Shown piece after piece: positions 1-64,000 of a stretch of DNA of 64,000 bases. This stretch comes from a virus. Lineage: Duplodnaviria; Caudoviricetes. The stretch is from the IMG/VR virus record IMGVR_UViG_3300012007_000013, positions 1 through 64,000 of that record; one strand, written 5' to 3'. Within the stretch, counting starts at the first letter, position 1. Each line of letters begins with the position of its first letter. The notes under the pieces are model-generated. The model ran no database searches. It saw nothing but the letters and a program-made list of their open reading frames with translations, and was not told where the DNA came from. A program made the translations under genes and the position numbers.

Positions 1-110
1 ATAAAATTTTTGAATTTAATTTTTTTATTTTTTGATTTGTTGTTTAGAATTTTTATTTTATTTTTTATTTTTTTAAGATTTTGGTTTGAAATTTGGGGTC
101 TTGAATGAAC
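1..110. other. T-rich low-complexity non-coding tract
   Basis: Almost only T/A on the + strand with no ORF; lies upstream of the RepL-like gene. Confidence 0.6.
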
Positions 111-549
111 TTTTGTGTTTTGTGTGTGTGTTGGGAATAGATGTGAGGGATATTATTCGATTTTTGGCATATTTTATGCCCTTCTTGCGCGATTTCTTTC
201 CTTTTAGGTATATTTCCTTGTCTTGGGTCGAGAAAGTGGCTTAAAACGGCTGATTTTTGGTTTTGAGTTAAACAACAGTCATAGATATTGGAAAATCCGT
301 CTGTATTCTGCCGGTTTTGGGGTGTGATAAAATGGGTGTGTATATAGTATAAATGGGATTGCGGACGAAAATCACACCTAATTGCGTGGTTTTCTGTGTA
401 TAATGTGGTGGATTTTGCGTTTTTGACATTAATGTAGCCTGTTAATGAGAGGTTAACAGTGTATTAACGGGAGATAAACAGATGCGGTTAATAAATGCAC
501 TGTCGGGTGAGTGTTTTCAGGATATTAATTTGCGTTCACAAAAAATTAA

Positions 550-579
550 TTTGGCTTTAATAAAAAAATCGTATATTTG
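550..579 (+). promoter_or_regulatory. Bacteroidota sigma70-type promoter
   Basis: TTTG(550-553)-N18-TATATTTG(572-579) upstream of ORF 616. Confidence 0.7.
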
Positions 580-615
580 CATAGAGAAATAGTTTAATTA
601 AAACCGCTTAAATGT

Positions 616-1173
616 ATGAAAGATAGCAAGATACTAAAAGACGTAAGGTATAAAAAAGTGGTGGATGAGCGGACTGGTGTGATGACGAAACTGCACGGAT
701 GGCAGCGTGTGCATTCGGAGTTTGAGTTTTTCACGATGTACCTTCGCCCGTGGCTTGGGTTGCGTGATGACGATGTCAGCAGGAAGATAAAGGTGTTTGT
801 GTATTGCATACTTGTGTCGAATGTGAGCAACGGGAAGACAGACGAGACGGATGGGAATTACTTCCATACGAGCGATGTCATAGACAAATACATAAAGGAG
901 AATTTCAAGCCCGACCCGGAAGATTCCGACGCCGATGTTGTAAAGAAGCGCAAGGCGATGGAGAACTACGTGAGGGTTTATCTGTCGAAACTCGTGAAGG
1001 AGGAGTTCATTGTCAAGGAGGGGACGAGGGGACGCTACCATATCAACCCAAAATTCGGGATAAAGGGCGGCGCAGTTACGGAGGAGACATACAAGGTACT
1101 GACGGTTGTGAAGGGTAATGATGATAAGCGCATCAAGCCCAATGACAAATTCGAGAAAGGGGGTGCCGAATGA
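616..1173 (+). CDS. RepL-like winged-helix replication/DNA-binding protein
   Basis: KVVDERTGV at the N-terminus and LSKLVKEEFI...GRYHINPKFGIKG at the C-terminus resemble plasmid RepL-type proteins. Confidence 0.5.
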   Translation: MKDSKILKDVRYKKVVDERTGVMTKLHGWQRVHSEFEFFTMYLRPWLGLRDDDVSRKIKVFVYCILVSNVSNGKTDETDGNYFHTSDVIDKYIKENFKPDPEDSDADVVKKRKAMENYVRVYLSKLVKEEFIVKEGTRGRYHINPKFGIKGGAVTEETYKVLTVVKGNDDKRIKPNDKFEKGGAE

Positions 1174-1406
1174 ATATTCTCGACTGGCTCCGTGCATCGA
1201 ACCGATGGAAGCACCTCCTCGGCGGCTTCCTTCTTGGGATGTTCCTCACCGTCATATCACCTATAACCGCCGCAGGATGCCTCGAGTTCAAGGATGTTCA
1301 GTGGGGCGGGAAGTGGAGTTGGGCTGACTTTTTGCTAACTTGCCTTGGGGGCTTGGTTGGCGGTGTGATAAACGCCTTGGTTTTGTGGTTGTTGCTGTGT
1401 CGCTGA
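1170..1406 (+). CDS. Small membrane protein
   Basis: Hydrophobic Gly-rich segments, NRWKHLLGG and WSWADFLLT motifs; ATGA coupling to the previous ORF. Confidence 0.7.
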   Translation: MNILDWLRASNRWKHLLGGFLLGMFLTVISPITAAGCLEFKDVQWGGKWSWADFLLTCLGGLVGGVINALVLWLLLCR

Positions 1407-1435
1407 AAAAAATCTTAAATTTTTCTCAAAATAAT

Positions 1436-1466
1436 TTTGCCAATTAAAACATTCTTTGTATCTTTG
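1436..1466 (+). promoter_or_regulatory. Bacteroidota sigma70-type promoter
   Basis: TTTG(1436-1439)-N19-TATCTTTG(1459-1466). Confidence 0.75.
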
Positions 1467-1490
1467 CAGTGTGAAACAAAGGCAAGATAT

Positions 1491-1751
1491 ATGGATAAAG
1501 AACTGAATATCAATGCAGACAAGTATTTGCAGAGGAAAGACAAGGGATGTCATCGTAAGAAATACAAGCACGACGACGCCCGAATTGGGATGTACAACTA
1601 CGCGGGAGTGCTCGAGATGGAGTTTGAGAACCTGACTGATGCTGTTGAGAACAATCCTGTTGGTGCCACGTACAAGGGCATCTTGGCGTGTGTGAAGCAC
1701 GAGATAAAGAAGCACGCGGGGAAGATATGGCGTAAGGAGGGCGAGGAATGA
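1491..1751 (+). CDS. Stand-alone NUMOD1/IENR1-like DNA-binding domain protein
   Basis: IGMYNYAGVLEMEFENLTDAVE...ILACVKHEIKKHAGKIWR parallels the NUMOD1 repeats in this window's HNH proteins; ATG chosen downstream of the promoter. Confidence 0.55.
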   Translation: MDKELNINADKYLQRKDKGCHRKKYKHDDARIGMYNYAGVLEMEFENLTDAVENNPVGATYKGILACVKHEIKKHAGKIWRKEGEE

Positions 1752-1897
1752 GTGTAGTCAAGTATCTTTGCGAGTTCTTTTTCTGCAACTTCTGGCATTT
1801 TCTTGGGCTTTGCTTGATGCTCGTGCTGCTGTGCCCGTGGAACTGCATTACCATCAACAAGCCTGACGACGAGAAAGAGAAAGGAGACAAAAAATGA
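1748..1897 (+). CDS. 49-aa membrane peptide
   Basis: Manual translation MSVVKYLCEFFFCNFWHFLGLCLMLVLLCPW...; ATGA overlaps on both sides. Confidence 0.6.
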   Translation: MSVVKYLCEFFFCNFWHFLGLCLMLVLLCPWNCITINKPDDEKEKGDKK

Positions 1898-2121
1898 AGA
1901 ATGAGATACTTACGAACGAATGGACTCGAGCAGACGTGAAGAAGCCTTTGCGTGGCAGGGAAGTGCTTGTGGCATTTGCCGACGGCTCGAAGCGGACGCT
2001 TGTGTGGAATAGCTACTATTGGTGCGACCCGAAGACGAAGGTCCGTCAGATGTATCACGAGGGGGCAGAGCCGAAGTGGTGGTATATGTTTGAGAAATTT
2101 GAGATAGATGGACGGCATTGA
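1894..2121 (+). CDS. Hypothetical phage protein
   Basis: Coupled ORF in the early operon. Confidence 0.6.
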   Translation: MKNEILTNEWTRADVKKPLRGREVLVAFADGSKRTLVWNSYYWCDPKTKVRQMYHEGAEPKWWYMFEKFEIDGRH

Positions 2122-2275
2122 ATGCAGGGAGTATGTCGAGTGGCTGTGCTCCCACTGCGACGAGGCAAATGCAAGGAAATGCGCGAGTTACACGCCGCCT
2201 GTTAAAGTAAAGGATGAAGTTAAACCAAAGGTTGAAGTAAAGGAATATAAACAATTAAAACTCTTTGAGTTATGA
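2108..2275 (+). CDS. Small Cys-containing hypothetical protein
   Basis: Manual ORF MDGIECREYVEWLCSHCDEANARKC...KQLKLFEL; overlaps both neighbours. Confidence 0.5.
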   Translation: MDGIECREYVEWLCSHCDEANARKCASYTPPVKVKDEVKPKVEVKEYKQLKLFEL

Positions 2276-2574
2276 CAACAACGGAAGAAAAACTTGAACG
2301 TCAAATAGAGTTGGTGAAGAAATTCTATCCTAACAGGGAATCGTTGTGGGCTTTTTTCAGCACCATGAAAAGCAATGATTTTATACTTGATTGCAAGAAA
2401 GATTCCCTCATTAACAAAAGGGTGCAGGCGTATCTTGGTGACAAGGAGTATTCATGTGATGAGTGGCTGTATATATGGGATTTGTTTGTTATGATAAAGT
2501 ACGTTTCGACACACGGTTGCGCGTCAGAGAAAGAAAAGTTTCACGAATTTGAAAAACAATTCATAAATCTTTGA
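2272..2574 (+). CDS. Hypothetical protein
   Basis: Coupled ORF. Confidence 0.6.
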   Translation: MTTTEEKLERQIELVKKFYPNRESLWAFFSTMKSNDFILDCKKDSLINKRVQAYLGDKEYSCDEWLYIWDLFVMIKYVSTHGCASEKEKFHEFEKQFINL

Positions 2575-2577
2575 GTT

Positions 2578-2928
2578 ATGAACAATAAAATCTATATCAG
2601 CGGTCCGATAACAGGGCACAAGGACTGGCGCAGGAGATTCACGGAAGCCGTGATTCGCGTGTCACAGCCTGAGTTTTTTGACCGTTACGGGACTGCGGAG
2701 ATGTCCGAGAGGTACGGGGTGTTCCGTTTCAACACGGTGAGTGCGCTTTCCTATGGACGTGACGACAAGTCGTGGCGGTGGAATATGCGTAAATCCGTCT
2801 GGAAGATGCTATGGTGTTCAACGGTCTACTTTTTGAGGGGGTGGCATAAGAGCAGGGGCGCGAGAATCGAGTTCCGTATTGCGGAGATGCTCGGGAAGCG
2901 GATAATCTTCGAGGAGGACAAGAGATGA
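2578..2928 (+). CDS. DUF4406-like (nucleoside deoxyribosyltransferase-fold) protein
   Basis: KIYISGPITG and GWHKSRGARIEFRIA motifs. Confidence 0.7.
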   Translation: MNNKIYISGPITGHKDWRRRFTEAVIRVSQPEFFDRYGTAEMSERYGVFRFNTVSALSYGRDDKSWRWNMRKSVWKMLWCSTVYFLRGWHKSRGARIEFRIAEMLGKRIIFEEDKR

Positions 2929-3155
2929 TTCTCGGAGTCTGCTTGTTTGTATATTTAATCGGTGTGGGCGCGTCGGCAATGGCTATGGCGGACAACCTTA
3001 TCGACTTGAATCCGCTGACATTTTTTGTCGCGTTTTGCCCTGTGCTTCACTGGGTCGTCGTCGTCAAATTTTTTCGCAGGAGCGTCCGTAAAGGAGTTTT
3101 TCGCGAATGGATTAACGAATACAAAAAGATATGGAAGAAGGAGGACTGCAAATGA
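2925..3155 (+). CDS. Small membrane protein
   Basis: Two hydrophobic segments followed by a basic tail. Confidence 0.6.
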   Translation: MILGVCLFVYLIGVGASAMAMADNLIDLNPLTFFVAFCPVLHWVVVVKFFRRSVRKGVFREWINEYKKIWKKEDCK

Positions 3156-3643
3156 CTATAAAGAACTGGATTGAGCAGTTGTCTCGTTCGGGCATGGTGT
3201 GTCCGGACTATATGCGTAAACTCTCCGCCGTGGAGACGAAGGAGGACATGTTCCGTGTTCTGTGCGACGCCAACGGCGGTCAGTGGATTTTCGACATTCA
3301 CTCCAAAGGTATTCCGCTGCCTGTTGATAACTTCTGCAAGGAGTTTGCGAACTATTTGAACGGGACGCGCATCGTTGAGTACCCGCAGGGATACACGTCG
3401 AAGTTCTACTGCCGCAGCACTGAGCCGGACATCGACGCGGACACGACGCTTGTCTATCTGCTCGAGTGCATGGACATGGAGGTCTACGTCCCGAAGAACA
3501 AATACCCGAGCGTCATTCTTTCGGACGGCAGTCAGGCGGATGTCGTGCTTGGAGAAGGGGCGCGTGCCAACATAGAGTTGTACGGCGACGCCCGCGTGAA
3601 CCTTGTGGGAGACACTACAAAATGCAGGATAACGAAACATTAA
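3152..3643 (+). CDS. Hypothetical phage protein
   Basis: ATGA-coupled start; beta-rich C-terminus. Confidence 0.65.
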   Translation: MTIKNWIEQLSRSGMVCPDYMRKLSAVETKEDMFRVLCDANGGQWIFDIHSKGIPLPVDNFCKEFANYLNGTRIVEYPQGYTSKFYCRSTEPDIDADTTLVYLLECMDMEVYVPKNKYPSVILSDGSQADVVLGEGARANIELYGDARVNLVGDTTKCRITKH

Positions 3644-3647
3644 CAGT

Positions 3648-3878
3648 ATGAAATACAGGATAAAGAAACGCTTTGACGAGCATACGAAAACGGACGTCTA
3701 TGCTGTCGAGACCCTTTTTGGAGGAGTATGGAAGCAGGTTGTAGGTATTCTACCCAATGGTTTCGGCGATGCCGTGTTCCCGACGATGGAAGAGGCGAAG
3801 CGGTATATCGTCTACCTCGGCGGAGCGTATGGTGCCGACGCTGACTTCAAAATAGTATGGGGGAGCGACGATGACTGA
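3648..3878 (+). CDS. Hypothetical protein
   Basis: MKYRIKK-type small phage ORF. Confidence 0.6.
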   Translation: MKYRIKKRFDEHTKTDVYAVETLFGGVWKQVVGILPNGFGDAVFPTMEEAKRYIVYLGGAYGADADFKIVWGSDDD

Positions 3879-4290
3879 TGAACTGGACTACAACGCACTG
3901 ACCTCCTACGGCGACGACGAGCGTGAACAGTCGGGCATCGGCTCCGTCAAGGTGTACGACGGCAACTCATGGTACATCACCGTGGAGTTGTCGAACATTC
4001 ACGCGTCGTTCCTTGCCGATGTGGAAGACCCAGATACGGGCGAGCCGGTGAAAAGCCTTGTGATACCGATACGGAAGAGCGGGGTGACGCTCACTCCGAA
4101 ACGACGCGTCCTCGCAGTATACAAGGCGCAGATGGCGCAACTGGCAACGAGCCGATATACACATCTTCTCACGAGGATAATAGACCGGGACGTGCTGAAC
4201 AATATGCGGAGGCTCGGCTTCAAACAAAATTTTGAAGGGTTTATGAGACCTACATCGCTGAAAACCAAGAAGAAAGGATATACCAAATGA
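3871..4290 (+). CDS. Hypothetical protein, possible paralog of 47686..48045
   Basis: ITVELSNI...VEDPDTGEPVKSLVIPI resembles GKIVLNSL...EVEEDGAVEKGIFIPF. Confidence 0.6.
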   Translation: MTDELDYNALTSYGDDEREQSGIGSVKVYDGNSWYITVELSNIHASFLADVEDPDTGEPVKSLVIPIRKSGVTLTPKRRVLAVYKAQMAQLATSRYTHLLTRIIDRDVLNNMRRLGFKQNFEGFMRPTSLKTKKKGYTK

Positions 4291-4529
4291 AAAAACTGAT
4301 ATTGGCGGTTGCGCTATTGGCATTCGTTGGATGTGATAATCCAGAACAGATGAAAGAGGAGCATCAGTATTTTGGAATAGTGGAAGAGTCATCTAGATGG
4401 CGTGTAGTGTACGACCGTAGGACGAAAGTTATGTATGTATACCCTCATGGCTACAATACTACAGGCACTTTTACTGTCCTTGTTGACGCTGATGGCAAAC
4501 CGTTATTATGGAAGGGAACGATAGAATGA
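4287..4529 (+). CDS. Small lipoprotein
   Basis: Signal peptide with lipobox LAFVGC; YDRRTKVMY...LVDADGKPLLW. Confidence 0.7.
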   Translation: MKKLILAVALLAFVGCDNPEQMKEEHQYFGIVEESSRWRVVYDRRTKVMYVYPHGYNTTGTFTVLVDADGKPLLWKGTIE

Positions 4530-4735
4530 AACCGTTCATCTGCGAACACACCTGCGAATACTGCGTTGCGGAGGGCTGCGAGGAAAGGCGAAATCTGCCT
4601 ATCGGCACTCATGCCAACACATTCCCTGTACAAGACTGCGACAACGTGAATGTGATTGTGCGTACCAACGAGATACCCGTAATCGGTATAGATAAAATTT
4701 TCATCGGAAACCAAGTAATAGATAGAACTGTATGA
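4526..4735 (+). CDS. Cys-rich hypothetical protein
   Basis: CEHTCEYC...C; coupled start. Confidence 0.5.
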   Translation: MKPFICEHTCEYCVAEGCEERRNLPIGTHANTFPVQDCDNVNVIVRTNEIPVIGIDKIFIGNQVIDRTV

Positions 4736-4962
4736 AAACAAGAAAATTAGGAGAAGTGTTCCAACACCCAACACTGGGCACACTGAAAGTTGTCGAGTCG
4801 GCGATGCCGAACGACTGCAACGGCTGCGTCTTTCTGTCGGCGACGAACCCATACTGCCGTAACGACGTCGACAAGATACATTCTGGTCAGTGCGCAATAG
4901 AGAATCGTGAGGACAACCACGATGTAATTTTCATTAAAGCGAAAGGAGAAACAAATGATTGA
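4732..4962 (+). CDS. Cys-containing hypothetical protein
   Basis: CNGCVF...C...C...REDNHDVIF pattern. Confidence 0.6.
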   Translation: MKTRKLGEVFQHPTLGTLKVVESAMPNDCNGCVFLSATNPYCRNDVDKIHSGQCAIENREDNHDVIFIKAKGETND

Positions 4963-5188
4963 GAATCCGCAAATAGGCACCCTATACTATATTCTTGAAG
5001 GCAGCGAATTGCTTTGTGTGGAAATCGTGAGGTGCAAGGGAAACGTATACCTCGCGTCAAGCATCACAGGCACTGCGATTTTTATACTCGAGAAGAGCGA
5101 GTTATTTGAGACCATAGACGACGCTCTCGACTACTGCAACAGGCTAATAGAATTAAGGGACACTTATAAAAAGACACATCATGATTAA
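4955..5188 (+). CDS. Hypothetical protein
   Basis: Coupled ORF. Confidence 0.55.
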   Translation: MIENPQIGTLYYILEGSELLCVEIVRCKGNVYLASSITGTAIFILEKSELFETIDDALDYCNRLIELRDTYKKTHHD

Positions 5189-5549
5189 AACAGACGAGAC
5201 GGGACGCAGTTTCCTGTCATACGAAAGCACGGGCAGGATAGCCCGCATACCTATGGAGCGCAGAGGGAAATCGGCTCGAGGCCACGAGTGGGTCTTGGGA
5301 AGCATCCTCCTCGAGGTGTTCGATGAAGAGAATCGCAGCGGCTCGGCAAGACTTGTTCTCATGACTTTCGACGAAATGCTCATCGAGCAGATGAACACCA
5401 TAGGCGTGGGCAAGGACGTGAAAGTCCGTTGGCACGTTGACGTTCGGGACAACTTCGACAACTACAAAGTGTCGCTCGTGCTCGACGAGATAGAGTTTCT
5501 GACGGAGGGCGAGAACTTCATGCTCAACAAGAAGAAAAAGGAGGAATGA
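5181..5549 (+). CDS. DUF3127-like OB-fold (SSB-like) protein
   Basis: GKSARGHEW...LMTFDE...IGVGKDVKVRWHVDVR resembles 48394..48804. Confidence 0.55.
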   Translation: MIKTDETGRSFLSYESTGRIARIPMERRGKSARGHEWVLGSILLEVFDEENRSGSARLVLMTFDEMLIEQMNTIGVGKDVKVRWHVDVRDNFDNYKVSLVLDEIEFLTEGENFMLNKKKKEE

Positions 5550-5552
5550 CCA

Positions 5553-5813
5553 ATGAAAAAGAGACAAAGAAAGAAATTCGCGTCAATGGACGCAAGCGGC
5601 GTGAAAGAGATTGCTTCCATGCAGAATCGTATCGACGACTTGGAGAACGCCTTGTGGAGACTGGCGATGATGACCGAGGGGAAAGACGATTGTCGTTCGC
5701 TTGTCAAGTTTACAGACGTAGGAAGTATTGTTGAGGTGGCTATGGAGAAGTTGTACGACTTTATAAAAAAGCATACAGATGATGCCAAAGACTCTCAACG
5801 CGATAACGCATGA
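5553..5813 (+). CDS. Hypothetical protein
   Basis: ORF in the same operon. Confidence 0.55.
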   Translation: MKKRQRKKFASMDASGVKEIASMQNRIDDLENALWRLAMMTEGKDDCRSLVKFTDVGSIVEVAMEKLYDFIKKHTDDAKDSQRDNA

Positions 5814-6144
5814 CGACTACCTCCGAGCCGAGGGTGCGCGGATGATGCTCGCAGCGTTGCAGGACTTTATCCGCAAATGGCGAGCCTCAGACGGTAATGG
5901 GAAGCCGTCGCCGGACAAAATCTCCGTAGAAGGCGAGGAATACCCGTTCTGTTATGTGGCGGGCATATCCACCGACATGATGGTTGATGGCGTGCGGAGG
6001 CTTACGGCAAGCACTTTCAACTGTGTGGACTTCATCTACGGGCAGTTTCCGGAGTATGCGTCTTTTAAGGGACACAAGGCAAAAACAAAGACAGGATATA
6101 AAATCGACAATATAGACTTCCATTACAGAAAGGAAAAACAATGA
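5779..6144 (+). CDS. Hypothetical protein
   Basis: Overlapping ORF in the operon. Confidence 0.55.
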   Translation: MMPKTLNAITHDDYLRAEGARMMLAALQDFIRKWRASDGNGKPSPDKISVEGEEYPFCYVAGISTDMMVDGVRRLTASTFNCVDFIYGQFPEYASFKGHKAKTKTGYKIDNIDFHYRKEKQ

Positions 6145-6542
6145 CTGAAAAACAAGAAGACATATGGATAGTAGACCCGTCGCAGTTCGAGGACAAATGC
6201 GTCTGCATAAGGTCAAAGACGGCGTATGTGTATATGTACCCGTTCTGTGCCGAGGTCGCAAAGACAGGTGCGAAGACGGTTACAAGGACTGGGCGCACGG
6301 TAAAGAATGTGCAGGTCAACGGAAAGGGTGCAAACGCTGTCGTGACAGGTGAACTTGACGGTGAGAGACTCACGTGGGACGCAGCAGGGCGGTACAAGGG
6401 TCCATACGTCGATGACGACAGAAACCTTTACCACTATGAAAGATATTTCTACAAGGACTGGAAGACGCACTTCGGCATGTCGAACGCGGAATGGGCTGTC
6501 AGATACGGTCGCCAACATCCTAAAGTTAAAATCCCAGAGTAA
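6141..6542 (+). CDS. Hypothetical protein
   Basis: ATGA-coupled; LTWDAAGRY motif. Confidence 0.6.
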   Translation: MTEKQEDIWIVDPSQFEDKCVCIRSKTAYVYMYPFCAEVAKTGAKTVTRTGRTVKNVQVNGKGANAVVTGELDGERLTWDAAGRYKGPYVDDDRNLYHYERYFYKDWKTHFGMSNAEWAVRYGRQHPKVKIPE

Positions 6543-6543
6543 T

Positions 6544-6750
6544 ATGAGAAAACTATTTATGAAACGCCGTATTGAAAAGGCGTGGAGAAAAAGAATGGAA
6601 GAGTACGACAAAGTGAAAATGCTTGTTTACGCTTCATACATAAGTAAAAGATTCAAAGAAGATGCTCTCAAACTTGCGACCATTTATGCTGAATATTGGA
6701 TGGTACAGCATCACGGAACTCATTGGAGAGAGAAAACAATTATGAGGTAA
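6544..6750 (+). CDS. Hypothetical protein
   Basis: ATG one base after the previous stop codon. Confidence 0.5.
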   Translation: MRKLFMKRRIEKAWRKRMEEYDKVKMLVYASYISKRFKEDALKLATIYAEYWMVQHHGTHWREKTIMR

Positions 6751-6796
6751 TGACAAATAAACACACCGCACAAACAACTAAACCTATTTGACAGAA

Positions 6797-7339
6797 ATGA
6801 GTAAAACAGACTCTTTACACTACGAACTTTGCATAGAAGGCGGGAAATGGCTCAAAAGAAGCAAGCGCAGTCCGGAACGCTGTAAGAATAAGCCGTGCCG
6901 CAAGCCTGAGTTTTGCCGTGTATGTACAAAGAACAGAATTGTTGCAGTCGAACTTGTCACAATGGCATGTGAGAGTTGCGACGTATGGGGATATGACGGA
7001 TTCAATACTACCGTCATAGAGGTTAAGGTATCTCATTCCGATTTCCTTCGTGACCAAAAGAAGGATGCAAGGAATGTGGATGTGGAGTACCAATGCGGAA
7101 ATCTGCGATGGTATCTATGTCCCGAAGGAATAATCAAACCGCAAGAACTACCCGACGGATGGGGATTGCTCTATTGGGACGGAAAGAAAATCGAGCCGGT
7201 GGTTCCTCCAGTAAGAAGGATTGGGACAATGGGCGACCTTCGTATTCTTTACGGGATAATGTTCAGAGAAGGTTTGCTTGACAAGATTTACAACTATCGA
7301 GGCGCACCTTCGACGATACATCCCAAGTCAACGGATTGA
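6797..7339 (+). CDS. PD-(D/E)XK-type nuclease-like (MmcB-like) protein
   Basis: CDVWG...VIEVKVSHSDFLRD...RWYLCPEGII...LPDGWGLL. Confidence 0.6.
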   Translation: MSKTDSLHYELCIEGGKWLKRSKRSPERCKNKPCRKPEFCRVCTKNRIVAVELVTMACESCDVWGYDGFNTTVIEVKVSHSDFLRDQKKDARNVDVEYQCGNLRWYLCPEGIIKPQELPDGWGLLYWDGKKIEPVVPPVRRIGTMGDLRILYGIMFREGLLDKIYNYRGAPSTIHPKSTD

Positions 7340-7381
7340 TAAACAACTACAAACCACAACAAGTGCTAAAGTATATACCCT

Positions 7382-7672
7382 ATGACAAAGGAAGAACAGA
7401 AACAAATCGAAAAAGAAGCCGTTGAAACTTACGGAATTGACGCACAAATGAGGATGCTCCAAGAGGAGTGCGGCGAGTTGATAGTCGCTGTCGGACACTA
7501 CCTTCGAGGCCGTAACGGTTCTCTCGCAAACCTATGCGAGGAGTTGGCTGACGTCAAAATCATGGTTGAGCAGATGGAAGTCGCGCTTGACAATCCCGCC
7601 GTTGAGGTTTGGTATAACCAAAAGTTAGAACGGCTTAAAAAGCGTCTTGCAGAACACAGAAGTATAGGATAA
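7382..7672 (+). CDS. MazG-like nucleotide pyrophosphohydrolase
   Basis: LQEECGELI...EELADVKIM. Confidence 0.8.
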   Translation: MTKEEQKQIEKEAVETYGIDAQMRMLQEECGELIVAVGHYLRGRNGSLANLCEELADVKIMVEQMEVALDNPAVEVWYNQKLERLKKRLAEHRSIG

Positions 7673-7675
7673 AAT

Positions 7676-7879
7676 ATGGACATACGAAAATATTACGACA
7701 TAAGAGAGGATATTAGTAACCTCTGTAGCGTTCAGACGAAAATTGACTGGGTATGTAGAATACTTGAAATGTACCCAAACCTATCCGGAATGAAACTGTC
7801 AGACGTAAAGCAATGGCTGTCCGACAAGGCACTGGATTATGAGGTGCGCATCCAACAGGAGATGGGCGTGAGAAAATAA
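7676..7879 (+). CDS. Hypothetical protein
   Basis: Closely spaced ORF. Confidence 0.55.
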   Translation: MDIRKYYDIREDISNLCSVQTKIDWVCRILEMYPNLSGMKLSDVKQWLSDKALDYEVRIQQEMGVRK

Positions 7880-8030
7880 TTTCTCTTTGACGAAATAAAT
7901 GTAAAACATTCTCGTTATACCATCAGAAAACAAAGCAAGGCAGTCTGCTACCTGCGTTGCGAGGAAATACGCTAATCATTAGCGGAAAGCCGTGGATTGT
8001 AGCAGGTCTGCGACTTTCATTTTTACAAAT

Positions 8031-8928
8031 ATGAGTGAACTAACAAAAAAAGTTGAACAAGCAATCAAGTTGCTTAGATTGGCAGATGCGGAAGCGGAAA
8101 ATCATGAGCCAATAATCACATTTGACGGCGACAATAGGGGGGGGGCAAGTGGTTAATAACCAACAAGTTGAAATAAGTTATAGCGGCGGAAAAGACAGCG
8201 ACGTAATCCTGCATCTTGCAGAAATGGCAGGTATAAATCACAAAGCGGTCTACAAAGCCACAACAATCGACCCAAGCGGCACCATTGCTCATGCACGAGC
8301 CAATGGAGCCGCTGTGATTTTCCCCAAGCAGACTTTCTTTCAGTTAATACAGACAAGCGGTTTCCCGACACGTCGTGCTCGTTTCTGTTGTGAAAAACTG
8401 AAAGAATATAAAGTAAACGATGTTGCTGTGCAAGGTATAAGAAAATGCGAAAGCCGAGCACGTATGGAGAGATATGGAGAACCGACAATATGCCGTATCT
8501 ATGGCTCCAAGAAGAATCATGTAAATGTATTTCTCCCAATTCTTGAATGGACGGATAATGATATAAAGGAATTTGTCGAACAAGAAAAGATACAATGTCA
8601 TCCATTATATTACGATGAGCAGGGGCACTTCCATCCAGAGCGACGTCTTGGATGTATGTGCTGCCCATTAATGTCAACAAAACGATGCAGAGCTGAATTT
8701 AAAGCAAATCCGGGATTTGTAAAAGCATGGATTCGTAATGGTAAGATATGGTGGGAAAATAGACCTAACACGAGGTCGCATGAGGTTTACGGCACAATAT
8801 ACAACCTATTTTTCTATAATGTGTTCTGTAATGATATGAATGATTACTATAGAAAAACAAATGGTCTTTTTGGAAATCTTGACTGCAAGGCATATATGGA
8901 AGATTATTTCAAAATTGATTTGCCGTGA
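8031..8928 (+). CDS. PAPS-reductase-family (PP-loop, Fe-S) protein, frameshifted at a G9 tract
   Basis: SYSGGKDS, RFCCEKLKE, GIRKCES, RLGCMCCP. The ATG at 8031 joins the 8122..8928 frame if the G9 at 8137-8145 is G8. Confidence 0.8.
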
Positions 8929-9142
8929 CGCAATAAACGGGCAGAACCGACGTTATCCAAGATGAATTGATTTGAAATCTCATACCGCCCTGTCGAGAGA
9001 TAGTGCGGTTTTTTCTTTCAAATTCCGTCCGAAAATGTGGAAACAAGTGCTGTTTTGATACCGAAATCGACTTCGGGATGATAAAAATCACAATTGAAAA
9101 TCAGCACATTATAAATTATTTTCGTGAAAATGCGAAAAAAAT

Positions 9143-9173
9143 TTTGTCGGTTTCAGAAATGTTCGTACTTTTG
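9143..9173 (+). promoter_or_regulatory. Bacteroidota sigma70-type promoter
   Basis: TTTG(9143-9146)-N19-TACTTTTG(9166-9173). Confidence 0.75.
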
Positions 9174-9210
9174 CATCGTGAACAAATCGGATAAGACATA
9201 TTATATTGAT

Positions 9211-10104
9211 ATGCCCAATAGTGTGGCAAAGGCTCAAAAAAAAGAGTCCCGATTGTTCACACCGCAGCCCGCCACACTACACCATAGTACCGCTGACAAA
9301 GCCTATCCCTGCAACGGAGGCAACGTCAGCGGTATATCTTTTTTAGCCAAAGTCAATGTCAAGTACATAGCAAAGAGTTCTCGTAGCGAACTCCTTGCCA
9401 TCGCATTTGTCGCCACCGTGAGGGCATACGAGAGCATCAATGGTGCAAAGTACTCCTATACCGCCAATGCTCTCCACGAACTCACAGGTGTTCACGCGAA
9501 AACCATCGGCAAACGTGTCGCCACTCTCAAACGTATGGGTCTTGCCATAGAGGAGAACGGCAAAATCCGCCTTCTAAGCGTCAAATCCAAGCATAGTGGA
9601 CACAATATACAACTCGGTATTGAAATTGGCAGAAAAACGCTCAAAAACGCAGAAAAAGCAGTATTACAGGAAAGATTCATAACGAAACTCCGTCAGATAG
9701 ATTATTACCGCAATGCAATCTCCCGTTACAAGGATTTCTCTAGCAACCCGAAGTCCAAAATGACGCTCGCAGAGTACAAGAAACTCAACCTATGGTTAAG
9801 GTCGCACTGCAAGACTGACTATCGGAACGGAAAGTTCGTGGACTATGGGTGGTCGTACAAGAACATCGCAAGATTTCTCTTCGTCAGCATCAAGACGGCA
9901 GTCGAAATCGTGAAGTCCGTCGTCGAAAGTGGGCGCGTGATGAAGAAAAAGACATCAATGTTCAAAAGACTCACGAGTAAACAAGAGGTAGAGTATATCA
10001 AACATACTTTCACATATCATAACTACTCTTACAAGGTATATGCTAATATATATACTCTTTCCCCATCCGCCCCTCTTTCCTCTGCTGGTACTATTAGATT
10101 GTAA
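9211..10104 (+). CDS. Basic DNA-binding protein with two HTH-like segments
   Basis: LHELTGVHAKTIGKRVATLKRMGL and YKNIARFLFVSIKTAVEIVK; start uncertain. Confidence 0.55.
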   Translation: MPNSVAKAQKKESRLFTPQPATLHHSTADKAYPCNGGNVSGISFLAKVNVKYIAKSSRSELLAIAFVATVRAYESINGAKYSYTANALHELTGVHAKTIGKRVATLKRMGLAIEENGKIRLLSVKSKHSGHNIQLGIEIGRKTLKNAEKAVLQERFITKLRQIDYYRNAISRYKDFSSNPKSKMTLAEYKKLNLWLRSHCKTDYRNGKFVDYGWSYKNIARFLFVSIKTAVEIVKSVVESGRVMKKKTSMFKRLTSKQEVEYIKHTFTYHNYSYKVYANIYTLSPSAPLSSAGTIRL

Positions 10105-10148
10105 AATGTGAAGAATAGAAAGTAGTTTAATAATTTATCAATATAGCG

Positions 10149-10573
10149 ATGAAACAAGTTAAAACATTCCCAGACGGAATCAAAGTATTTACCGGTGATG
10201 TTGTTTATGTGGACAACGGAAGTCGTAAAGAGTGCGTCCGTATGATTGAGTACAGTCCCTACCAAGATATGTATGATGGGGAAACATATCATACGCTGTA
10301 TGACATCAATGAGAGGTGGTTCAGAAGTGACAAAACAAAGCATATACAAGAGTATTTCCCTTTCTCGATTGACCTCAATTCAATGGAAACGACTCGTACA
10401 AGATAGAGCATCGTAATCCAAACGATACGGTGGTATATCTCGAAGGTGAGCCTATAATAGTTGTTGCCTCAGATAATGATGGAAGGGTGGTGAAAATGAA
10501 AACGGTATGTAATTACGGTACGAGGGTGCCACTCGCTATAATAAATGACGTAATAGACAGAAGTATAGAATAA
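10149..10573 (+). pseudogene. Hypothetical gene, probably frameshifted near 10375
   Basis: The ORF stops at 10406, but the -1 frame is open 10373-10573 (FNGNDSYKIEHRNPNDTVVYLEGEPIIVV...) without its own early start. Confidence 0.4.
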
Positions 10574-10607
10574 TAAACAAAATCGCAAAACAAACAAAGT
10601 AACGATT

Positions 10608-10805
10608 ATGACAGACGAAGAATTGGAAAAACTGACAAGCATTCTGCCTGATGAAATGAAAAAGCGGGCGGAAATAGAAACGGATATGGCGTTTCGGAGG
10701 TATAAAGAACGTCGGCGTGACAATGCTCGTATCCTGCTGTTTGACGGCATCGCCGTTCTAATTGTTGCGGCAATTCTCATATTTGTATATTATATTATAA
10801 AATAA
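10608..10805 (+). CDS. Small C-terminally anchored membrane protein
   Basis: Charged N-terminus, one C-terminal TM segment. Confidence 0.65.
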   Translation: MTDEELEKLTSILPDEMKKRAEIETDMAFRRYKERRRDNARILLFDGIAVLIVAAILIFVYYIIK

Positions 10806-10841
10806 AAAAACTTTGTATATTATATTATAAAATAAAAAAAC
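10782..10841 (+). repeat. Perfect 30-bp tandem duplication
   Basis: TTTGTATATTATATTATAAAATAAAAAAAC x2. Confidence 0.9.
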
Positions 10842-10842
10842 A

Positions 10843-11184
10843 ATGAATGAAGACATCATTAAGGTAAAAGTAAACGAGAACGGTCAGTGGACTGAATATA
10901 GTCTGTCCTATGAAGATTTTGCCCTCATTCAACCTGTTCTCGAACGTTGCAAGGAAAAGCGAGTTGTCAACTTCGACCCCAAAGACCCCGAGCAGTCAGC
11001 GGAAATGTTAAACCGCATATTCATGCCATTTGGACCTGCTCAGCAGAACGGGAAGAAAGGCATCATCTACAACTTAGAAGAACTGCCGAAAGAGATGACT
11101 AAAGAACAAGTTGAGGACACCTACCAACGCAAGAACATCCTCTATATCAGAAGCAAGAAAACACCAACTCAACAAATAAATTAG
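10843..11184 (+). CDS. Hypothetical protein
   Basis: ORF with an A-rich upstream leader. Confidence 0.6.
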   Translation: MNEDIIKVKVNENGQWTEYSLSYEDFALIQPVLERCKEKRVVNFDPKDPEQSAEMLNRIFMPFGPAQQNGKKGIIYNLEELPKEMTKEQVEDTYQRKNILYIRSKKTPTQQIN

Positions 11185-11188
11185 CATT

Positions 11189-11461
11189 ATGGAACTGAAA
11201 CTTTTTGCAGCAAAACGTAACTGTGGTTACTGCGGTGGGTTGATAGTCGTAGCCGCAAATGACATAGAAGAAGCCTATGAGGTGTACAAAAAATGGGCAA
11301 TCGACAATAGTAAATCGTGGATTTATGACGTATATGAGTATAGTGATGGGCAATATGACATAACTAACCAATACCCTCGGGAAACATGGTATGAAATCCA
11401 AAATGTCAAAGCAATTTGCGACGCTCCGAAAGTAATAGACGAGGATGGACACACCGAATAA
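11189..11461 (+). CDS. Hypothetical protein
   Basis: YCGGLIVVAANDIEEA motif. Confidence 0.65.
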   Translation: MELKLFAAKRNCGYCGGLIVVAANDIEEAYEVYKKWAIDNSKSWIYDVYEYSDGQYDITNQYPRETWYEIQNVKAICDAPKVIDEDGHTE

Positions 11462-11482
11462 TAATCAAAAAACATAAACACT

Positions 11483-12019
11483 ATGGATGCAGAAAAACTG
11501 ACCAAATGGTCTAAGGAGATTTACGAAAACGCCGTCTCCCATGGATGGCACGAAGAAAAGCACTCACCTGAGCATTATCTAGGTCTTATTATGACCGAGG
11601 TCGCAGAAGCAGTTGAGGCTGACAGAAAAGACAGAAGAAGTAATGCAAAAACATGCTATGCAACAAGAGACCTTTTTGTAGATTGGTACAATGGCAATGT
11701 GAAAAACTCAATTGAGGAAGAATTTGCCGACATCGTTATACGTCTGCTTGACATGGCGTATGAAATACATGGAGAGAATATGGAATATATCTATGACCGA
11801 TTTACAGGAACACACTTCCATAAAAACTTACCATTTATAGCGAACGCATGGAACTTTGTTAGATACATTCTTGATTTTGGATGTCTTGAAATTAACGACT
11901 CAATCCGGTTTATTTATGACTGGGCAGAGAATCTCGGCATAGACCTTGACAAACACATCGAATGGAAGATGAGATACAACTCTCTCCGCGACTACAAGCA
12001 CGGCGGCAAAAAGTATTGA
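11483..12019 (+). CDS. MazG/NTP-pyrophosphatase-like protein
   Basis: HGWHEE...LIMTEVAEAVEADRK...EEEFADIVIRLLD. Confidence 0.75.
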   Translation: MDAEKLTKWSKEIYENAVSHGWHEEKHSPEHYLGLIMTEVAEAVEADRKDRRSNAKTCYATRDLFVDWYNGNVKNSIEEEFADIVIRLLDMAYEIHGENMEYIYDRFTGTHFHKNLPFIANAWNFVRYILDFGCLEINDSIRFIYDWAENLGIDLDKHIEWKMRYNSLRDYKHGGKKY

Positions 12020-12046
12020 AAACGTTTTAGGATTATATTAAAAGCA

Positions 12047-12074
12047 ACGGCACGGGATTAAGTTCTCGTGCCGT
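12047..12074. terminator. Hairpin between convergent operons
   Basis: ACGGCACGGGA-N6-TCTCGTGCCGT. Confidence 0.65.
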
Positions 12075-12108
12075 CTGCATTAAAACATTTGGCAATAATT
12101 AATTTTTT

Positions 12109-13692
12109 TTAAACCACATAGTTATTGGTGTTGTTGGTTTTGTTTTTTGAATACTTTGCCTCGATTTGTTTGGTGCGTTCTGTCTTAATCAACTCTTTTT
12201 CCATATCCTCAACTTTTTCCCTCTCGATACGTTCATGCTCGTCAGGACGGCTGATTGTATTAACCTCTGTTGCAGTTCTTTGCGAAAGAATGCCTCCATT
12301 CTTCATTGTGACAAGCATGGTATTGTACTCCACCTCAGAATATGGTGTCCAAATATCGAAGTTTGCGTTGATATTCATCTTCGAGAACTCGGTGATAGCA
12401 TCCGGCGTGTAGTCTGGGTCTGTTTTATCTTTATTCACAAGTTCCATTGCAAGACCATACTTGAACAGACGCACCATCTTGTCCGCGACATTCTGCCATT
12501 CAACCATCCCGTTTTCGGCGGTCTGTATGTCAAGTGATTGGGTCATCTTAACGGCGACGCCGCTTGTATCGCTAGATGTATGTATGTCTGTTGGGAGAAT
12601 GAATGTTGTGCCAGTGGCAATCTCAATCTGCTTGAAACGGTGCTCGAATTTTTCGTTGATGCTCTTGGCAGCAGGCGGGTCAAGGAACTTCGCGTCGCTC
12701 TTGCTCGGGTCAACGCTTACATCGTTTAGGACAATGTTTCCTGCAATCTTCTTTGCGTTCGGGTCTATGCGACCTTTGACGTATAGCAGACCCCATCCCC
12801 ACTTGTTGTCGATAACGTTGTCGATATTGGCTGCTCTCTCATAGGCTTCTATTTCCGTCTGTCCGTTGTTCCATGCTACAGGAACACGTTTTGTCACAAG
12901 TGGTATTTCCGGGAACCCATGGACCTCTCGTTCTATATGCGGATTACCGCTCCCGTCATCGGTAACACGGTAAAAGTAAGTGTCATCCCAGCAGTCGATG
13001 ACCTCATTTCCGTCCTCGTCGCAGTAGTATACAGTCTCAAGAATACGGTCGCCGTTGTCGTCATTGTGCGAGCAGATGACATAACCATCCTCGTAACTTA
13101 TGAGCCGAGACTTGATTTGACCATACCTGTCCATATAGAACAACAATCCTGCCTCGCCGTAAGATTTTGCCGTGGCAACCATTTTGACTTTCATACCGTC
13201 TTGGTTGCGCAAGTCCCAATAATGCTTGAACTTGACAAAGTTCTGTTGCATTTTATCTGTCGGCTTCTGGTCGGACAGCGTGAACTTCATAGGTAAGCAA
13301 GACAAGTGAAGCGTCTGCTTCTCCATGATGATACGCTGGAACGGGAACGCCATCTTCGCGAACTTGATGTCGTAAGCGCCGTTCTCCGCAGTCTTCACGC
13401 AAATACTCGGTATGTTGTTGTCAAACAGAACGTCGTGCATGTACGGGTCTAGTTCCGCCATGAAGTCGTCCTGCGTCACGACTTTGCGGCGTATACCAGA
13501 CAATTGGGCAGTCACGTTGCCGCCGACGGGCACATCCTTTTTCTTATTGCGTTTTCTTATTGTACCGCCTCTTGTGAATGGTTTCTTGCGGAGCAGTTTT
13601 TCTTTGTCTTTTAGCAAGGACACAACGTCCGGTGCAACACCCTCTAAGGGGTCTTTTGTCTCAATTGTTTCCATCGGTATTTCGGTTTTCAA
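12109..13692 (-). CDS. Portal protein (SPP1-like)
   Basis: 527 aa, next to the terminase genes; HGFPEIPLV, SGVAVKM and LSQRTATE segments; the true start may be ATG 13674. Confidence 0.8.
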   Translation of the reverse strand: MKTEIPMETIETKDPLEGVAPDVVSLLKDKEKLLRKKPFTRGGTIRKRNKKKDVPVGGNVTAQLSGIRRKVVTQDDFMAELDPYMHDVLFDNNIPSICVKTAENGAYDIKFAKMAFPFQRIIMEKQTLHLSCLPMKFTLSDQKPTDKMQQNFVKFKHYWDLRNQDGMKVKMVATAKSYGEAGLLFYMDRYGQIKSRLISYEDGYVICSHNDDNGDRILETVYYCDEDGNEVIDCWDDTYFYRVTDDGSGNPHIEREVHGFPEIPLVTKRVPVAWNNGQTEIEAYERAANIDNVIDNKWGWGLLYVKGRIDPNAKKIAGNIVLNDVSVDPSKSDAKFLDPPAAKSINEKFEHRFKQIEIATGTTFILPTDIHTSSDTSGVAVKMTQSLDIQTAENGMVEWQNVADKMVRLFKYGLAMELVNKDKTDPDYTPDAITEFSKMNINANFDIWTPYSEVEYNTMLVTMKNGGILSQRTATEVNTISRPDEHERIEREKVEDMEKELIKTERTKQIEAKYSKNKTNNTNNYVV

Positions 13693-14665
13693 TTAAATTC
13701 CATCGTTTCATTGCATCTTCTTTGTCGAGTATAAAAACATACTTGTTAGATGATTTACGAGTGCCCTCCAAGCATCTTATTATAGCATAGAAAGGGCATT
13801 TTGTAAATTCAACTGCGTCATGTAATGATATTTTTCGTTTTTTTACTACACCTCTTAAAGAGCAAATTGTTATTTTTGATTGTTTATATTTTTGTATCTT
13901 TTCTAAATCACTATCTCCAACATATCTAAAAACATAACCTTTTACCTCGTTATATCCTCTACGCTTTATACAAACACCCGCGATTGCGGCTTGGCTAATT
14001 GATAATTTTTTAGATGCCTCAATTATAGAATCGTAATAATTAACGATGTCCCCATATTGATTTAGTTGAAGAATTTTTTTTGGTCTGTTGTCAATAAACT
14101 GGCATACAGACTCGTGTTTGATGTAAGACCAAATAAAGCCTCCTGCTGTTTTTCTTTTCCCGTTGGCGCACTCTGCTATGGATGAACTGTCGATTTTGAG
14201 ATTTATTCCTGCAACCCTTGTGCTTCTGAATGATTTTATGTATTTGCCACTTCTATTATATTGATGAACGGATTTCCCCCATTTTTCAATAAAGTTTAAT
14301 TGGTGTAGCATGTGTACTATATTTTCGCTCTGAGTCACCCATTCCAAATTTTCAACCACATTGTTATGTTTGCACCCATCTTTATGGTTAACTTGTGGCT
14401 TGTTTTGTGGGTTAGGTATAAATGCTTCTGCAACAAGCCGATGAACAGCAACGTCTTTTGGCTGTCCAGAATTGTTGACCAATCGCACAGCAACATAATA
14501 ATTGCCATACTTATCTATTAAACCTCTTGTAAAAGGCTTCAATAGATGCGGATTTTTCCCTATGTACGACATTACATTACCCATGTTGCTAATTTTGTAA
14601 TTATCAAATCCTTTGATTGTTACAAATATTTCTTCCATATTTTTGCATATTAAAATATAATGCAA
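13661..14665 (-). CDS. NUMOD4-HNH-NUMOD1 homing endonuclease
   Basis: IKGFDNYKISNMGNV; VHRLVAEAFIPNPQNKPQVNHKDGCKHNNVVENLEW; multiple NUMOD1 repeats. Confidence 0.9.
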   Translation of the reverse strand: MHYILICKNMEEIFVTIKGFDNYKISNMGNVMSYIGKNPHLLKPFTRGLIDKYGNYYVAVRLVNNSGQPKDVAVHRLVAEAFIPNPQNKPQVNHKDGCKHNNVVENLEWVTQSENIVHMLHQLNFIEKWGKSVHQYNRSGKYIKSFRSTRVAGINLKIDSSSIAECANGKRKTAGGFIWSYIKHESVCQFIDNRPKKILQLNQYGDIVNYYDSIIEASKKLSISQAAIAGVCIKRRGYNEVKGYVFRYVGDSDLEKIQKYKQSKITICSLRGVVKKRKISLHDAVEFTKCPFYAIIRCLEGTRKSSNKYVFILDKEDAMKRWNLIENRNTDGNN

Positions 14666-14689
14666 AGATACGAAATTTTACTTAATCTG

Positions 14690-15241
14690 TCATCCCTTTT
14701 CTACCAAATTATACATTTCCATTAAATCTTCTTTTGTTGGCAAATAACACTCGCAGCGGAATCTTTCGCAGATATGGTTGTACTTCTTTTCAACGATAAT
14801 CATTCTGTCTTTCTTTGCCGCCTCAACTTTGAACTTGTCATTGAGTTTGTATCGTATGTCTGCTATTCTTGCATAACCGTCTTTCTTTTCAATCAGACCC
14901 GCTGCCATATCAGCCTCGATGTCCGCAATCATTTTCGTGAGAGCAGACTTGTTCTCTTCAAAGGAAATTTCCCCAGTGTCGGTGTCGGTGCTGAAACTTC
15001 TGACAAATCCTTCGTTTTTGAGGTAATCATCCAGTTTCTCCCTAATATCGGACGATACGTATTCGTCGTATCCGTCCGCTCCGAAAAGGCATTGATATGC
15101 CGTCTTTCTGTCGGCAAACATTCGGGACAGAAGAGCGTAGGCTATATCCCTTACTCTTATGTCGACATCTTCTCCTTTAAAGTGTTCAATTGTCCTTTTT
15201 ATCTGTTCGTTATCCATACTATATATATTAGAATCCACCAT
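14690..15241 (-). CDS. Putative terminase small subunit
   Basis: Position between TerL and portal; helical, size appropriate. Confidence 0.5.
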   Translation of the reverse strand: MVDSNIYSMDNEQIKRTIEHFKGEDVDIRVRDIAYALLSRMFADRKTAYQCLFGADGYDEYVSSDIREKLDDYLKNEGFVRSFSTDTDTGEISFEENKSALTKMIADIEADMAAGLIEKKDGYARIADIRYKLNDKFKVEAAKKDRMIIVEKKYNHICERFRCECYLPTKEDLMEMYNLVEKG

Positions 15242-16865
15242 AGCTGACGCCGAATGTTGCGTCGTCGTATATGTTCACTCTGTTTCCGCTTTCTCGCTCG
15301 TCCTGATACTGTATATACTCGTTTCTGCTGCTTTCCAACTCTGTTCCGTCTTGGTAATTCAGCAGTGGGAACATACGCATGGAACACGCATCAAACAAGT
15401 CCATTGAACGTCCGCGCCCCAACTCACGGTTTAATTCTTTTTTGGTCATAAGGCGCTTCTTGCCATTTGGGGCATCCACCCACCGTATGACTCGTGCTTC
15501 TTCGATAAACTCATTCTGTACAGTGATGTCGGACATTGTCTTTGACGCGGCATTTATATACCTTTTTCTCGCGACATTATCAGAACACGATATGCCGTTA
15601 TTCTTGATAAGCCATATCAGTTTACCATAACAGCAGTCCTTTAATTTCATATATTGCAGGGCACTCAGTCCAAGTGGTGAACGATATGATTCATACGGAA
15701 TTGCTTCTGGTATGTAATCCTTGAAATACATACCTCTGATAGCATCAAAGATTATATGAGAGTACCCTATATTGTGTTTGTTGGCTAGTATTTTGGCTCT
15801 GTTGGCATTCTCAACAGGTGTAGTATATGGAGCAATGTCGATGTCAATGATGTCCAGTCCGTTCCAAACTATTTGCAAGAAGTTGTTGGTTCCGCTGTCA
15901 GCAAGGTCAACAGTAATCCATTTGTCGCCGTTCTGCTGTGGGTCGTTAGTAAACACACTGCTGGCATCATCGAATGTCAAGACGAGGTTTTCCTCGTCCT
16001 TACTTGAAATGTTCCAGTTGCCCATTAGCATCTTCTCGGCTTCAGCGCCGCCGGACATGGCAATAGAACCGAGATAGCCCTCATTGTTTTCGAGCATCTC
16101 CTTGTTCTCGCTCATGCGACCGAGATAGAAACAGAATGATTTGATTAGAGACGGCCATTTGTCGCGTCCTTTCATAAATCCATATACACGGTCGAGTTTC
16201 TTGTCTATATCTGCCTTGCAGAGCATATAGACCTCCTCCTTACTGTCACCCCAAACCGTATCGGTGACATTTGGTCCCATCATATAGAAATATCTGACAA
16301 CGCCGTCCCTCTCGTCCATGATGTATCCGTCATCACCAACGTACCAGTCAATAAATGTACGAATCCAACTTTCTCTCTCGGGGTTTGTAGATGCACGACA
16401 TTTGCCGGAATATTTCGATTTTCCTCGATTTCTCGTGAGGATAGTTTTGAACGCATCCCACGTAAAACCAGTGAGTTCGTCATAAATTATAGTGTCGTAC
16501 TGACGTCCCTTAAAACGCCTTAAAAGGGCATCTATAGACTGGTCAGCAGCGTGGGTCACGTCGCAGTATGCACCACTTGGAAACATAACACGTGGCATGT
16601 CGGCAGAACGTATCTGTATGGAATTTCCATAGACTTCGCGGAATGTATCAAGTATCGAGCCGCCAGCCTTGATGTCATCTAAGTTATTGCGCAAGAATAA
16701 TCCACGCCAATTAGGGTCAAGTGATTCTTCTGCAATGGACAACACCTCGCCATACGTTTTGCCGCTGCCGAGGCTTGACCCCCCAAAACATACGTCTACG
16801 CTTGTCCTTACAAAGGACCGCTGAAACCCCGGGTGCGGGGATACTATTTGTATATTTCCTGCCAT
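15228..16865 (-). CDS. terL: Terminase large subunit
   Basis: Walker A GGSSLGSGKT, Walker B IIYDELT, STNP coupling motif, nuclease motif TVDLADSG. Confidence 0.9.
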   Translation of the reverse strand: MAGNIQIVSPHPGFQRSFVRTSVDVCFGGSSLGSGKTYGEVLSIAEESLDPNWRGLFLRNNLDDIKAGGSILDTFREVYGNSIQIRSADMPRVMFPSGAYCDVTHAADQSIDALLRRFKGRQYDTIIYDELTGFTWDAFKTILTRNRGKSKYSGKCRASTNPERESWIRTFIDWYVGDDGYIMDERDGVVRYFYMMGPNVTDTVWGDSKEEVYMLCKADIDKKLDRVYGFMKGRDKWPSLIKSFCFYLGRMSENKEMLENNEGYLGSIAMSGGAEAEKMLMGNWNISSKDEENLVLTFDDASSVFTNDPQQNGDKWITVDLADSGTNNFLQIVWNGLDIIDIDIAPYTTPVENANRAKILANKHNIGYSHIIFDAIRGMYFKDYIPEAIPYESYRSPLGLSALQYMKLKDCCYGKLIWLIKNNGISCSDNVARKRYINAASKTMSDITVQNEFIEEARVIRWVDAPNGKKRLMTKKELNRELGRGRSMDLFDACSMRMFPLLNYQDGTELESSRNEYIQYQDERESGNRVNIYDDATFGVSYGGF

Positions 16866-16876
16866 ATATTCTTTTG

Positions 16877-16907
16877 CAAAAGTACGAACTTTTTCTGACG
16901 TGGCAAA
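16877..16907 (-). promoter_or_regulatory. Leftward promoter for the packaging operon
   Basis: On the reverse strand, TTTG-N19-TACTTTTG. Confidence 0.75.
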
Positions 16908-17089
16908 AAAATAATTAAAGTGGTACTTTAAAACGGTATATTTAATGCTCTAAAAAGCAAAGATTTGAATAATTTTAATAAAAATTTTTCAATAATTTTC
17001 ACAATGAAACAAATGTTAAGAATCAAAAAGATATGATACGAATACGAAAAATATTTTTCGTACACAAAACTGTAAATCAATAATTTATT

Positions 17090-17120
17090 TTTGTCAGGTA
17101 AAAAAAAATTGGTACTTTTG
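17090..17120 (+). promoter_or_regulatory. Rightward promoter for the head operon
   Basis: TTTG-N19-TACTTTTG; divergent from the terL promoter. Confidence 0.75.
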
Positions 17121-17152
17121 CACTCGATTAACTTAAAAAAAATAAAATTCAC

Positions 17153-17878
17153 ATGAAAAATTTCACCAGAGAACAGGCTATCAAAGAACTTGAAGCCAAA
17201 ATCCCAACCAAGGACAAAGACCTTGACCTCGGCAGGACTATCTCGGAGGCTGTAGACAACAGCATCGAGTTAATCGGGGAAAACAGTGAAATGGAGTTGA
17301 AGGATTTCGTCGAGAAAGTGTTCAAGCAGGTGAAGACCTCTATCGGCTTGACGCACAGCGAAAACTCCAAAGTCGCAAACAAGATGCAGAGTCAGATTGA
17401 CGAATTGCAGAAGAAGGTCAACGAGAAAGACCCGAAACCAGACGGCAAAGGCGACGATGTTGACCCGAAACCAGACGGCAAAGGCGACGATGTTGACCCG
17501 AAAGTCAAAGCCTTGCAGGAAGAACTCGACAACATCAAGAAACGTTTCGAGGACGAGGACAAGAAAAAGTCCATCGCCGAAAAACGTGCTGCAATCATCG
17601 CAAAGATGGCTGAAAGCATCAAAGACAAAGACTGGATTAACGACTACATGTCGCAAATCACAGTCACTGAGGAAACCGACGTGGATGCAAAAGCCCAAGA
17701 CTACGTTGCGTTCTACAACAAGACGCAAGCCAACGTTGTCAAAAGGAGCACCACGCCAAAGCAGACGGGAGGAGACGAAACCCAAAACGATGTGAAGAAT
17801 GTCGTTGCCGCTGCAGCCCGAATCAAAAAGCAGATGTCTGCCACGGGCGGCGTGGTAAAGACTGAAAAAACAGAGTAA
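17153..17878 (+). CDS. Capsid scaffolding protein
   Basis: Charged coiled-coil protein, first gene of the head operon. Confidence 0.65.
   Translation: MKNFTREQAIKELEAKIPTKDKDLDLGRTISEAVDNSIELIGENSEMELKDFVEKVFKQVKTSIGLTHSENSKVANKMQSQIDELQKKVNEKDPKPDGKGDDVDPKPDGKGDDVDPKVKALQEELDNIKKRFEDEDKKKSIAEKRAAIIAKMAESIKDKDWINDYMSQITVTEETDVDAKAQDYVAFYNKTQANVVKRSTTPKQTGGDETQNDVKNVVAAAARIKKQMSATGGVVKTEKTE
17429..17503 (+). repeat. 33-bp in-frame tandem repeat
   Basis: GACCCGAAACCAGACGGCAAAGGCGACGATGTT x2 + GACCCGAAA (DPKPDGKGDDV). Confidence 0.9.
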
Positions 17879-17900
17879 AACAAATTAAAATTAAAAGATT

Positions 17901-18773
17901 ATGCCTAACACAATCAACGGACATTTTCGCGGTCTCGGGCTCATCCAGAAAACGGGTGACGTCGGAGGCTTTAAGAATGTCTTTGCAAACCTTGTGGGAA
18001 CCCATGACGATATGGTGTATCCCCACTTTGGCGGAAAGGTTATGAATCCGCCCAAGGGTCGTGCCAAGATGTGGGCTGGTGACTTGCTCGAGTACCGTCC
18101 CAAACTGATGTCGCCTACTAGCGACAAACTCGACCCCGAAATCTACATCCTGCGCACCTTTGAGGTCGCCGATGCTGTCAGTGCAGCCACCACGGTCTAC
18201 ATCGTGCGTGACGAGTTCCGTCACAAGCCGTTTGTGGGCGATGTCCTTATGGTCGCCCCTGCCGTCATCGGTGGCACTGGCACTGCCGTCACCGTGACCG
18301 CTGTGACCGCCACGACTGCAACTATCAGCGGCGCTTCCGTCAATGTGTGGCAACTGACTATCAGTTCCGCTCTGACCATCACCAAAGGTGCCATTATGGT
18401 CGAGGCTGAGGAGGCTGGTTCGGACAAGAAGATGCTTGTACAGACCATCAACGGCGTGTTTGATTGTGATACCGACTTCTTTGAAGCCGAGAACATTGAC
18501 GATATTGCCGTTACCCGAGACCAGACTTCCGGTGAAATCACCAACGTCACAAGTTCCGACTTCTACAAGGCTCGCTACCAGTATACCCCGTCGCTTGGCG
18601 GAATGATGTGGATTAGCAAGATGTCGCCGATGCCGCAGTGCGTGCTCGACCTCAACCTTTGCAACATCCCCAACATCTACCATGTCAACTGGGCTCTGAA
18701 CGGCAAGAAGGTCGCTTCACAAGCAGCCGACATCGCCGCTCTCGACACTCGTGTAACCACCCTTGAAGGATAA
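17901..18773 (+). CDS. Head decoration/structural protein
   Basis: Between scaffold and MCP; Thr/Ala/Val-rich, strong codon bias. Confidence 0.55.
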   Translation: MPNTINGHFRGLGLIQKTGDVGGFKNVFANLVGTHDDMVYPHFGGKVMNPPKGRAKMWAGDLLEYRPKLMSPTSDKLDPEIYILRTFEVADAVSAATTVYIVRDEFRHKPFVGDVLMVAPAVIGGTGTAVTVTAVTATTATISGASVNVWQLTISSALTITKGAIMVEAEEAGSDKKMLVQTINGVFDCDTDFFEAENIDDIAVTRDQTSGEITNVTSSDFYKARYQYTPSLGGMMWISKMSPMPQCVLDLNLCNIPNIYHVNWALNGKKVASQAADIAALDTRVTTLEG

Positions 18774-18798
18774 TTAAATAAGAAAGGAGATTACTACA

Positions 18799-20052
18799 AT
18801 GTCAGCACATAAATCCCCCGATTTTACCGAGTCCTCGTTCTTCAACATTTGGAGCGAGGATGGTCGCACCGTTGTCACTGAGATTCTGAACAACCCCGAC
18901 CTCATCGAACTTAACAACTATTCCGCATGGCGTCAGGACTTCGCCATCGACCCCGAAATCACCAAGCACGACAGCAACGGCTCTGCCATCGTCAACGCTC
19001 TTATGCGTGAAGTGGAAGTCGGCGTGATGTCCGATATGCGTGCGCCTCTCGGCGACTCGCTGCCTGTCAAGCAGGGTAACGCCAAGGGCTACACCGTGCC
19101 CATTGCCCACTTCACGACCCGTCACTTCCACGAGACCAAGACTACGATGATGGACAAGAAAGAGCGTTATGAGGCACTCCGCGACGCCTACGGCGAATAC
19201 GACGCCCAGTTGCTCGCTTCCTACGCCGAACGCGTTCAGACGTTCATCGACGGTATGAACATGACCCTCACCAATATGGGTGAGCAGCTGATGACCAACG
19301 GATACGTGTACTACGACAAGGGTGCCGGTATCCACGCTGGTATCCATCAGGCTCCCATCCCCGCCAAGAACTTTCTCAAGGCTTGTATGTACAAGGTTTC
19401 CAGCGGCACCGAGGTTCAGACCACTTGGGCGGACACCGACGCTCTCTTCATCGACTCCATCAACCGTCTGACCGATATGATTAACGAGCGTCTCGGTCTG
19501 AATCTGAGATGGCAGTTGGACGTCACCAAGGACGAATGGGACAACTACATTATGAAGAACAAACAAGTTCTTACCACGATGTTCATGCGTGCCAACCCAA
19601 ACATCCTTAGCCAAAACCAGATGGACTTCGCTTCGGCTGGCTACTCGTTCGACGATGCTCAGGTTATGACGATGCTCAACAGCCGCCTGCGCCGCTGCGT
19701 CATCTTCGTGCATGACTCCGCACAGCACGACGCCATCGAGGGTGTTGTCCGTGGATGGAAGTCCAATGTCGCCACCCTGCGTCCCCTCGGTCGCGCTGGT
19801 ATGATGCGCCATACCGACATCATCGACGCCCAGTGGTTCGACGACCGCTACTCAAACCCTGCCATCAAGGACTTCTACGTCCCTGCTCTCGGCGGTTTGG
19901 GATACCTCAACAACACCATCTGGCCGAGCGGACGCGACCTCGAGTATCGTACCCGCTACATCTACTCGACCACGCCGTCGCTCGACGAGTTCCTGTACCA
20001 TTTCATTATGACCACCAACGTTGCCAGCGATAACGGCACCTGGTACGAATAA
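18799..20052 (+). CDS. Major capsid protein
   Basis: 417 aa, strongest codon bias in the window, position in the head operon. Confidence 0.75.
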   Translation: MSAHKSPDFTESSFFNIWSEDGRTVVTEILNNPDLIELNNYSAWRQDFAIDPEITKHDSNGSAIVNALMREVEVGVMSDMRAPLGDSLPVKQGNAKGYTVPIAHFTTRHFHETKTTMMDKKERYEALRDAYGEYDAQLLASYAERVQTFIDGMNMTLTNMGEQLMTNGYVYYDKGAGIHAGIHQAPIPAKNFLKACMYKVSSGTEVQTTWADTDALFIDSINRLTDMINERLGLNLRWQLDVTKDEWDNYIMKNKQVLTTMFMRANPNILSQNQMDFASAGYSFDDAQVMTMLNSRLRRCVIFVHDSAQHDAIEGVVRGWKSNVATLRPLGRAGMMRHTDIIDAQWFDDRYSNPAIKDFYVPALGGLGYLNNTIWPSGRDLEYRTRYIYSTTPSLDEFLYHFIMTTNVASDNGTWYE

Positions 20053-20071
20053 ACACTAAAAGTAGACGAAA

Positions 20072-20443
20072 ATGGCTGTCATAGAGTTCGACATCTTACA
20101 GTACATGAGCGGTCTCACCGGTTTCACCTTTGACAAGGCGGTGCTTACACGCATCGCCTTGAAAAGAGGTGTTGCCAACGTCACGGAATACGAGGAACTG
20201 ACTGAGAAGCAAGAAGACCTGATTACCGCTGACCTTCTGCTGACCGCTTACCTTTCTCCCACAACTTGGGCATCGTTCAACCAGTCCCACGGCTCTTACA
20301 AGAAGGGTGTCGGGTCGCAGACGATGTACAACAAGGAGGAGATACTGGAGTGGCTCAGGGGAATCTACAACAAGTACGAGGACCCGATGCTCGATAAGGT
20401 GCCGGACAACTCCGCCAAAGTTTTCTTCCGAAATGACATCTAA
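20072..20443 (+). CDS. Head-tail adaptor-like protein
   Basis: Small helical protein directly after the MCP. Confidence 0.55.
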   Translation: MAVIEFDILQYMSGLTGFTFDKAVLTRIALKRGVANVTEYEELTEKQEDLITADLLLTAYLSPTTWASFNQSHGSYKKGVGSQTMYNKEEILEWLRGIYNKYEDPMLDKVPDNSAKVFFRNDI

Positions 20444-20457
20444 TAATTAGAGAACCA

Positions 20458-20856
20458 ATGGCATACATCGACAGGGACGAATTACAGGACTATCCTTTCG
20501 AGGGTGAGTTTTACCGCTCGGTGAACAATCCTTCTTCGCTTCTGAACTCACAGACGGAGGAGATTATCGCCAAGGTGGTATGCGACATTCAGGAGGATGC
20601 CAACTTCCGCGCGACAGCGACTGCGAAAGCGGTCTACGCCGTGTATGTTCCTTTCGACAGCGACACCGACGTCGTTCCCGTGCAGCGAGGCAATATGTTC
20701 AGAGGCTACCAATACGGGCTGCTTGTGGCTGGCAAGGTCATAGGCGTTTTCCCGTCACAGTTGGGGACCTTCGACAACTACACCGAGCGAGGGGATGACG
20801 TGGTGCCGCACCGATGCCGTGGTTATCTTGCAAGGGTGGAGGCTACTGACGTATGA
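20458..20856 (+). CDS. Head-closure-like protein
   Basis: Synteny; beta-rich. Confidence 0.5.
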   Translation: MAYIDRDELQDYPFEGEFYRSVNNPSSLLNSQTEEIIAKVVCDIQEDANFRATATAKAVYAVYVPFDSDTDVVPVQRGNMFRGYQYGLLVAGKVIGVFPSQLGTFDNYTERGDDVVPHRCRGYLARVEATDV

Positions 20857-21485
20857 TTGGCGGTATCTTTCTTGAAATCCCATTCGGTGATATTTACCAT
20901 GTGGAATCTGTCTCTCGTATCAGGACAAACATCAATAAATTGTTTGGATATTCAGACAATTATTTCACAAAAGGTAATATGGATAAACAAATAGTTAGTC
21001 AGATATTGAAGATTGGGAGGGAAGATATATCGCGCCATCTTAGTACAGTTAGGAAAGATTACCAACACAGGTCTTCTGACCTAATCAGAAGCACCGTTCT
21101 TGGAGTTTTCAAAGACAGAAAGTGGACAAAGGACTACTACCGCTTTGACAGCAAACAGCCGGAGGAAGCGCCGCCGCTGCGCCCTCACGACGATTGGGAT
21201 TTAGACCAACGTGCAGTTGAATTTTTGAGCGAATATAAACTACATTATACAGGCTCTCGATTCACAGCAGTAATTGCAGCCACTGCCCCTTATGCGGTAA
21301 GGGTGGAGTCTACAAATTGGACGTGGGACTACCCGGGCTATGCACTTGCTGTTCTAAAGTATGGTATCAACAGAATAGGTGGCGCTTTGATGAAAGCAAG
21401 ACCCGATTCCGCAAAAGGTAGTGCAATGTACGGATATATATTTGAGACAACAGGAACGTCACAGATACAGAAAAACGGATTGTAA
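20853..21485 (+). CDS. HK97 gp10-like neck/tail component
   Basis: YQHRSSDLIRS and VIAATAPYAVRVE motifs; synteny. Confidence 0.5.
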   Translation: MIGGIFLEIPFGDIYHVESVSRIRTNINKLFGYSDNYFTKGNMDKQIVSQILKIGREDISRHLSTVRKDYQHRSSDLIRSTVLGVFKDRKWTKDYYRFDSKQPEEAPPLRPHDDWDLDQRAVEFLSEYKLHYTGSRFTAVIAATAPYAVRVESTNWTWDYPGYALAVLKYGINRIGGALMKARPDSAKGSAMYGYIFETTGTSQIQKNGL

Positions 21486-21886
21486 TGAATGAACTGAACA
21501 GAAACGCAAACACGTCGAACGTCGAAGAGTACCTATACCAAGCCTTGTGGGGCAAGGTATCAGACCACGTTTTTGCAGGAACGTTGCCCACGACAGTAGG
21601 CGGCAACTGGAACGATATGGTGCTCATAGACTGCGACCTGCCGATGGCTGACTACGGCCCGTACAGCAGTGCGACAGTCTACATTTTCCTCTATGCGAGA
21701 CCAAACCCAGACGGAACGAAAAACGTTCCGCTTCTCGCACAGATGGAGAATAAATTATGCGACGTGCTTGACAGCATCTCTAATGCTCACTACTCCGTGA
21801 ACCGACTGTCCAACGGTGCCGACTACGACACTACATTGCAGTGGCACCGAAATTTCGTCTACTTTTCATTAACAATATCTTGCTAA
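21485..21886 (+). CDS. Tail completion/terminator-like protein
   Basis: Synteny before the tail tube gene. Confidence 0.5.
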   Translation: MNELNRNANTSNVEEYLYQALWGKVSDHVFAGTLPTTVGGNWNDMVLIDCDLPMADYGPYSSATVYIFLYARPNPDGTKNVPLLAQMENKLCDVLDSISNAHYSVNRLSNGADYDTTLQWHRNFVYFSLTISC

Positions 21887-21919
21887 AAAAATAATCAATA
21901 AAATAAGAAAGGAAAAACA

Positions 21920-22612
21920 ATGGCTTCACAACTTAAAAAAACAAACGCAAACCAGCGTAGATTTCAAGACCCCATTGCAATGTTTGTCACGCCTTATGGG
22001 TATGACGCAGACATGAATCTGAATCTTGGCGAAATCACGTATGACATCCACGACATCGTTGGAGACACCATTTCGCTGACGCAGGACGACCCAGACAAGA
22101 CCGAAATCTCTTGGGAGTTTGGTGACGACCCTCTGGATACCAACGTCAATGCTGGCGCCAAGAACTTCACGTGCCAGTGCTTGGACTTCCAAGACGACAT
22201 CTTGAAGGCTCTCTTTGGCTGCAAGATTCTGAATGGGGCAACCATTTGGCCGACTGGCTACGAAGACCTCTACGTCTACATCCGCGTGGTGTTTGACAAA
22301 TTCGACCTGGTTCTTCCCTATGTTAAGATGGACTCCAAGACGACCCTCGAAAACATGCGTTCAGACATCGCCCGCGGTGAACTTTCCGGCACTCTGATGT
22401 CAAAGGAAATCACCATTGCTGGTCTTCCGACAAGTGACGGACAGCAGGCTCCTTCTGGCACCAACAAAACGTCTGCTAACACCGCTGAGACCCCGATGGC
22501 TATATTGCCGAACTCGGATACCAACGCAAAAGCCGCTTACATTACCAATATCAGTGGTACTGGTTCTTCGGCCACCACTTCGTTGGTCTGCGACTACCGC
22601 GATGTTGAATAA
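21920..22612 (+). CDS. Major tail tube protein
   Basis: Synteny; shares DIVGDTISLTQ / FTCQCLDFQD with the next gene. Confidence 0.65.
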   Translation: MASQLKKTNANQRRFQDPIAMFVTPYGYDADMNLNLGEITYDIHDIVGDTISLTQDDPDKTEISWEFGDDPLDTNVNAGAKNFTCQCLDFQDDILKALFGCKILNGATIWPTGYEDLYVYIRVVFDKFDLVLPYVKMDSKTTLENMRSDIARGELSGTLMSKEITIAGLPTSDGQQAPSGTNKTSANTAETPMAILPNSDTNAKAAYITNISGTGSSATTSLVCDYRDVE

Positions 22613-22641
22613 ACATCAAAAAAACTCTTCATTACAAATGG

Positions 22642-22672
22642 GAAAGGGAATGGTCGAGTACCATTCCCTTTC
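22642..22672 (+). terminator. Intrinsic terminator between the tail tube paralogs
   Basis: GAAAGGGAATGGT-CGAGT-ACCATTCCCTTTC followed by a T-rich tail. Confidence 0.8.
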
Positions 22673-22692
22673 TTTCTTAAAAAAAATAGATT

Positions 22693-23469
22693 ATGTCATT
22701 GATTGAGACAAAAACAGGACGAAAATACTTCCGCAAGACGGAGTCGATGATGCTGGTGCCGTATGTTTACGACGACAGCGACGAAGTGAACGACTACGTT
22801 CTCGGGAGTGACGTCTATGATATATCTGCTGTCATTGGTGACAGCATCACTCTTGAACAGAAAGACGGCGACGTCGATGAGAAATTCAACGAGTTTGTAC
22901 GCACACCGATAGTGCGCAATGTTACTGCAGGTTCATACGATTTCACGGCACAGTGCCTTGACTTGCAGGACAAGATTCTGAAATCTCTTTTCTGTGCATA
23001 TACTGCAAGCGGTGCGACAGGTGTTGTGCAAGGTGTCGTCGCTATGCCTGACGACTATCAATTGCAGTATGTCATGATACGCATACGTTTCAAGGACGCG
23101 AGCCTTTCTGACATCGTACTTCCGAAGGTCCAGATGAACAGCAATATTCTCTTGCAGCAGATGAAGTCGAGAGGTTCGCAGGGGAATGTCAGCGGCACGG
23201 CATTGTCTCAAAGGGTGGCTGTCATCGACATAGGCGACGCGGCGCCTATGGTATTGCAGTTCGGCTCGGGTTCGGTCGGAGAGTCCACGTTCGTTCCTGT
23301 TACGCCTGTTTTGTTTGTGCCTCGCGGATACACGCCTATGGTGCTTCATCACGAGGATGATGCAGACGATAACAAATACGTTTTTTCCACCGTCAATTTC
23401 TCAACAGGCTCGGTGGCTCACAACACTGTTGTTAATATCGAGGACGGGAGTTACGAAACATTGTCGTGA
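22693..23469 (+). CDS. Second tail-tube-like paralog
   Basis: AVIGDSITLEQ, FTAQCLDLQD and IVLPKVQMNS align with 21920..22612. Confidence 0.6.
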   Translation: MSLIETKTGRKYFRKTESMMLVPYVYDDSDEVNDYVLGSDVYDISAVIGDSITLEQKDGDVDEKFNEFVRTPIVRNVTAGSYDFTAQCLDLQDKILKSLFCAYTASGATGVVQGVVAMPDDYQLQYVMIRIRFKDASLSDIVLPKVQMNSNILLQQMKSRGSQGNVSGTALSQRVAVIDIGDAAPMVLQFGSGSVGESTFVPVTPVLFVPRGYTPMVLHHEDDADDNKYVFSTVNFSTGSVAHNTVVNIEDGSYETLS

Positions 23470-23518
23470 CCATAAGCAAAAAAATCGTATCTTTGCACTG
23501 AATTAAAACTTTAAGTAA

Positions 23519-24064
23519 ATGGCTATAATCAAGTCACAATCAAAAGTAAAGCAACAGATTAAAGAGCAGCAGAGGAAAGAACTGCTCGTTAGCGAAGAGG
23601 CGCAGAACCGCCTTGCCGAAATACTTGCTGACGCTCCGTCGATAGAGAAACTCGCAGGCACAGAATGGGAGATGCGCCCGCTACGTTTCGGAACGCAGTA
23701 CCTTATCGTCGAAGAGGTTTGCAAAATCAACCAGGCGGAGAGCGCCACCTACGGCGATGTTCTGAAAGGGATGCTCGCACAGATACCTGCCACCTGCAAG
23801 GTGCTGACGCTTGCCCTGCTCAACGACAAGAACAGCATCTATCAGAACGGCGACCCCAACCAAGGGTTCAGCAAACTCTTCAACAAGACCTACAACACCG
23901 TCCTTTGGGAGGCTGACAGGAACGACCTTGCAAAGATTATGCTCGACTGCTTGCAGATGGTGGATGTCAGTTTTTTTATGGAGGCTCTGGGTATGCTCCA
24001 GATATTCAGAGCGAGCGTTACGGAGAAGAAAAGGACGAGGATAAAGAAAACAGGACAGAAGTAG
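23519..24064 (+). CDS. Tail assembly chaperone (G-like)
   Basis: Between tube genes and tape measure; -7 box TATCTTTG at 23488. Confidence 0.65.
   Translation: MAIIKSQSKVKQQIKEQQRKELLVSEEAQNRLAEILADAPSIEKLAGTEWEMRPLRFGTQYLIVEEVCKINQAESATYGDVLKGMLAQIPATCKVLTLALLNDKNSIYQNGDPNQGFSKLFNKTYNTVLWEADRNDLAKIMLDCLQMVDVSFFMEALGMLQIFRASVTEKKRTRIKKTGQK
23971..23977 (+). promoter_or_regulatory. -1 programmed frameshift slippery site T TTT TTT
   Basis: In the 0 frame AGT TTT TTT ATG; the -1 frame is open from here to 24318. Confidence 0.65.
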
Positions 24065-24093
24065 TCCGCTCCGTAAGCGAAATTGGAGACATA

Positions 24094-24318
24094 GTGGACT
24101 TCCTCAAAGCCAACCCGTTTATGACGATGGATGATTACCTTTGGAAGTACAGCATACCGATGATAAAGATAATGGGGATGGACAATTCCCACGTCAATTA
24201 CCTCAGTGAGAATGAGGCGAAGAACAGAGGCGTGAAGAACGTCGATGTCAACAATATGAGCGTGGAAGAGTTGAACAACGACCTTGGGGTCAAAATCAAA
24301 TTTCCTAACGAACAATAA
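24094..24318 (+). CDS. Tail assembly chaperone C-terminal (T-like) segment
   Basis: -1 frame relative to 23519; directly before the tape measure gene. Confidence 0.6.
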   Translation: MDFLKANPFMTMDDYLWKYSIPMIKIMGMDNSHVNYLSENEAKNRGVKNVDVNNMSVEELNNDLGVKIKFPNEQ

Positions 24319-24337
24319 ATCATAAAGATATACCGAT

Positions 24338-27300
24338 ATGGCAGACAACGTCAGCGACCAGATAAAGAATTTCGACCAGTCGATTAAAGACGCAGATAAG
24401 TCGTTAAAAAATCTGTTGGATACATATAATAAGTTTGAAGCGAAGGCAAACGCTCCCACCGACAAGGGGTTTAAGATGCTGCACGACACCGCTACACGTG
24501 GAAGTGAACAATTTACGAGCGCACAAAACAAGGCGAAGAAATCGGTTGAGAAAACCACAAGTAGCATAAAAGAACAAAAAGGTTCTCTAGAATCTATGCT
24601 TCCCACCCTCCGCCGCCTTGCCTCCGCATTCGGTGTGGCGTTTTCTGTGCAGGGGCTTGTGAACTTCGGCAAGAAACTTGTCGAAACGAGAGGCGAGTTT
24701 GAGTTGCAGCAGGTCGCTATGCGTTCTATCTTGCAGAACAAGCAACTTGCCGACGAGATTTGGGACAAGACAATGCAGGCGGCATTGCAGTCTCCGTTCA
24801 CCGCTATGCAGTTGACAAAGTACACGAAGCAGTTGGCTGCATACCGTATCGAGACAGACAAACTCTTCGACACAACCAAGCGACTTGCAGATGTGTCGGC
24901 TGGTCTTGGCGTCGATATGCAACGCCTTATCCTTGCCTATGGACAGGTGAAGGCTGCAAACTATCTACGTGCGTCTGAAATCCGTCAGTTCACAGAGGCG
25001 GGCGTGAACATTCTCGGTGAATTATCAACATACCTGTCAAAGACAAGAGGCGAAATGATTTCGACCGCACAGGTGATGGATATGGTTCAGAAGAGGATGG
25101 TGACTTTTGAGGACGTTGAAGCCATATTCAAGAGGATGACCGATGAAGGCGGCATATTCTATAATATGCAATACGTTCAGTCGCAGACAGTCAAAGGTCA
25201 GATAAATAAACTGCACGACGCCTACGACCAAATGTTGAACAGTATAGGTAAGGGGAATGAGGGCGTTTTAAAAGATGTCGTCGCTGCATTAAACAACATT
25301 GTACAAAACTGGAGATATTGGGCTGCTGCAATAAAGTCGATTGCATTTGGCACTATTATAGCAAGTCTCACAAAGTTGGGCGTTACACTAACAGGGGTTA
25401 ATGTTGCGGGAATTGCAGCTGGCAAAGGAATGACAAAACTTGCAGGTGGGGTCAAGGCTCTTGGTGTTGCTTTAAAAGGCAACTGGCTTACACTTGCAAT
25501 AGGGGCTGTCGTATCTCTCGCAGCAGAGTTGTACAACCTCAACAAGAGAATGAAAGCCGTCAATGCTGAAATTGACGAGCAGAATCTTAATTTATTTGAG
25601 ACAAAGGAGAGACTTGAAGGATACCAGACGGCAATAGAAAAGAACAACAAGGCGTTAGAGGGTAGCACTGGGAACGAAGAGAAACTAAAGAAGAAAAGAG
25701 AAGAGAACGCTGAAATACTCGCAAAACTAAAAAATGATTACCCCCAACTTGCCGAGGGGATGGAGATGCAGAAGAACGGCGTTATTGACCTTACCGATGC
25801 CCTTAAAAAAGAGAATGAGGAGTTGGAAAGGCAAATAACGCTTAATAGCTTGATGAAGCAGTCGTCAATATTTGACGAAAATTTGACGAAAGATGCGCAG
25901 GATTTGTCCAAGGCTTACATTAACCAACAGCAACAAATTATTGCTGCGAGGGCACAGGCTCGCAGTTTAATGGTGCAATTAAAGCAAAGGGGGGCAGAAG
26001 GGTCTAATCAATATGACATATTAAAGCAAATTTCAGAGATAAATCCAGACGATTTGCAAAAGGCATACAAGAGGCTAATAGAATTAAGGCATCTCCTTTA
26101 TAATGATATATATACACTTAATGGGAAACAACCTGCCCCAGGAACATACCAACCTCTTGAAGATTATTATAGAAATTATTTGAGAGGAATTTCTAATGTA
26201 TCGGGTTCAGAGAAAGAACTAGGTGACGAGTTTAATAAATTAGGTGAATATATTGGATATGAGTTGGAGAAAGGATTGGAGTCTGAATACAAAGAAGAGA
26301 TAGAGAAATCAGGACTTTCTACGTTACAATGGTACGCACTTAACGTAAACAAAGTACAAAAAGATATAGACGATGGTGTTGTAGATATTTATAGGTTTTT
26401 ACGGGATTCGCTGGAGAAAAACGGACAGGCTCAAGGACCCGGTATGCAGACTTTTTGGAATAATATAGTAAAGACAAACTATATTGACCCTTATTTTAAG
26501 GCGTGGAAAGTCGGTATGGAAGAATTAGAAGCGGGTGGATGGCGTTTTCCAATGGCATTACCGACTGAGAGCGGTATGCCAAATATCTTTGCAACGCCCA
26601 AGAAAGGTGGTGATACTTCCGAAACCATAATAAAAGATGATGACGGCTCAAAAGCCAAGAAAAACGCTTCAAGGTTGATTTCTCTCATCCGTGAGATGCG
26701 TGCTGAATACGACAAGTTGTCGAAGTCGGCTTACGGCTATGCAAAGAGCGAGGAGAAGGTAAGGACGAGTTTCGCAAAATCCTATGAGGCAATATTAAAA
26801 GAGGCTGGTGTACCGGAAAATTTTGACTTTAGTACGAATGCTGGAGAAATTGCTGCATTAGAAAAGGTTCGTGATTATGTAAAAGGCAACGCTAAATTTG
26901 CAGAAGATGCGTGGAAAGATGTCCAAAAGGTTATCGACCAATTAAAAACCGAATCCGAAATTGAAGTTCAAGTCCGCATCCGCGAGGACTTCGGTCGTCA
27001 GATGGAGGAGGCTTTCGGGAATTACGAACTCACGCTCGAGTTGCAAAAACTCAATCTTCCGAAAGGACTTGCCTCCGAGATGTGGGGTATCGAAGAAACG
27101 GACTTGCAAGACTTACGCGCAAGACTGAGTGAAATGTATAACGGCCTCCGCGACGAGAATGGACAACTGTATACAGACGCCTTTAAAGATTACGAGAAAT
27201 TCCTCAACAAGATTGACGAACTTGAAAGAAAGCAGCAGAGAGAGAGATTGAAGGACTATGCCAAATACCTCGAGACACAGTATAGCGACAGGGTGAAGAT

Positions 27301-29398
27301 TGAGATGGAATACATTCAGAAACTCTCCCGTCTTGAGGCAGAAACGGCAATACCCGAGGCACAGAAGTCCGCTATCCGAGAGGGTCTGAGGAAGGAGTTT
27401 GACGAGAAATCGCGCAAGCAAGACTGGGAGGATTTCAAAGGCTCAGAGTTTTATGTCGAGATGATGGAGGACTTGGAGAAGCAGGGCACGGCATCCCTTG
27501 AAGTTATGCGCAAGAAACTCCTTGAAATGAGGGCAAATGCTGAAAATCTTTCCCCGAGGGCGCTGAAAGAAGTTGTGAATGCCCTTGAAAAGATTGACGA
27601 GATTGAACGCAAGAGAACACAACCTTTAAAGAGGGTTAGAGATGCTCAAAAGGCGTTGGAGGGGGTGAATATGAAAGAGGTGTATGAGGAACTTGCGATA
27701 AACCAAGAGCAACTTGCCTTGAGCGAGGAGCAAGAGCGCAGTATGGAGCGTGCGATTATGCTCATACAGAAAAGAAACGAACTCGAGAAACAGGGTTACA
27801 CCATAGAGGAAGCAAGGGTTCGCCTTTCGCAGGCAAATCAGGCTCGTGACTTTGCTCAATCGGCTCTTGATGCGTTCAAATCTGACGGCTCAAAGGAGGC
27901 CCAAGACAATCTTGCAACATTGGAGCAGGTTTTGAATAAAGCAAAGGCAGACGTCGAGAAGTGGCAGGAAATTGTCAATATACTGTCAGGAAAGGCAGTC
28001 ATCGACGAACAAGCGAAAGGGAATAACTATACAACTCTCGGTCTCAGTGAGTTGCAGGAACGCAGAAAGAATATAAAGCAATCTATCAAGGATTTAGAGG
28101 GCGTAATTGGGAAAGAAGAGGAACTTGCAAAACTCAACAAAGAACTGAACGACGCTTGGGATGCAACCTATGAGGCAATCAAGGGTTGGGCGTCATCTGT
28201 ACAAAACGTATTCGATGGCGTTATGGACAATGTGGACTACTTCTCTGATTCAACATACGGCATGGTAACTGCTTGGAAGGAATTTGGGGATACATCCGTG
28301 TCAGCATTAAACGACCTCGTGAGCGGCATTCAGGCGTACAGAAAGGCAAACGCGGAGGCTGAGAAAGACAATGCAGCGACAGGTTTATTTACTGCAAACG
28401 GACTACAACTCGCCCTTGTTGTATTGGGCGTTCTTATGAAAATTGTGCAAGCCATAGCAAAGCAGCACGACGCGGCGCTTGACAAGCAGATACAGAAGCA
28501 GCAGGAACGCATCGACGCCCTCAAAGACGCCTATGCCCGCCTCGAGAAGCAGATTGAGAAAACTTGGAGCAGCGTGTCCTATATGCAGACCTACGAGCAA
28601 CAGGTGCAGAACATACGAGAGCAGATTGACGCTATGGAGGCACAGATGCGTGCGGAAGAAGCGAAGAAGAATACCGACGACAATGCTGTCCGTCAGTACC
28701 AGCGCGACATACAGGACGCTTACGACCAACTTGATGAGTTGGAGCAGAAGTCCATCGAGGTGTTCGGTGGCATCGGCGAAGAGGGGTATCGTAGTGCCGC
28801 AGAGGGTTTCGTCGAGGCTTGGAAGTCGGCATTCTTGGAGACGGGTGACGGACTGCAAGGTCTGCAAGACCACTTCGACGAGTTCCTACAAGACTGGTTT
28901 ACCAAACAAGCAACGATGCTTATTGCAAGAAAATATTTGGACACGATGTTTGACCAAATAGATGCAGCGGTGAATAAAAATGGTCGTGGAGGAGTGGAAG
29001 TTGCATGGGACGAGATACAAGACATAATGGATACGGCGACATCACAGTTCCCTGCATTTTCTGCCGAGTTGGAGGAATTTTTCCGTAGATTTGGCGGTTT
29101 CGGAGAAGGCTCTCTCAGTGGTCTCGCCGCAGGTATCCAAGGTATGACGGAGGAGCAGGCAAACATCCTCGAAGCCTATTGGAACAGCGTCCGCATGTAC
29201 ACGGCAAGCATTGACCAAAATGTTGCCATGATTGCATCCGCGCTCGGTGTTGGCGGCAATTCGCCGTCGACAAACCCTCAACTTCAACAATTACAGTTGA
29301 TAGCAGCAAACACACAGGCGACGCACCAACTGCTGCAAAGCGTTACAAGAAGCGGTCACTCGCTCGGCGGATATGGTATCAAGGTGTTTAACGATTAA
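24338..29398 (+). CDS. Tape measure protein
   Basis: 1686 aa helical protein; N-terminal tape-measure domain (QSPFTAMQLTKYTKQLAAY...LILAYGQVKA). Confidence 0.9.
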   Translation: MADNVSDQIKNFDQSIKDADKSLKNLLDTYNKFEAKANAPTDKGFKMLHDTATRGSEQFTSAQNKAKKSVEKTTSSIKEQKGSLESMLPTLRRLASAFGVAFSVQGLVNFGKKLVETRGEFELQQVAMRSILQNKQLADEIWDKTMQAALQSPFTAMQLTKYTKQLAAYRIETDKLFDTTKRLADVSAGLGVDMQRLILAYGQVKAANYLRASEIRQFTEAGVNILGELSTYLSKTRGEMISTAQVMDMVQKRMVTFEDVEAIFKRMTDEGGIFYNMQYVQSQTVKGQINKLHDAYDQMLNSIGKGNEGVLKDVVAALNNIVQNWRYWAAAIKSIAFGTIIASLTKLGVTLTGVNVAGIAAGKGMTKLAGGVKALGVALKGNWLTLAIGAVVSLAAELYNLNKRMKAVNAEIDEQNLNLFETKERLEGYQTAIEKNNKALEGSTGNEEKLKKKREENAEILAKLKNDYPQLAEGMEMQKNGVIDLTDALKKENEELERQITLNSLMKQSSIFDENLTKDAQDLSKAYINQQQQIIAARAQARSLMVQLKQRGAEGSNQYDILKQISEINPDDLQKAYKRLIELRHLLYNDIYTLNGKQPAPGTYQPLEDYYRNYLRGISNVSGSEKELGDEFNKLGEYIGYELEKGLESEYKEEIEKSGLSTLQWYALNVNKVQKDIDDGVVDIYRFLRDSLEKNGQAQGPGMQTFWNNIVKTNYIDPYFKAWKVGMEELEAGGWRFPMALPTESGMPNIFATPKKGGDTSETIIKDDDGSKAKKNASRLISLIREMRAEYDKLSKSAYGYAKSEEKVRTSFAKSYEAILKEAGVPENFDFSTNAGEIAALEKVRDYVKGNAKFAEDAWKDVQKVIDQLKTESEIEVQVRIREDFGRQMEEAFGNYELTLELQKLNLPKGLASEMWGIEETDLQDLRARLSEMYNGLRDENGQLYTDAFKDYEKFLNKIDELERKQQRERLKDYAKYLETQYSDRVKIEMEYIQKLSRLEAETAIPEAQKSAIREGLRKEFDEKSRKQDWEDFKGSEFYVEMMEDLEKQGTASLEVMRKKLLEMRANAENLSPRALKEVVNALEKIDEIERKRTQPLKRVRDAQKALEGVNMKEVYEELAINQEQLALSEEQERSMERAIMLIQKRNELEKQGYTIEEARVRLSQANQARDFAQSALDAFKSDGSKEAQDNLATLEQVLNKAKADVEKWQEIVNILSGKAVIDEQAKGNNYTTLGLSELQERRKNIKQSIKDLEGVIGKEEELAKLNKELNDAWDATYEAIKGWASSVQNVFDGVMDNVDYFSDSTYGMVTAWKEFGDTSVSALNDLVSGIQAYRKANAEAEKDNAATGLFTANGLQLALVVLGVLMKIVQAIAKQHDAALDKQIQKQQERIDALKDAYARLEKQIEKTWSSVSYMQTYEQQVQNIREQIDAMEAQMRAEEAKKNTDDNAVRQYQRDIQDAYDQLDELEQKSIEVFGGIGEEGYRSAAEGFVEAWKSAFLETGDGLQGLQDHFDEFLQDWFTKQATMLIARKYLDTMFDQIDAAVNKNGRGGVEVAWDEIQDIMDTATSQFPAFSAELEEFFRRFGGFGEGSLSGLAAGIQGMTEEQANILEAYWNSVRMYTASIDQNVAMIASALGVGGNSPSTNPQLQQLQLIAANTQATHQLLQSVTRSGHSLGGYGIKVFND

Positions 29399-29409
29399 AA
29401 ATCAATACA

Positions 29410-29973
29410 ATGGCAGACATTAAAATTTTATCACCGTTTATCCTCTCTTTTGAAGGTGGTTTTGTAAAACACCCGAATGACAAGGGGAAAGAAACAAACA
29501 AAGGGGTTACTATCGCCACTTGGAAGAAACAGGGATACGACAAAGACGGCGACGGAGATATTGACGTTGACGACTTGAAAATGATTTCAGACGAGGATGC
29601 CGTGAACGTCATTCTCCGTCCTCATTATTGGAACAGGTGGAAGGCCGACGAAATCAATAGCCAATCCATCGCTAATATTCTTGTGGATTGGGTCTGGGGT
29701 AGCGGCGTAAATGGAATAAAGATTCCACAGCAGTTGCTTTGTGTTAAAGCAGACGGTATTGTGGGACCGAAAACGTTGGCCGCGTTGAATGCAAAAGAGC
29801 CTCACGCATTCTTCAATCTTATCAAGAATAGGAGGGAGCAATTCTTCAATACAATAGTGAAAAACAATCCTAGTCAGAAGGTATTTTTGAAAGGATGGCT
29901 TCGCAGACTCAATTCGATAGGCTTTGGTTATCTGAAAGATAACAGGGGCAAAGTCACTCATTTCAAAGATTGA
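29410..29973 (+). CDS. Endolysin, glycoside hydrolase family 108 + PG-binding domain
   Basis: EGGFVKHPNDKG.ETNKGVT; FLKGWLRRL. Confidence 0.9.
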   Translation: MADIKILSPFILSFEGGFVKHPNDKGKETNKGVTIATWKKQGYDKDGDGDIDVDDLKMISDEDAVNVILRPHYWNRWKADEINSQSIANILVDWVWGSGVNGIKIPQQLLCVKADGIVGPKTLAALNAKEPHAFFNLIKNRREQFFNTIVKNNPSQKVFLKGWLRRLNSIGFGYLKDNRGKVTHFKD

Positions 29974-29975
29974 TT

Positions 29976-30005
29976 TTTGTAAATTAAAAAATATTTGTAT
30001 CTTTG
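29976..30005 (+). promoter_or_regulatory. Bacteroidota sigma70-type promoter
   Basis: TTTG-N18-TATCTTTG. Confidence 0.7.
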
Positions 30006-30047
30006 CACTCGTAAAAGTTAAAGTAAAACTTAAATAAACATTACGCA

Positions 30048-30449
30048 ATGTGGTGGCAAACAATACTTATTGATGTTCTCTCGGTAACATCCATACTGAG
30101 CATAATCGCCGTTGTGCGATTTTGGAAGCAGAACAAAAAACTCAAAGACAACGAGGTAAAAATCAACGACAGCGAGGTTGCTCAATCAAACGTCGAGGCA
30201 CAGAAAGCCGAGATTGACCTCGCAAACAAGTACCGCGACGAGATGCTTAATATGGTGCAGATGGTGAAGGATGCGAACGAAAAGAATTTCACCAACCAAG
30301 ACGAGATAATGCGTAGTCTCACACGGTTAGAAACAAAGGTCGGCGATATAGAGAGTTATCTAAACGGACCCTACCACCAATACATTGCCGATAAGCAAAG
30401 CAGGTACAACCCGAATATCAAGCCAAATGAGGATTCTTCAAAGTCATAG
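30048..30449 (+). CDS. Holin-like protein (N-terminal TM + coiled coil)
   Basis: One N-terminal hydrophobic helix; lies between endolysin and spanin. Confidence 0.5.
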   Translation: MWWQTILIDVLSVTSILSIIAVVRFWKQNKKLKDNEVKINDSEVAQSNVEAQKAEIDLANKYRDEMLNMVQMVKDANEKNFTNQDEIMRSLTRLETKVGDIESYLNGPYHQYIADKQSRYNPNIKPNEDSSKS

Positions 30450-30873
30450 ATGTTTTAATTGGTTTGTAGCGGCACACGGAAAAGTCGCCGTGGCGGTAGC
30501 ATTGATTTGTCTGACCGTCTCGGCGACGTCGTGCCGTTCCACAAACGAGATTGTCAAGGAAGTACCAGTCCACGATACGACATATATCACCAAAACGCAA
30601 CGCGACAGCACTTACATTGACAGGTGGCATACAGAATACGTCAAGGGCGATACCGTTTTTGTCACGAACAATCAAATAATAGTCAAATACAGAACCGTCT
30701 CTGATACAGCATATAAATACGTAGAAAAGCCAGTCGAGGTGGTTGTCAATCAAATAAAAGAGGTAGGCAGGCCGCTCCGTTGGTGGCAAAAAACGATGAT
30801 GTGGTGCGGCGTAGGCTTCATCCTCGTGCTTATAGGTTTCGGTATGTCACTCTATGTAAAACTGAAAGGGTAA
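30427..30873 (+). CDS. Unimolecular spanin-like protein
   Basis: Lipobox SATSC, beta-rich periplasmic part, C-terminal TM (WCGVGFILVLIGFG). Confidence 0.7.
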   Translation: MRILQSHRCFNWFVAAHGKVAVAVALICLTVSATSCRSTNEIVKEVPVHDTTYITKTQRDSTYIDRWHTEYVKGDTVFVTNNQIIVKYRTVSDTAYKYVEKPVEVVVNQIKEVGRPLRWWQKTMMWCGVGFILVLIGFGMSLYVKLKG

Positions 30874-30877
30874 CGTT

Positions 30878-33800
30878 ATGAAGGAGAGAGTGCTTACAGT
30901 TTTGGTGCCTATTAAGGATAGCGATGCCACGGTTGTGACGTCACTCCCCGCCGTAACACCCGACAATATTAACGTCATATACAAACACGAGGGTGTCTAC
31001 AAACGCATTTGGTTGAATCCAGCCACAAACCAATATGAGTATCACGAGGTTATAGATAGAGAGTTCCCTTATCTCGGCAAACCACTCGAGATATTCGATT
31101 TCACATACGACGCCACTCGAATGGGTACTGCCCCGACAATTTCCGCCCAAAATATAATGTGGTATGCAGACCGTGACGCAAACAACAAAGAAGTCACGCT
31201 TGAACGCCTTTGGTCTCAGGAATGCCACGTTGTGTTTAACGGTGAGAACTATTACTTGAAACAGATACCAACGGCGGGCAAATCGAACGAGGATGCCCGA
31301 TATAAATATGACATAGACTTTGTCAACGAGCGCGTCGTCCTAGAACAGGTATACATTTATGATGTCGTTCAGCCGTTTATAACAGAGCGACCCGTGTCAG
31401 AATCGACGAAATTCTCGTTTTTCGGTGACATCAATGAGTTGATAAAGAGGATTAATACATCTCTACTTAGAAGCAAACTTGCTTAAATTGCGTTAAATGA
31501 CGGCGTTTCGGAAAGCGATATACTGAGTTACTCTGAGTGGAATTCAATCGGTCTTGGAACGTATGACGGTCCGATTGAAAAGACAAGAAAGTACATAGGT
31601 GGACAAGGTGCTACCGTATATCGTTATTTTTATCCATATTACGATGGAGACTATAACGCTTACCTTCGTGGTGAGATTTACAAGATTGTTGACGGCGATT
31701 TTGTAATTACAGGTTATCAGTGCAAGATTGGCAAGAATGCCAAGGGCGAAATGACAACTTCGGAGGAGAAACTTATTGTTTTCGAGGACGACTATATCCA
31801 CGAGGCGTTGCAGCAGATACACGACACGTTCGGATTGCAGTATTATATTGTCAAAGAAAAAAACGGAGAGGGAGAATTTACAGGCAACACTTTTATTGTC
31901 ATTGGCGATTGCGAATACGATTTTGCCGACTTAAACGAAGAAGGCACAGACTATATTCGTGACGATGAGGGTCTGCCTACAACCACACATCCTTTTGACT
32001 ATGGCGTGGACGATGCCTTGCTTTCCAAGGAAAAAACGAACACGACAGACAAGATAATCACGCGTATTACAGGCACGGGTAGCGAAGAGAATATTCCTTG
32101 GTATTACCCCAACCCTACGGCGGACGGATGGATAAAACCTCTGTTCAAGGAGAACGGTGAGGTTCAGAACATTGAAGTTGACTACCCACAGACCGAGGGG
32201 ACTACAGTGCAAGACGGAGTAAAATATGAGAAATATTTAAAGAACCGTATCGGTGACATATTTCAATACGGCGTAAAAAAAGGCATTCTTCGGCAAACAT
32301 CCTACAAGTCTTCGTTAAGCGGAGAGACAGGCGGCACAAATAATACTATACAAGTAGTTTACGTGCTTAATGTGAGAACAGGGTTTGTGAATCCGAAGTT
32401 CCAATTTTCGCTATCATTTCTGAACGGCTCAAACTTGTCATATTATCAAGTCAAGTTGAGAGACAATACATCGGAGACCATTGTCGGCGAATATGACTCA
32501 AGCCAGTCGTATGCTAACCCGACGAACTTCCAAAGGGCGTTTATTGCAAGCGACGGCAGCGTAATACTTGATATGGTAGAAGGTCATATCTATTACTTGT
32601 ATTTCGGTATCCATATCAATGGATATATGCCTCTATCACGCAAATATGACTACTCTGGATATTTTTATCCTATACAAGACGTAGAGGTGTCACCGGGCGT
32701 CGTTTTGTCTGTTCCGTCCGATTTCTATGATTCCGACGGATTGCTTCCCGCTATTCATTACAGTGAAGGAACGGTAATATGGGCAGGATATAGTTATGAC
32801 GGAACGAAAGACACCAAGGCGGAACCAATGAAGAGGTTTGTCAATATGAAGTATAAGGACGTCGACACTGGTTCTATATATCTTTGCACTGCTTCTGAGA
32901 GGCCCGATTATAATACAGGGGCGCGTTACAATGCCTATTTTATAAATCCGAGGATGCACTATCAAGAATGGGTGGAGACATTTATGCGTCTTTCTATCGG
33001 GCTGTGGTCAACCGACGGATGGTACAGGAACTCGAAAAAAGTCAATCTTGCCGACTATGCTTTGGAATTAGGAGACCTCAGTGGCCACACCTTGGGAATC
33101 ACAGACACTATCGAATTCCAACGATTGAAGTATCTCACTCCGCAAGCCACACTTATGCCAGAGGTGTACGTCAAGACCGACGGGGAACGCAGATTCTATG
33201 ATGCCGTCAATTACCCTCTGCCAAATGGAAACCCTGACCCCGCAATTGGAGAGACGGAAGTCGATGGACAAATAGTGAATCCTCTTTACTATAAAGATGA
33301 TACTCGTACTCATTACGACTTCGAGAACGAACTAATGCCGAACAAGCCTCTTGAACACATAGAGGGAATGGATGACATCAAGCCGACAATTAAGGGACAG
33401 ACCAATTATATCAAAGTCCACGAGCAACCCGACGATTGGGATGTGAATTATGGCTCTTATTACACTAAAAACAATGACGGCCAATTCATTCCCAACACAA
33501 ATCCTGTTTTTCCTACACTAGTCACGGAAACAACACAGATATACAAACTTGTCAGGATAGACGTTGTTGAAATGTTTGCCTATGACGATTTGGACAACGA
33601 CGAGATATGGGAGAATAACGATAACGGAAATGTCAGCGGAGAGTACAAGCACCCATACTTTTTCGCTAAACTACGCCCTCTTGGATTCAATTTGTTCGAC
33701 CTAGCTTTGCAGGACGATATGGTACTGTCTATGACAACAGGACATTGCGGGGCGTGCAACTTCAAGATAGGTGTCGACGAGAACACCAAGAAGAACCCAG

Positions 33801-35167
33801 TGCAGATTTGGGAGTATAACGTCTATCAAGGGGCGGACTACAACTCTAAAACACTGAAATATACAGCAGGTGAGTTAAGGAGATATGTTGATACGACAAA
33901 CCTTTATTATGACACGACACCGGGCGACGAAGGTGGATACATCTCAGTCGATTCAAACGCGAATATGGCAAGAACCGGATTTATAGTGGATGCGTCCTCG
34001 AGACAACAATCATACCAACGCGCTGTGTATCCGTCCGAACAGGTGGTAAATGGAGAAGTCGGCAGTCTCAAGCAAGAAGGAAAGACACATTTCGAGGGAG
34101 ATGTAAAAACAAGCGGAAAATTTATTGAGTCACAACAAGATACTTCGGAGAATTTTGTCTGGGTGGCTCTTATGAAAGACACTGATTCCTATGGAGTCAT
34201 TATGCCCTCGGCTCGTCCTGATTACGGCGATAGCAATTACAGCGTCTATATACGTCCCGCGTCGTTCAGTGACACTGGCGATGAAAATACGGCGGACAAG
34301 TTTGTATTGACAAATATCCGTCTTCCTCAGATGTATCTTCGCCGTGCGGAGAGAGAACTGTCGGCGGCTTTAATCAAATTTATGTACGACGGGAACTATC
34401 AAAAGTTCAACTTCTCAATAAATAACAGCAGGATTTTCCTTGCCCAGAATATATCGGTGGAAGACCGCCTTAATGAAAATTCCGTGGTCTATGTATCTTT
34501 TGATAACAAAATTTACAGACAGTATGTAAAGCACTACACTTACAGAATGACAAAGGATGTCGTTCTTCCTGAAATTTCTGTCGATATGAACGAGGAATTG
34601 TCGGTTTCACGTACACGAGCAGGGAACGAACGTAACCGTGAACGCGTGATGACTGCAAGTAGAAACGAACAGATTAATAGTGCGATAAGCCGTCTTACAG
34701 ACAAGATGAGCAAGATATATATTGGTAGGAATTCCGACGCGATAGTTAGCGGCAATCTTGTTAGCAGGGATGCCGCGACATCATTCTCGGATTTGAGCGA
34801 CATCAGTAAAGAAAACGAGGCTGGTGTTAGACAGAATCAAGAGAACATTTCGACAGAGCGGACACAGTTTGTGTCTTTCGTTGGCAAAGTGAATACCTTT
34901 AACGGCGGCGTCGACGAAAGATTAAAACAGATTAGAATCACTGTTGAAAAACGACTTTTGCCCGTCGCTCAGGATGTACGCGTAAATTCTTCTTGCCAAG
35001 ACGTGTACAAATATCATTTTGAGCCTGTTATTTCTACTGCTAACACTGAGGCGAAACTGTGGTACGATGCAGATGGCAATGACCAAACATACAACACTAC
35101 GCAAATGTCTTGTCCCACCGACCAAGGTATGTCAGACCTCGGATGGACAGATTTTGATATAACTTAA
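30878..35167 (+). CDS. Large tail-tip/baseplate hub protein interrupted by one in-frame TAA
   Basis: ORFs 30878..31486 and 31751..35167 are in the same frame; the gap is open apart from TAA 31484-31486. Confidence 0.7.
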
Positions 35168-36429
35168 GGTAACTATATATAACTTTACACACAAAAAAAA
35201 TAAACTAAAATTTTGTCAGTTTAGTTTTTATTCGTATCTTTGCAGTGATGATTAAGACATACAAATATAGACTACACCCTAACAATGAGCAAATTACTTT
35301 CTTCGAGAAGTCGTTTGGTTGCGTTAGGTTTGTCTATAATTGGGCACTTAATCAGCGTATCGAGGCATATCAGAAAGACGGAACCCGCATTTCGTGGGTC
35401 GATAATTGCAAGCGACTGACCGAACTCAAAAAGCAGGAAGAGACGAAATGGCTGTGCGAGGTCGCAAACCAATCACTGCAATCATCCATACGTAATATGG
35501 ATAGTGCTTTCACACGCTTCTTTCGAGAAAAGAAAGGCTTTCCGAAGTTCCATTCAAAGAAACGTGGAAGATTCTCTTTCCAGTTGGTGCAGGGTGTATC
35601 TATTGACTTCAATACACATAAGGTAAAACTGCCGAAGGTTGGCGAAGTGAAATTCGGAAAGAACAAAGAGTTTGTCGGCAAGATTGGCACTTGCACGGTT
35701 TCAAAGACACCGACGGGAAAATACTACATTTCAATACTTGTAGACGACGGCAAGCCTATGCCAGAAAAAGCACCGATTACAGCTGACACCGCCGTCGGCA
35801 TAGATGTTGGCATCAAGGATTTCGCCGTGCTATCTAACGGTCAAGTTTATTCTAACCCCAAATATTTGGAGAAAGATGAAAAGCGGTTAAAAGTATTACA
35901 AAGACGTCTTTCGAGAAAGCAGAAAGACAGCAAGCGTAGCGAAAGTGCGAGATTGGCGGTAGCAAGGCAGCACGAGAAGATACGCAACAGACGTGTCAAT
36001 TTCATCCACCAAGTCACTTCGAGGATTGTCCGCGAAAACCAAACGGTAATCATCGAGGACTTGAATGTGGACGGTATGCTTAAAAACCACAATCTCGCAA
36101 AGCATATAGCGTCGGCGTCGTGGTCGGAGTTCTTCCGTCAGTTGCAGTACAAATGCGACTGGCAAGGTAAAAACCTCATACGCATCGGGCGTTTCGAGCC
36201 AAGTTCAAAGATGTGTCTGTGTGGGTTCATCAACAAGGATTTGACATTGAAAGACCGAGAGTGGGATTGCCCACAATGTGGTAGGCACAACGACCGCGAC
36301 TTGCTTGCAGCAGTGAACATAAAGAGGTTCGGCTTGCAGAAGCAGAATCTCATAGGAGAAATATCACCCGTGGTGAACGGGGCAGAGGACGTGGAGCCGC
36401 TGACATTGGTCGGGGCTGTGAAGCGTCAA
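35158..36429 (+). mobile_element. Solo-tnpB IS200/IS605-family (IS1341-like) element; ends approximate
   Basis: tnpB without tnpA; own promoter TTTG(35212)-N19-TATCTTTG(35235); 3' hairpins ending ...GAAGCGTCAA. Confidence 0.6.
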
Positions 36430-36444
36430 TATATCAAAGTGTAA
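35245..36444 (+). CDS. tnpB: TnpB RNA-guided endonuclease
   Basis: KTYKYRLHP...FGCVRFVYNWAL; RuvC GIDVG, IIEDL, DRDLLAAVNI; Zn ribbon CLCG/CPQC. Confidence 0.95.
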   Translation: MMIKTYKYRLHPNNEQITFFEKSFGCVRFVYNWALNQRIEAYQKDGTRISWVDNCKRLTELKKQEETKWLCEVANQSLQSSIRNMDSAFTRFFREKKGFPKFHSKKRGRFSFQLVQGVSIDFNTHKVKLPKVGEVKFGKNKEFVGKIGTCTVSKTPTGKYYISILVDDGKPMPEKAPITADTAVGIDVGIKDFAVLSNGQVYSNPKYLEKDEKRLKVLQRRLSRKQKDSKRSESARLAVARQHEKIRNRRVNFIHQVTSRIVRENQTVIIEDLNVDGMLKNHNLAKHIASASWSEFFRQLQYKCDWQGKNLIRIGRFEPSSKMCLCGFINKDLTLKDREWDCPQCGRHNDRDLLAAVNIKRFGLQKQNLIGEISPVVNGAEDVEPLTLVGAVKRQYIKV

Positions 36445-36449
36445 ACACC
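36330..36449 (+). ncRNA. Predicted omegaRNA/right-end RNA with guide; 5' boundary unknown
   Basis: Hairpin CCCGT-GGTGA-ACGGG (36367-36381); nested GACG/AGCC/GAC...GTC/GGCT/CGTC stem ending in TCAA at 36429. Confidence 0.55.
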
Positions 36450-36556
36450 TATAATCACCTAACTTAAAAATTTTCAATTATGGCAAATTTAAACCAATTT
36501 TACATTTTTTTTTAATAGTTACAAAAAAAGTTGTATCTTTGCAAAAAATATAAGCG

Positions 36557-37318
36557 ATGGTAGACAGGCAAAGTTTCTTACAGGGTGAAGATATATTCAT
36601 CACAGTTTCAATTGGTAAAGAATATTTTACCGATATGGACATGTTGTATGCCTATGTATTTTTTGATGATAATCACGGACTTATAACAAGTGAAGACAGT
36701 GAGTATATCGATATGAATTACGATAAAGAGAAGTCGGAGGTTAGCATCCATATATCTCACGAAATAACGGCAAATGCTCGTTACATGCCAGTAGGAACAT
36801 ACGGACTTGAGATAATGAAAGTCACAAAAGATACGGAATACAGAAAGATATACCAAAACAAGAAACAGTTTGATTTAAAGAAGTCTTACATTGTAAATTC
36901 AGGTAGTAAAATAATTAATTTCAACATAGCGATGGCATTAAAGAACAATCAGTATCAAGGTGAAACTCTCGACCTAATCATAGAAGGTGATGAGAATTTT
37001 GACTTTGGAGAAAGCGGCACTCAACCGTTCAAAGTATTCGTTTATCCAGACGGACTTGACACAAGTATTGAGGCAAATAAAGAGTATATCAAAATCATAG
37101 ACTCTAGAGATGTTGACGGTAATGCCGTCTATGGAGATGGTTATGTGTCGAGAGAAGAAAATTATACTGCTCACGCATTTCTCCCATACTACGAGACGCA
37201 GAATATGAGGACTGGTTATTATACGGTGGAAGTGCTCTATGGGGACGAAGCGCGTTCTGTAAACAAGTTTAACAATGCTTTCATTTTAGTTGAAGGATAT
37301 AGTAACGAAATACAATAA
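36557..37318 (+). CDS. BppU-like upper baseplate/Ig-like protein
   Basis: Two similar beta-rich halves (MPVGTYGLEI / MRTGYYTVEV); upstream of the fibre gene. Confidence 0.5.
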   Translation: MVDRQSFLQGEDIFITVSIGKEYFTDMDMLYAYVFFDDNHGLITSEDSEYIDMNYDKEKSEVSIHISHEITANARYMPVGTYGLEIMKVTKDTEYRKIYQNKKQFDLKKSYIVNSGSKIINFNIAMALKNNQYQGETLDLIIEGDENFDFGESGTQPFKVFVYPDGLDTSIEANKEYIKIIDSRDVDGNAVYGDGYVSREENYTAHAFLPYYETQNMRTGYYTVEVLYGDEARSVNKFNNAFILVEGYSNEIQ

Positions 37319-37322
37319 AATC

Positions 37323-39836
37323 ATGGCTGTAAATTTAAAAATAGTTTCTCAGGTTGTAGCATCCGGCACACCTGGCCCTGCTGGCAAAAGCGCATATCAA
37401 ATCGCCGTAGATAATGGTTTTCAAGGAACCGAATCCGAGTGGCTGAAAGAACTTCATCCGTTCAAAGGTTGGTTCGATAGCGTCTCCGAATTGGAGGAGG
37501 AACATTCTGCTCCATCCGTCGGTGAGTATGCCTATGTCAAGGGCGCAACGTCAAGTGACCCTGTTAAAATATACGAGTGCTCTACGGAAGGCTCTTGGTC
37601 TGACAGCGGACGTACTGTTGACACAAGCACCGTCCAGACATTCAGAAGCGGTGAGTCAGTCAACGATGTTGACATTACGGAAGATTCATCCGAAATTTTA
37701 GAAGATGGAGAAAAGATACCTACAGCATCTGCTGTTGCCGGCGCATTGGGTAATGCAGAATTTTCAACAGGAGAAAAAATCAAGAATGTGGGTATTGACG
37801 CTGAACCTACTGCTAAAAGTGATAATCTGGTTAAAAGTGGAGGAGTGGCACAAAAGATACAAACACTAATTAATGACTCTATTGCTCCTAATTGGGATAA
37901 TTATGAATTAGAAAATGGATTCTATTATAGTGGTACATCCGAGGAGACTGGTTCTGGATGGAAAAGATGCAAAATAGATATTTCAAGTGCATCTATTCTT
38001 AAATTTAGAACAAATCTTTATGGTGGTGGTAATTGTTGCATCACAGATGTAGAGGGGAATGTGCTAAAAACTTGGATTTTAGCAGACCTCCCAACTGGTA
38101 AGTTCGTTATTTTTGATTTATCTTCTATTACTAATCCTAAATATTTTTATTATTCAGTTTGGCTTAATAATTTTACAGAGGATGATGTCTATATCAAAGC
38201 ACTTGCAGATATAGCATCTTTACACGAACTGAAAGAAACCGAATCTTATATCACATCCGAAGAAGATATAGATAGTGGAGAACTGAATAATGTTTTAATA
38301 CTTGTTAATAATGCTCCAACCGAAACTTCATCTTCTGTATATAGAACAACTAATTATATACCCGTATCAGAAGGGGATATAATTAGAGTACTCTCTTATT
38401 GTAATAATAATGCTTTTGTTATTACAGGTTATGCCTCTAAAAGTCAAGATTCCTATGTTTCGTCTTTTTCGGTTTATGGAAAAGCCAATATGGAAATAGC
38501 AGAATGGTTTTTTGCCAAAATTCCAAGTGGAGTCAATTATATAAGGGTATCTTGTCCAAAGGAATACTTGGTAAATGGAAAGATAATAATAAAGAGGAAG
38601 GTTGCAGATTCTATTGATGCAAGACTATTTCCAATAGATGGTAGGCAGTTGGTTTTCCTCAATAATCCCTATTTGATTGATGTCAAGGGAACTCTTGTTT
38701 CAAGTAGTGTATATTATTGTTCGGATTTCATTGAACTTAATGAATGTGATTCTTATAAATTAAGTGGCATTAGTGGTGGATATGGATGCCTATGGGTGTC
38801 ATTCTATTCTTCACAGAATCAGGCAGACTTCATAGGACAAGCAATTACAGGAGATGGTGGTACAACACCAAGAACGATAGTGTTTACAGTTCCAAAGGGC
38901 GGCAAATATGTGAGATTCTGTGGTAGTTGGGATGTTGCTCATCCGCAACCAATAACTCTTATTAGAGCAAATGAGGGTTATAGGATAGCAGCCAATGAAA
39001 GCAAGTTACTACCAAGCAATAGAACACTTCTTGACTTTCCTCGTACTGCATCAAGAAAACCTATGATTCTTTTCCAGATGGATATGGCAAAGGTTGCATA
39101 TAGCCAGAAGATAATTGACTATGCAGATATTCTTGAGGCAAATGGAGTGAAGAGGAGTACATATAATGTTCTTCCCGAGTATCTTGGCCACGATGCTTAT
39201 ACCAACTTTGATTTCTGGATGAACACCTTATTCAATAGAGGAAATGAGGTGGCTTTGCATACGGGGCCAGATTACAATTTCTTTCTTAATAGCACTATGA
39301 CTGATGCACAAGTTGAGGCTGCTATGAAAGACTATCTTGATAGACTTGAGTCAAAGGGTTATGAGATTACAGGATTTATACCTCTTGGAGCAGAACTTAA
39401 ACCATCATTCAAGCCTATCATAGCAAAATATATGAATTGGATGCTTTCTGGAGATGGTCCAACAGGAAATGTTCCTGGAGATGTTGGCTTAATGGAAGAT
39501 AATGTGATGGATTATATTTCAAGTCTACAAACTGATAGGTTCCAAATTCTACGCATAGATTTGGAGTGTGTTCATACAGATGCATCCGCAGAAATGCACG
39601 CAGCAATGCTACAAAAAGCAAAAGATGTGGTAGATGAAACTATCGATAGAGGTGGATATACAATCTTCTACTCTCATACTTATAATCAAACATTTGGCAC
39701 TACCTATACACTATATCCAGAGTTATTTATTCCTCTTTGCGAATATATTAAGAGTAAAATTGATGAACGACAAATAGTTACGGGTAACACCAATGAAATG
39801 TTGGAGTGGTATTATACACCAAGAGTGGGAGAATAA
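37323..39836 (+). CDS. Tail fibre/receptor-binding protein with a C-terminal polysaccharide-deacetylase-like domain
   Basis: GPAGKSAYQIAVDNGFQGTESEWL; DAEPTAKSDNLVKSGGV; C-terminal ILFQMD...NEVALHT...IFYSHT. Confidence 0.65.
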   Translation: MAVNLKIVSQVVASGTPGPAGKSAYQIAVDNGFQGTESEWLKELHPFKGWFDSVSELEEEHSAPSVGEYAYVKGATSSDPVKIYECSTEGSWSDSGRTVDTSTVQTFRSGESVNDVDITEDSSEILEDGEKIPTASAVAGALGNAEFSTGEKIKNVGIDAEPTAKSDNLVKSGGVAQKIQTLINDSIAPNWDNYELENGFYYSGTSEETGSGWKRCKIDISSASILKFRTNLYGGGNCCITDVEGNVLKTWILADLPTGKFVIFDLSSITNPKYFYYSVWLNNFTEDDVYIKALADIASLHELKETESYITSEEDIDSGELNNVLILVNNAPTETSSSVYRTTNYIPVSEGDIIRVLSYCNNNAFVITGYASKSQDSYVSSFSVYGKANMEIAEWFFAKIPSGVNYIRVSCPKEYLVNGKIIIKRKVADSIDARLFPIDGRQLVFLNNPYLIDVKGTLVSSSVYYCSDFIELNECDSYKLSGISGGYGCLWVSFYSSQNQADFIGQAITGDGGTTPRTIVFTVPKGGKYVRFCGSWDVAHPQPITLIRANEGYRIAANESKLLPSNRTLLDFPRTASRKPMILFQMDMAKVAYSQKIIDYADILEANGVKRSTYNVLPEYLGHDAYTNFDFWMNTLFNRGNEVALHTGPDYNFFLNSTMTDAQVEAAMKDYLDRLESKGYEITGFIPLGAELKPSFKPIIAKYMNWMLSGDGPTGNVPGDVGLMEDNVMDYISSLQTDRFQILRIDLECVHTDASAEMHAAMLQKAKDVVDETIDRGGYTIFYSHTYNQTFGTTYTLYPELFIPLCEYIKSKIDERQIVTGNTNEMLEWYYTPRVGE

Positions 39837-39858
39837 ATAATTTATATACTTAATAGTT

Positions 39859-39889
39859 AAGGACTACATCAATAAAATGTGTAGTCCTT
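39859..39889 (+). terminator. Intrinsic terminator
   Basis: AAGGACTACA...TGTAGTCCTT followed by TTG. Confidence 0.7.
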
Positions 39890-39956
39890 TTGAAAATAGA
39901 TTTTGTTAATTCAAATTTTATTAGCATTTTTGCAATAAATTTAAAACATTGTGGAT

Positions 39957-40007
39957 ATGGCTAAAAGAAGTAGTAAATCAGGTAAATGGCACGCTAACAA
40001 AAAATAA
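39957..40007 (+). CDS. 16-aa basic mini-ORF
   Basis: MAKRSSKSGKWHANKK; after a near-consensus promoter (39902-39932). Confidence 0.35.
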   Translation: MAKRSSKSGKWHANKK

Positions 40008-40015
40008 TAAGACAA

Positions 40016-40543
40016 ATGGGTAGAAGTTCACAATATAATCACTATATGCAGAGGGTCGATAGTCCCGGGTACGCCACCATTGACATAGAGGAGGAGTTTC
40101 CCGGTCTGCTATACTCGAGTGCGAAAGGTATTTATGACATAGGTAAACCAAAGAATATCTACACAGAGCAGTATGCAGATAGCGACAGAACTCGTGTGTA
40201 TATTCCAATAGAATACCTTAATGGTCAGTTAGTGCATAACACATCGTTGATTGCTAATGAATCGACTACTGTAGAAATGACTTTCCTTGTAGTTGGAGAT
40301 GCTCATGCTCGACGTGACACCATAACTGCCTTTGAGGATTATGTTCGCACAGGAATTCATACATATTATGATACTGCTCGTCAGATGGAGTTTGAGTTTT
40401 TCGTTTCAGACGACATAAAGGTAAGCGATGAAAAATGGCACGGAAGTCAACCATACGTAGAACTGACAGTACCGTTGCAGAATATCAACGGGAAAACTCG
40501 ACATATAGAGCCGTCTGCGATTATACAGACAAGAACATCGTAG
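40016..40543 (+). CDS. Distal-tail (Dit)-like protein, copy 1
   Basis: IDIEEEFPGLLYSSAKGI...PKNIYTEQYADSD; paralog at 45574. Confidence 0.5.
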   Translation: MGRSSQYNHYMQRVDSPGYATIDIEEEFPGLLYSSAKGIYDIGKPKNIYTEQYADSDRTRVYIPIEYLNGQLVHNTSLIANESTTVEMTFLVVGDAHARRDTITAFEDYVRTGIHTYYDTARQMEFEFFVSDDIKVSDEKWHGSQPYVELTVPLQNINGKTRHIEPSAIIQTRTS

Positions 40544-40552
40544 AGTAAAATA

Positions 40553-40906
40553 CTAGTTCGTAATTCTCTTTTTTACAGGCGGTCGCTTCTCAAGAGTTGC
40601 GACCGCTTCCACTTCTGTACGGAGGAATCCGACTTTGTGGTTGTTTATCGTGTGCGTTTTTACACCGTGTTTTGCGAGCACTTTCTGCATTGCCTCACGC
40701 GAGCCTATGTTAAGGATACGCATTGCATCGTCGTAAGTCACGAAAGAGTCTTCCCTAAAGTAGCCTTTGTTTTCGGCGTTGACGCGACCGAGCATATAAC
40801 CTATCTGCTCGTCGTTGCATTCGCCGTTCTCCATTCTGTGGAGGATGTCCTTTAAATATCGTATCGCCTCTTTCATAAGTGGCGATTTTACTTTTCCGCC
40901 TTCCAT
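40553..40906 (-). CDS. Protein with a C-terminal HTH-like (excisionase/MerR-type) segment
   Basis: YDDAMRILNIGSREAMQKVLAKHGV. Confidence 0.55.
   Translation of the reverse strand: MEGGKVKSPLMKEAIRYLKDILHRMENGECNDEQIGYMLGRVNAENKGYFREDSFVTYDDAMRILNIGSREAMQKVLAKHGVKTHTINNHKVGFLRTEVEAVATLEKRPPVKKRITN
40579..40606. terminator. Hairpin at the convergent junction
   Basis: GCGGTCGC...GCGACCGC. Confidence 0.55.
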
Positions 40907-41262
40907 ATCTTCTTTAATCTTTGTACTCTTACGAAGTGGCGTATAGCGAGAGTTGTCGTGGTGAGAAGACCTATGGCGATAATAGTTGGTGGTATATATA
41001 CAGTCCAATTAATCGGCAGAAAATCAAATATATTGTTTGTGCAGACTAACGTATCAGAAATCAATATACCATAAGCAGTATAATTAATAAACCGACAATG
41101 GTACACGCCTTGTTTAGATATGCACAAGCAAGTGCATAGTTCAAAAAGCAAATAGTATGTTTGCGACCATATATTTATGTCAAAAAGCATTTCAGTAACA
41201 TAGCAAAGTGTTAAATATATTGCTACGCTGACAACGCTCATCCTTATTGTAAATTTACTCAT
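40888..41262 (-). CDS. Multi-pass membrane protein
   Basis: About four hydrophobic segments. Confidence 0.7.
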   Translation of the reverse strand: MSKFTIRMSVVSVAIYLTLCYVTEMLFDINIWSQTYYLLFELCTCLCISKQGVYHCRFINYTAYGILISDTLVCTNNIFDFLPINWTVYIPPTIIAIGLLTTTTLAIRHFVRVQRLKKIWKAEK

Positions 41263-41378
41263 TTTTTCTTTGATTTTGCTTTGAATGTTGCGACATTATG
41301 TAATAATGAGTTCCTTGCCGTCCTGTTCGGTCTTACTTTCGCTTTCGCCTTGACTTTCACTCTTCTACGTCTTGCCAT
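41259..41378 (-). CDS. 39-aa Arg/Lys-rich peptide
   Basis: MARRRRVKVKAKAKVRPNRTARNSLLHNVATFKAKSKKK; ATGA-coupled to 41262. Confidence 0.6.
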   Translation of the reverse strand: MARRRRVKVKAKAKVRPNRTARNSLLHNVATFKAKSKKK

Positions 41379-41597
41379 AATTTATTCAATTTTTCAACAT
41401 TAACGAAAAAGGCAATGTTTTATTGCCGAATGTCATAGGAAAATGTCAAAAGAATTTGCAAATTCTATTTTGGTATTGCAAATCACTCGTTTACGTATAG
41501 AAAAGAATTCAGTAGTTCTTTGTGCATTCCTGTCTTACCTTTGCATCCGTGACGTCACACAAACAAACGGATTTATTAACCTTAAAACTCGAAAACA

Positions 41598-42515
41598 ATG
41601 AGTGAAACTATCGTGGTTCCCGACAATGGGAACAACAACATGAACAACGCTCTGCCTTGGATGCTCGCCAACAACGGCTATGGCAATGGCGGTTTCCTTG
41701 GCGGCGGTTTCGGCACGGGCTTCTTCGGCGGTATCCTCGGCGGTATCCTCACCAACTGGCTCGGCGGAAATGGCTGGGGCTTTGGCGGAAATGGTATGAA
41801 CGGTGCTGGTGCGGCTGCCGCCCTCGGCGCTCAGGCTACCGCAAACAACAACACTGACCTTCTGATGAACGCCATCACCAACAGCGGCGAGCGTCAGCAC
41901 GAGGCTGTACAGACCCTCAGCACTATGCTCGGTCAGGACTTTAACCTTGTGAACCAAGGTGTGCAGACTATGCAGTCCGCCCTCGCGACCATCGCTGCAA
42001 ATCAGGGCATGAACACTATGCAGGTGGTGAACGCCATCCAGCAGGGCAATATGACGCTCGCACAGTCTATGTGTGACTGCTGCTGCCAGACGCAGAAGCA
42101 GATTATGCAGCAGGGCTACGAGAACCAAATCGCCACCCTGAATCAGACCAACAGCCTGAACACTACAATCAACGGAAACGGTCAGCGCACTGTCGACGCT
42201 ATCGCCGACCTCAAGACCTCGATGATTTCTGAGTTCTGTGCCGCTCGTGAGCGCGACATGCAGGCTAAGATTGACACGCAGGCCGAAATCATTACGCAGT
42301 TGCGTAACGCAGCCGACAATGCCAATCAAACCAACCAAATCGCTGCCATGATTGCCCCGTTGCAGGCTAAACTGGTCGCCATCGAGAACCGTCAGCCCAA
42401 CACTGTCAGCGTGCCTTACCCCCAGCTTTCTGTCGTGAACACCACGCCTTATATGGGCGGTTTCTATGGCAACGGTTGGTATGGTAACGGATTCGGTAAC
42501 AGCATCACGTTCTAA
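41598..42515 (+). CDS. Gly/Asn/Gln-rich protein with glycine-zipper-like segment and coiled coil
   Basis: GFLGGGFGTGFFGGILGGIL; CDCCC; strong codon bias. Confidence 0.8.
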   Translation: MSETIVVPDNGNNNMNNALPWMLANNGYGNGGFLGGGFGTGFFGGILGGILTNWLGGNGWGFGGNGMNGAGAAAALGAQATANNNTDLLMNAITNSGERQHEAVQTLSTMLGQDFNLVNQGVQTMQSALATIAANQGMNTMQVVNAIQQGNMTLAQSMCDCCCQTQKQIMQQGYENQIATLNQTNSLNTTINGNGQRTVDAIADLKTSMISEFCAARERDMQAKIDTQAEIITQLRNAADNANQTNQIAAMIAPLQAKLVAIENRQPNTVSVPYPQLSVVNTTPYMGGFYGNGWYGNGFGNSITF

Positions 42516-42543
42516 ACGCAATAACGGATAAGGAGGTAAAAGC

Positions 42544-42879
42544 ATGAGTTGTAATCCCAATATTACAGTAAATGCAGGCGGAATACCCGTATTGCAGTCC
42601 ACAAACATCAGCGTAGGTACTGAGAGTGTCAATATCGGACTTGGTTTCCGTAACATTCGCCCGATGGGCAAGTTCATCGTCGAGTTGTCGGATGTCATTC
42701 CTGCCGATGCAACGACCACGTTGCCTGTGACGCTTACCCTCAACGGAACGACGAGACCTCTGACCTTGCCAAACTCCGTACCGGTAACTGTCGCCGAATT
42801 GACAAGTGTCAGTGCCTTTGAGGTGTACAACAACCGTTTCAAGGGTTACTTGATGCTGATGTCACGCACGACCGAATAA
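42544..42879 (+). CDS. Small beta-rich hypothetical protein
   Basis: Thr/Val/Pro-rich; second gene of the operon. Confidence 0.7.
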   Translation: MSCNPNITVNAGGIPVLQSTNISVGTESVNIGLGFRNIRPMGKFIVELSDVIPADATTTLPVTLTLNGTTRPLTLPNSVPVTVAELTSVSAFEVYNNRFKGYLMLMSRTTE

Positions 42880-43528
42880 TGCTATCTCGGATTGGGTAGC
42901 GAGTTCTTTGACATATTGACAAGTTTTCGTAGTCTTCGAGGTACATCCATTTGAACCCACCACCTTGGGAGTACAATCCTCGACAACACTGGCTGATGCT
43001 TCCTTGGCAAACACCAGTGTGTTTGGATGCTTCAACGATACTTACGTATTTCGCTACAAAAGCATTCTCAATCGTCAACTGGATTACTTTCCTTCGTTGG
43101 TACGCAGTTTGATGGATAGTCGTTGCCATACGTTCGTTGTGTCGGCCATAGTTGCAGTTATAAGATTGAGTACACCACTCAAGATTTTCTGAATTATTAT
43201 TCTCGGGATTTTCGTCCTTGTGATTTATATAAGGCAGGTTATCTGGGTTTTGTATAAAAGAATTTGCAACAAGTCGATGAATCAAAAATTGTTTACGATG
43301 TTTTTCTCCGTCTGATAAGACGACAGATAGGTATACACTCGACTTCCTCGGTTTGATTAGTTGTGGTTTTCTGAAACAGACTCTATCCCCACAAAGATAG
43401 GGTGCAGAGAAAGACACTATTCTTCCAAGGTTAGAAACGGCATATCGGCCTTCGTAACCGACTACATCTCGCCAATCCTCTCCCTCCAATTTAATGGAAT
43501 TGATGAACTCTTCGTTTGTCATTGCCAA
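42839..43528 (-). CDS. NUMOD4-HNH-NUMOD1 homing endonuclease
   Basis: EDWRDVVGYEGRYAVSNLGR; IHRLVA...INHKDENPENN...NLEWCT; own -7 box at 43623-43630. Confidence 0.9.
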   Translation of the reverse strand: MAMTNEEFINSIKLEGEDWRDVVGYEGRYAVSNLGRIVSFSAPYLCGDRVCFRKPQLIKPRKSSVYLSVVLSDGEKHRKQFLIHRLVANSFIQNPDNLPYINHKDENPENNNSENLEWCTQSYNCNYGRHNERMATTIHQTAYQRRKVIQLTIENAFVAKYVSIVEASKHTGVCQGSISQCCRGLYSQGGGFKWMYLEDYENLSICQRTRYPIRDSIIRSCVTSASSNP

Positions 43529-43681
43529 TCGTTTTAAGTTACGCCAACGATTTGAAAAAGAGGGAAAAGGGCGTTGGCTTACCCCTTGTCAATAGGTCAT
43601 GACTCCTACCTATTCCCAATTGCAAAGATACGAATAAAAATTGAATTAACAACAACTTTTAACAAAAAAAACGAAGAAACT

Positions 43682-44224
43682 ATGTTTGGAGCGTTAAAGA
43701 CAGGTTCGCTGATATACGTTTTGTACAAAGGCGATGCTCCCTACCTCAAAATGGGAGAATTGGTGGCAAATCCAGTGCTGCGTCCGAAGCAGAATCCCCA
43801 ACTTATGCCGAATCCATTGCAGTTTGAACAAGTGCTTGATTTGGTGGTCAAGGTCGGGGACGACACTAAAAATTTCACCAATGTACCACCCAATGCGTCG
43901 TTCTGTGATGCAGGTTCTGGGTACATCATATCCGATGACAAGAATGAAATAACCAACGAAGTGGAGAAATTTGGTGCATACAGTCAGAACATATTGAACG
44001 CCATACCATTCCACAAAAAAGTCGTTTCATCCGTCAAGCAGATGATGATAGACCTCAATCCAAGCCTACAGAAGGAGGCGCAGAGGGATGATGAGATGTC
44101 CAAGATGAAGTCAGAAATGACCGAGTTGCGGAACACCATCGGTGAGTTGGCAAACCTGTTGAAAGGCGCTATGACACCTGCTGCCCCAAGCATGGGTTCT
44201 TCGTTAATTAGAAAGGAGCAGTAA
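43682..44224 (+). CDS. Hypothetical protein with a C-terminal coiled coil
   Basis: MFGALKTGSLIYVL start; continues the operon after the HNH. Confidence 0.75.
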   Translation: MFGALKTGSLIYVLYKGDAPYLKMGELVANPVLRPKQNPQLMPNPLQFEQVLDLVVKVGDDTKNFTNVPPNASFCDAGSGYIISDDKNEITNEVEKFGAYSQNILNAIPFHKKVVSSVKQMMIDLNPSLQKEAQRDDEMSKMKSEMTELRNTIGELANLLKGAMTPAAPSMGSSLIRKEQ

Positions 44225-44226
44225 AA

Positions 44227-44475
44227 ATGGCTTACGTTATAATCCAGAAAAAGGACAAAAAGAAGATGTCCGCAATGGTCGAGGACATTCTCTACACCGC
44301 CGGTGAACTGATGCACTGCGTCGAGGAGATGCGTGAGGACGGATACGGCGACCGCTACTACGGAGACCGCTACGGCGACCGTTACGGTATGGGAATGCGC
44401 GACGGTGGTCGCTACGGCAACCGCGACTGGGACGACGACGAGATGAACGAGCGTCGCCGTTACCCCAGATACTAA
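44227..44475 (+). CDS. Small low-complexity GDRY-repeat protein
   Basis: YGDRYYGDRYGDRYG...RRRYPRY. Confidence 0.75.
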   Translation: MAYVIIQKKDKKKMSAMVEDILYTAGELMHCVEEMREDGYGDRYYGDRYGDRYGMGMRDGGRYGNRDWDDDEMNERRRYPRY

Positions 44476-44489
44476 ACGTTCCAAACGTG

Positions 44490-44531
44490 GGAGGGGAGCG
44501 ATGAGGCTTGTTCCCTTTGCCCCCTCCTTTT
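44490..44531 (+). terminator. Intrinsic terminator/attenuator
   Basis: GGAGGGG...CCCCTCC followed by a T-run. Confidence 0.6.
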
Positions 44532-44556
44532 TTAAAATTATTAAATAAAAAAAACA

Positions 44557-44976
44557 ATGAGTTTACCTTTAGACTATATGGATGAAATTCCGAGAAGTAT
44601 GCGCCGCTATCTTGACTACTACGGATGGCATTTCAACAAGCCTGCATACGAATATGCCGCATCATTGATGTGGAAAGAAGACAAGGACGGAAAAAAGACA
44701 AAAGTCGAGCCTGTCAAAAAGGAGGAGGTCGACAAAATCCTCAAAGATAACAATGTCGAAATCGAAAACAAGGGCAATTGGGATTATATGTACTGGGCAA
44801 TGCAGTGCAAGGCAGACCTTATGCCCGAGGCTATCGAGGACGAAAAGCACATGGCAAAATACGTCAAGATGATGACAGACGACCCCGATGTCCCCGATGA
44901 CGTCACATTCCGTATTTTCTATGCCAAGTGTGTTGCCGCAGGCAGAGGCATACCTTTTGAAGAATTTCTTGATTGA
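44557..44976 (+). CDS. Conserved hypothetical helical protein
   Basis: YLDYYGWHFNK, WDYMYWAMQCKAD. Confidence 0.75.
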   Translation: MSLPLDYMDEIPRSMRRYLDYYGWHFNKPAYEYAASLMWKEDKDGKKTKVEPVKKEEVDKILKDNNVEIENKGNWDYMYWAMQCKADLMPEAIEDEKHMAKYVKMMTDDPDVPDDVTFRIFYAKCVAAGRGIPFEEFLD

Positions 44977-45395
44977 TTATGCTACGCCAGCGTATATACA
45001 TACCGCGTTACCATTGGGAGGTTGTCGTCTATTATGAGAGCGACTACCGTGATGCGTCGTACATACTCAGGGAACTTGACGAGACGGGTGTGGACAATGA
45101 TACTTATTGGAAGGCGGCAAGGAATCTCGAGGCTGGGCTTACTGATACGGGGCTGACGTACTCCAATATGGAAGACGGGAAGTCTATTATCGTTTTGTCC
45201 AAGGCGTCGTCTAAAGCGGAGTTTGCCAATACTTGGTTCCACGAACTGATACATTGTGCAAACCATATAGCGTTAGCGAACGGACTTGACCCGATGGGCG
45301 AACCGATAGCGTATGTCGGCGGAGAACTCGCACGTTCTATGCAGCCGATTGCAGCACGTCTTATGTGTCCAACCTGCGAAAAAAGAAAGATATGA
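44973..45395 (+). CDS. HExxH zincin-like small protein
   Basis: WFHELIHCANH...EPIAY. Confidence 0.65.
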   Translation: MIMLRQRIYIPRYHWEVVVYYESDYRDASYILRELDETGVDNDTYWKAARNLEAGLTDTGLTYSNMEDGKSIIVLSKASSKAEFANTWFHELIHCANHIALANGLDPMGEPIAYVGGELARSMQPIAARLMCPTCEKRKI

Positions 45396-45573
45396 AACGG
45401 AAAAAAGAGAAATATATACCCTTAGAAAAGGTGTTGCAATATGAATGTCTGACTGACATTCTGATGTTTGCACACCTTTTTTATTTGGAGTAGCGTACAT
45501 TTTCAAAAAAAGTTGTATTTTTGTATTGGAAAAGGAAAACCTTTTTCTGTGTATAACTTTTAATATCAATAAT

Positions 45574-46083
45574 ATGGCTTACGGGGAATATACGCACAAG
45601 ATGCAAAGAATAGATAAAACTGGTTACAACGTCATTGATATTGAGGATGAGTTCCAAGGTTTAATCTACCTCAATGCAAAAGGGATGAATGATGTCGGCA
45701 AGGCGAAGAATATCTATACGGAGACTTATGCTGACAGTGACGATTTGCGTGTCTACGTTCCCGAAAGCGATACGGTTTTTGAAAACGGCAGGGAAGTCGA
45801 TTCATATACCAATGAAGCGACAGTTATCACTATGAGTTTCGCTGTCGTGGGTGATGCCTATATGCGCCAATTGGTGATAGACAGGTTTGAAAGTTATCTT
45901 CGGCACGGCGTGCATCTGTATAAGGATAATGCAAGAAATAGAGAGTTCCGTTTTGTCGTCCAAGATGAGATAAAAGTGAGCGACGAAAAATGGCACGGCA
46001 ATACGCCCTACATTATCTTGGAAGTTCCTATGCAGAACTTGAACGGCAAGACCAGACTGTTACAATACTCAGAAACCTTTTGA
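45574..46083 (+). CDS. Distal-tail (Dit)-like protein, copy 2
   Basis: IDIEDEFQGLIYLNAKGM...AKNIYTETYADSD; DEIKVSDEKWHG nearly identical to copy 1 (DDIKVSDEKWHG). Confidence 0.5.
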   Translation: MAYGEYTHKMQRIDKTGYNVIDIEDEFQGLIYLNAKGMNDVGKAKNIYTETYADSDDLRVYVPESDTVFENGREVDSYTNEATVITMSFAVVGDAYMRQLVIDRFESYLRHGVHLYKDNARNREFRFVVQDEIKVSDEKWHGNTPYIILEVPMQNLNGKTRLLQYSETF

Positions 46084-46095
46084 GTATTTTAAAAA

Positions 46096-46123
46096 GAAAG
46101 GGTTCCATTTTATGAACCCTTTC
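46096..46123. terminator. Bidirectional terminator
   Basis: GAAAGGGTTC-N8-GAACCCTTTC between convergent arms. Confidence 0.75.
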
Positions 46124-46154
46124 CACTTAAATATACACAAATGACACTAATTTT

Positions 46155-46739
46155 TCATTGATTGTTTTTCTTGGCTTGAAATTCCTTTTCCAATCCGGTA
46201 GCGAAATTTTCAATCATTTCGTTCATTTGAACGATAGCCTTGTCGTATTCGGGGTTGTTCGTCTCTTCAGTGGGCACTTCTCCCATTTTTTGCAGCAGGT
46301 TCATATACATAATCCCCATTGTGGCAATATTGAGCGTTGTCTGCGGATGAGACAGTACGAACATCGGCAGACGGAAGACCAATTCTGCTGCGGAAAGCAT
46401 TAGTTCAACACCCTCACGCTCGTCCTTGTCTGTGATGTCGCTCGGAACGCCGTCCATAATCTGCTGCAATGCAGACGCTGTAGACATCAGTTTGTCGTCT
46501 ACAAGCACATCGTAACCGCCGTGGTAGTGGAGCAGGTATCCGTTACGGGTCTTGTGGAGTTTGTATATTTCTCCGTCCTTTGTCTCTTGGATGTCGTTTT
46601 TCGTCACGATGAGGGGGCAATCCGCGTCGTGCTGCGCGATTTCCTCGTATGTGAGTTTGTCGAGGAGTTCGCGGGTCTCTATGGGGTCTGTGCTCAACTC
46701 AACGAGACGTTCCCTGATTTTTATGATTTCGTCAGTCAT
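46155..46739 (-). CDS. Hypothetical protein
   Basis: 194-aa ORF in the leftward operon. Confidence 0.65.
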   Translation of the reverse strand: MTDEIIKIRERLVELSTDPIETRELLDKLTYEEIAQHDADCPLIVTKNDIQETKDGEIYKLHKTRNGYLLHYHGGYDVLVDDKLMSTASALQQIMDGVPSDITDKDEREGVELMLSAAELVFRLPMFVLSHPQTTLNIATMGIMYMNLLQKMGEVPTEETNNPEYDKAIVQMNEMIENFATGLEKEFQAKKNNQ

Positions 46740-46905
46740 TTACTTTGTTGTATTGTTTTAACCACCCCATTTGCCAACAACGGTAAAGGAAATTGTTTAA
46801 TACCGCCATTTCAGCGTGAGATGTTTTGATGTTTGTTTTTTCAAGAATGTCTTTTTTTGCTGCTTCAATTATCTCAAAGCGGACGTCATTACACGTATCG
46901 CCCAT
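46732..46905 (-). CDS. 57-aa hypothetical protein
   Basis: Manual ORF ...LNNFLYRCWQMGWLKQY; fills the gap between neighbours. Confidence 0.6.
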   Translation of the reverse strand: MGDTCNDVRFEIIEAAKKDILEKTNIKTSHAEMAVLNNFLYRCWQMGWLKQYNKVND

Positions 46906-46908
46906 CAA

Positions 46909-47340
46909 TTATTCCTCCAAGGCTTTGAGTTGTTGGAATACTGCCGCCTTGACGACCTCTTTGTTGAGTTGGTCGATGTCCATACCGTCGAAATAACCGC
47001 CGACGGCATAGGGCAGGTTGAGCGACTTCAAATATGCGATACGGTCGCTTTCGTCGGAGTCCTTGGGGAATTTCTTGATGTACTGTTTGTCGAGTACGAT
47101 ATACGGATAGACCTCTTCTATTTTGACGAGCGCCGCTGTTGCGCCATTGACGTATGTTACACGGTAGGAGAGGTCGGCGTTTCGTTTTACGACGCCGTAT
47201 GCCACACTGTTGTTGGCAAGGCGGATTTTTGCGATTGCCTCAATCCAAAGGGACTTATTGGGGTCAGCCTTCTTCGGGAGGGTTGTGAGGTGCGCGAAAT
47301 TGAGCGCATCGGAAATCAGTTTCTGTTCGTATATGTCCAT
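46909..47340 (-). CDS. Hypothetical protein
   Basis: ORF in the operon. Confidence 0.6.
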   Translation of the reverse strand: MDIYEQKLISDALNFAHLTTLPKKADPNKSLWIEAIAKIRLANNSVAYGVVKRNADLSYRVTYVNGATAALVKIEEVYPYIVLDKQYIKKFPKDSDESDRIAYLKSLNLPYAVGGYFDGMDIDQLNKEVVKAAVFQQLKALEE

Positions 47341-47352
47341 TGTTTTTTGTTT

Positions 47353-47640
47353 TTATTTGATTGGCAACTTTTTGACTTTCTCGCAAATTTCATTGGAGAA
47401 TTTAGCGTGAGGCGTGTAGTGTGCTGGGATGACAATCTGTTCGTTTTTCTTGATGTTCCGTCCGACTTTTTCTGCTCTCTTTAAAGGAGCAATGGTAAAT
47501 AGTCCACGGATGTAAATCGGTTCGCCGTTGCAAACCGAATCGGCAACGATGTCGATTGCTTCGTCAATTACGGCTTGTATAGCCTCTCTTGTAACTCCGG
47601 TCTTGCGAAAGACCTCATCAATAATGTCTTTTTTTGTCAT
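47353..47640 (-). CDS. hup: HU/IHF-family DNA-binding protein
   Basis: MTKKDII...GEPIYIRGLFT...RAEKVGRNIKKNEQIVIPA. Confidence 0.9.
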   Translation of the reverse strand: MTKKDIIDEVFRKTGVTREAIQAVIDEAIDIVADSVCNGEPIYIRGLFTIAPLKRAEKVGRNIKKNEQIVIPAHYTPHAKFSNEICEKVKKLPIK

Positions 47641-47685
47641 AATTTTACTGTTTTTTGATTTGCAAAAATACGAATATTTTTTGAA

Positions 47686-48045
47686 TTAGATGTTACTTTT
47701 AATAAAATCTTCGGTTTCCATAACTTCTTCTGTCTCTTTTGTTACGTGCTTGTCCTTAATCATACCGCCTATCTTGTGGTTTGCGAAAGCCTCGATTTGT
47801 GCTGTGGAGAGTCTCTTTATCTGGTTTCTTGGTATGAACTTCATAAGGAAGTGAGAGAAGCGTGACTTTGGTTCACGGTATCCGAAAGCGCGGAACCATA
47901 ATTGTATTTCGTCTCCCCACATAACGATGTCGTTGTCCTTGAAAGGGATGAATATGCCTTTTTCGACAGCACCGTCCTCCTCCACTTCCATAATCTTGGT
48001 GCGGATAAGCGAGTTCAATACGATTTTACCGACGAAATGGCTCAT
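47686..48045 (-). CDS. Hypothetical protein
   Basis: GKIVLNSL...EKGIFIPF. Confidence 0.6.
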   Translation of the reverse strand: MSHFVGKIVLNSLIRTKIMEVEEDGAVEKGIFIPFKDNDIVMWGDEIQLWFRAFGYREPKSRFSHFLMKFIPRNQIKRLSTAQIEAFANHKIGGMIKDKHVTKETEEVMETEDFIKSNI

Positions 48046-48377
48046 TGTCTGACTGAGTTTAGTAACACTTGAACATTAGCTTCCTGTATGGTATCGAGAC
48101 CGAAAGTCTCTTTGACCATCTCTCTGAAACGTGACACCTTTTCGTATACGTTATCTCCGTTGAGGTATCCGTGCTTGATAGCGTAGTTGCTGCAAACGTG
48201 GTAGAATATTGTCGCGGCGTGGAACATATCCTGCTCGTCGTAGTCGATGAAGAATGAAGTCTGTGTGCCGTCCTCGTGTGGAGCGTCGAGGTCAATCATA
48301 GCCTCGTGGAGCATCTCGAGTACCTGACGCACTCTTTCTTCCTGCTGCTTGGCGTGTTGCTGTATTGTATCACTCAT
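48042..48377 (-). CDS. Hypothetical protein
   Basis: ATGA-coupled. Confidence 0.6.
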   Translation of the reverse strand: MSDTIQQHAKQQEERVRQVLEMLHEAMIDLDAPHEDGTQTSFFIDYDEQDMFHAATIFYHVCSNYAIKHGYLNGDNVYEKVSRFREMVKETFGLDTIQEANVQVLLNSVRQ

Positions 48378-48393
48378 AATTTATTGATTTACA

Positions 48394-48804
48394 CTAAAAT
48401 GGCAATTCGTCATCTTCTGGCATTGCGGACGATATAGACTGCGGGGCTAGATTGGATGGATATACAGGTTGTGCGGTCGGCGGTGTATATTGCTGTGCCG
48501 TTGGAGTCTGTTGTGCATGTTGCTGCTGCTGAACAGGGAACACGCTCATGCACTGCAAATCGGTGTACCAACGGTCGTTGTACTCGCGGCTCTGAGGGTT
48601 GTAGTTTACGACAACCTCCATACCCTCTTTCAACCCAGCGCAAGCCTGTAACTTTTGCTCTCCGAAGATTGTGAACGCGGCTTTTGTCGGGTACTCGTCG
48701 CCGTATTCAATAACGATACCGGCCTTTACCCAGTGGTTTCCGCTTGCACTATTGCCCTCCGTCTTTGGGAGGAACTTGATGATTTTACCTGTGATTGTTT
48801 GCAT
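48394..48804 (-). CDS. DUF3127 SSB-like protein
   Basis: ITGKII...SASGNHW...SREYNDRWYTD; Q/P-rich linker and acidic DDELPF tail. Confidence 0.8.
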   Translation of the reverse strand: MQTITGKIIKFLPKTEGNSASGNHWVKAGIVIEYGDEYPTKAAFTIFGEQKLQACAGLKEGMEVVVNYNPQSREYNDRWYTDLQCMSVFPVQQQQHAQQTPTAQQYTPPTAQPVYPSNLAPQSISSAMPEDDELPF

Positions 48805-48825
48805 AATTTATTGAGGTTTTAATAG

Positions 48826-49563
48826 TTAATACATTAGTTGAATTCTGTTTTCTTGTTTGTTCATTTCATCCGCTTTGTTTACCGCTTCAATGAAATTTTG
48901 GGGATTGACAAAAAACTTGTTTAGTTTGTTGAAGGAGGATACAATCTGCGGATTATCGTTAAGGTTAATAACGGTTTTGCCGACGTGTATATCCTGTACA
49001 GTTTCCGAGAGAGACCTTGCGACCTTGAATATTTCTTCAATGCAAAGACCGAGCAAATATTTTGCGTTAGGTGAAATCTTTGACACACTTCGGATGTAAT
49101 CCTTCGCAGTCATAGTGGCATAATCACAGAGAGTGGATGCGCATTCGACTGACGCGACCCAATGTGCATATTGTATTCCTGCGTTCTTGAGGCAGTCTGT
49201 GACAGCATTTTTGAAGTCTGCGATTTTGTCATCAAGGTATCCGTCCATACCCTCGAACAGGTTTGCGATTGAGTATTGGTCTACTTTTGTGTTATTTATA
49301 AAATCCCAATATGCGTTTACTCTTTTCATCAAGGCATTGTAGACCGTATGAACCGCCTTTGATTTGTATGGTATAGTCTTGAGTTCCTCACCGAGGAACT
49401 TGCACGCGTTGCACGCCACGTCGTTCATATAGAGGATTTGGTATACAGCGTAGTTCTCTATGTTTGCAATGCTTTTTTCGTCAAGGTGCTGCATTCTTTC
49501 GGCGGCATCTTTGATTTCTTCCTTATACCTCTGTGATTGTCTTTTCTGTGCTTTGGTTGCCAT
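48826..49563 (-). CDS. Hypothetical helical protein
   Basis: 245-aa ORF. Confidence 0.65.
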   Translation of the reverse strand: MATKAQKRQSQRYKEEIKDAAERMQHLDEKSIANIENYAVYQILYMNDVACNACKFLGEELKTIPYKSKAVHTVYNALMKRVNAYWDFINNTKVDQYSIANLFEGMDGYLDDKIADFKNAVTDCLKNAGIQYAHWVASVECASTLCDYATMTAKDYIRSVSKISPNAKYLLGLCIEEIFKVARSLSETVQDIHVGKTVINLNDNPQIVSSFNKLNKFFVNPQNFIEAVNKADEMNKQENRIQLMY

Positions 49564-49569
49564 AGGGTG

Positions 49570-49980
49570 TTAATTTACTGCTGCGTTTGTGAGTTTTGTT
49601 ATCTTTATGTCTTTTCCGTACAAGGCTTTGAACATTACTCGCTTCTCCTTGAACTCCGGCGTCTCAAATCCCTTGAAGTCCTCAACGACCTCTTCGCCTT
49701 TCTTGTTGACGTAGACAAAATCAGCCTCGTACCAATGCTCTCTGTCGTAACGTTTGAGTTCTATCTCGCGTCCATCGGGAAGTCTGCGGATGTCAACCGT
49801 GCCTTTGGGGAACAGTGTGTACTTTACGTGGTATCTGAGATTGGAGATTTCGCCAGCCTGCTCCATCATTTTAAGGAAATTGTGACGCAATGCTTCATGC
49901 TTACTGTCATACCGTATTCCGTCAACCTCAACTATTTCGTTGTGGTATTTGCTCTTCGGCTTGTTGTACCAATGCGACAT
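49570..49980 (-). CDS. DUF1064-family endonuclease-like protein
   Basis: SKYHN...DGIRYDSKHEA...YEADFVY...VEDFKG. Confidence 0.8.
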   Translation of the reverse strand: MSHWYNKPKSKYHNEIVEVDGIRYDSKHEALRHNFLKMMEQAGEISNLRYHVKYTLFPKGTVDIRRLPDGREIELKRYDREHWYEADFVYVNKKGEEVVEDFKGFETPEFKEKRVMFKALYGKDIKITKLTNAAVN

Positions 49981-49983
49981 TTC

Positions 49984-50235
49984 TTATTGTATTTTTACAG
50001 AAACTAATACTCCATTTTCTTCAACCAAGACATAGCCGTCAGGAATATCTATACTTAGATTACGCGGGGATTCTTCCGTATATGTGCTGTATGCGTCCTT
50101 CATGCAAATTGGAATATTGGTCATATTGTTGAATTTTAAAAACTCACATTCTCTGCATCTTTTTGCTGCTCTGCGATTTCTGTATTTCTTGGGGCAACTT
50201 TTACTTGGTTTTATAAAATCATCATAAGGGTCCAT
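49984..50235 (-). CDS. Cys-containing hypothetical protein
   Basis: CPKK...CRECEF...C. Confidence 0.55.
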   Translation of the reverse strand: MDPYDDFIKPSKSCPKKYRNRRAAKRCRECEFLKFNNMTNIPICMKDAYSTYTEESPRNLSIDIPDGYVLVEENGVLVSVKIQ

Positions 50236-50240
50236 ATCTT

Positions 50241-50465
50241 TTATTCTTTTACGAGTTCAACAAAATCGTTAATCGGCGCGTCCTTTGTCGGATGAATTTT
50301 AATCTTATTCTCGACGAACAATTTGTTCAGCACCTTGCGAATGTCCTTGTTTATCGCGCCGAGCAACTCGCCTTTTCTGACAAAGTTCGGTATGACGGTA
50401 GACTTTGCTTTCTCCGTCTGCATCGCGTCGAGTTTCAATGTGATGTATTGTTCAAGATTGGTCAT
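50241..50465 (-). CDS. Small winged-helix-like protein
   Basis: IRKVLNKLFVENKIKI. Confidence 0.5.
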   Translation of the reverse strand: MTNLEQYITLKLDAMQTEKAKSTVIPNFVRKGELLGAINKDIRKVLNKLFVENKIKIHPTKDAPINDFVELVKE

Positions 50466-50788
50466 TATCGTGAATTTAACGTAAACAAAAGTAAAGTTCT
50501 GTCCACGCCGCTTACATTTGAAATTTCACCGTAGTAATCAACGCAACCATCTTTGTTTACCTGTCCTATTATAATACCATCATCAGGTACGACACCCCAT
50601 AAAAGAGACACTAGAACTACATGGCAAACTGTGCAATCCTTATTTTCTTGTATAAAAGACAAGACTGTTTCGTGGTCACGTGTAGTAAATCTTTCTTTTA
50701 CAAACATATTCCATTCGGAAATGTCATATAGCCCTTTTGTTTTTTGTTTGACAATAGAAACAATTTCATTTAATGTCTTTATATTCAT
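50465..50788 (-). CDS. Hypothetical protein
   Basis: Coupled ORF. Confidence 0.5.
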   Translation of the reverse strand: MNIKTLNEIVSIVKQKTKGLYDISEWNMFVKERFTTRDHETVLSFIQENKDCTVCHVVLVSLLWGVVPDDGIIIGQVNKDGCVDYYGEISNVSGVDRTLLLFTLNSR

Positions 50789-50799
50789 ATTGTTAATAA

Positions 50800-51555
50800 T
50801 TAGAAGTTGTCACTTTCTACCTCAAATGTATCTCCGCTGTGAGCCACTGACACTTTCACGAGAGGCAGTGCGTCTTGAACAGACTTCAATGCAAAGTCCT
50901 CGTTTATGTTTTGGTGACTGAGATGTATTAGGATTATCTGCTTTGTGCTGATTGACGAGTTGCGTCTGCAGAAGTCGATGCAGTCTTCAAGTCCCATGTG
51001 GTTCTCGGGGTGGCTCCGGCTCTGTTCCGCGTTGACAAAGTTGTCGATGAGCGTGTCGTCATCGTGGTTGCATTCGACCATTATGCAGTCGATGTCCTTG
51101 AAGTTGTACTGACACCCCATAGCGTCCGTGACGAACACAATGCGTTCCTTTGTCGGCGTTACTATCAGAAAGCCGTAATTTGGCACGTTGTGGGCGACTT
51201 CGAACGGCTGGACGACAAATCCTCCGACGAACGTCTTTTGAGCCATAGGAAGCGGCTTTATGCCCTTAATCGAGCCTTCTTTTAGCAGTTCCTCGTAGAC
51301 TTTCTCGCCGCAGAACACTGGGATACCTCGTCTGATAAACTCTTTTGCGGTGGACTTGTTTAAATGGTCTGTGTGCCTTGGTTTTATTCACCAGTGCGAG
51401 GCGATACAGCCCCGCACCGATGCAAAGTCCTCCATATTTAATGTATAATCCATCATTTTCATTCCGAGTTCCACAATCAAACATTGATTGTTAGAGCGTA
51501 GCAAAAATCCGTTTCCTGTGCTACCAGTGTTTACTACCTTGATACTTGTTCCCAT
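50800..51555 (-). pseudogene. MBL-fold metallohydrolase interrupted by a 15-nt in-frame insert containing TGA
   Basis: TGSTGNGFLL...IVELG...SH[W*IKP]RHTDH...HNVP...TD...ECNH...H...LIHLS. Confidence 0.8.
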
Positions 51556-52115
51556 ATAAATCCTCCCGCTTGTTTTCTGATGTGTCCTGGGCAGAACTCT
51601 TCTTTACCTGCCACCTGTTTTATATTTCTTGCACATACACCGGTTGCCCTACTCGCTTCCGCTGCATTTTCATACATTGCGATAAAGTTGCCTTGCAAGT
51701 CCTTTTGAATGATTTTTTGCGGTCTTACATACTTATTGTAATAGTTCATTCCTTTTACGTCCCTCGAATCAATATCTTTTTTATAGTGTTCTTCTGCGGA
51801 TACAAGTTCAAGATTTTCAACGCAATTATTTTGCTTATTATGGTCTTTATGGTGAATGTGCCATTTGTGTCCTCTTGGTATTTCTCCAACAAAATGTTCA
51901 TAGACTAATCTGTGTATCCTTGTGTATTTAACCTTCCCCATCCATTGAAGAATCACGGAAAAATATCCGCCTTTTGCATTTACATTTGGCAAGACACGCC
52001 ATTCTGTGATTCTTTGAGTGGGGTTCCTTCTTTTTTTACACGATAGAAGAGTGCCTTTATCGCCTATCCGATAGACACCTTCAAACCCTTTAATATCTAC
52101 AAATTTTTCTTCCAT
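51534..52115 (-). CDS. NUMOD4-HNH-NUMOD1 homing endonuclease
   Basis: FVDIKGFEGVYRIGDKG; IHRLVYEHF...IHHKDHNKQNNCVENLE; AGGFIW. Confidence 0.9.
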   Translation of the reverse strand: MEEKFVDIKGFEGVYRIGDKGTLLSCKKRRNPTQRITEWRVLPNVNAKGGYFSVILQWMGKVKYTRIHRLVYEHFVGEIPRGHKWHIHHKDHNKQNNCVENLELVSAEEHYKKDIDSRDVKGMNYYNKYVRPQKIIQKDLQGNFIAMYENAAEASRATGVCARNIKQVAGKEEFCPGHIRKQAGGFIWEQVSR

Positions 52116-52116
52116 A

Positions 52117-52236
52117 TTATTCGTTTTTATAGTCCATCATTTTGCACCCAAGTTCGAGCACAAGAGCCTGACCGCCGCTTTCGAGAATGTAGCCGTTCGC
52201 AGATGAAGATGAAGAGCAAACGTGAATAGTGGTCAT
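52117..52236 (-). pseudogene. Orphan MBL-hydrolase N-terminal fragment (39 aa)
   Basis: MTTIHVCSSSSSANGYILESGGQALVLELGCKMMDYKNE*; parallels the start at 51555. Confidence 0.75.
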
Positions 52237-52256
52237 ATTATCGTTTCATAGTATAG

Positions 52257-52421
52257 TTAATACGTCTCGTGCATATAGTCGCCTGCTTTTATTTCAGAAT
52301 TTTCATCTTCTGAGCACTCTATAAATTCAGGAACTTGTGCTTCAAAAGTATCGTATAGAATCCAAATATTCTTTTCTTGGTCAAAACCTTGCAGGATTTC
52401 TATTAATTCTTTTACTTTCAT
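52257..52421 (-). CDS. 54-aa hypothetical protein
   Basis: Manual ORF MKVKELIEILQGFDQE... Confidence 0.55.
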   Translation of the reverse strand: MKVKELIEILQGFDQEKNIWILYDTFEAQVPEFIECSEDENSEIKAGDYMHETY

Positions 52422-52447
52422 AACTTATAATTTTATTCCGTAGTATT

Positions 52448-52732
52448 TTATTTTGAATTTAATAATATTGCTATATATATCAAACTTGTTACGTAGGCGC
52501 TCATCATTGACAAAAACGCAAAAATTGCAGTTATGTCAAGTATACAAATATCCCTTACTTGTACTCCGAAAAGAGAAAAAGATGGTAATAAAATCGCTTG
52601 CCCTGCTTGTGGGAACGCAAATATAAATAATAAAAGAAGTACAAAAAAAGCAATAAACGAAACAAAGAAACCGATTAAACAATCTTCTATTTCATCTCGA
52701 AACTTTAATTCTTCATTCCCCATAATACTCAT
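52448..52732 (-). CDS. Membrane protein
   Basis: Two hydrophobic segments. Confidence 0.55.
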   Translation of the reverse strand: MSIMGNEELKFRDEIEDCLIGFFVSFIAFFVLLLLFIFAFPQAGQAILLPSFSLFGVQVRDICILDITAIFAFLSMMSAYVTSLIYIAILLNSK

Positions 52733-52936
52733 TTATTTTTGATTAAACAGTTTTTCAAGTTCTTCCTGCAACAAGTCGAACGCTTCTTGGTCGCAGATGT
52801 GCTCGTATGCCTCCCTCCATTCCATCGCCCTGTCGTGGAAATAGGCACCGTCGGCGAAATAAACGCTTTGCGCCATAGCACGGATTATCTCCGTGTCATT
52901 CGCAGTTACCTTTTGATGTGCTTCTACCTCTTTCAT
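52733..52936 (-). CDS. Hypothetical protein
   Basis: Abutting ORF. Confidence 0.55.
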   Translation of the reverse strand: MKEVEAHQKVTANDTEIIRAMAQSVYFADGAYFHDRAMEWREAYEHICDQEAFDLLQEELEKLFNQK

Positions 52937-53028
52937 TGTCTTTTTGACTTAGTGCCCGTGGGTTTGTCTCCTTGCCCACGGGCTGTTGGCTGTCCAGAGC
53001 CTCCTTTGTATAGTTGGCGAACCTCGGG

Positions 53029-53295
53029 TTATTCGATGACTTTCACCTCTTCGATTGGGTGTTCTCGCGCCCACTCCATTTTGAGGTCGTTCATACGGCG
53101 TTCGATGTCGTGCTGACGTGCGGTGTGTGCGTCGCGCTGTCTGTTCACGGCTTCACGATAGCGGTCGTTTTCCTTTCGTTGATTCTCGACGTGTTCCTTG
53201 TTCAAGGCGTCAAGGGTTTCGCGGTTTTTTTTTCCGTTGTCCTGCTGCTCTTCGCGCAGTGATTGCATCTTTTGCAGATACTCTTCTCGGTTCAT
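53029..53295 (-). CDS. Coiled-coil hypothetical protein
   Basis: Highly charged, helical. Confidence 0.6.
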   Translation of the reverse strand: MNREEYLQKMQSLREEQQDNGKKNRETLDALNKEHVENQRKENDRYREAVNRQRDAHTARQHDIERRMNDLKMEWAREHPIEEVKVIE

Positions 53296-53307
53296 AATTC
53301 TGTTGAT

Positions 53308-53790
53308 TTAATTGGTTTTTATTTCAATCTTCTTGAGTATTCTCTTGTACCACGGGAGGGCGTTGAATCGCTCTATCTCTTTGTGTTCTGTATCTCTTTG
53401 GTCATAAGCATCGTCTAACTGCTTGTTTAATTTTTTGATTTCATCGTTGAGTTTTTCAATTTTGCCATCTTTGTGACTGATTTCAGACAGAAGCCCTGCC
53501 TGTTCAGCATTTGGGTTTATTATACACCCAATGCTTTCAGTAAGGCATTCTTTTTCTCCCGTAATTGCATCAATCACTACTTTACACTTCTCGCGTGAAA
53601 TAAATGCCGGAATATTTTTTAATTGTGAGATAATAATCCCCATCGTCTTTGCGTTGCAAGTGAAGTTGCCGTACATCTTAACGTACTGCTCACCGTCAAC
53701 CCAAACACCTTTGTTGCTTTCAACAACAAGTTTGCCGTCATCGTTGAAGTAGAAGTACTGCGGGCGCTGTTCTTGTTTTTTTTCTTCCAT
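53308..53790 (-). CDS. Hypothetical protein with a C-terminal coiled coil
   Basis: Ends ...ALPWYKRI. Confidence 0.6.
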   Translation of the reverse strand: MEEKKQEQRPQYFYFNDDGKLVVESNKGVWVDGEQYVKMYGNFTCNAKTMGIIISQLKNIPAFISREKCKVVIDAITGEKECLTESIGCIINPNAEQAGLLSEISHKDGKIEKLNDEIKKLNKQLDDAYDQRDTEHKEIERFNALPWYKRILKKIEIKTN

Positions 53791-53815
53791 TTCGATATGT
53801 TTTTAGTTTGTCTTG

Positions 53816-53898
53816 TGCCACAGGCCGGACTCGAACCGACATCGGACGCGGGGCGTCATTTTACCAACTGACCAATAGGGTCATTAAACTACGGTGGC
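53816..53898 (-). ncRNA. tRNA-like element with aberrant anticodon arm and D-loop
   Basis: Acceptor GCCACCG/CTGTGGC-A; T-arm GTCGG-TTCGAGT-CCGGC; D-stem GTTT/AAAA; anticodon arm GACGC-CCC-GCGTC. Confidence 0.7.
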
Positions 53899-53936
53899 AA
53901 CCATCCCACGTTTCACACTGGAGACGAGATTATACT

Positions 53937-54269
53937 TTACTTGGATTTGAATATCGAGAAAATCCACTGAAGGAAATCCCATATCTCGTTGCGGTCATAA
54001 ATCTTGTTTGCAGCGAGACCGCATCCAAGACCGATGAGAACGGTCTTCACCCAGCCCTGCCAAGTGTCGATAGCACCACAGTCGGCGAAAAAGCCGAGTT
54101 GGAGGGCAAAGCCGATACAAGCAAGGGCGATTGAAAATACCCACGAAAGGATGAGTTTTGTCCGAGAGTTCTCGACCTTGAATAGGCGGAACAGTGCCTC
54201 ATTGATGGTAATGACACCACCCACAAATGCTACGAACGTAGCGAACATTGTCATTAAAGTCGTTGCCAT
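53937..54269 (-). CDS. Holin-like multi-pass membrane protein
   Basis: Three hydrophobic segments, GLGCGLAANKIYD; about 110 aa. Confidence 0.5.
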   Translation of the reverse strand: MATTLMTMFATFVAFVGGVITINEALFRLFKVENSRTKLILSWVFSIALACIGFALQLGFFADCGAIDTWQGWVKTVLIGLGCGLAANKIYDRNEIWDFLQWIFSIFKSK

Positions 54270-54296
54270 AACTATGTATTTTTAATGGTTAATAAT

Positions 54297-55148
54297 TTAC
54301 TTGTCGAACATTTCTGTCTGAGCCTTACCGTCGTTCTGCACAACCTCTCCTGTCTGCTCGTCCACGACCTCCGCCTCTTGGAAGTCCTGCGGCTCCGTCT
54401 CGACAGGCATTTCTCCGCCGTTGTCAACGTAGTGGACTTGAGGATTGTCCATATCTCCAGAGAGGGCGGCTTGGTCACGCTCGATAGCCATCTGCATTTC
54501 GAGCGACTTTGGTAAATACTTGGTAATCAGATGTTTAAGCACAGATTTGAGCGCCATGCTATTAAAGTCATCTTTCCAAAGGCCGTAGCCCCGCTTGAAT
54601 GTTTGCGAGAAACGGAGTCCGTGCTGTTTGCACTTCTCAACGTCCCAAAAGACGTATTTTTCAAAACCGTTGGAAAGTTTTGCGTAGGCGAGGTAGCCGA
54701 TAATCTTGTCAGACTTGCGTTTTGTTTCGTCGAACACGTACTCATCGGTGAAACGGTTGTGTGACACAAGTTCGCCCTCATAGACAATCTCGTTTGCGAG
54801 GCGGACAACCTGACCGCTACGTTGAGCGAGTTCTACCCACCCCGAGCGCATAATTTGGCAAGTCGCTGTGCACGAGCCGGTTTTATTGTCTTTGAACGGG
54901 ATTATTGCTGCATAGCCGAGGTTAGGATTGATAGGCAAATCCAAGGCAGCGGCGGTTGCTGCGGCAAGAATGATAGAGTTGACGTCTGCTTTTTTGAGCA
55001 GGTCGTTGTTGCTCACCACATTGGTGATAGAGGTGATAAATCCGGGAGCACGTTTCCCGAGCATATCGGAAAATCTCTTTGCCACCGACTCGCTTGAAAG
55101 GGCGACTTTCAAGTCTTTTGCGTTGTTGTACTGTGCTACTTCGCTCAT
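54297..55148 (-). CDS. recT: RecT/Red-beta-family recombinase
   Basis: AAALDLPINPNLGYAAIIPF; GWVELAQRSG; FNSMALKSVLK. Confidence 0.9.
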   Translation of the reverse strand: MSEVAQYNNAKDLKVALSSESVAKRFSDMLGKRAPGFITSITNVVSNNDLLKKADVNSIILAAATAAALDLPINPNLGYAAIIPFKDNKTGSCTATCQIMRSGWVELAQRSGQVVRLANEIVYEGELVSHNRFTDEYVFDETKRKSDKIIGYLAYAKLSNGFEKYVFWDVEKCKQHGLRFSQTFKRGYGLWKDDFNSMALKSVLKHLITKYLPKSLEMQMAIERDQAALSGDMDNPQVHYVDNGGEMPVETEPQDFQEAEVVDEQTGEVVQNDGKAQTEMFDK

Positions 55149-55149
55149 A

Positions 55150-55452
55150 CTATTTGATTTTTTCGTTTAACTTTTCTTTGATTGCTTTCACGTCCTCTGC
55201 GAGCTTGCAAGTTTCTTTCTTGACGGATGACGCGACGGACGCAATTCGGTATTCGACGGTACGTCGGGCATTGTAACCGAACATCTTCTGTATCTCGTAT
55301 ATCTTGTACTCTCGGCTTGCGTAAAGCAAATACATCAGTACGCTGTGTGCCGCCGAGAACGGATATGCTCGTTTCGAGGTGTCGTACAAATCTTCCTTGG
55401 AGACTTGGAAGTGCTCTGCCACTGCTTTTTCTATGTATGTTTTATGTTTCAT
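55150..55452 (-). CDS. DnaA-C-terminal-like HTH protein
   Basis: VAEHFQVSKEDL...MYLL...EIQKMFG..RRTV. Confidence 0.55.
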   Translation of the reverse strand: MKHKTYIEKAVAEHFQVSKEDLYDTSKRAYPFSAAHSVLMYLLYASREYKIYEIQKMFGYNARRTVEYRIASVASSVKKETCKLAEDVKAIKEKLNEKIK

Positions 55453-55462
55453 AATTCGACTG

Positions 55463-55493
55463 CAAAATTACGAAGAAAAATTGAATACGCAAA
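55463..55493 (-). promoter_or_regulatory. Leftward sigma70-type promoter
   Basis: On the reverse strand, TTTG-N19-TAATTTTG. Confidence 0.7.
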
Positions 55494-55555
55494 ACATTTT
55501 TCGCAAATTATTGAAAATATTTTCCAACCATCTGGTTTTCAACGCTAAGTTTTGT

Positions 55556-55735
55556 TCATTTTTCTTCTCCGGATAGTCTAAAAAGCAACTCTTCGTGTGC
55601 CTTTTCGGCACATTTCCTGCAATATGGGTGCGGCGGAATGTCGGGGTCTACGTTACATGGATACCATACTTCCGCTTGCTTCCCGCATTCGACGCACTTG
55701 TAGTCGGATGCTTTAATCTTCTTTTCCTTGCTCAT
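55556..55735 (-). CDS. Small zinc-finger-like protein
   Basis: CVECG...CRKC. Confidence 0.6.
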   Translation of the reverse strand: MSKEKKIKASDYKCVECGKQAEVWYPCNVDPDIPPHPYCRKCAEKAHEELLFRLSGEEK

Positions 55736-56058
55736 TATATATTGAGTGTTGCTTGGTTTTTGACTTTCTTTGTATACTTTTTCCGCTCGGTCTTCATAAA
55801 CGGGCACAGCGTTCCGTGCAGGACGAAGTCTCGACAGATGTCGATTGTGCGTTGGTTGATTGGCTCGTTCGAAAACATTCGCAGAACGATATCGCGTTGG
55901 ATGGAACACTTCGGCATATTGTTCTTTGTGGAATTCGTATACCGCATACCATCGTCTCTCGGTTCGCTAGACTTGATACATTTGTCGCAGCAGTATGCCT
56001 CAAATGCTCTGTGGTCGCTGCCGTTGCTGAACGGGTCTTGGTTTACAAGTTTCTTCAT
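55735..56058 (-). CDS. Cys-rich hypothetical protein
   Basis: FSNGSD...CCDKCIK...C...C...CP. Confidence 0.6.
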   Translation of the reverse strand: MKKLVNQDPFSNGSDHRAFEAYCCDKCIKSSEPRDDGMRYTNSTKNNMPKCSIQRDIVLRMFSNEPINQRTIDICRDFVLHGTLCPFMKTERKKYTKKVKNQATLNI

Positions 56059-56239
56059 CTTCTGTATGTTTTATTCAATTCGTCGGCGTCATTAGAGCCT
56101 TGAATGTAACTTTGTTTAGCCACTTCTTGCATTGCTTCCATCTGTTCGTTTGTCATATCGAGGGCAACAGCGATTCTGAGTATCCAGTCGTGAATAGATT
56201 CTTTCTTTCGTTGTTTCAGATTTCGTTGCATATCAAGTA

Positions 56240-57328
56240 TCAGAATAGTTTTAATTGGTTTAACTCTGGTTCTATTCTTTTTCGTGCGATTTCTGCATAT
56301 TCTGTGCTCAACTCCGAACCTATGAACTTCCTGTTTCCAAGTGAATGAATGACTGCAAGTGCGGTCGTTCCGGAGCCTAGAAAACAATCGTACACCACGC
56401 CGCCTTCGGGACAACCTGCGAGAATGCAAGGCATTATCAGTTTCTCGGGATACATCGCACAATGCTCGATGTTGCTCGGCTGCGTATTAACAGACCAAAC
56501 GTCACGTTTGTTTCGAACAACTCTTTCTGCTCCGTATCCGCCGCCGGGATTGTCACGTTGTCCTGTTTCTTGTGACCACTTTTGTGTCTGCGGTTTCCAT
56601 TCTTTCCCCGACTTTGTAGCAAACTGCGGGTCGTCGTTATCGCCATATTTCTTTCCGCCAAATCTGATACCTGTAGAAATGCCATACTTTTCAGGCTCGC
56701 GCGACTGTTTTGTATCATAGTCAAACTCTCGTTGCCTGACTATACCGAACGGTCTGTTCTCGAAAGTCTTCGCAGGCTCTTGGATTGCCTGATAATCGAA
56801 GTAGTATTTCTCGTTCTTTGAAAAGAGAAAGATGTATTCGTGGGATTTGACGCAACGGTCGGTTACAGGTTCTGGCATTGCGTTCGCTTTATCCCAGATA
56901 ATATCCTGACGGAGATAGAAACCGCACCTGTCACGGAGGGCAAAGGCTAAAAGCTATGGGATACCGATAAGGTCTTTGTTCTTGCACCCGTTCCATCTTT
57001 CTTTCTTGAAACTATCAGTGTTTGCACTTTTCCATTTCGGGTTGTCGTTTCCTGTTTTATTGCCGTTGTAAGTATCACCGATGTTTACCCATACGGTTCC
57101 TGTCGGTTTCAACACGCGATATACTTCGGCAAACACCTCGACAAGATTGTCTATATACTCGGTCGGGGTCTGCTCTCTGCCAATTTCCTTATCGCTATCT
57201 GTATAAAGACGCAAATTAAAGTAAGGAGGCGACGTGACGACACAGTCGATGCTATCGTCATCCATCCTTTTGAGCGTTTCGATACACGGCTCGTTGTATA
57301 TTTTATTCAGTTCAATCATTGTTTTCAT
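56240..57328 (-). pseudogene. N6/N4 DNA methyltransferase with an in-frame TAG
   Basis: VTSPPY; DLIGIP*LLAFALR...LRQDIIWDK.NAMPE; DCFLGSGTT; TAG at 56954-56956. Confidence 0.85.
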
Positions 57329-57932
57329 TTTTGATTATTTCAGAGAATACGCGAGCCTTGTACTCTTTGTAGACCGTGTCTTCGTCAGATGGCTGTGGTC
57401 TTCCCTGTTTCATTCTCTCTTGCGGAGTTCCAAAAGTCCTGCGTGCTTTCCGTATGCTGTATTGCTCGGCAGCATTTAGTCTGTTGTCCACATATTGGTT
57501 GAACCAGTCCATCACAGTTGCGCAACTGAGACGCTCGTACATTTTGCCGTACTTACCCAAACGAGCGTCGGTGAAAATGACCTTTATGTCAGCAAAGGTT
57601 ATCATACCTCCGTATTCGGAGATGATGTTTTCGGCAGTAAAGAATATTTCCTCGTTGGACATACCTTCCTTGAGATGCAGAAATCTGTCTGTCGCGAAAA
57701 GCAGCATTGCGAGTGTTTTTTTCAAGTTTGCCCCATCATCGTCGCTCTCTCTCTTGATACGGAGCAAGCATTTAACGGTGTCCGGGTTATCCGCTTGCAG
57801 GGCGACGCAATCTGACGGTGTTCTGACGGTGGCAAACTTATCATTGAGCCGAGCCATTACCGTAACGGCGTTCGAGTTCGTCAAAGAAAGACTGCTCGTC
57901 GTCGCGGGCGTTTTGGTGTTGTTGTCTTCCAT
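57312..57932 (-). CDS. Putative helicase-loader/replication accessory protein
   Basis: Follows the initiator gene; GKYGKMYERL...WFNQY motif. Confidence 0.45.
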   Translation of the reverse strand: MEDNNTKTPATTSSLSLTNSNAVTVMARLNDKFATVRTPSDCVALQADNPDTVKCLLRIKRESDDDGANLKKTLAMLLFATDRFLHLKEGMSNEEIFFTAENIISEYGGMITFADIKVIFTDARLGKYGKMYERLSCATVMDWFNQYVDNRLNAAEQYSIRKARRTFGTPQERMKQGRPQPSDEDTVYKEYKARVFSEIIKNENND

Positions 57933-58827
57933 TTTTCAGTTGCGAGTATATTTCGTTGAACTTTGAATTAATTACAGGTAGAGAGAAATTGTCGATTATC
58001 CATTTCTCGACCCTGCCGCTATTGAGTATTGCTTGGATAAATGCGTCAAAATTAAACGCTATGGCATCCTCATTGTTCTTGTCTTCCTCGGGTAACTTGC
58101 TTTTGATTTTGTCAATGATGTGTTTTATAGCATTAGCATCTTTCGCCTCGTAATAATACTGCTCTCCTTTTTTCTGCAAATAATGCTGCTCGAATGCAAG
58201 TCTGCACCGATGGATAATCGTGTATTTTTTTTCTTTTTTCTCTTTTATAACAGAAATATTTTTTTTCTTTCCTGCCGAAGCATTTTCGCTCGGCACGTCT
58301 ACGATAGTAGACGTAACATTATTATTTGTGTTATTAGTTGTATTGTTATATTGTTGGTATTGTTTGTCCGCTGGCGGAATATGGTCATCCGCTGGCGGAA
58401 TGTCGATTTGGTCATCTGCGGAAAATGGGGTTTCTTTCTGCGGAAAATCCGTGTATGTTTCATATCCAAGTTCTTTCAAATACATAAAAAACTTGTCAGT
58501 GAATGAATACCAAACGGTTCTGTCAAATGGACTCTTATTGAAGTTTTGTTTCATAATAAGAGGCTCGTGTTTGGGCTTTACGTCCTTTTTGTCAGTGCCA
58601 CCAGCGAGGTCGATAAGTATTCTTTTCACCTTACTCTCACTCCAGAAAGGAAATTGTTTTGCGAAGGCAGTAAGGGAGTTATATGTCCAATACCTCCCGT
58701 CGTGATAATTCATATCATTGGTCGCATTGTGTTTTATCCAACCATAAATATTGGAAATTATTATCGCCTCCTCAAGGCTATATTTCTCGGCGATGCGAGC
58801 GTCAAAAATAATACCATTGTCTAACAT
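57841..58827 (-). CDS. Phage replication initiator
   Basis: LEEAIII...HDGRYWTYNSLTAFAKQFPFWSESKVKRIL (wHTH); low-complexity linker. Confidence 0.75.
   Translation of the reverse strand: MLDNGIIFDARIAEKYSLEEAIIISNIYGWIKHNATNDMNYHDGRYWTYNSLTAFAKQFPFWSESKVKRILIDLAGGTDKKDVKPKHEPLIMKQNFNKSPFDRTVWYSFTDKFFMYLKELGYETYTDFPQKETPFSADDQIDIPPADDHIPPADKQYQQYNNTTNNTNNNVTSTIVDVPSENASAGKKKNISVIKEKKEKKYTIIHRCRLAFEQHYLQKKGEQYYYEAKDANAIKHIIDKIKSKLPEEDKNNEDAIAFNFDAFIQAILNSGRVEKWIIDNFSLPVINSKFNEIYSQLKNGRQQHQNARDDEQSFFDELERRYGNGSAQ
58321..58448. repeat. Iteron-like repeats plus AT-rich tract (putative origin)
   Basis: TCCGCTGGCGGAAT x2 (58367, 58388) and TCTGCGGAAAAT x2 (58415, 58437); AT-rich 58321-58365. Confidence 0.6.
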
Positions 58828-59256
58828 AATAACATCTCCTTAGACGTTTTCTTTCAAAAGAATATCCGCTATCTACTTTCGGCTTGCCCTCCGATTTTGA
58901 TAGCGGATAATTCCTATATTTTCTGTTCGTTAATGGTCGCTATTGGGCAAGACACGACCGACGAATTTCTTTTCATTGCCATAATAACGCGACAACTTTT
59001 CTTTTATTGTGTGCTGAAAAAAATTTTTCTAACTTTTTTCTATCCTCACCCTGACATAGTCCGTTGTCACGTCTTGGCATCTGTCTTGTACTTCTATGTT
59101 TTTCAGTCCAAGTTCGACTGCCTCGAGCCAAGCAAGGAAATGTACGCAGTCGTCGCGAAATTTACATTTTTCGCCCGTACAATGCAAATATTTGTGGTTA
59201 AACCTGTTAGCCATTTTCTTTTTTTAAAAAACGATTACAAAGACACAAAACAATTC

Positions 59257-59940
59257 TTAAAACAATAATGATTGGGACAATTCTTTGTCTATTCTTGCTT
59301 TTGCGATGTCGAAATACTTTTTTTCTATCTCGCACCCGAGAAAACGTCTTTTTTCTTGGATTGCCGCGACCGCAGTTGTGCCCGAGCCTAGAAAAGTGTC
59401 AAGTACGATGTCATTCTCGTTTGTGCTTGCCCTTATTAATTCGCGCATCAAGTTGACTGGCTTGGTTGTCGGATGCCCTTCGTTCTTGGCAATAGGATAG
59501 CGTAGCACTGTGTTTTTGCATCTGTAATTGTAGGTTGCACCCGATTTTTTTGCGAACACACAAGTCTCTATGCCGCTGAGCCATATATGTTCGCCATTGA
59601 TAGGGAGCGGGTTTGTCTTTTCCCAAACAATCAACCGTGTCCCTGTTTTCTTGTCTCGAAAGAAACTGTTGATTTGGGAGATTTGTCCAAGTCCGCAAAA
59701 AATGTAAAAACTTCCCCTACACACACGCCACATTTCATCAAGTACAGCATTAAGGTCTATTTGTGCACCGTCAGCGTTTCCGTGGTCGAAACGTATTGTG
59801 TAACCGTGGCATTGTAAACCGTTGCTTTTCCTGTTGACTTCATTATAGGGTATGTCTGTACAGATGCAATCGACGCCGTTCTTTTCGATATTACGCATAT
59901 ATTCAAGGCAATCACCAAGTTCTATTGTATTGTACTGCAT
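59257..59940 (-). CDS. N6/N4 DNA methyltransferase
   Basis: GDCLE; CTDIPY; IVWEK; HPTTKP; LDTFLGSGTT. Confidence 0.9.
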   Translation of the reverse strand: MQYNTIELGDCLEYMRNIEKNGVDCICTDIPYNEVNRKSNGLQCHGYTIRFDHGNADGAQIDLNAVLDEMWRVCRGSFYIFCGLGQISQINSFFRDKKTGTRLIVWEKTNPLPINGEHIWLSGIETCVFAKKSGATYNYRCKNTVLRYPIAKNEGHPTTKPVNLMRELIRASTNENDIVLDTFLGSGTTAVAAIQEKRRFLGCEIEKKYFDIAKARIDKELSQSLLF

Positions 59941-59948
59941 AATTATTA

Positions 59949-60332
59949 TTATTTTGGTTCCGGATATTGCGAGCACACCCATTGGTAAAAACTTTCCGAG
60001 AGGAGTTCGACCTCTTCAATGGTGGTTTCGTCACTCCATGATGTCGTGAGTTCCAAACTCTCGTCGATAATTCGCGATACAGCTGTGTGTATTTCAATAC
60101 CAACGTTGTCTCGCCCCTCTTTTGGAATTCGGTCGTAATACTCTGGATGTAGAATGTTGTCATAGATACTCAGAAGTAATTGATACCCTGCCCTATCCTC
60201 ATCCCATCTGTTGTCATCTCTGTGGAATGACTTTCCGATAACGTAATCTTCTCGGTGCCAATGCTGATTATACTTTTTGTAACCTCTGTCAATCAGTTGC
60301 TTTTCAAGTTTGTCGAATTGTGTTTTTTTCAT
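59949..60332 (-). CDS. Hypothetical protein
   Basis: ORF in the operon. Confidence 0.6.
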   Translation of the reverse strand: MKKTQFDKLEKQLIDRGYKKYNQHWHREDYVIGKSFHRDDNRWDEDRAGYQLLLSIYDNILHPEYYDRIPKEGRDNVGIEIHTAVSRIIDESLELTTSWSDETTIEEVELLSESFYQWVCSQYPEPK

Positions 60333-60517
60333 TTCTCACCTCCTTTCCCTTTTGGACAATGTCTCATATAACGACACTCCATATCAAAACCAAATCTGTC
60401 CTTTTTATGCGGGCACGCTAACATATATGATGGGGCGTTATCTTTGGTGTAATTAAACCCCAATGGTTGTACTCTTACAATACTGTCTTCGCAATTGCGG
60501 CAGATTGTGATTTTCAT
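60329..60517 (-). CDS. Small Cys-rich protein
   Basis: CRNC...CPH...C...C; coupled. Confidence 0.5.
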   Translation of the reverse strand: MKITICRNCEDSIVRVQPLGFNYTKDNAPSYMLACPHKKDRFGFDMECRYMRHCPKGKGGEK

Positions 60518-60798
60518 TGGTTGCCTCCTTTCGAGAATAGTTTGTCATAGCACTTTGCACAGAAAGGAATACATGCTTCGTCAAAAATCAGGTCATCGTA
60601 ACTCAGAATAAGTTTTCCGCATTGTTCACATACAGCATGAGCACCTTCCACCCTTTTCGCGAAACGCATTGCCGCGTTCCAGCCTTGATGAAAAGCAGCC
60701 ATTGGGTCTGGGTATCGTTTGCGCCTTGTAATGCGCTCTATCTTTTCATAGTTTTTGTATATTACGTCGTTAGAAATATCAGATATTTTCATTTTCAC
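60514..60798 (-). CDS. Zinc-finger-containing hypothetical protein
   Basis: CEQCG...CAKC. Confidence 0.6.
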   Translation of the reverse strand: MKMKISDISNDVIYKNYEKIERITRRKRYPDPMAAFHQGWNAAMRFAKRVEGAHAVCEQCGKLILSYDDLIFDEACIPFCAKCYDKLFSKGGNQ

Positions 60799-60973
60799 AT
60801 CCTCCTATTGATTTGTCGAGTTTTTTGACGAGTTTGTCGAGTAGGCACTTGACGACTTTTAAGTCTTCCTTTGTCGCGAAACGGTACTCACCCTTCTTCA
60901 ATAACGAAAAATTGGGTTCGCCGTTCATATCGGCTTTGATTCGTATTTCGTAATCCTGATAGAACGTGCTCAT
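60779..60973 (-). CDS. Hypothetical protein
   Basis: Overlapping ORF. Confidence 0.5.
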   Translation of the reverse strand: MSTFYQDYEIRIKADMNGEPNFSLLKKGEYRFATKEDLKVVKCLLDKLVKKLDKSIGGCENENI

Positions 60974-61314
60974 TCTTTGCCTCCTTCCGCGTTGTGTACG
61001 AACTCTATGTTGTCATTGTTCTCGGCGGAGCAGGACGGCTCGTTGTCTTTCTTTTCATACTCGCTTTCGTCCTTCAAATGGCGGGCTATAATGGCGAGGG
61101 CAGCGGCGTATGGAAGAACGTCGTCGACCTTTTTCATCTCTTCGAGAGCCTTTGCGTTCTTGTTTCCTTGATATACACAGATAAACAAGCAGACGGACAT
61201 AAGCAGCAATCCTACGGCGTTAAACCATTTGCCACAGGCGGCGTTAAATCCGATTGTAAAGAAGTCAAATGCAAGCACGATGCCTGCGACGATGTTGAGA
61301 GTTTTTTGTTTCAT
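60970..61314 (-). CDS. Membrane protein
   Basis: Hydrophobic segments, acidic tail. Confidence 0.6.
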   Translation of the reverse strand: MKQKTLNIVAGIVLAFDFFTIGFNAACGKWFNAVGLLLMSVCLFICVYQGNKNAKALEEMKKVDDVLPYAAALAIIARHLKDESEYEKKDNEPSCSAENNDNIEFVHNAEGGKE

Positions 61315-61409
61315 TGCTGTATTACTTTTAAATGTTAGACTTTTAATAAAACCCCGCCGCGTATGCAGAAAGTAGGACTAAAGGTTTTTTGACGGCGGGG
61401 CTAATTGGT

Positions 61410-61688
61410 TTAATATTCTTCGCTTACGAAAATTCCGCCTTGAATCCAGACCCTCTTGCCGTCGAGGTCGAAGAAAATCTGATTGTCGGAGCCGTTGTCT
61501 CTGATGTCGAACTTGCCTTCCCACGTGGCGATTGTGTCGCCGGTGTAATCCATCAGTGTGGCCGTTCTGTGGAGGCCGGAGAATTCTGATGACAGATTTT
61601 TAATGCTGCGTGAGCACCTCTCGCAGGATGCGAATTGGATTGATGTCGCTACGATTGCGATTGCGATGATTAATTTGAACTTTTTCAT
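61410..61688 (-). CDS. Small lipoprotein
   Basis: Signal peptide with lipobox FASC; RTATLMDYTG...WEGKFDI. Confidence 0.7.
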   Translation of the reverse strand: MKKFKLIIAIAIVATSIQFASCERCSRSIKNLSSEFSGLHRTATLMDYTGDTIATWEGKFDIRDNGSDNQIFFDLDGKRVWIQGGIFVSEEY

Positions 61689-61700
61689 TTTGAATTGGTT

Positions 61701-63629
61701 TTATTTTGTTTCTATTTTGAGAGGTTCATCCGAGCAGAAGAGGTAGAACGTTTGAACGCCGTCGAAGTGAGGCAAGTTGCCAGTAGAAAAAATCGCACTT
61801 TCGTCGATAAACACTGGCATGTTCACATTTAACTTCTCGCAGAAGAAACGCTGAATGTCTGCGGTGACGGCGATACGGCTAGCGTTGTTCGATGTAGCGA
61901 AGTTGACTCCTTCGGAGTTTTTGAGCACAATGTCCGGAACTGTGGTGCCATCTTTCTGCTGCGACCAACACTCGATGTAGGAAGATTTGAGACCGTCGTT
62001 GACTTTGTGGGATAGGATTTCCATCTGCTCCTGCTTGAAGTCCTTGACGAGTTGTCTGCGACGTTCGTACATTGCGAGTTCCGCGCCTTTTTCACGCTGC
62101 TCGGAGCGTAGATTGTCGATGTCTATTTCGAGCGACGAGAGACGGCTTTGCAGACCTTTCTTCATATAGAGTCCTTTGAGTTTCTCCTTGATGTCGGCTG
62201 CTTTCTGCTTGAGTTCTCCGTCCTCGGGCATCTTGACTTCGGGGATGACAACGGCATCTATGTCCGCTTGGAGAATCTTTCCTTGCTCGGTGAATTCAAA
62301 CGGGGCGATGTCACTTGTGCGGAGGTCGTTAAGTTTCTGCTTGAGTGGTTCGGTATCCTCAAAGACGATAGAGTTGATTTCCTCTTGCCGATTCTCGATT
62401 TCTTTGTTGATGCGGTCAATATAATCCTTAAACTCATTGCCAAATCCGATAACTTCTTTAAGTTCCTTCTTGTTCATCTCGTAGAAGTCATTCATTGACT
62501 TCTCCTGCATCTCTTGCGGTAGTTCACGACCGCACACAGGACAAACGCTCACTCCGTCATATTTCCTTGACTTTATCGCTTCAATCCTGAAACGGATGTC
62601 ATCCAGTTTTTTCTCGTGCCCATCTAGTGCTTTCTTGTCAATATCATTAGCCCTCCGCAACTCGGCGATGTGCGACTTCTTTTCGGCATTCTCTTTTTCG
62701 ATGCGGGAAATCTCGGCACACAAGTTATTGTCTTGTTCAATAAGCCCCTGCATATAGGTCTTCTTCGCCTTGTCGTAGACTTCCTGCTTCATCCGCTTGT
62801 CGCCCTCTGCTTTTGCCTTTGCCTCAAGTAGCGGCTTCATACGAGCGGAATAGTCGAAAATCTTTTCCTCGATGGACTTCTGTTCACCTTCGAGAGTGTC
62901 TATCTCGTTCTGCACGGCGGTGAAGTCTGTCTGCTTGATTTCGCTGATTTCGGCTTCTTTTTGGGCAATAACGGTGGGTATCTCGTTGAGGCGTGCGTCG
63001 ATGCTCTTGGAGAGGTTTTTGGATTGTTCCTCGATTTGCTCTGGGGTCATCTTTTGCAGGAGTTCGTCGATGTCTTCATAGTCGCCTTTCATCTCGGAAC
63101 GCTCGACAGTGCCGACAGTCTTTTCGATGATGGCGCGTGCTTTTTTCTTGTCAGAAAAAACAAGGTTGATGAAGTATTCGCCTGACAGAGTATATCGAAG
63201 CATATCGTCAGTGGCTATGTTATTTGATAGCCAGTCTTTATACTCCGTTGCGCCGTATGATATATTGTCAACAAAATATTCGTAGTTGTCAGATGCAGAT
63301 TTAATATAGGAGTCTGTGCCCCTCTTTCGTGCGAAAGCGGCCGTTGCAGTGCGTTTCAAAGTGTATTCGTTGCCGTCAATGTCGATAATAGCCTCGACAA
63401 TAGCAGTTGGAGTATCTGGCGACAACTCAACGCGATTGTCGAAAAGGTTATAGTTGCCGACTTCGTTTGCGGAGCAGCAACCGCATATAAGCCATTGCCA
63501 AGCGGCGATGCGTGTTGATTTGCCTGCTGAATTTCGTCCTGAAAGAAAATTGGTATTTCCGTATGAGTCATTGAAATTTTGACCTCGGAAGTTTGATGCA
63601 GACAACTTTTTAATTTTTACTTGTTTCAT
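61701..63629 (-). CDS. SMC/SbcC-like AAA ATPase with coiled coil and Zn hook
   Basis: GRNSAGKST, CPVCG hook, VFIDES Walker B. Confidence 0.85.
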   Translation of the reverse strand: MKQVKIKKLSASNFRGQNFNDSYGNTNFLSGRNSAGKSTRIAAWQWLICGCCSANEVGNYNLFDNRVELSPDTPTAIVEAIIDIDGNEYTLKRTATAAFARKRGTDSYIKSASDNYEYFVDNISYGATEYKDWLSNNIATDDMLRYTLSGEYFINLVFSDKKKARAIIEKTVGTVERSEMKGDYEDIDELLQKMTPEQIEEQSKNLSKSIDARLNEIPTVIAQKEAEISEIKQTDFTAVQNEIDTLEGEQKSIEEKIFDYSARMKPLLEAKAKAEGDKRMKQEVYDKAKKTYMQGLIEQDNNLCAEISRIEKENAEKKSHIAELRRANDIDKKALDGHEKKLDDIRFRIEAIKSRKYDGVSVCPVCGRELPQEMQEKSMNDFYEMNKKELKEVIGFGNEFKDYIDRINKEIENRQEEINSIVFEDTEPLKQKLNDLRTSDIAPFEFTEQGKILQADIDAVVIPEVKMPEDGELKQKAADIKEKLKGLYMKKGLQSRLSSLEIDIDNLRSEQREKGAELAMYERRRQLVKDFKQEQMEILSHKVNDGLKSSYIECWSQQKDGTTVPDIVLKNSEGVNFATSNNASRIAVTADIQRFFCEKLNVNMPVFIDESAIFSTGNLPHFDGVQTFYLFCSDEPLKIETK

Positions 63630-63640
63630 AATAAAATATT

Positions 63641-64000
63641 TTAATTGTTTTCAAATAATGGTGTAAACCTCCAAATAAAACCTTTGTAGGTTTTTCTCTT
63701 TCCAAGACAGCAAGAACTTATATTATTTGCGCGAAAACCGTTTCTTTGACATTCTGTTTCACTTGGCCATATTTTAATTAATTCAAAATCTAACGAGTAT
63801 TGGTAAACTTTCTTCTTCTTCTCTGAGTTCCTGTTTAATACTTTTTCTTTTATATTATTTAATTCGTTTTCATGAAGGGCTTTGAAACTCCAGATATGCC
63901 CTTTATGCTTTGTTTGCTTCCCAATGCAGCAATTAGAAATACACGCTTGCGAGAATCCAAATTTTTCAGGTTCTGCTTCGTTGTTCCATATATTAACAAG
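63641..64000 (-). CDS. Partial ORF with tandem NUMOD1 repeats (probable homing endonuclease C-terminus)
   Basis: Manual translation ...ISNCCIGKQTKHKGHIW...KVYQYSLDFELIKIWPS...ISSCCLGKRKTYKGFIW; runs off the window edge. Confidence 0.75.
   Translation of the reverse strand, partial: LVNIWNNEAEPEKFGFSQACISNCCIGKQTKHKGHIWSFKALHENELNNIKEKVLNRNSEKKKKVYQYSLDFELIKIWPSETECQRNGFRANNISSCCLGKRKTYKGFIWRFTPLFENN

Follow-up and report, generated by a model that had tools for sequence, protein, structure and literature searches.

A tRNA-shaped RNA with a capped stub in place of its anticodon arm in phage early gene blocks: a possible module for transcript processing

INTRODUCTION

What could maintain a tRNA-shaped RNA in a phage genome if it has no loop with which to read a codon? 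The question is raised by an 83-nt tRNA-like RNA gene at positions 53816-53898 (minus strand) of the window, i.e. the whole stretch of 64,000 nt that was analysed, which covers the initial 64 kb of a phage record in IMG/VR (84,434 bp; estimated completeness 99%). The gene starts with position 1 of the acceptor stem and ends with the discriminator base, and it is the sole tRNA-like sequence found with the Rfam tRNA model in the whole 84-kb genome. A sequence-only reading had taken it for a tRNA mimic that does not decode, and had offered as explanations a decoy for anticodon nucleases or tRNA-sensing defences, an RNase P/Z processing signal, or a remodelled tRNA-Gly(CCC).

How phage tRNA genes counter defences that cleave tRNAs is being studied actively, and the described cases are all working decoders. 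The element analysed here offers a clean and, with 12 clearly co-varying variants, comparatively well-sampled case of a tRNA body that is selected after decoding has been lost, and the small size and simplicity of its family make direct bench tests feasible.

RESULTS

A tRNA-like fold that standard annotation would miss

The transcription of 53816-53898 (minus strand) given in the sequence-only reading is exact. The architecture which it described, a tRNA-like acceptor stem, D-stem and T-arm combined with a stub of 5 bp and 3 nt and a hairpin in the D-loop, was found again in the Rfam alignment and in the minimum-free-energy (MFE) fold, where the acceptor stem, the D-loop hairpin, the stub and the T-arm are formed. 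The folding energy on its own is unexceptional (z about -1 to -1.8). The parts of the RNA are as follows, from 5′ to 3′, with pairing given as the fraction of paired cells in the alignment of variants described below.

53899..53904, minus strand: 6-nt leader with U at -1; its last five bases are near-invariant in the 12 variants
53892..53898, minus strand: 5′ strand of the acceptor stem, pairing with 53817-53823, with one C-U mismatch at 6:67
53886..53889, minus strand: 5′ strand of the D-stem, pairing with 53858-53861; 100% of cells paired
53869..53883, minus strand: extra D-loop hairpin of 5 bp with a 5-nt loop, between A14-A15 and G18-G19
53862..53868, minus strand: remaining D-loop, containing G18-G19 and A21; the GG is invariant in all variants
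53845..53857, minus strand: stub replacing the anticodon arm, a 5-bp stem with the 3-nt loop CCC at 53850-53852
53841..53844, minus strand: four bases at the variable-loop position, ending in A-U; the last two are constant and the first two vary
53824..53840, minus strand: T-arm, a 5-bp stem with a canonical 7-nt T-loop; 98% of cells paired
53816..53823, minus strand: 3′ strand of the acceptor stem and the discriminator A (53816)
53813..53815, minus strand: 3′ trailer CAA; no CCA is encoded

The bases for tertiary contacts are all present, namely U8, A14, A15 with U48, G18-G19, A21 and the canonical T-loop. A15 and U48 could form a Levitt pair and, going by established tRNA structure, G18-G19 would form the elbow with the T-loop. 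The acceptor mismatch at 6:67 is found in the window copy, and the relatives have G-U or A-U at this position. The trailer CAA follows the discriminator in most variants and likewise follows neighbouring phage tRNAs in two related loci (L004 and L005).

In both local and genome-wide searches, the Rfam tRNA model RF00005 matched the element end to end (model positions 1-71) with a marginal 29.3 bits against a gathering score of 29 (E 1.5e-5 for the whole 84-kb genome), and relatives of the element scored 32-33 bits. The alignment to RF00005 places ~20 extra bases in the D-loop and leaves three bases in the anticodon arm where nine are expected. ARAGORN called nothing, neither in the window nor at the sites of the homologs, and a default Rfam scan of the whole window at the gathering threshold came back empty. 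Standard annotation would hence miss the element, and such elements are probably under-counted in phage genomes. Models for YrlA/Y RNA (RF02553), tmRNA (RF00023) and the SpF41 sRNA (RF02435) gave no match either in 53600-54100 at E up to 10 or in the whole window at gathering scores. Alanine charging of the tmRNA type requires a G3:U70 pair; the element has C3-G70 instead.

The first three bases of the conserved leader are ATG, replaced by GTG in two variants and by CTG in one. This ATG is in frame with a TAA in the D-loop and gives a 6-codon mini-ORF (53884-53904, minus strand) that runs through the 5′ acceptor strand and the D-stem, which may be due to chance or may link translation to folding of the RNA.

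Position in the early gene block

The element lies in the early (recombination/replication) gene block, within a long run of minus-strand genes and on the same strand as both neighbours, 38 nt past the stop codon of one ORF and 25 nt before the ATG of the next. No terminator-like site was found near the element at the window locus. The genes concerned are the following.

54297..55148, minus strand: RecT recombinase gene (PF03837, E 4e-40), which served as the anchor for finding related loci
53937..54269, minus strand: upstream ORF of 110 aa, which follows RecT and precedes the tRNA-like element
53308..53790, minus strand: downstream ORF of 160 aa, whose ATG stands 25 nt after the tRNA-like RNA

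Neither of the flanking ORFs belongs to a known RNA-binding or tRNA-related family. The 110-aa ORF has no Pfam or PHROG match and may encode a small membrane protein, as read from its hydrophobic stretches and not from a tool. In a separate 171-kb phage contig (L012), a 71%-identical homolog of this ORF (3001-3318) is situated amid an array of nine tRNA genes, and the same contig contains a weak tmRNA-like match (5692-6293, 45.5 bits, below threshold).

The phage uses the standard genetic code. No phage-encoded CCA-adding enzyme was found in the genome, and no tyrosine or serine recombinase is present in this 99%-complete genome. Across the whole genome, a Shine-Dalgarno-like core precedes 12 of the 91 long ORFs, leaders are A-rich, and the Bacteroidota -7 promoter motif occurs 103 times against ~68 in shuffled sequences. 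The scarcity of Shine-Dalgarno (SD) cores, the A-rich leaders and the excess of the -7 motif together suggest a host of Bacteroidota type.

A sigma-70-like promoter match stands just upstream of the element in the window; it is not conserved in L003, a related locus described below, and the host probably does not follow the sigma-70 consensus. Two short conserved noncoding motifs, with variable spacing, are located ~20-60 nt upstream of the site of the RNA in L003, L124, L125 and L146-L149, and also before a plain hairpin that takes this site in L141/L144. The first motif starts directly after the stop codon of the upstream ORF and the second stands ~12-30 nt before the RNA; the window has the second only, at 53930-53940. 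Both motifs match neither the sigma-70 nor the Bacteroidota promoter consensus.

Twelve variants keep every helix by compensatory change

Phage GenBank records contained no similar DNA, a RecT search of reference genomes found nothing, and exact-pattern scans of IMG/VR returned the contig of L003 only, plus one chance match in L011. A T-arm pattern gave 21 loci in IMG/VR, every one an unrelated ordinary tRNA. Homologs were recovered by other routes: a RecT-anchored search of IMG/VR led to L003, where RecT is 96% identical and a homologous element is present; a gapped DNA pattern in JGI metagenomes led to two contigs and to the third variant, L017; and a RecT protein search followed by examination of the encoding contigs raised the number of distinct variants, all from related phage contigs, to 12, one of them truncated by the contig end. 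A covariance model built from the first three variants gave 108 bits for the window element and 77-112 bits for full-length members, compared with a maximum of 41 bits for ordinary tRNAs at 60 other phage loci, and this gap in score sharply delimits the family.

Between the window and L003 the element is nearly identical from 6 nt before position 1 through the discriminator, and the DNA on either side cannot be aligned. In the 12-row alignment, 95.6% of the cells at paired positions hold a standard pair, and 9 of the 26 pairs change on both sides, with compensation in all five helices. The covariation score was 0.309 against 0.117 after shuffling, and none of 500 shuffles reached 0.309; when the 3′ partners were moved by 1-3 columns as a slide control, only 28-45% of cells were paired. 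Individually, the variants fold into these helices, save for a weak A/U D-stem in many of them and a rearranged MFE fold in L149.

Compensation is distributed over the whole molecule. Three of the seven acceptor pairs change on both sides (G-C/U-G/U-A, C-G/G-C, A-U/U-A), pair 10:25 of the D-stem is G-U, A-U or G-C depending on the variant, and pair 51:63 of the T-stem is C-G, U-A or G-C. The stub has 5 bp and 3 nt in all 12 variants with 100% of cells paired, and its first and last pairs co-vary (G-C/A-U and C-G/U-A). The D-loop hairpin is likewise present in 12 of 12, with a constant U-A closing pair, at least six different stem sequences as judged by eye and three compensatory pairs in the alignment; it ranges from 3 to 5 bp with loops of 4-7 nt, and an expansion of ~44 nt is found in L148. 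Its pairing of 89.7% is an underestimate, because this hairpin is shifted in register for L003, L125 and L149 in both the MAFFT and the covariance-model alignment. The compensatory changes in the stub and the D-loop hairpin bear out the claim that both oddities are base-paired.

Fixed in all variants are the geometry of the stub, the U-A-closed D-loop hairpin, G18-G19 and the last two bases before the T-stem, and the T-loop is fixed but for one A/G difference at its sixth base. U at -1 is found in 9 of the 12 variants, with C in L124/L123, L125 and L147, and most variants lack an encoded CCA. The features that are free to vary are the loop triplet of the stub, the sequence, loop and length of the D-loop hairpin, the discriminator (A in nine variants, G in L123, L124 and L147) and pair 1:72 (G-C, U-G or U-A).

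Two explanations would need no function for the RNA itself. The first, a decaying functionless relic of a phage tRNA gene, draws on the borderline Rfam score, the absence of an ARAGORN call and the acceptor mismatch of the window copy. Random decay from a canonical tRNA was the outcome which the earlier reading named as refuting its interpretation, and it is contradicted by conservation of the helices: the 12 variants keep the odd features and all helices by compensation while the flanks have diverged beyond alignment, and substitutions are found in loops or preserve pairing. With helices co-varying inside flanking intergenic DNA that cannot be aligned, the element, judged by its alignment, is an RNA under selection and not a decaying tRNA; we consider the relic highly improbable.

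The second is that the element is an attP copy of a host tRNA gene at which the phage integrates. Phage attP sites often hold pieces of tRNA genes, and these comprise only the 3′ part of the tRNA. An exact 3′ 22-mer of the element also occurs in a tRNA-Phe(GAA) from the bacterial group Armatimonadota, which speaks for an attP copy, and this match is at the same time a weak hint that such a tRNA-Phe may have been the parent. Against integration, the genome has neither type of recombinase, and both strands of every helix, instead of the 3′ part only, are kept and co-vary, which leaves an attP copy with scarcely any probability.

Decoding and amino-acid identity have been lost

None of the 12 variants has a 5-bp stem with a 7-nt anticodon loop and U33; instead, the counterparts of 33 and 37 pair with each other and co-vary accordingly. 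The 3-nt loops hold seven different triplets, CCC, UUA, UCA, CUA, UUC, CUC and UGA. This loop geometry, the co-variation of 33 with 37 and the free triplet exclude a decoding tRNA, and the proposal that the element does not decode holds in 12 of 12 variants. An unusual decoding tRNA, either tRNA-Gly(CCC) or a suppressor with the stub opened to a 3-bp stem and a 7-nt loop, could find some encouragement in several variants, where the 7-nt reading puts U33 and A37 around UUA, UCA or CUA, the three nonsense anticodons. The other variants have CCC, UUC, CUC or UGA; the would-be 33:37 pair is U-A or C-G, so that U33 is not kept; a 3-bp anticodon stem is too short to reach the decoding centre; and the phage code is standard. 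The probability of this explanation is close to nil, and the remodelled tRNA-Gly(CCC) of the sequence-only reading fails in particular since CCC is confined to the window copy. A suppressor tRNA family had been suggested by UUA, UCA and CUA in the first variants, and was ruled out by UUC, CUC and UGA together with the standard code. We also rejected an arrangement in which the D-loop hairpin would be the true anticodon arm and the stub a long variable arm: G18-G19 follows the hairpin, and its loops of 4-7 nt have no conserved triplet.

Taken over the alignment, the universal features of tRNA are kept and those for codon and amino-acid identity are missing or drifting. With no anticodon loop for such enzymes to bind or cleave, the RNA is unlikely to be a decoy for anticodon nucleases as first stated; enzymes that recognise the tRNA body or the acceptor end could still be the target of a decoy.

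Charging could in principle outlive decoding if a synthetase did not depend on the anticodon. In such a case the element would be a chargeable non-decoding tRNA, with LeuRS as the candidate synthetase, and would serve as an amino-acid donor or as a synthetase sink. Identity for bacterial LeuRS consists of A73 and the tertiary core (U8-A14, G18-U55 and G19-C56, in Escherichia coli also A15-U48), deletion of the whole anticodon arm costs only a 2.5-fold loss of affinity, and an A73G change cuts leucylation 143-fold (PMC2377443). The window copy does possess A73, U8, A14, A15, U48 and G18-G19. Three variants, however, have discriminator G and a different 1:72 pair, a long variable arm is missing, the large D-loop insert shifts the spacing before G18-G19 that matters for LeuRS, and no enzyme that uses aminoacyl-tRNA was found adjoining the element. 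We regard charging by LeuRS as very unlikely.

The slot downstream of RecT is an RNA-gene island

The element occupies a slot after RecT and the small ORF, and the occupant of this slot differs between relatives:

L137-L140: a normal tRNA-Gln(UUG)
L005: tRNA-Ser(UGA), with an RNA of HEARO type further on
L004: two other aberrant tRNA-likes
L141, L143, L144 and L145 (RecT 95-96% identical): a plain hairpin of 13 bp, capped by a GAAA loop, which begins and ends exactly where the element does

What surrounds the slot differs as well. In L017 the 110-aa ORF is missing, so that RecT immediately precedes the tRNA-like RNA, and an unrelated ORF takes the place of the 160-aa ORF; in L003 the 160-aa ORF is 92% identical and lies 435 nt further from the element. 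A start codon follows the element by 18-39 nt in the window, L133, L017, L124, L146, L148 and L149, a normal tRNA-Glu follows it in L147, and in L003 and L125 it is followed by a GC-rich structured RNA of ~430 nt. Clustering of phage tRNAs with large structured RNAs is known (bioRxiv 10.1101/2024.12.08.627333). From its varied RNA occupants and from what follows the element, the slot is an RNA-gene island.

Several of these neighbouring RNAs deserve description in their own right. The GC-rich noncoding stretch (L003:5338-5772, L125:2706-3330, L141:2541-2900, L143:1541-1900, L144:2776-3190) has conserved blocks and compensatory hairpins, follows either the element (L003, L125) or the plain hairpin (L141-L145), and is absent from the window. 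It contains no ORF, matches no Rfam family, has a short motif in common with HEARO RNA, and is a candidate for a new large structured phage RNA. The plain hairpin, perfect over ~13 bp (L141:2508-2540, L143:1508-1540, L144:2743-2775), has motifs on both flanks in common with the loci of the element.

The two tandem tRNA-likes of L004 (5317-5421 and 5444-5524; RecT 79%) score 46 and 57 bits, well over the Rfam threshold. One has ~40 nt at the place of the anticodon loop; in the other this loop is 13 nt long and folds into an extended arm. The pair is not homologous to the window element beyond general tRNA features. In L005, the match to HEARO (IscB/IsrB omega-RNA type; 5935-6159, 69 bits, E 7e-12, below the gathering score of 83) lies ~750 nt past the tRNA-Ser of the slot. 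In a more distant phage, an intergenic 59-nt tRNA-like RNA (L052:4310-4368, 38.8 bits), which is without anticodon or variable arm and has a D-arm like that of tRNA-Leu, is located ~1 kb after RecT and 30 nt before a start codon.

DISCUSSION

RNase P, RNase Z and the CCA-adding enzyme accept any tRNA, and for these enzymes the stack of acceptor stem on T-stem and the elbow suffice. Set against the features of the element that are fixed and those that are free, the RNase P/Z processing signal is the option of the sequence-only reading that fits best. The explanation that we prefer, and to which we give about an even chance of being right, is that the element is a tRNA-shaped module which would be cut from an early transcript by RNase P and RNase Z and would thereby punctuate it; transcription, the two cleavages and punctuation as the selected function are what we infer here. 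The module would be derived from a tRNA whose decoding was lost and would retain what general tRNA enzymes need, i.e. a 7-bp acceptor stem stacked on a 5-bp T-stem, the T-loop, G18-G19, U8/A14 and a D-stem that a short capped helix keeps in position. It would most likely be co-transcribed with its same-strand neighbours in the early block. Its 5′ end would then be made by host RNase P and its 3′ end by RNase Z, cutting behind the discriminator since no CCA is encoded. These cuts would release a small RNA, leave the upstream message with a structured 3′ end, and define the 5′ end of the downstream RNA, which begins with a gene start in most variants, with a large structured RNA in two and with a tRNA in one.

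Several lines of evidence point to the processing module. The structure is under selection, and the element is a conserved island in which generic tRNA features are kept and identity features are not. The element lies between same-strand genes and near downstream starts, its slot is a site for RNA genes, and the t-elements discussed below offer a precedent. Moreover, U at -1 and the lack of an encoded CCA fit the established knowledge of substrates of RNase P and RNase Z. Two observations count against it, besides the sigma-70-like promoter match noted above. That the stub, the D-stem and a D-loop hairpin found in every variant are all selected is more than a bare cutting signal would need; selection that reaches beyond the acceptor/T half fits an RNA whose whole body matters. 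In addition, the module persists where the genes on either side differ, which counts against punctuation and would also fit a free-standing gene product. The extra selection could be read in two ways. An intact core may be needed for a true elbow, with the stub propping the D-stem and the D-loop hairpin being a tolerated expansion that cannot be cleanly deleted; or the released RNA itself may matter, as a decoy or a cofactor.

The latter reading leads to a trans-acting RNA, which we consider possible rather than probable: after the same processing and CCA addition, a stable small RNA would bind a host or phage protein that reads the tRNA body or the acceptor end, such as a tRNA-directed defence enzyme, and the stub and D-loop hairpin would keep it out of translation. 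Selection on the whole body, including the stub and D-stem beyond the acceptor/T half, speaks for such an RNA, as do the persistence of the module while both neighbours change and the fact that the slot otherwise holds RNA gene products (tRNA genes, a large structured RNA). Phage tRNAs are known as counter-measures to tRNA-cleaving defences (PMC10264068, PMC11464382, PMC11555353); these, however, work by decoding in place of the cleaved host tRNAs and are not decoys. A partner protein is not evident, the flanking ORFs being without known RNA-binding or tRNA-related family. Non-conservation of pair 1:72 and of the discriminator makes a target that reads a specific tRNA unlikely, and close relatives with RecT 95-96% identical have the plain hairpin in place of the module.

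A more specific form, which we hold to be on the unlikely side, is a purpose-built decoy, in which acceptor end, elbow and core would be kept for defence enzymes that read the tRNA body or acceptor end and in which the stub and D-loop hairpin would repel synthetases, EF-Tu and the ribosome. Such a decoy could soak up defence enzymes early in infection while leaving translation undisturbed, and a decoy of either form would be a new kind of anti-defence RNA. The processing module and the decoy would have the processing step in common and would differ in what is selected afterwards.

Comparison with known systems

No such phage RNA family was found in Rfam, and the literature searched describes no phage tRNA-like RNA with a capped stub for the anticodon arm and an expansion hairpin in the D-loop. 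Functionally, the closest systems to the phage element appear to be mascRNA and the t-elements of plant mitochondria. mascRNA is a small tRNA-like RNA that RNase P and RNase Z release from the MALAT1 transcript, after which it receives CCA. It resembles the phage element in being cloverleaf-like with a poorly conserved, non-decoding anticodon loop; it differs in being eukaryotic and nuclear and in having no D-loop insertion, and there is no sequence relationship between the two.

Other RNAs resemble the element in single aspects. The module of YrlA/bacterial Y RNA (RF02553), which is found in some phages, likewise mimics a tRNA body without decoding, but its ends lie on the anticodon side, where they form the Ro60-binding helix, and its acceptor end is closed, whereas the ends of the phage element lie at the acceptor stem. 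tRNA-Other, a pseudo-tRNA of Bacillus cereus (PMC3399842), is tRNA-like and non-translational and yet has a phenotype; in contrast to the element it is chromosomal with an anticodon arm of normal length, and it is unrelated in sequence and context. The decoding phage tRNAs that counter tRNA-cleaving defence (PMC10264068, PMC11464382, PMC11555353) are also phage-encoded and tRNA-derived, but they have normal 7-nt anticodon loops and act by decoding, and the element has no anticodon loop.

Plant mitochondrial t-elements are tRNA-like, mark the ends of mRNAs and are regarded as signals at which RNase P and/or RNase Z would cut (Forner et al. 2007, PMC1920247). Like the phage element, t-elements have a tRNA-like, non-decoding fold with acceptor stem and T-arm, and they stand in longer transcripts beside mRNA ends (PMC1920247), as the element would in its presumed transcript. 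They differ in being organellar and in consisting mostly of the acceptor/T half, whereas the phage element has a full core, with D-stem, elbow contacts and capped stub, and in addition a hairpin in the D-loop. If the element is indeed a cutting signal, phages of SD-poor and probably Bacteroidota hosts would shape their early transcripts by tRNA punctuation, as organelles do.
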